From Bdellovibrionales bacterium (GTDB lineage Bacteria; Bdellovibrionota; Bdellovibrionia; Bdellovibrionales; JAMPXM01), in contig JAYUEN010000453.1 in assembly GCA_043739185.1 (NCBI GenBank), positions 1 through 10,577 on the forward strand: a stretch of DNA of 10,577 nucleotides. The letters run 5' to 3'. The notes beneath the pieces are model-generated. The model made no database searches. It was not told where the DNA came from and was given only the letters and a program-made list of their open reading frames with translations. How positions within the stretch are numbered: the stretch's first letter is position 1; each line of letters starts with the position of its first letter. Shown here in pieces: positions 1-10,577 of the stretch. The translations under genes and the position numbers were made by a program.

Positions 1-2210
1 GAGATACTCTCTCCTAGCCAAGGCCTATAATAAAGCAAATCTCTTTGACCGCTAACGGCTCTAAAGAAAGTGATTGTTTTCTTTAGTTCAGAGCGAAACT
101 CAACTAAATAGTCATTCGCCTGCTTTTGAGGCAAATTACTTTGCTGTAAATAAATTTCAAAAATAGACAGATCAATCTTTTTAAGCGTAAAGCCAAGTTG
201 CTTTATATAAGATTGAAAGAAGTCGCTCTTTTTAAAATCCACGCATAGTCTAGATTTTTCTTTTTGAGATAGTAAGTTCCAGGCGGAACCTGCGCCCCAC
301 CAGGTTGGGAACAATATTCGAGTTTGAGTCCAGCACAGGATCCAGGGAATGGCTCTTAAGGACATCACCGAATGAATCTTACCGCGTTTGGTTGGGCGCG
401 AGCCAATCTTAATGGCTGAGAGATAGGAATAAGGAGTCACCTCTGCAATCATAGCTAAAAACTCACTTGAATTGACTTTGGCTTGGTAAAATTTCGACAT
501 CGATTTGCCAAATGCTTGAAGAGACTCTGGGACCGAAATAGGTTTGCGATTCAATCGGAGATTGTTTTCTGCCAGAGTGCCAATTTTTTCGAGTTGGCCG
601 CGAACAATTTCAGGAGTACTGAGGGTTCTTTCAACCATTTCACCTTGTATTGTGACTTTATATATCCAAAACGCACTTGCTGGCCACCAAGAGGTTTGTT
701 CTGAAATAGAGCCGCCGCCACGATCTACACTTCCTCCGGAGCCATGAAAAAAGACCGGGGTTACTTTAGCCTTTCTACAGAGCCGATCAATACCTTGAAT
801 GGCTTTGGCAATTTCAATTCGGCTTGCCAATACGCCGATTTCTTTCGAGGAGTCAGAATAGCCAAGCATGACTTCAAGTTGCTGGTTCCAATTTGTTTTG
901 ATGGCTCGACGTAATTTTTTATCCTTAAGAATGGATGTTACAATTTGAACAGAGTCTACGAGTGCTTGTTTTTGTTCAAAAAGTGGCACGATTGGTAATC
1001 GGGTACTACCCAAAAATCTTTGCATTAAAATGCGTGCGGCTCGAATATCATCAATAGAGTGCGTTTGACTAATGACGAAACTTCTGGCGTACCATCTGGG
1101 ATCGCCGCCCTTTGCAATATTTTTCATGACCGAAAACATTTTTGAAATCGCAAACTTAGGATTTTGAGATGCGGCAACTACGAGATCAGCGGACTCTCTA
1201 AACTCAAGCGGCACCACGAGCCCAGGGAAAATACTAAAAACCCTTTCAATCATTGAAAGTTCAGTCGACAATCCAAAATGATTTTTAATTTGATGTTTTA
1301 GAATATGAGTTAACTGAAGTTTCAGTTTTTTTACTTTTGCGGCATCTCTACTTTTGACGTTTTTAAGTTTTAAAAGATTTTTTCGAAGGGCCAAAATGTT
1401 TTTAAGTACGAGCCTTCGTTGTTCTAAATTTTTTGTGCCCGTTAAGGTCACGTTCGAATAAGATCTAAAACCTTCAAGATTATCGAGAATATATTTGATT
1501 AATAAACCGCGGGATATTTGAAAGCTTTGAAGCATGACTTTGGAATGAACGCCGGGATGGCCGTCTTTGTCACCCCCTACCCAGGTGTGAATATAGGTGG
1601 AATAGAGTTCGGGACCCGCTCGCAATATCACATCGAGGATTTCACGTTTTAAAAGAATCGAGAAAATATGTTCTGCTTCGTCACGCACATTTGGTTTTCG
1701 GTGACGAGTGATCGGAGTATGCCAAGCAATTTTGAGCAATGTCTTTAAAAATTCTGTTTGTGATTCAATGCCGACTTCAAGAGCACGTAAAAGAAGTTCA
1801 CCAATTTTTTGAAACAATTGAATGTTTTGTGGATTTCTAGCTTCAGTGGGATGGGCCGTTAAAACATAGACTATTGATCTTGGTTTTGTCTTAATTTCGA
1901 CTTTTTGATGTTGTTTTAAAGAATAGGTTCGATAGGCATTTTCGCACGCGTTCATCAATTCGAGCATCATTGAAAAAGCATGAGCAGTAATTCGCAAATT
2001 TGAAATGGGTGAGTCCACTAAATTTTGAAAGGTTTCATTTAATATACGGACTTTTTTTTGGTCATTTGCATTTCTTAAAAGAGTCATTCGATGTCGGATG
2101 GCTTCAATGAGTTCAAAATCGTGGGCAGAAGCTTCTTCGAAAATCACTTGTCCCAAAATTGCCACAGATTCATTTACTAAGCTTTTCAAGCGTTCCGGAA
2201 GGTGAGACAT
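1..2210 (-). CDS. ppc: Phosphoenolpyruvate carboxylase (bacterial/plant type), compact and divergent; 3' end lies outside the window
   Basis: Manual translation from ATG at 2210 (MSHLPERLKSLVNESVAILGQVI..., preceded by CAGGAAGAAA) gives ordered PEPC motifs in one frame: VLTAHPTE (His codon 1853-1851), TWVGGDKDGHP, LEFRES, IVPLFE, VMLGYSDSSKE, FFHGSGGSVDRGGG, TIQGE, IGSRPTKR, LRAIPWILCWTQTR and LLYYRPWLGESI at the window edge. 736 codons lie in the window. Confidence 0.95.
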   Translation of the reverse strand, partial: MSHLPERLKSLVNESVAILGQVIFEEASAHDFELIEAIRHRMTLLRNANDQKKVRILNETFQNLVDSPISNLRITAHAFSMMLELMNACENAYRTYSLKQHQKVEIKTKPRSIVYVLTAHPTEARNPQNIQLFQKIGELLLRALEVGIESQTEFLKTLLKIAWHTPITRHRKPNVRDEAEHIFSILLKREILDVILRAGPELYSTYIHTWVGGDKDGHPGVHSKVMLQSFQISRGLLIKYILDNLEGFRSYSNVTLTGTKNLEQRRLVLKNILALRKNLLKLKNVKSRDAAKVKKLKLQLTHILKHQIKNHFGLSTELSMIERVFSIFPGLVVPLEFRESADLVVAASQNPKFAISKMFSVMKNIAKGGDPRWYARSFVISQTHSIDDIRAARILMQRFLGSTRLPIVPLFEQKQALVDSVQIVTSILKDKKLRRAIKTNWNQQLEVMLGYSDSSKEIGVLASRIEIAKAIQGIDRLCRKAKVTPVFFHGSGGSVDRGGGSISEQTSWWPASAFWIYKVTIQGEMVERTLSTPEIVRGQLEKIGTLAENNLRLNRKPISVPESLQAFGKSMSKFYQAKVNSSEFLAMIAEVTPYSYLSAIKIGSRPTKRGKIHSVMSLRAIPWILCWTQTRILFPTWWGAGSAWNLLSQKEKSRLCVDFKKSDFFQSYIKQLGFTLKKIDLSIFEIYLQQSNLPQKQANDYLVEFRSELKKTITFFRAVSGQRDLLYYRPWLGESI

Positions 2211-2422
2211 TTTCTTCCTGTAGATTTGGCTGCAAAGGGCCAAGTGAAGTGTTGCAGAAAAATTCTTAATTTAAACATTAAAATTAGAGCTCTAGATTAA
2301 TATAGCGGTGTTTGGATCAGCAAGAATATTATGAGAAATCAGCCTGATAATGCATTAAAGCAAGCACTAAGTTCAGTCGAGTTAAATGCATTGAGACGAT
2401 TGAAACATTGTGAAATGCGAGG

Positions 2423-3292
2423 CTAAATGGTTTCGACCAAATCGATGATTGAAAAGGGCGAGTGGGTCGAAATTCGATTTGCTAAAATCTTAAGAGTGGC
2501 AACCGGCCCAATATTTACAAACTCCTTGATGCCTAAGGATTTATTCATCCATTGAAAGCTCTCTTGCCAGCGCACTTGACCTAAAATGTTTTGTTTCAAG
2601 TCATCTTGAATATTCTCGCTATTCAAAACTGTTCCGGGAGAAACCGAAGAGGTGATTGGGTAAATAGGTGGCGAAAAAGCTCGAGCTTTAAATACTTTCT
2701 CTAATTTGTCGTAAGCGGGCTTCATAAGAGGCGAATGCAGTGGATAGGGTAAAATAATTTGTTGTTTTGAGGCCCTGGCAATGCGATTTTCAGATTGCCA
2801 TTTTAGTAAATCCGCTTGTTTGCCTGCTATTAAACAATCATGATCAGTTTGATCCATGGCCATAAAAAGACCATACGCTAAGAGTCCTTCGTGAAATTCA
2901 ATCCCACGTTTCAACTCCGTTTTAATATGAATGATCGATCCCGGCTCGATATCCTTTAGGCCTTTAGTGAATTTTTCAATACCAACTAAGGCACCTTCTA
3001 TATCCATGGCCTTTGCACAAATGAGCTTTGCAAGATCGCCCATTGAGCAGCCAACCAATATTAGCTTACTTGAATTTTGTTTTAAAAAAGCTTGAAAAAG
3101 TCCAACTTGAGTAAGAACTGAAGCTGCTAAAGCAGGAAAGGGTTCAACATACATTTTTTCAAAGATTATATCCAAGCCTTGAAATAAGCCAAATTGTTCA
3201 AGTAGCTTTTGCACCTCTGGCACTGCCAAAGCTGAAAGTGTAAGTGGCATATCTGTCATGGCGTCAGCTCCGGCAAACATTACAGCTCTCAT
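2423..3292 (-). CDS. FabD/malonyl-CoA:ACP transacylase-fold acyltransferase, non-canonical (289 aa)
   Basis: GxSxG nucleophile elbow (GCSMG, 3052-3038), YPLHSPLM (catalytic His), VRWQES and FVNIGP match FabD/AT motifs. Start moved from GTG 3406 to ATG 3292 because GGAG lies just upstream and MRAVMFAG aligns with the FabD N-terminal strand. Confidence 0.8.
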   Translation of the reverse strand: MRAVMFAGADAMTDMPLTLSALAVPEVQKLLEQFGLFQGLDIIFEKMYVEPFPALAASVLTQVGLFQAFLKQNSSKLILVGCSMGDLAKLICAKAMDIEGALVGIEKFTKGLKDIEPGSIIHIKTELKRGIEFHEGLLAYGLFMAMDQTDHDCLIAGKQADLLKWQSENRIARASKQQIILPYPLHSPLMKPAYDKLEKVFKARAFSPPIYPITSSVSPGTVLNSENIQDDLKQNILGQVRWQESFQWMNKSLGIKEFVNIGPVATLKILANRISTHSPFSIIDLVETI

Positions 3293-3449
3293 AAATACTC
3301 CAAAATTATTGAACAATGGATTTAAAGTGCAAGCCTTAGCCTCAAACCTAAAATATGAATTGTCTAGGTTTTCTCTCGGCACGCTGCTGCAATAGCTTTG
3401 TGCCACTTCAACGGCTTTCGTCCGTGTTCGATGAGTTCACGAGGTTTTA

Positions 3450-3465
3450 TGGCTAGCTCCTTGCA
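3450..3465 (+). promoter_or_regulatory. Putative sigma54 (-24/-12) promoter for the lipoprotein gene
   Basis: TGGCTAGCTCCTTGCA: GG at 3451-3452 and GC at 3463-3464 with exact GG-N10-GC spacing and TTGCA at -12. The predicted start site (~3476) lies just before the Shine-Dalgarno sequence at ~3480-3485 and ATG 3492. Confidence 0.6.
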
Positions 3466-3491
3466 CTTCGCATTCGACCGGAGGTTCTAAT

Positions 3492-4970
3492 ATGAATAAA
3501 ATTACTTTAACCAATATTTCGCTCACCTTAATCCTAGCTTTCGGACTCTTTTCTTGTTCGAAAGAAAAAGCCGGTCCGGTAATGGACAGTTTTCATGTCG
3601 ATACGCCCGTGGTCTTAGCTCGCTTCAAAGTGCAATCTGGGCCTGGCCTAACAGAGCCACTCAAAATGAATCTCGATTCCAAAATGAAGGAGACACTTTA
3701 TCCATCGAGTGTGGTTGAAATTGAAGCTTTAAAAAATAATGATTTTGTTACAAATCCAATTTCACTCAATGTCATAGGGAACTGTCAAACGGGGTCAGCC
3801 ATTTACAATCTCCGAAAGATATTTTCAAATATAAAAAGTTTTCAACTCATCAGCTTATTTGATTTTAATATGGTTGTAGAGAATTCTCGTTCAAACTTAA
3901 CCAGTACTTGTTCGATGAATTTTGAATTTATTAATAAAAATGGTTCTACCGAAGTTTTTCGGTTCAAAGACATTCCAATCGGACCACTCATGAAAGAAGA
4001 TGTTGCGAATATCAATTTGGTTTCACATGACGAGCAGGGCGCGGAGTTTGATTCTCGACTTCCGATAGTTGGGGAGAATCGAAATGCCGGCGTGAAGTAT
4101 CCGCTGACTACCCAAACTCAAATAATTTTAAATTCACCTGCGGAGCCTCAATTAATGCTCGTCTGTGAGAATTTTATCAGTCAATTGAGCAGTAAGAAAC
4201 AAACCTATTATGCGTTATCGCAATTTGATTCTGCACGCCTTATTAAATTTAAAAACCTCTCTTCTTCATTCGGTGAAACAGATCCTCGAATAGCCATACC
4301 TGCTCAAGATTGTCGGATAATGACTGAATCAGCTGGGCCCGATTATCAACTGAAGTATAGTAGGCAATTTCGACTGGTTACAAAAAGCCCTGAATTGAAG
4401 GTTAAATTGAAATCAAATACAAAACTTTTTACGAATATTTCTAAAACGGGGGCCATTCAAGCGGGAAGTTCACCTGAAATTTTTCATATAGAAGTTTTTA
4501 ATCCTACCAATTCACCAATGACAATTGCCTTCGGCCAAATGAAAATGCAAGTGCTTGCAAGCCGTAACCCCGGTCAGAAGGAATATCGAGAAGGTTTCAC
4601 CCAGGATATGAGCATTCAAATTGAAGGGGGGCAATTTATTGGTCAAGATCCCGTTCTCGGAAAAGTCATCACGATATCTGCAATGGCCCATCTCAATGTT
4701 AGTTATTTACTTCCATTTGCAAACACTTGCCGTATTATTCAAATTGATGCTACTAACTTTGTGCCTCTGCCTAACTACGAAGAAATTTGGGCTCATAACC
4801 TTTCAAATTTAAGCATTATTCAGCTGGCGAATCCGGTGATCGATAACCTCACTTTTCATCCTGAATATTACAAAGTTTTTTATCAAACTGAAGAAGGGGC
4901 CATACCCGGAGCTAGTTGGACTACAGAAATCGGAAGTGGTTTGAATTGCGAAAACTTTCACTCTCAATAG
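3492..4970 (+). CDS. Large hypothetical lipoprotein (492 aa), apparently beta-rich with 6 Cys in the mature region besides the lipidated Cys
   Basis: Long ORF, GGAGGT RBS, basic N-terminus, hydrophobic stretch and lipobox LFS-C22. No recognisable catalytic motif. Confidence 0.8.
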   Translation: MNKITLTNISLTLILAFGLFSCSKEKAGPVMDSFHVDTPVVLARFKVQSGPGLTEPLKMNLDSKMKETLYPSSVVEIEALKNNDFVTNPISLNVIGNCQTGSAIYNLRKIFSNIKSFQLISLFDFNMVVENSRSNLTSTCSMNFEFINKNGSTEVFRFKDIPIGPLMKEDVANINLVSHDEQGAEFDSRLPIVGENRNAGVKYPLTTQTQIILNSPAEPQLMLVCENFISQLSSKKQTYYALSQFDSARLIKFKNLSSSFGETDPRIAIPAQDCRIMTESAGPDYQLKYSRQFRLVTKSPELKVKLKSNTKLFTNISKTGAIQAGSSPEIFHIEVFNPTNSPMTIAFGQMKMQVLASRNPGQKEYREGFTQDMSIQIEGGQFIGQDPVLGKVITISAMAHLNVSYLLPFANTCRIIQIDATNFVPLPNYEEIWAHNLSNLSIIQLANPVIDNLTFHPEYYKVFYQTEEGAIPGASWTTEIGSGLNCENFHSQ

Positions 4971-5072
4971 AGTCATCAAGCAAGTAGTAATTTTCGAAAG
5001 GTTTTCACTTGAAGGTGTGGGATTCTTATTTCCCATTGAAGTTTTTTGAATAAGATAAGTTGGGAGAGACAT

Positions 5073-5250
5073 TAGACCTCTTGCATATTAATCATGAGAT
5101 AAAATGAAGGAATCCGCTTCAGATCAAGGATTGAAAGTAAAAAAAGGCGAAGGATACAGAAAATGTATTTTGAGTCTTATTTTTGCCTGAAGACGCGGAG
5201 CTGGAGCGGATTACAAGGCTTTAGCCACGATTTAATATGCAAGAGGTTTA
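5073..5250. repeat. ~178-bp nested-palindromic element / MITE-like repeat, copy 1
   Basis: Terminal inverted repeats TAGACCTCTTGCATATTAA ... TTAATATGCAAGAGGTTTA, internal inverted repeats AATCCGCTTCAG/CTGGAGCGGATT and a central hairpin. About 90% identical to the reverse complement of 9381-9559. Confidence 0.92.
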
Positions 5251-5563
5251 TTGGTGCAAATTGGGGTCTCGCCCCAGAAGAGTCAGGTTCTTTGTTAGTG
5301 TAAACCCCTTCGTCAAATATCTAGCTGAAGTAAAATAGCATTTATTAAGGTCAGGTTGAAATTCGGCTAAATATAGATCGTCGTGATTTTGAACCAATTT
5401 GCTTTTTTGAAAGTAAATTTCAAAATTGAAAAGTTAAACTTACTTTGAAGCGCAGCCAAGTTGGCTTATAATTCAAACAGATTTTGGAACTGGCAGATTG
5501 CCTTTTTTTACTAGCCGCAAAGAACTTAGTCTCTCAATTTGAAAAAATATGTGATCAAAAAAA

Positions 5564-6154
5564 TTATGAGGCATTTTTCGCGCTATAATATGCTCGAGTA
5601 TACTGATAGCCAGAAACGATGCTCAAAGCAGCGCTGATCCAAAGCAGACTGATTCCCATATCGTGAGTGGGAAATCCAAAGATTGGGTTGTGAATGAGTA
5701 GGGCGGGAATTCCGACCATCTGCATGGCGGTCTTCCATTTGCCAGTATTTTTAGCAGAAATAATGACGCCGTCGGCAGCGGCAACTGATCTGATTCCACC
5801 AATAAAAATATCTCGTAGCAAAATTATGATCACCATAACAGGATGCACTCGACCAATAGGCAAGAGCATAATGAGCACACTTGAGACTAAGACTTTGTCA
5901 GCAATAGGGTCCATGAATTTACCCATGGTGCTTTCGGCTTGGTATTTGCGGGCGAGTGCTCCGTCAAACCAATCTGTAATACTGGCTATGGTAAATACTA
6001 TGGCCGCTCCACAGCCATTCCAATCCGTATACGGAAAGCTTAAAATAACAACGAGGATAGGACTCATAGCTATGCGCGCCCAAGTGAGCCACATTGGGAG
6101 CTGCTTTTTCCATTTAGGAATGATTTGCGGACTTTCTTCTTGGAGCATCTGCAT
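5564..6154 (-). CDS. pgsA: CDP-diacylglycerol--glycerol-3-phosphate 3-phosphatidyltransferase
   Basis: CDP-alcohol phosphotransferase signature DWFDGALARKYQAESTMGKFMDPIADK, plus LPMWLTWARI, LRDIFIGGIR, GKWKTAMQM and several TM helices. Start uncertain (ATG 6154 or 6148; track gives GTG 6196). Confidence 0.93.
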   Translation of the reverse strand: MQMLQEESPQIIPKWKKQLPMWLTWARIAMSPILVVILSFPYTDWNGCGAAIVFTIASITDWFDGALARKYQAESTMGKFMDPIADKVLVSSVLIMLLPIGRVHPVMVIIILLRDIFIGGIRSVAAADGVIISAKNTGKWKTAMQMVGIPALLIHNPIFGFPTHDMGISLLWISAALSIVSGYQYTRAYYSAKNAS

Positions 6155-6174
6155 ACTTAATCTAGACTCAGTTG

Positions 6175-6912
6175 ATGCTGTCAAGCACGAAGGCAAACTT
6201 AAGAAGGCGTCTAAGATTTTACGCGCATTTATTTAACGCAATTTTGCTTACTTCAGGCATTGCCTTGGCGGGAACCAAAGAAAAAGCCTTTTCACAATTT
6301 CCTCCCGAGCCCCTCAAATTTATTCGTGACAAAAAAGATTTAAAGCTCCTTTTGCAAGAAGAGCCCTCGGCTCAAGATATGCCGTTTTGGCGAAGTAAAA
6401 AAAACATTCACCGCAAGATGCTCGAAGAACGCTTGATCCCAGTATCTGTGAACCAATCTAAACTATCCGGAGGACTCATTGCCTTTGATGTTAAAGGGGC
6501 AGGCATAGTTCATTCGGCGCGAGAAGGTGCTTTTAAGACAGCTCAAGAATACGCAAAATTAACGCAAGTAAGCTCGCATTTTAAGAGTGCTTACTATGAT
6601 GAGAAAAATAAACAGCTGTTCTTGGCGGTTGAAGCTTTGGGCTATGAGACTCGAATGATCTTGGCAATCGATCTGGTTGCTCAGAAAAAGCGAAGTGAAA
6701 TTCAGTTCGAAGTGGTCTGGGGTGAGCTTAAAGGAATGACCGGAGCCATTGGCTTTGAGAATTTAAATGACGAGAGCTGTGAGGTATCGATTTTGTCTCA
6801 CTATCAGGCGACACAGTTTCCGCTGCCTAAGATTTTCATGGGCTTTGCATTTGAAGTACTCACCCAAAAGGTGGCCGAAAAAATGCGTAGTTTTATTGAG
6901 AGTGAGAGATAG
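6175..6912 (+). CDS. Hypothetical exported protein, possible START/SRPBCC-like fold
   Basis: ~245-aa ORF with a basic N-region and hydrophobic segment ending in IALA (signal-peptide-like). C-terminal pattern IQFEVVWGELKGMTG...LPKIFMGFAFEVLTQKVAEKMRSFIE resembles SRPBCC domains. Start codon uncertain. Confidence 0.6.
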   Translation: MLSSTKANLRRRLRFYAHLFNAILLTSGIALAGTKEKAFSQFPPEPLKFIRDKKDLKLLLQEEPSAQDMPFWRSKKNIHRKMLEERLIPVSVNQSKLSGGLIAFDVKGAGIVHSAREGAFKTAQEYAKLTQVSSHFKSAYYDEKNKQLFLAVEALGYETRMILAIDLVAQKKRSEIQFEVVWGELKGMTGAIGFENLNDESCEVSILSHYQATQFPLPKIFMGFAFEVLTQKVAEKMRSFIESER

Positions 6913-7016
6913 GTACGTTTTATTTGGTCGAAGACGATAGTATGATGTTTGCAGACTCAGATCTGAAAACAGATTGAGCGGACGCGAAGTTCAGTCTAGA
7001 AAGTGAATAATTGTGG

Positions 7017-7043
7017 CCGAATACTTCCGAATATGTTTGAATA
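7017..7043 (+). promoter_or_regulatory. Three GAATA-core direct repeats at exact 10-bp spacing upstream of the kinase-SLT operon (possible operator)
   Basis: CCGAATA (7017-7023), CCGAATA (7027-7033), TTGAATA (7037-7043). Confidence 0.35.
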
Positions 7044-7088
7044 TCTCTAAATTGAGTTGAGCTCTTAAGATTGGCATAGGTTTGTTCT

Positions 7089-7673
7089 ATGGATCTAATT
7101 AAAAAAGTAGAGCGATTTATAATTACTGGGGAAACAGTCGGTGATCAAAAAGAGGGTCTTTGGTTTTGTGAAGATCGTGGTCAGGTAAAGGGACGCTTGC
7201 CCCATTGGTTCAAATTACTTGAGGCTTGGACCCGAGATAATAATCAAGCATCACTAATTTCAGCAATTTTAGGTGAATTAGCAAACAATAGTTTTGATCA
7301 TAATCTTGGGAAATGGAAGGACACTCCTGGATGTATGATCGGGCTATCAATTCAATCAAAGGTAATACTCTTGGTAGCTGCCGATCGCGGCCAAGGAATT
7401 ATTTCTTCACTTGGCAAGCAATTGCCCGAAAAGACAACTCCTAAAGAAGTAATGAGAGTGGCGTTTGAAGAGAGAATTTCTGGCCGCGCTCCTGAACAGC
7501 GAGGAAATGGTCTCAAATTTATAAGGGAAGAAATGGATGGGCAGCATCATCGACTGTTTTGTCTTTCTGCTAATACAATTTATCAGAAAGGTGAATTGTC
7601 TTTTGACCTAAACTTAAAGGCTTTAAAGAAAGCGCCAGGAACTTTATCAGTCATTGAATGGAGCTTGTTATGA
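7089..7673 (+). CDS. Stand-alone GHKL/HATPase_c protein, RsbW/SpoIIAB-like putative Ser kinase (194 aa)
   Basis: N-box GELANNSFDH, G1 ADRGQGI, G2 RGNGL and C-terminal PGT strand. No TM segment, no evident HisKA H-box. Directly upstream of a STAS-like domain. Confidence 0.85.
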   Translation: MDLIKKVERFIITGETVGDQKEGLWFCEDRGQVKGRLPHWFKLLEAWTRDNNQASLISAILGELANNSFDHNLGKWKDTPGCMIGLSIQSKVILLVAADRGQGIISSLGKQLPEKTTPKEVMRVAFEERISGRAPEQRGNGLKFIREEMDGQHHRLFCLSANTIYQKGELSFDLNLKALKKAPGTLSVIEWSLL

Positions 7674-8728
7674 AGTTTGCCCAAAAGACCTCCAAGAGGA
7701 TCATTAAAAAGGCCGCCAAAGTGAAAGCCAAAAAGAGCATACTGAAAATCGCAAAATATGGCCAATTTTTATCATCACGTCCGGAAGGTCGAGAAGCGGC
7801 CCTAGCGGCATGGGCATATCACGAAAATTTGAAAAAGAGTTCGACGGTCAAATTCGATTTCACGGGGATTATTGTGATGACGCCTTCGTGGTTGTCTGAA
7901 TTTGTAAATACACTTAGGGACTGTGGTATAAAAAAAATTGAATATCTGACGGAACAAAATCTTTCAGTTCGGCGATCAATTCAAGCTGTTCTTGCGGACG
8001 ATCAAAATCATAAAGTTCATCCGTGGCGTTTGTGTCCCACAGGTCAGCACTGGGTCCGGAAACACCCCCTTCGCGTGGCACCCAGTAAGAAACATCCCGA
8101 CGGTGAAGTCACGATCAGAAATGGCCATTGTGCAAGTAATCCGTCAGGTAAAGATCAACTATATCCGGACGAGATTAAGCAAATTTCCTCATCATTTTTT
8201 TCAAACTTGAGCAATGTTCCATGCCCAAGTAAGCTTGGGTTTGAGGATGGTGCAAAGTTTGATTCTTTAATCGCAGGTTGGGTGCAATACTGGAATGAGG
8301 TACTTATTCCAAAAGAATTTCTCGATCCAAATCTAGTAAAGGCACTTATCGCATCTGAGTCGAGCTTTAATGCAATTAAACTCGCAAGCAAAAAAGATTC
8401 AAATAGCGCCCGCGGATTAATGCAAATTTTAAACAAAACTCGAAAAATTATTGCGGATGAGTCAGGTGAGTTGAAAAATCATTACGTAACCGCAAACAAA
8501 AAGGATTTAGACGATCCAAATGTTAATATTTGTGCGGGCGTTCGTTGGCTTTTTAGAAAAAAAGATTTAGCTTCTTTAAAATTAAAGCGACCAGCTACTT
8601 GGGTTGAAGCTGCTGAAGAATATAAAGGTGATCTTAAGGGAATAATCAAAAAAGACAAGAAGTCCGTAAAGGATGTTGAACCATTTCTAAAACTTTTGAA
8701 GGAGCTTCAGGAATGCGCGAAAAAATAG
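7670..8728 (+). CDS. Fusion protein: Lys-rich tail + STAS-like (DUF4325-type) domain + Cys/His motif + lytic transglycosylase (SLT, GH23-like) domain
   Basis: YGQFLSSRPEGREA...VKFDFTGIIVMTPSWLSEFV (DUF4325-like), HPWRLCPTGQHWVRKH...GHC, then LDPNLVKALIASESSFN (catalytic Glu 8357-8359), ARGLMQI and LDDPNVNICAGVRWL (SLT motifs). Start set to ATG 7670 because of GGAG at 7660-7663 and the ATGA overlap with the upstream stop. Confidence 0.85.
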   Translation: MKFAQKTSKRIIKKAAKVKAKKSILKIAKYGQFLSSRPEGREAALAAWAYHENLKKSSTVKFDFTGIIVMTPSWLSEFVNTLRDCGIKKIEYLTEQNLSVRRSIQAVLADDQNHKVHPWRLCPTGQHWVRKHPLRVAPSKKHPDGEVTIRNGHCASNPSGKDQLYPDEIKQISSSFFSNLSNVPCPSKLGFEDGAKFDSLIAGWVQYWNEVLIPKEFLDPNLVKALIASESSFNAIKLASKKDSNSARGLMQILNKTRKIIADESGELKNHYVTANKKDLDDPNVNICAGVRWLFRKKDLASLKLKRPATWVEAAEEYKGDLKGIIKKDKKSVKDVEPFLKLLKELQECAKK

Positions 8729-9369
8729 AGCTTTTTAGGAATATATTTTTCTTAGCAATTTCGGCGATGATTTCAATAGCGAGTGCGAATTCTACACATC
8801 TTAATAAAATTAAATCTATTTATCCCTATGGTCTCATTGGTGATGATTTCGGGATTTTGAATTGGGAGGATTTGGCAGTCAATACCTGCTTTGCCTCAAT
8901 GACACCATTTTCTGAAGATAAAAGTATGGCCTATTCTTATTGGCAATGCTTCTTAAAGGCGGACGTAAAAGTAGAATGTGAGAGTTTGGGCTATGAACCC
9001 AGCGTAAAAATGGAATTGGCTTATTTTAATATTAATGTAAAAAACAAAATAGAAAACAATTTAGAAAAGAATTTGGGATTTAAAACTGGAGAGAGAGTTG
9101 CCGAGCAGTCTTACCTTGCCCGAGATCCGATGGATATTCGCTCTTGTAAAGAACTCTTAAAGAGTTACAAAAGAAAAACTCAAATACAAAAGTACGTTTG
9201 CATTTCAGGTTCTTTTAATAGCTTGGAATTACTTGAAAATGGCCAAAGGGAAGTCAATTGGGTTTTTGACAAGTTCAAAAACAAGAAGGGATGCGAAGCT
9301 TATAAAAGTGAATGTGAGTTAGAAGTTCCCTATAAAAAAAGCTGCATTGTTCCGAAAACCAAATTTTAA
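8713..9369 (+). CDS. Hypothetical exported Cys-rich protein (218 aa), candidate SLT inhibitor/immunity or partner
   Basis: Sec-type signal peptide (MREKIELFRNIFFLAISAMISIASA|N), 8 Cys, GGAG at 8701-8704, 16-bp overlap with the SLT gene. The function is inference. Confidence 0.75.
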   Translation: MREKIELFRNIFFLAISAMISIASANSTHLNKIKSIYPYGLIGDDFGILNWEDLAVNTCFASMTPFSEDKSMAYSYWQCFLKADVKVECESLGYEPSVKMELAYFNINVKNKIENNLEKNLGFKTGERVAEQSYLARDPMDIRSCKELLKSYKRKTQIQKYVCISGSFNSLELLENGQREVNWVFDKFKNKKGCEAYKSECELEVPYKKSCIVPKTKF

Positions 9370-9380
9370 AATGAGTTTAA

Positions 9381-9559
9381 TAGACCTCTTGCATATTAAG
9401 TCGCGGCCAAAGCCTTGTAATCCGCTCCATCCCTGCGTCTTCAGGTAAAAATAAGACTCAAAATACATTTTATGTATTCTTCGCCTTATTTTTACCTTCA
9501 ACCCTTGATATGGAGCGGATTCCTTCATTTTATCTCGCGATTAATATGCAAGACGTCTA
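9381..9559. repeat. ~179-bp nested-palindromic element / MITE-like repeat, copy 2 (inverted relative to copy 1)
   Basis: TAGACCTCTTGCATATTAA ... TTAATATGCAAGACGTCTA termini, AATCCGCTCCAT/ATGGAGCGGATT inner stem, AGGTAAAAATAAG/CTTATTTTTACCT central stem. Confidence 0.92.
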
Positions 9560-9674
9560 ATAGTTTCAAGTTTTTTAAACTTCATAAGGTGAAAACTAAG
9601 CAAGCCCAATCAAAAAGCTAGCTGGGGCCTAAGGCTCTGATTTAGTTATCTTTTAAGCCCAACCGAAGATTCTG

Positions 9675-9703
9675 TTGCAATTGTATATACTTGTATATAC
9701 AAT
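9675..9703 (+). promoter_or_regulatory. Sigma70 promoter overlapped by a tandem/palindromic operator
   Basis: TTGCAA (9675-9680), 17-bp spacer, TACAAT (9698-9703). TTGTATATAC occurs twice in tandem (9681-9700) and TTGTATATACAA (9691-9702) is a perfect palindrome. Confidence 0.75.
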
Positions 9704-9710
9704 ACAAGAT

Positions 9711-10184
9711 ATGCTGATTTATGAGTTGATTGATCATTTTGACCGAGCGAAGCTTAAATATGCAATTGTCGGAGGCTATGCGCTTGCCCTACATGGTCTG
9801 GTGCGGGCGACGATGGATGTTGATTTTGTTTTGTTTTTAAAGCTTGAGGATTATGAGTTAGCTGAAAAAACTTTGTTAAAAATGGGTCTTCAATCTCGTC
9901 TTCCGATTCGAGCACAAGAAGTTTTTAAAATGCGAAAAGAGTATATTGAAAAGAGAAATTTGATTGCGTGGTCTTTTGTAGACTTTAAGGATCCTTCTAA
10001 GCAAGTTGATATTTTGATAAACAAAGATTTAAAGGACCTAAAAACTGAAAAAATTTCAGTGGGCGGTCGAAAAATTTCAGTTGTGAGCTTACGGCAATTA
10101 TTGCAAATGAAAATTGAGACTGGCCGGCCTCAGGATTTGATCGACATTGAAAACATAAAGGCTAAATTAAATGAAAAAAACTAA
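9711..10184 (+). CDS. Pol-beta-superfamily nucleotidyltransferase (DUF6036/AbiEii-like small NTase, 157 aa)
   Basis: YAIVGGYALALHGLVRATMDVDF (GG...RxTxDxD) and MKIETGRPQDLIDI (K...R.xD..D). Start set to ATG 9711 because the track's TTG 9675 is the -35 box. Confidence 0.85.
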   Translation: MLIYELIDHFDRAKLKYAIVGGYALALHGLVRATMDVDFVLFLKLEDYELAEKTLLKMGLQSRLPIRAQEVFKMRKEYIEKRNLIAWSFVDFKDPSKQVDILINKDLKDLKTEKISVGGRKISVVSLRQLLQMKIETGRPQDLIDIENIKAKLNEKN

Positions 10185-10413
10185 ATCTGGCGAGAGTATT
10201 GTGACGCCAAGAATTTCTCCGTCCGATGCACTACGCTTTCTTGAAGATATGAGGTTGTTAACAACTGAAATCGATCGGCCGAGAGTGTCGATTAGTTTGA
10301 GGGTTCCGGCAAATTTACTTAATGCTTTAAAAACTAAAGCTAAGTCTGAGGGTAAAAAATATCAATCAATGATGCTTGAGATACTGCGCAAATCGCTTCG
10401 CGAAAGCTTATGA
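10171..10413 (+). CDS. CopG/BrnA-like ribbon-helix-helix protein, putative antitoxin/autorepressor (80 aa)
   Basis: C-terminal ISLRVPANLLNALKTKAKSEGKKYQSMMLEILR matches the CopG/BrnA antitoxin RHH pattern (ISLR...K..A...G..YQ). 14-bp overlap with the NTase gene. Confidence 0.85.
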   Translation: MKKTKSGESIVTPRISPSDALRFLEDMRLLTTEIDRPRVSISLRVPANLLNALKTKAKSEGKKYQSMMLEILRKSLRESL

Positions 10414-10577
10414 ACTGCGCGTTTTTAATTTGCGAGCCGTGCCACCAGGCGCTTTGCCGCTGACTTCATAGCCAATGGCCTTGAGCTCTTTTTCATCGAC
10501 ATTTAAAAAGCGCGACATTTCGCGAAAGTCATCCGGTTTTTGCCAGGCTGATAACTTCGGAAAATCGATGGTTCCGA
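10408..10577 (-). CDS. C-terminal fragment of an unknown protein entering from the right edge
   Basis: Open frame ...GTIDFPKLSAWQKPDDFREMSRFLNVDEKELKAIGYEVSGKAPGGTARKLKTRSS* ending at TAA 10410-10408, overlapping the RHH gene stop convergently. Confidence 0.55.
   Translation of the reverse strand, partial: GTIDFPKLSAWQKPDDFREMSRFLNVDEKELKAIGYEVSGKAPGGTARKLKTRSS

Follow-up and report, generated by a model that had tools for sequence, protein, structure and literature searches.

The window, meaning the whole 10,577-nt stretch of DNA analysed, encodes on its forward strand a 194-residue GHKL (anti-sigma-type) ATPase/kinase-like protein (7089–7673), whose stop codon overlaps the start of a gene (7670–8728) that joins a STAS domain, a Cys/His hairpin and an SLT domain in one protein of 352 residues. 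The frame of this fusion gene as listed by the open reading frame program begins at 7658; its start was taken at 7670, where an ATG preceded by GGAG (7660–7663) overlaps the upstream stop (ATGA); GTGA occupies the corresponding position in the syntenic locus L099. The first-pass annotation had claimed one uninterrupted STAS-like and SLT frame, and 7670–8728 is indeed open. Contigs of runs X1 and X2, possibly the source of the window itself, cover 6900–9464 with 0 and 1 differences, respectively, which carries read support across the junction. A variant in X3/X4 has substitutions at 7993, 7994, 8011 and 8041 and, read in frame by hand, contains no stop; the four runs are all from one study, and no RNA data set is among the runs listed. 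An assembly artefact or one-off read-through might be suspected from a stop at the matching place in L099 and from the termination of P0122 at KSHP. This reading is refuted by the contigs spanning the junction in four runs and by 11 other known fusion proteins, leaving it a negligible probability, and the fusion at 7670–8728 is real.

The fusion begins with a polycationic tail (net charge +9 in 20 residues) supplied by a 60-nt in-frame insertion (7680–7739, forward strand), as established by contig and homologue comparison. The insertion is found in contigs of all four runs, is missing in L099 and in P0002–P0005, and has no close copy elsewhere in G000. Hydropathy of the first 45 residues peaks at 0.44 over ten residues, compared with 2.76 for the downstream partner, and no RR (Tat-type) occurs in the first 35, in line with the earlier description of an N-terminus lacking a hydrophobic core. 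From 7900 to the conserved HPWR motif there is no in-frame start for a separate core, and the Met at residue 70 was rejected as an internal start, not being conserved. The model of the whole chain has a pTM of 0.81. A promoter scan of 6800–9700 returned three sites, fewer than in shuffled sequences; Rfam gave a single, chance-level match on the window, and PADLOC none on five window proteins.

Domains of the fusion protein and its neighbours

The kinase-like protein carries the motifs ExxNNxxDH, DRGxG and GNGL, invariant in 5/5 aligned sequences, and its Atlas structure neighbours are HATPase_c domains (TM 0.81), with no Pfam match. Some 50 residues precede the GHKL motifs, and there is no N-terminal HTH or STAS domain. 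The STAS-fold, DUF4325-like domain of the fusion (residues ~21–113; 7730–8008, forward strand) was recognised from structure matches and relatives. Its DUF4325 (PF14213) score is 17.8 bits against a cut-off of 23, which is exceeded by the relatives P0125 (24.2), P0202 (24.9), P0209 (23.9), P0168 (31.6) and P0182 (36.3). Residues 19–114 of the model align with SpoIIAA (1tid_B; Z 7.2, rmsd 3.2, 87 aligned), about the same span matches the STAS chains 7ch8_K (Z 6.6), 3ny7_A (6.5) and 6jhk_A (6.3), RsbS being among the matches with Z 6.3. The Z scores are middling and several STAS chains agree; as modelled, the N-terminal part is thus a STAS fold, the assignment on which the first-pass annotation had staked its interpretation. 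Searches of solved structures with STAS and kinase alignments yielded nothing meaningful. Stand-alone STAS relatives are 46–79% identical to the fused domain, and a comparison with L099 over 84 codons counts 35 synonymous and 14 non-synonymous differences. Ser73 (7886–7888, forward strand), in the motif TPSW, had been correctly located as candidate phospho-acceptor. By alignment it is invariant in 31/31 STAS sequences and conserved in all 12 fusions, and the model places it at the beginning of helix 72–84; its phospho-acceptor role has candidate status only. In anti-anti-sigma STAS domains of the SpoIIAA type, the phosphorylated Ser (Ser58 in SpoIIAA) opens helix 2; a sequence search gave no match by which Ser73 could be equated with it. 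The STAS domain is likely a substrate of the overlapping GHKL kinase-like protein.

Between the STAS and SLT domains lies a Cys/His β-hairpin domain (residues ~116–185; 8015–8224, forward strand), defined by alignment and model through the pattern HPWRxCPxGxHxVxxH...HCxxNP; the earlier description of the gene omits it. It is modelled as four strands with pLDDT over 90, and among 92 family members conservation is 84 for C122, 81 for H127, 87 for H132, 86 for H153 and 85 for C154. PHROG and Atlas gave no match to this part, nor did the ESM Atlas give a usable one for residues 114–215. The Cys/His set is possibly a metal or disulfide site, and conserved Cys pairs, if disulfides, could imply folding outside the cytoplasm.

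The remainder (8225–8725, forward strand) is, by fold and motifs, a family-1-like lytic transglycosylase domain. Pfam SLT (PF01464) scores 35.7 bits on residues 217–294 against a cut-off of 21.3, and the fold neighbours include MltF (Z 13.4, rmsd 3.2, 139 aligned), MltC (12.6) and MltE (12.3), as well as GH124 cellulase (11.6) and chitinases. The predicted catalytic residue is Glu230 (8357–8359); E230, G249, Q252 and K319 occur in 92/92 sequences and S231 in 91/92, and the motifs align with the ES and GLMQ of MltE. The annotated motifs ASESSFN, GLMQI and EEYKG are all present in the sequence. Motif III of family-1 lytic transglycosylases usually reads AYNxG. Here it is YKG (8621–8629), with Y/F318 in 90/92, K319 in 92/92 and G320 in 73/92 family members. 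Judged by this alignment it is a family-wide variant and not decay, so that EEYKG stands as first read and not as a peculiarity of the fusion; the invariant Lys may indicate a different substrate.

The SLT stop is overlapped by 16 nt by the partner gene (8713–9369, forward strand; family F0), which encodes a Cys-rich protein of 218 residues with a hydrophobic N-terminus. Its model (pLDDT 88.9) has a weak OB-like fold (best Z 5.1), and Pfam, NCBIfam, PHROG and PADLOC returned no match. Immediately behind it is a 183-bp imperfect-palindrome, MITE-like repeat (9379–9561) with an inverted second copy at 5071–5252; the copies are 90% identical, others occur on C34, C99, C372 and C188, and the DNA hairpin has a z of −10.9. 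The ends of integron attC sites follow the consensus AAC...GTT. An attC identity was rejected for the repeat, which by eye has no such ends and is missing from other cassette loci; with no copy in any locus outside G000, it is not part of the cassette.

An SLT cassette common in Bdellovibrionota

Of 301 genomes sampled from the phylum Bdellovibrionota, 103 (about a third) carry the SLT core, in a patchy, multi-copy distribution that leaves out one genus (0/18). A cassette of hairpin and SLT domain headed by a polycationic tail or a captured domain is thus common in this phylum. The family is apparently undescribed: a literature search, with most subscription papers outside its reach, found no account of a STAS-SLT fusion or of the SLT cassette. 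N-terminal hydropathy reaches 2.0 or more in just 4 of 120 family proteins, all of them nucleotidyltransferase fusions. The topological paradox noted at first, a cytoplasmic domain joined to a wall enzyme, therefore holds insofar as wall access needs a non-Sec route, but that the fusion creates it is not supported, as the whole family, these four excepted, has no hydrophobic N-terminus. Net charge is +6 or more within the first 20 residues of 74/82 stand-alone cores, compared with 23/1225 open reading frames of G000. P0002–P0005 have no cationic tail, which is therefore dispensable in fusions; the query regained one through its insertion. Other domains found in frame at the N-terminus of the core are MNT, HEPN, AbiEii, DUF6036 and YhcG, swapped repeatedly on the core tree. 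Some MNT fusions (L046, P0011) retain the whole Lys-rich tail as a linker, and a Bacteriovoracaceae clade of cores has an MNT-sized N-terminus with no Pfam nucleotidyltransferase match.

Toxin–antitoxin (TA) or defence-type genes lie directly upstream of the core in 36 of 70 loci scanned, compared with 11/52 behind the partner and 10/74 at 2.8 kb or more (Fisher 1e-6 and 7e-4, on hand-scored counts in which kin are not independent); the other 34 of the 70 upstream genes have no TA-type match. Thirty of the 36 share the strand of the core, and 16 of the thirty lie no more than 50 nt from it. The cassette thus adjoins or fuses to the last gene of many unrelated toxin–antitoxin-type operons. A tRNA or tmRNA is present in 33/79 core loci, against a mean of 2.4 (maximum 8) in 79 random G000 windows, and the 10,577-nt window itself has no tRNA. 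Integrases or recombinases occur in some loci, and conjugation genes are absent from the recurring neighbour families. The core had no match in 72,556 plasmid and 50,697 phage records, a pattern-limited search of viral contigs found no relatives, and PHROG gave weak generic matches only; a phage or plasmid origin was accordingly rejected. The general family searches recognised neither a holin or other lysis gene nor a receptor-binding/translocation domain.

The gene after the core belongs to one of four recurring families in 66/68 loci (F0 in 52/68) and lies on the same strand within 30 nt in 60/68. Hydrophobic N-termini are present in 62/67 F0, 18/20 F1 and 7/7 F8 proteins, F0 being a single-linkage cluster and possibly mixed. 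F0 and F1 are unrelated (hhalign probability 1.5), F35 is GH18-like, an enzyme fold, and closely related cores swap unrelated partners, F0, F1 and F35 occurring inside one clade. Three loci have the F0 gene facing the core in convergent orientation instead of being co-transcribed with it. The partner is a candidate periplasmic inhibitor or immunity protein; a complex prediction of core (residues 114–352) and partner (26–218) scored 0.01, uninformative either way.

Besides the query there are 11 STAS-SLT fusions, with STAS parts 17–66% identical: five of 119 other listed homologues cover 93–94% of the query, and six more are among 150 cluster representatives. In trees the fused STAS parts are scattered in several places among stand-alone ones, suggesting that the fusion likely arose several times; the trees use 90 residues and have long branches (P0026, L083/P0160, P0209, P0168, P0182), leaving the number of origins uncertain. 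The full-length relatives of the query are 59–65% identical to it, and the syntenic STAS without SLT (P0121/L099) branches inside the fused clade; the fusion is therefore old and was lost there. The first-pass annotation offered, as one option, a recent joining of separately mobile modules: kinase plus STAS and SLT plus partner did join, at ...DDQNHKVHPW, but not recently. Downstream of the unfused STAS in L099 a possible SLT remnant was rejected, being a 34-residue, 29% match from 1/5 queries. Among 401 genomes 27 bear the STAS, two of them fused, and an SLT core was found in 0/38 metagenome STAS loci, many of them short. P0005 joins a STAS of the same clade to a different core, and the STAS-to-HPW spacing is identical across P0002–P0005. 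The kinase is intact and adjacent in both fusions with DNA at hand (2 of the 12).

A proposed wall toxin stored in the cytoplasm and its alternatives

We tentatively favour, with a probability of about 0.4, a stress-induced wall toxin that is stored in the cytoplasm and for which the partner provides periplasmic immunity. The cassette would borrow the promoter and translation start of an upstream stress operon, at the query locus the kinase-STAS operon, and would be produced upon its induction. Harmless in the cytoplasm, the toxin would gain access to peptidoglycan only once the membrane fails, escaping through leakage or lysis in the manner of pesticin and endolysins. The polycationic tail would help it cross the outer membranes of neighbours, or the toxin would lyse its own damaged cell, and the predicted secreted partner downstream would protect the producer as its periplasmic immunity protein. 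Fusion would mainly couple expression; the STAS domain would remain a substrate of the kinase, and the enzyme need not be controlled directly. In favour of this reading we count the recurring fusions, the adjacent kinase, the invariant catalytic Glu, the closely following genes with hydrophobic N-termini, the upstream bias of TA genes, the swapped N-terminal domains, the tRNA association and the cationic tails. There is precedent in the accessible parts of two papers: pesticin is mostly kept in the cytoplasm with Pim in the periplasm, and Sec export turns pesticin lytic (PMC3390615); some endolysins cross the outer membrane by cationic or amphipathic segments (PMC12170589). Against the stored toxin, partner switching among close cores fits strict cognate immunity poorly. 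Also counting against it are the enzyme fold of F35, the three convergent F0 genes, the lack of a recognised holin, lysis gene or translocation domain, the 34 upstream genes with no TA-type match, the tRNA-free window, the tailless P0002–P0005, the possible disulfides and the invariant Lys of motif III; moreover, mobile islets are marked by TA genes and tRNA sites irrespective of what their cargo does.

A rival reading takes the cassette as islet cargo: SLT and partner would form a non-toxic envelope-remodelling or element-transfer module (VirB1-like) of small tRNA-site islets, with the TA genes as addiction modules, and the in-frame fusions would have arisen accidentally, by insertion or loss of a stop, and been tolerated. 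The tRNA enrichment, the integrases or recombinases, the patchy, multi-copy distribution, the linker tails of L046 and P0011 and the unmatched MNT-sized N-termini of Bacteriovoracaceae are consistent with it. The TA bias, however, is directional (upstream 36/70, downstream 11/52), recurring conjugation genes and plasmid or phage copies are lacking, and the polycationic tail and swapping secreted partners go unexplained; we consider it unlikely. A direct phospho-switch, in which phosphorylation of Ser73 by the kinase would free an SLT domain that the fused STAS otherwise retains, oligomerises or keeps inactive, comparable to the control of VapC by VapS, would account for the probably repeated origin of fusions that all keep the Ser, the constant spacing in P0002–P0005, the adjacent kinase and the pTM of 0.81, and CapKS and VapKSC are GHKL-STAS pairs gating different outputs (PMC13373217, as far as accessible). 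We nevertheless find it improbable: the same core takes MNT, HEPN, AbiEii, DUF6036 and plain tails, the fused domain coming in every case from the gene that closes the upstream operon, a pattern suggestive of position; fusion is rare among STAS-bearing genomes (2/27) and the core absent from the 38 metagenome loci, many of them short; the SLT was lost from a sister STAS; P0005 pairs the STAS with a different core; and, with its substrate beyond a membrane, the enzyme requires no gating in the cytoplasm to be safe.

Equally improbable is a secreted effector, delivered into prey or rival predators by non-Sec export (type IV, Tad or flagellar) with tail or hairpin as signal and the partner as immunity. 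The gene order of effector–immunity pairs, the very unusual conserved basic tail, the predatory phylum and the presence of VirB4-like genes (T4SS; PF03135) in 13/61 relatives, including a weak match in G000 on another contig, would suit it. The T6SS sheath family PF05943 is absent, however, from 61 genomes searched (E. coli control positive). VirB4-like genes occur in only 6/19 genomes with a strong core match and in 7/42 without (hand count), never on the same contig among the rows listed. Large folded TA domains would be odd N-terminal cargo, and the genus with 0/18 means that the core is not a core predation tool. More improbable still is a cytoplasmic function: tail and hairpin would serve to bind metal or nucleic acid, and the substrate of the SLT fold would be recycled wall fragments or a glycan other than that of the wall. 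The missing export signal, the motif III variant, the fold shared with GH124 and chitinases and the partner's weak OB-like fold point that way, while the top matches by structure and by profile are lytic transglycosylases of the wall, such a function leaves the close pairing with a predicted secreted protein without explanation, and the cytoplasmic glycan proposed in the first-pass annotation gained no support.

The stored wall toxin has a bolder extension, which we hold improbable: a plug-in lysis effector, i.e. a lytic transglycosylase with a polycationic tail and exchangeable immunity proteins in the periplasm, which docks on the ends of TA or stress operons and acts by lysis or as a released bacteriocin, the STAS fusion being a single-chain kinase-gated lysin and third CapK/VapK-type output. 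If true, one modular cassette would tie TA and kinase-STAS stress circuits to wall lysis, the GHKL-STAS switch described in 2026 would have a third output, a natural polycation-tailed lysin would come with its own new inhibitor families, and there would be a possible explanation of how predatory bacteria that have no T6SS combat phage or competing predators.

Comparison with known systems

The closest regulatory parallels are VapKSC and CapK/CapS (Chambers et al., EMBO J 2026; PMC13373217, accessible in part), in which a GHKL kinase-like gene is followed by a STAS with an invariant Ser and a SpoIIAA-like fold, and stress or immune loci employ this pair repeatedly, each time for another output. 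CapK is HTH-STAS-GHKL, whereas the 194-residue query kinase has no HTH or STAS part, so that the ssDNA-sensing groove of CapK has no demonstrated counterpart in it; the VapKSC kinase is likewise activated by ssDNA at a STAS-GHKL groove, and the query kinase has no room for a STAS domain. CapS is a STAS-wHTH repressor, whereas the query STAS is followed by hairpin and SLT and no wHTH. The third gene of VapKSC is VapC (PIN), and neither fusion nor partner has a PIN match; the accessible part of one paper on DUF4325 couples it to PIN.4. The main text of PMC13373217 contains none of 'transglycosylase', 'SLT' and 'peptidoglycan', nor do its supplements, files 11 and 14 excepted, contain 'transglycosylase'. 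The passages of PMC12419801 consulted are unrelated to the fusion.

Among wall-targeting effector–immunity pairs, pesticin-Pim resembles the cassette as a signal-less, mostly cytoplasmic wall enzyme of lysozyme fold beside a periplasmic partner (PMC3390615, accessible part), and Tse3-Tsi3 gives a fold match (Z 8.6). The query differs in its SLT rather than T4-lysozyme fold, in having no recognised receptor-binding or translocation domain, in an immunity that is putative, in its place in chromosomal islets behind TA operons and in the absence of a T6SS from the 61 genomes searched. Phage SLT endolysins and engineered polycation-fused lysins are also wall hydrolases made in the cytoplasm, with a strongly cationic terminal peptide (PMC12170589, accessible part); the cassette differs in that no phage or viral relatives were found, in the lack of a recognised holin and in its dedicated partner, which is predicted to be secreted. 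Of the Bdellovibrio wall enzymes, DslA/Bd0314 (6ta9, Z 9.1), from the same phylum, shares the fold and is distant (profile E 0.41), and Bd3285 is a lipoprotein of MltA type that carries a signal peptide (PMC10127604, accessible part); neither is linked to TA operons in the matches listed or in that part of the paper. MltF, Slt, MltC and MltE (PF01464) share the fold (Z 12–13), the catalytic Glu motif and GLMQ; the cassette differs from them in the absence of a signal peptide or lipobox, in YKG with its invariant Lys and in the extra Cys/His hairpin, and it is accessory and mobile rather than housekeeping.

The STAS–SLT fusion gene

The ORF at 7670-8728 on the forward strand is one uninterrupted frame of 352 residues, whose ATG, preceded by GGAG, shares bases with the stop codon of the upstream GHKL-type kinase-like gene (7089-7673). 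Pfam places SLT above its cut-off and DUF4325 below it. In an AlphaFold2 model (mean pLDDT 92.8, pTM 0.81; alignment of 116 sequences), residues 19-114 superpose on STAS chains, SpoIIAA among them (Z 6.3-7.2), and the stretch 186-352 on MltF, Slt, MltC and MltE (Z 12.3-13.4). The ORF and these superpositions bear out the single open STAS–SLT frame of the first-pass annotation, including its predicted N-terminal STAS fold, and the signal peptide that it reported missing is likewise absent by a hydropathy test, which detects no hydrophobic stretch at the N-terminus. A four-stranded Cys/His hairpin between the two parts was missing from that description. Read support across the junction, proposed there as a check, is unbroken in contigs of two runs, both of which may be the window's own source, while two further runs of the same study carry a stop-free variant with four substitutions near the junction. 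A single contig of run X2 has G>A at window position 8043, altering the well-conserved Gly125.

At least five other homologs, 50-65% identical to the query, span 93-94% of it (among 120 matches listed of 670), and a profile search recovered at least six additional STAS–SLT proteins among 150 listed 50%-identity cluster representatives. The STAS parts of 12 fusion proteins are 17-66% identical and branch at several points amid stand-alone STAS domains, in a tree resting on a short alignment with long branches. At the syntenic locus L099 (the same DNA as L148 of the same-genus genome G003, and counted once), a stand-alone STAS 79% identical to the query's ends where the query's HPW starts; since it nests within the fused clade (support 99/96 and 100/95), the SLT part was most likely lost there. 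Judged from sequence comparison, the fusion recurs and is old. STAS domains of the query type occur in 27 of 401 phylum genomes and are fused in two, a minority state, and the core, comprising hairpin and SLT (residues 116-352), was not found at 38 metagenome STAS loci, many of them short. The kinase-like gene is intact and adjoining in both fusions with DNA context. A START/polyketide-cyclase-like gene (6172-6912; weak Pfam match) is syntenic with the kinase–STAS pair in L099, which makes the pair older than the divergence of the two genomes. Protein P0122, with a STAS from the sister group of the fused clade, runs only as far as KSHP, with which the core motif opens, and is either a broken fusion or cut by a contig end.

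The SLT core and its partner genes

The fusion is real and conserved, and the finding is wider than first described: the larger result is the SLT cassette itself, a core followed by a partner gene. Of 301 phylum genomes, 103 carry the core, frequently more than once; counted by genus, it is present in 78 of 170. Nearly all of 79 core loci are labelled Bdellovibrionota or unclassified Deltaproteobacteria, and the core was not found in phage records, plasmid records or viral contigs. Genus g41 has no core in its 18 genomes, those listed being mostly closed; the family may have escaped study because well-sequenced isolates lack it. Glu230, Gly249, Gln252 and Lys319 are unchanged in 92 aligned cores, the invariant Lys319 making YKG a family trait, and in the hairpin two Cys and three His are each retained in 81-87 of the 92. 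A hydrophobic N-terminal window is present in just 4 of 120 family proteins, all nucleotidyltransferase fusions, and net charge over the first 20 residues reaches at least +6 in 74 of 82 stand-alone cores versus 23 of 1225 ORFs of the source genome. The query's basic tail (+9) stems from a 60-nt in-frame insertion absent in L099 and P0002-P0005, a single case that offers only a hint of selection for such a tail. One subfamily (L009, L011, L076:2003-2881, P0156, P0166, P0176, P0281) opens instead with a cationic amphipathic helix, of hydrophobic moment 0.5-0.7 in the four P proteins, and has no Lys-rich tail.

At 66 of 68 loci the gene 3' of the core falls into one of four recurring families (F0, as in the window, 52; F1 9; F31 3; F35 2), and at 60 of 68 the next gene is co-directional with the core and no more than 30 nt away. 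Behind a distant core subfamily comes another family, the lipoprotein-like F8. Partner proteins bear hydrophobic N-termini; F0, modelled as a weak OB-like fold, and F1 share no relationship, and F35 (at L086, L091 and L100) is GH18-like and predicted to be secreted. In four proteins (P0167, P0186, P0288, P0291), core and partner are read as one frame, which places the hydrophobic segment of the partner inside the chain. At L072, L085 and L102, all MNT-fused loci, F0 lies tail-to-tail with the core, the 3' ends overlapping.

Upstream operons and captured N-terminal domains

Hand-scoring of loci L031-L107 gave a toxin–antitoxin (TA) or defence-type Pfam match in the gene 5' of the core in 36 of 70 scanned (three further upstream genes, copies of one hydrolase, lay outside the 70), compared with 11 of 52 first genes behind the partner (16 counting Bro-N) and, for genes no nearer than 2.8 kb, 10 of 74 (77 picked, 74 of them scanned). 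The upstream counts include kin loci and are hence non-independent; the many unrelated families (ParE/RelE-linked HTH, HigB, HicB, MazF, PIN, BrnT, CopG, AbiEii, HEPN, Fic, Zeta-like, AlbA, DUF2442, RhuM and AAA-DUF4143) nevertheless argue for many separate events. STAS, MNT, HEPN, AbiEii, DUF6036, YhcG, a helix found behind Zeta-like genes and the amphipathic helix are all fused in-frame to the core N-terminus. These partners exchange repeatedly across the core tree, and wherever locus DNA is known the fused domain is the final gene of the operon 5' of the core. Of 79 core loci, 33 contain a tRNA or tmRNA gene, versus 2.4 of 79 random windows of the source genome, a baseline with only 30 called; the window itself has none.

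At L007, L010, L026, L067 and L068 and in 12 cluster representatives, the core is fused to a short helical N-terminal segment that bears an L..FP motif and has no Pfam match; it lies behind Zeta-like AAA genes at 4 of the 5 loci and is possibly an unnamed antitoxin. The members of one clade of cores, mostly from Bacteriovoracaceae (L028, L086-L098, L100, L102:6285-7289), have an MNT-sized N-terminus of 100-110 aa without nucleotidyltransferase Pfam matches and mostly without a HEPN neighbour; they branch with true MNT fusions, and this N-terminus is possibly a decayed captured domain.

In the window, a 183-bp imperfect, MITE-like palindrome is present in two inverted copies, 90% identical (5071-5252 and 9379-9561), at which read contigs end. 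Further copies occur on four other contigs of the genome (C34, C99, C372, C188), and C277 has two end-like matches 3.7 kb apart. Just behind the second copy, a DUF6036-type nucleotidyltransferase gene (9675-10184) and a CopG/BrnA-like ribbon-helix-helix gene (10171-10413), both assigned by Pfam, likely form a TA pair.

Possible function and known systems

We tentatively favour, at a probability of about 0.4, a wall enzyme coupled to stress operons and stored in the cytoplasm, with the partner as its putative periplasmic inhibitor. Domain layout, recurrence, gene order and sequence conservation are established by the data; as to mechanism, the cassette would take promoter and translation start from the stress operon, and the enzyme would wait in the cytoplasm, reaching the wall once the membrane fails or the protein is released; the partner would block it within the periplasm. 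Pesticin, a signal-less wall enzyme that is mostly retained and has periplasmic immunity (PMC3390615), offers an analogous precedent, and cationic segments aid some endolysins in crossing the outer membrane (PMC12170589). Against this reading as a whole, partner families switch between close cores, F35 resembles an enzyme, F0 is convergent with the core in three cases, no lysis or uptake domain was recognised, and islets gather TA genes whatever the cargo.

That the cassette is itself neutral islet cargo is a weaker possibility. A secreted effector is unlikely: a search of 61 genomes rules out a T6SS route in them, and of 19 genomes that match the core strongly, just 6 have VirB4-like genes. 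A direct phospho-switch seems equally improbable, and a cytoplasmic role more improbable still. A stored enzyme held in check by its partner would join a known theme, the signal-less wall toxin with a periplasmic partner, to stress operons of a predatory phylum, which would be new; we found no description of the STAS–SLT fusion or the cassette in the open-access literature.

In CapK/CapS and VapK/VapS, STAS serine phosphorylation is described as freeing a repressor dimer or the VapC toxin (PMC13373217, whose main text never mentions a transglycosylase). The window kinase has neither an HTH nor a STAS part and is not a member of these systems; the STAS encoded behind it lacks the fused wHTH of CapS, and the operon lacks the PIN gene of VapKSC. 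Most of L120, L126, L128-L140, L143 and L144 encode stand-alone kinase relatives of about 259 aa with an N-terminal winged-helix domain, which is common to many such relatives and absent from the window kinase. The kinase–STAS pair nonetheless resembles CapK/CapS and VapK/VapS by analogy, and the cassette in the window is placed behind this putative CapK/VapK-like switch.

Follow-up and report, generated by a model that had tools for sequence, protein, structure and literature searches.

A kinase-STAS pair joined to a predicted hairpin-transglycosylase cassette in Bdellovibrionales: a likely composite of two separately mobile modules

RsbW-RsbV and SpoIIAB-SpoIIAA are partner switches made of a Bergerat-fold kinase and a STAS protein, and motif III of GH23 family-1 transglycosylases usually reads A-Y-N-x-G. 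A kinase-STAS pair is also able to control a toxin: in VapKSC (Chambers et al., EMBO J 2026; PMC13373217), the third gene encodes a PIN/VapC nuclease. The same paper gives CapK as an HTH-STAS-GHKL protein and CapS as a STAS-wHTH DNA-binding repressor, and states that the STAS domain of CapK and VapK forms a predicted ssDNA-sensing groove (PMC13373217). DUF4325 genes have been coupled to the PIN.4 family (PMC5499597). Broken-hairpin toxins (Burroughs et al., eLife 2025; PMC12419801) generally have neither a signal peptide nor an immunity gene.

The locus described here lies in a 10,577-nucleotide stretch of Bdellovibrionales DNA (the window). As shown in Table 1, it comprises three genes on the same strand. 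ORF1 and ORF2 overlap by ATGA (7670-7673) and ORF2 and ORF3 by 16 bp (8713-8728), and a GGAG precedes both ORF2 (7660-7663) and ORF3 (8701-8704), in agreement with the translational coupling proposed in an earlier note made from the sequence alone. Its domain calls (kinase, STAS, SLT) were upheld by motifs and by Pfam: ORF2 matched SLT (PF01464) above the cut-off (E 7e-9) and DUF4325 below it (E 0.003), and ORF1, itself without a Pfam match, has relatives matching HATPase_c (17/30) or HATPase_c_2 (13/30) at E≤0.1. The absence of a sigma factor, also noted earlier, was borne out for the nine window ORFs scanned with Pfam. A promoter scan of 6800-9750 returned 4 sites against 6.9 expected, none of them upstream of the kinase, and an Rfam scan gave nothing credible.

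Table 1. Features of the kinase-STAS-SLT locus in the window.
Feature	Position	Strand	Remarks
ORF1, GHKL (RsbW/SpoIIAB-type) kinase-like protein	7089-7673	+	194 aa; lacks both HTH and STAS domains
ORF2, STAS-hairpin-SLT fusion	7670-8728	+	352 aa from ATG 7670
Lys-rich N-terminal extension of ORF2	7670-7738	+	only in the window's copy
STAS-like DUF4325 domain	7739-8005	+	44/46 family members match DUF4325
Fusion junction	8006-8017	+	G003 similarity stops at 8008, site of the G003 STAS stop codon
His/Cys-containing beta-hairpin domain	8018-8149	+	strand-break-strand, turn, strand-break-strand; from model secondary structure and conservation
Lytic-transglycosylase (GH23/SLT) domain	8201-8728	+	Glu230 codon 8357-8359; GLMQ motif
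ORF3, predicted exported partner, OB-like barrel	8713-9369	+	218 aa; likely Sec signal peptide at about residues 1-25; 8 Cys

An assembly artefact at the STAS-SLT junction was ruled out by single contigs spanning 6800-9464 in runs X1 and X2 with 0-1 differences, and by runs X3 and X4, in which variant letters at 7993, 7994 and 8011 leave the frame open; X1 and X2 are possibly the source of the window itself, and all four runs belong to one study. Next to the operon lies a 183-bp inverted-repeat element. It was rejected as a candidate end of the cassette, since genome G000 has five full copies at unrelated intergenic sites and other SLT loci lack it.

ORF1 has an N box (E63-N66-N67), a G1 box (D99-G101-G103) and a G2 region (S131-L142), whose box residues are invariant in 30/30 aligned relatives. 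There is no room for a STAS domain ahead of the N box. Homologs of the kinase (n=634) include many from Patescibacteria, and some carry an N-terminal HTH. Its profile found nothing relevant in the PDB even at E≤10, and a comparison with a histidine kinase from one of the loci gave a probability of 8%. STAS follows the kinase in 77/80 metagenome loci and 34/37 loci of the phylum. Where the STAS frame was complete in other kinase loci (n=101), 99 end within 25 aa as a stand-alone STAS protein of about 90 aa; one of the other two has an unrelated extension, and one (L162) is fused to SLT. The same-genus genome G003 has pgsA-SRPBCC-kinase-STAS in the same order at the same site, with 70/79% identity to the window and no SLT. 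Because STAS stands alone in 99/101 loci and the G003 pair lacks SLT, the pair is autonomous; GHKL kinase plus STAS (DUF4325) is a widespread two-gene unit, akin in kind to CapK/CapS and VapK/VapS. In viral contigs, kinase and STAS were found in one contig each.

Within the STAS domain, Ser73 (codon 7886-7888, in T-P-S-W) is invariant in 46/46 family members and in 107/107 loci covering the position. The best PDB match of the STAS profile was VapS (9z7o, E 0.12); a weak alignment without gaps places Pro72 instead of Ser73 opposite the regulatory Ser48 of VapS, a numbering derived from an 18-residue tag offset. The Lys-rich extension of ORF2 corresponds to an insertion of about 66 nt relative to G003 and resembles the basic N-terminal tails of stand-alone SLTs (net charge at least +3 in 96/102). 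The junction between STAS and the SLT cassette is direct and short.

The predicted SLT structure (pLDDT 94.7) matched MltF (Z 13.4, rmsd 3.0, 139 aligned) and MltC (Z 12.6), and there were matches to Slt (E 4e-4). Glu230, at the catalytic position, and K319 are invariant in 106/106 SLTs. The domain retains its catalytic Glu and a lytic-transglycosylase fold, and a peptidoglycan-cutting enzyme is predicted. Where Y-N-x-G is usual, the window has Y-K-G (Y/F-K-G across the family), a change that could alter the substrate. A signal peptide is absent from the SLT. In the predicted model the strands of the preceding hairpin fall at ORF2 residues 126-129, 132-136, 146-150 and 153-156. The hairpin is present in 88/251 genomes of the phylum (Bdellovibrionota), about a third, and also heads HExxH peptidases (L271-L275), five of six with a signal-peptide-like N-terminus. 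It found no informative Pfam model, and alone it gave only matches of E 0.2-0.6 to plasmids and phages.

The third gene was described earlier as an exported Cys-rich protein, and its hydrophobic N-terminus and eight Cys are indeed seen. Its family (486 representatives) has no Pfam or NCBIfam match, and the Atlas gave no usable match. Fold matches are mostly OB folds of both SSB/RPA and oligosaccharide-binding types, though weak (best Z 5.4, rmsd 3.8, 96 aligned); known lysozyme-inhibitor folds (Ivy, PliC/MliC, PliG, Tsi3) were not listed, and no match reached Z≥8. This family follows SLT in 33/60 loci. An overlapping gene lies downstream of SLT in 52/55 loci with both genes called, and the downstream partners have a hydrophobic N-terminus in 54/54 cases by a crude score without control. 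The effector-plus-exported-partner layout proposed in the earlier note is supported. At least two unrelated families occupy the position behind SLT (hhalign 0.5% for a 280-aa family and 58% for a lipoprotein family), and by analogy such swapping resembles that of exchangeable immunity genes. A complex prediction of the SLT domain with the mature partner (score 0.05, mark 0.32) was uninformative either way.

The SLT cassette was found in 49/301 genomes of the order, patchily and in multiple copies, and among the best 120 homologs of SLT 105 are stand-alone proteins. A toxin-antitoxin (TA) family lies upstream within 1.3 kb, or is fused, in 27/58 other SLT loci, compared with 1/35 windows taken as control (Pfam E≤0.001; control windows from the same loci, 13 long ORFs left out of the control scan, genomes related to one another). 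These TA genes are on the same strand in 22/27 cases, and 14 TA genes lie within 200 nt of the hairpin. Capture by transcription is not universal, because a Pfam TA gene is missing upstream in 31/58 loci and 5/27 TA genes face the opposite way. Apart from STAS, SLT is fused in frame to AbiEii (P0007, P0008), a DUF6036 nucleotidyltransferase (P0027, P0049, P0062), HEPN (P0108, L268-L270) and MNT (L030, L263); its N-terminus ranges from a short basic tail to an AbiEii, nucleotidyltransferase, HEPN or STAS domain. A tRNA was seen in 16/56 SLT loci scanned, a count without control. At L200 and L210 the opposite strand carries remnants of a broken SLT close to kinase-STAS, and decayed SLTs occur at L049, L063 and L257.

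The earlier proposal of a STAS switch wired to a muramidase as a dedicated unit is not supported, given the stand-alone STAS proteins, the G003 pair and an SLT that mostly stands alone and fuses to at least three other TA domain types. Anti-phage suicide lysis, also suggested, has no support here either: PADLOC returned no match for the window proteins, and relatives of SLT were found neither in IMG/VR contigs nor in 50,697 phage records. SLT had no plasmid match.

The fusion itself recurs, as does the trio, which the earlier note had taken to be a unit: besides the window's own protein (P0001), four further fused proteins (P0002-P0005) occur in its lineage, and P0026 and L162 are fused too. 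Within the one lineage the fusion is kept across 59-65% identity. On a quick SLT tree the STAS-fused SLTs need at least three changes on starred branches. In the kinase+STAS tree a single clade of fused proteins is rejected (p-AU 3e-8); G003 falls within the fused set, and L162 sits well apart. By these trees, fusion of STAS to SLT had two or more origins and one loss, in G003. Persistence at this divergence, together with two or more origins, is more than a one-off accident and counts against the docking reading below.

The locus is likely a composite of two separately mobile modules, the kinase-STAS pair and the hairpin-SLT plus partner cassette. We favour, with somewhat better than even confidence, the reading that the cassette, likely an effector that cuts peptidoglycan together with a likely protector in the periplasm, has joined the final gene of a kinase-STAS operon in frame, just as it attaches to many TA operons in Bdellovibrionota and so borrows stress operons. 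The cassette would have no dedicated controller and would be expressed from whichever stress-responsive operon precedes it. As in VapK/VapS, the kinase would bind STAS and phosphorylate it, with Ser73 the probable acceptor. The SLT, lacking a signal peptide, may reach peptidoglycan either by means of its hairpin or upon lysis, with the partner possibly inhibiting it in the producer's periplasm. Neither module would need the STAS fusion, which would be tolerated and might link the enzyme to the kinase. Because the SLT unit follows or fuses to many TA operons, a weapon-and-shield cassette expressed under stress is more likely than an enzyme purpose-wired to the kinase.

A broader and doubtful version, to which we still allow some weight, sees a phylum-wide family of wall effectors that are delivered by the hairpin, are paired with periplasmic immunity proteins open to exchange, and take over TA and kinase-STAS operons as interchangeable stress triggers; the fused domain (STAS, HEPN or nucleotidyltransferase) would retain the enzyme in the cytoplasm until switched, and this locus would be the phospho-gated form. 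It is unlikely that the modules are merely neutral neighbours that share a tendency to insert into the same small accessory islets, frequently beside tRNAs, with fusions as read-through accidents and the SLT pair as an ordinary wall-remodelling accessory of predation unconnected to the genes upstream. The uncontrolled tRNA count, the divergent TA genes and the remnant and decayed SLTs would fit such a history, but it sits poorly with the shared strand and close spacing of most TA genes, with repeated in-frame fusions that retain the catalytic Glu, and with a patchy, multi-copy spread unlike that of a core predation gene. We consider rather unlikely a dedicated wall-enzyme analogue of VapKSC, in which the kinase would keep hold of the fused STAS domain or phosphorylate it, thereby gating SLT activity, sequestration or release. 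The recurrence and repeated origin of the fusion, its direct short junction, the intact Ser73 and kinase motifs and the VapKSC precedent (PMC13373217) speak for it; against it stand the usual solitary STAS, the loss of SLT in G003, the equal readiness of SLT to fuse to non-STAS TA domains and a kinase without the STAS domain that forms the predicted groove of CapK and VapK in that source.

A role in DNA transfer seems improbable. A VirB1-like SLT would open the wall and an exported OB-fold partner would bind ssDNA, aiding the mobility of the islet and its addiction module; the mostly SSB/RPA-type matches of the partner, the basic SLT tails, and TA genes and tRNA sites typical of mobile islets agree with this. 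However, those fold matches score poorly (Z≤5.4), with oligosaccharide-binding folds among them; genes for transfer were not seen next to the cassette, a plasmid match was lacking, and an unrelated partner family can fill the slot. Hardly credible, and already disfavoured, is a phage lysis remnant (an endolysin with an accessory gene): the lack of a signal peptide, weak PHROG endolysin/transglycosylase matches (E 1e-3 to 1e-4) and one viral Atlas cluster (0.91, 131 features shared) are set against the absence of relatives in the viral and phage collections above, the absence of any holin- or spanin-like gene seen, and loci that lie among chromosomal genes.

The locus points to a two-gene cassette common in Bdellovibrionota, in which a transglycosylase without signal peptide carries a hairpin that is a candidate for trafficking and is paired with exported partners of a new family, the whole being added time and again to TA operons; it would be a natural output domain for a minimal kinase-STAS pair. 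If it is a weapon-and-shield pair, it would provide a way for predators to tie TA stress switches to the killing of other bacteria, would add a new family of lysozyme inhibitors and would supply a small protein for probing the proposed broken-hairpin export.

The earlier note had not recognised the trio as a named system. The SLT-partner cassette is apparently undescribed, no description having been found in a literature search that most subscription papers lay outside; the note had missed the closest described systems, CapK/CapS and VapKSC (PMC13373217). Compared with VapKSC in that source, the locus likewise is a three-gene operon opening with a GHKL kinase followed by a STAS protein with a conserved Ser. 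However, the kinase is without a STAS domain and a PIN toxin is absent. In its place the effector is a transglycosylase fused to STAS, and the third gene encodes a Cys-rich protein predicted to be exported, in a setting where the kinase-STAS pair usually has no third gene. As in CapK-CapS, a GHKL kinase precedes a STAS protein fused to an output domain, upstream of variable cargo; here neither HTH nor wHTH is present, the kinase is GHKL-only, and STAS leads into hairpin-SLT. The N, G1 and G2 boxes and the STAS partner recall RsbW/SpoIIAB, whereas the window's ORFs include no sigma factor and the kinase matched no solved kinase in sequence at E 10.

On the effector side, the closest resemblance to broken-hairpin toxins (PMC12419801) is a modelled long hairpin with a central break on a lysozyme-like effector without signal peptide, and a hairpin joined to a second effector type (HExxH here). 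The likeness is one of modelled structure. The hairpin here is N-terminal, rich in Cys and His and accompanied by a partner gene, and its peptidase versions mostly have a signal-peptide-like N-terminus. A wall-attacking enzyme beside a probable exported protector is also seen in Tse3-Tsi3 and in Bdellovibrio Bd3459/Bd3460 (PMC4686830). The T6SS core genes Hcp (PF05638) and VipB (PF05943) were not found in genome G000 (97.65% complete), and the partner is OB-like, not ankyrin, its inhibitor role being putative. Compared with GH23 family-1 enzymes (Slt70, MltC, MltE, MltF), the window SLT differs in lacking a signal peptide, in its extra N-terminal hairpin, in Y-K-G and in its coupled partner gene, and agrees with them in fold (Z 10.9-13.4), in the catalytic Glu-Ser and in GLMQ.

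The window is an entire contig of 10.6 kb from a genome of 4.85 Mb, and its homologs with names indicate Bdellovibrionota; features are collected in the table below. The three ORFs, two overlaps and two GGAG motifs described by the earlier note are all present in the sequence, and both domains that it assigned to ORF2 were found, SLT and DUF4325 (the latter a weak match). ORF1 is GHKL-like, as had been proposed: the N, G1 and G2 boxes are invariant, and HATPase_c was matched by 17 of 30 relatives. Contigs from two sequencing runs of one study cover the entire operon, and the STAS-SLT junction stays in frame in a variant strain from two further runs of the same study. The kinase-STAS pair and the hairpin-SLT with its partner gene (the SLT cassette) are two separable modules.

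Positions of features in the window and at two other loci
Feature	DNA	Position	Observation
GHKL-like kinase (ORF1)	window	7089-7673 (+)	
STAS-hairpin-SLT protein (ORF2)	window	7670-8728 (+)	
Predicted exported partner (ORF3)	window	8713-9369 (+)	
Probable lipoprotein, 492 aa	window	3492-4970	Ends just ahead of first repeat copy; no match in Pfam or NCBIfam
Repeat element, ~183 bp	window	5070-5253 and 9378-9562	One copy inverted relative to the other, 90% alike; 22-bp terminal inverted repeats
DUF6036/AbiEii-like nucleotidyltransferase and CopG/BrnA-type antitoxin	window	9708-10413	Starts right after repeat; second TA-like operon next to cassette
STAS/DUF4325 protein	L119	4505-5071	97-aa non-SLT C-terminal extension; another possible output fusion
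Damaged SLT	L257	1262-2479	Front half continues in frame into partner-like sequence

Of the 634 homologs of the kinase, many carry the label Patescibacteria, and an N-terminal HTH is present in some. Our sample comprised the 80 best metagenome loci among 565 confirmed, and 37 others from the window's phylum. STAS follows the kinase at 77 of the former and 34 of the latter, and most of the remaining loci reach a contig end or carry a truncated kinase. Among 101 complete STAS frames, 99 terminate within 25 further residues, one (L119) continues into an extension of unrelated sequence, and a single one (L162) is fused to SLT. Ser73 (ORF2 numbering) is invariant in the STAS domain. Within the phylum the genomic sites of the pair are many and different. 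In a genome of the same genus (G003), the pair lies at the same site as in the window, behind pgsA and an SRPBCC gene, with identities of 70% and 79%, and terminates exactly where the window continues into the hairpin. One partial end of the ~183-bp element is found immediately upstream of this G003 kinase; the window's own genome has five full copies, all intergenic. The element resembles a MITE or REP and had no match in Rfam.

The kinase+STAS tree came from a quick search over 43 rows, with three pairings inferred from contigs of equal length. In it the window's fused pair grouped at 100% with three others, the unfused G003 pair was nested within this group, L162 was placed in the opposite half, and a single clade of fused pairs was rejected (p-AU 3e-8). 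The SLT tree, also from a quick search, has 71 rows; at least three changes are needed to account for its seven STAS-fused SLTs, and the group nearest the window combines STAS, AbiEii, MNT-like and stand-alone forms. From both trees, therefore, the fusion is recurrent and lasting, yet was lost once, and STAS is not the sole fusion partner.

The best 120 of 670 ORF2 homologs (lengths 193 to 616 only) comprise 105 stand-alone SLTs with a short basic tail, six STAS fusions including the window's copy, and nine with other N-terminal domains: AbiEii, DUF6036 nucleotidyltransferase and HEPN, plus three nucleotidyltransferase-like domains judged by eye. Additional HEPN and MNT fusions occur at L030, L263 and L268-L270; regions L257-L276 were picked for long frames or weak scores and are not a random sample. 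Glu230, GLxQ and Lys319 are conserved in 106 of 106 SLT rows, and the SLT model (pLDDT 94.7) resembles lytic transglycosylases (MltF, Z 13.4, rmsd 3.0, 139 residues). At L011, L012, L059 and L195, a zeta-toxin-like ATPase gene precedes an SLT with a ~55-aa helical N-terminal extension, which may be a fused antitoxin; L010 has a related extension and lacks the ATPase gene. SLTs are split at L049, L063 and L245, and with L257 these indicate that the cassette often decays.

The hairpin (residues 117-160, each strand broken once) agrees, compared by description only, with the broken-hairpin trafficking domain of PMC12419801. Its profile matches 88 of 251 phylum genomes. At L271-L275 it stands at the front of HExxH peptidases with mostly signal-peptide-like N-termini and, at most of these loci, their own downstream partners. 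These peptidases are zincin-like, one with a Pfam ATLF row below cut-off; the downstream partner is exported, and L271 has two tandem copies.

Both genes were called at 55 loci, and at 52 of these a partner gene and the SLT stop overlap. The window's partner family (486 representatives) lies downstream of SLT in 33 of 60 loci; a lipoprotein family is its distant relative (hhalign 58%), and another family, of 280 aa, is unrelated to it (0.5%). Fold matches of the partner model (pLDDT 90.6) were all weak and mostly to OB folds (best Z 5.4).

We searched every ORF in the 1.3 kb upstream of 58 other unique SLT loci, three of them counted despite less than 820 nt of upstream DNA, for TA Pfam families (RelE/ParE, Phd, BrnT/BrnA, HicA/B, Fic/Doc, AbiE, zeta, HigB, MazE and MNT/HEPN). 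A TA family was found at 27 of 58 loci (E<=0.001), and in 1 of 35 control windows 3.5-4.8 kb away at the same loci, where 13 ORFs over about 500 aa were left out and two more small operons were TA-like by eye. The Fisher p of 4e-6 is overstated because the genomes are kin. The TA genes share the SLT strand in 22 of 27 cases, and in 14 no more than 200 nt separate their end from the hairpin; about half of the SLT loci have no recognisable TA gene. The kinase-STAS pair thus occupies the slot taken by TA operons at other loci. A tRNA is present in 16 of 56 SLT loci scanned (no control set). After a shared tRNA-Leu(TAG) behind gcvT-gcvH, a likely integration hot spot, the cargo differs among three genomes (L062, L066, L214): TA and SLT cassettes in two, and kinase-STAS, a lipoprotein partner and an SLT remnant in the third. 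AAA_14 + DUF4143 ATPase genes repeatedly adjoin the cassette directly (L009, L014, L053, L249).

The SLT has an intact transglycosylase signature, an N-terminus tolerant of fusions, a coupled partner and often adjacent TA genes. The cassette is probably an effector that attacks the wall, paired with a protector in the periplasm, and would be expressed from the stress operon upstream. A search of the window's genome for T6SS core genes (Hcp and VipB) found none, which counts against this reading, as does the lack of a recognisable TA gene at about half of the SLT loci. The earlier note proposed that phosphorylation of STAS controls the enzyme; the kinase probably phosphorylates the fused STAS at the window locus, and, judging by the distribution of the modules, such control, if it occurs, is not required. 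The fusion has been kept over 35-40% divergence and may therefore have a function, a further point against the reading given above. A bolder view, which we consider improbable, is of phylum-wide hairpin-delivered wall effectors with exchangeable periplasmic immunity, for which TA or kinase-STAS operons were captured as triggers, here phospho-gated. Neither the SLT cassette nor its coupling to TA genes turned up in the literature searched, whose coverage excluded most subscription papers.

The kinase-STAS pair resembles an already described kind of system. The nearest systems so far described are CapK/CapS and VapK/VapS/VapC (PMC13373217), in which the kinase phosphorylates a STAS serine and a repressor or PIN toxin is released. 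VapS was the top match of the STAS profile in the PDB, a weak one (E 0.12) in which VapS Ser48 aligns with Pro72 and the invariant Ser73 lies one residue further on. CapK and VapK, as described there, have a STAS domain forming a predicted ssDNA groove, whereas the window's kinase has no such domain. The pair would operate like these switches while being a member of neither.
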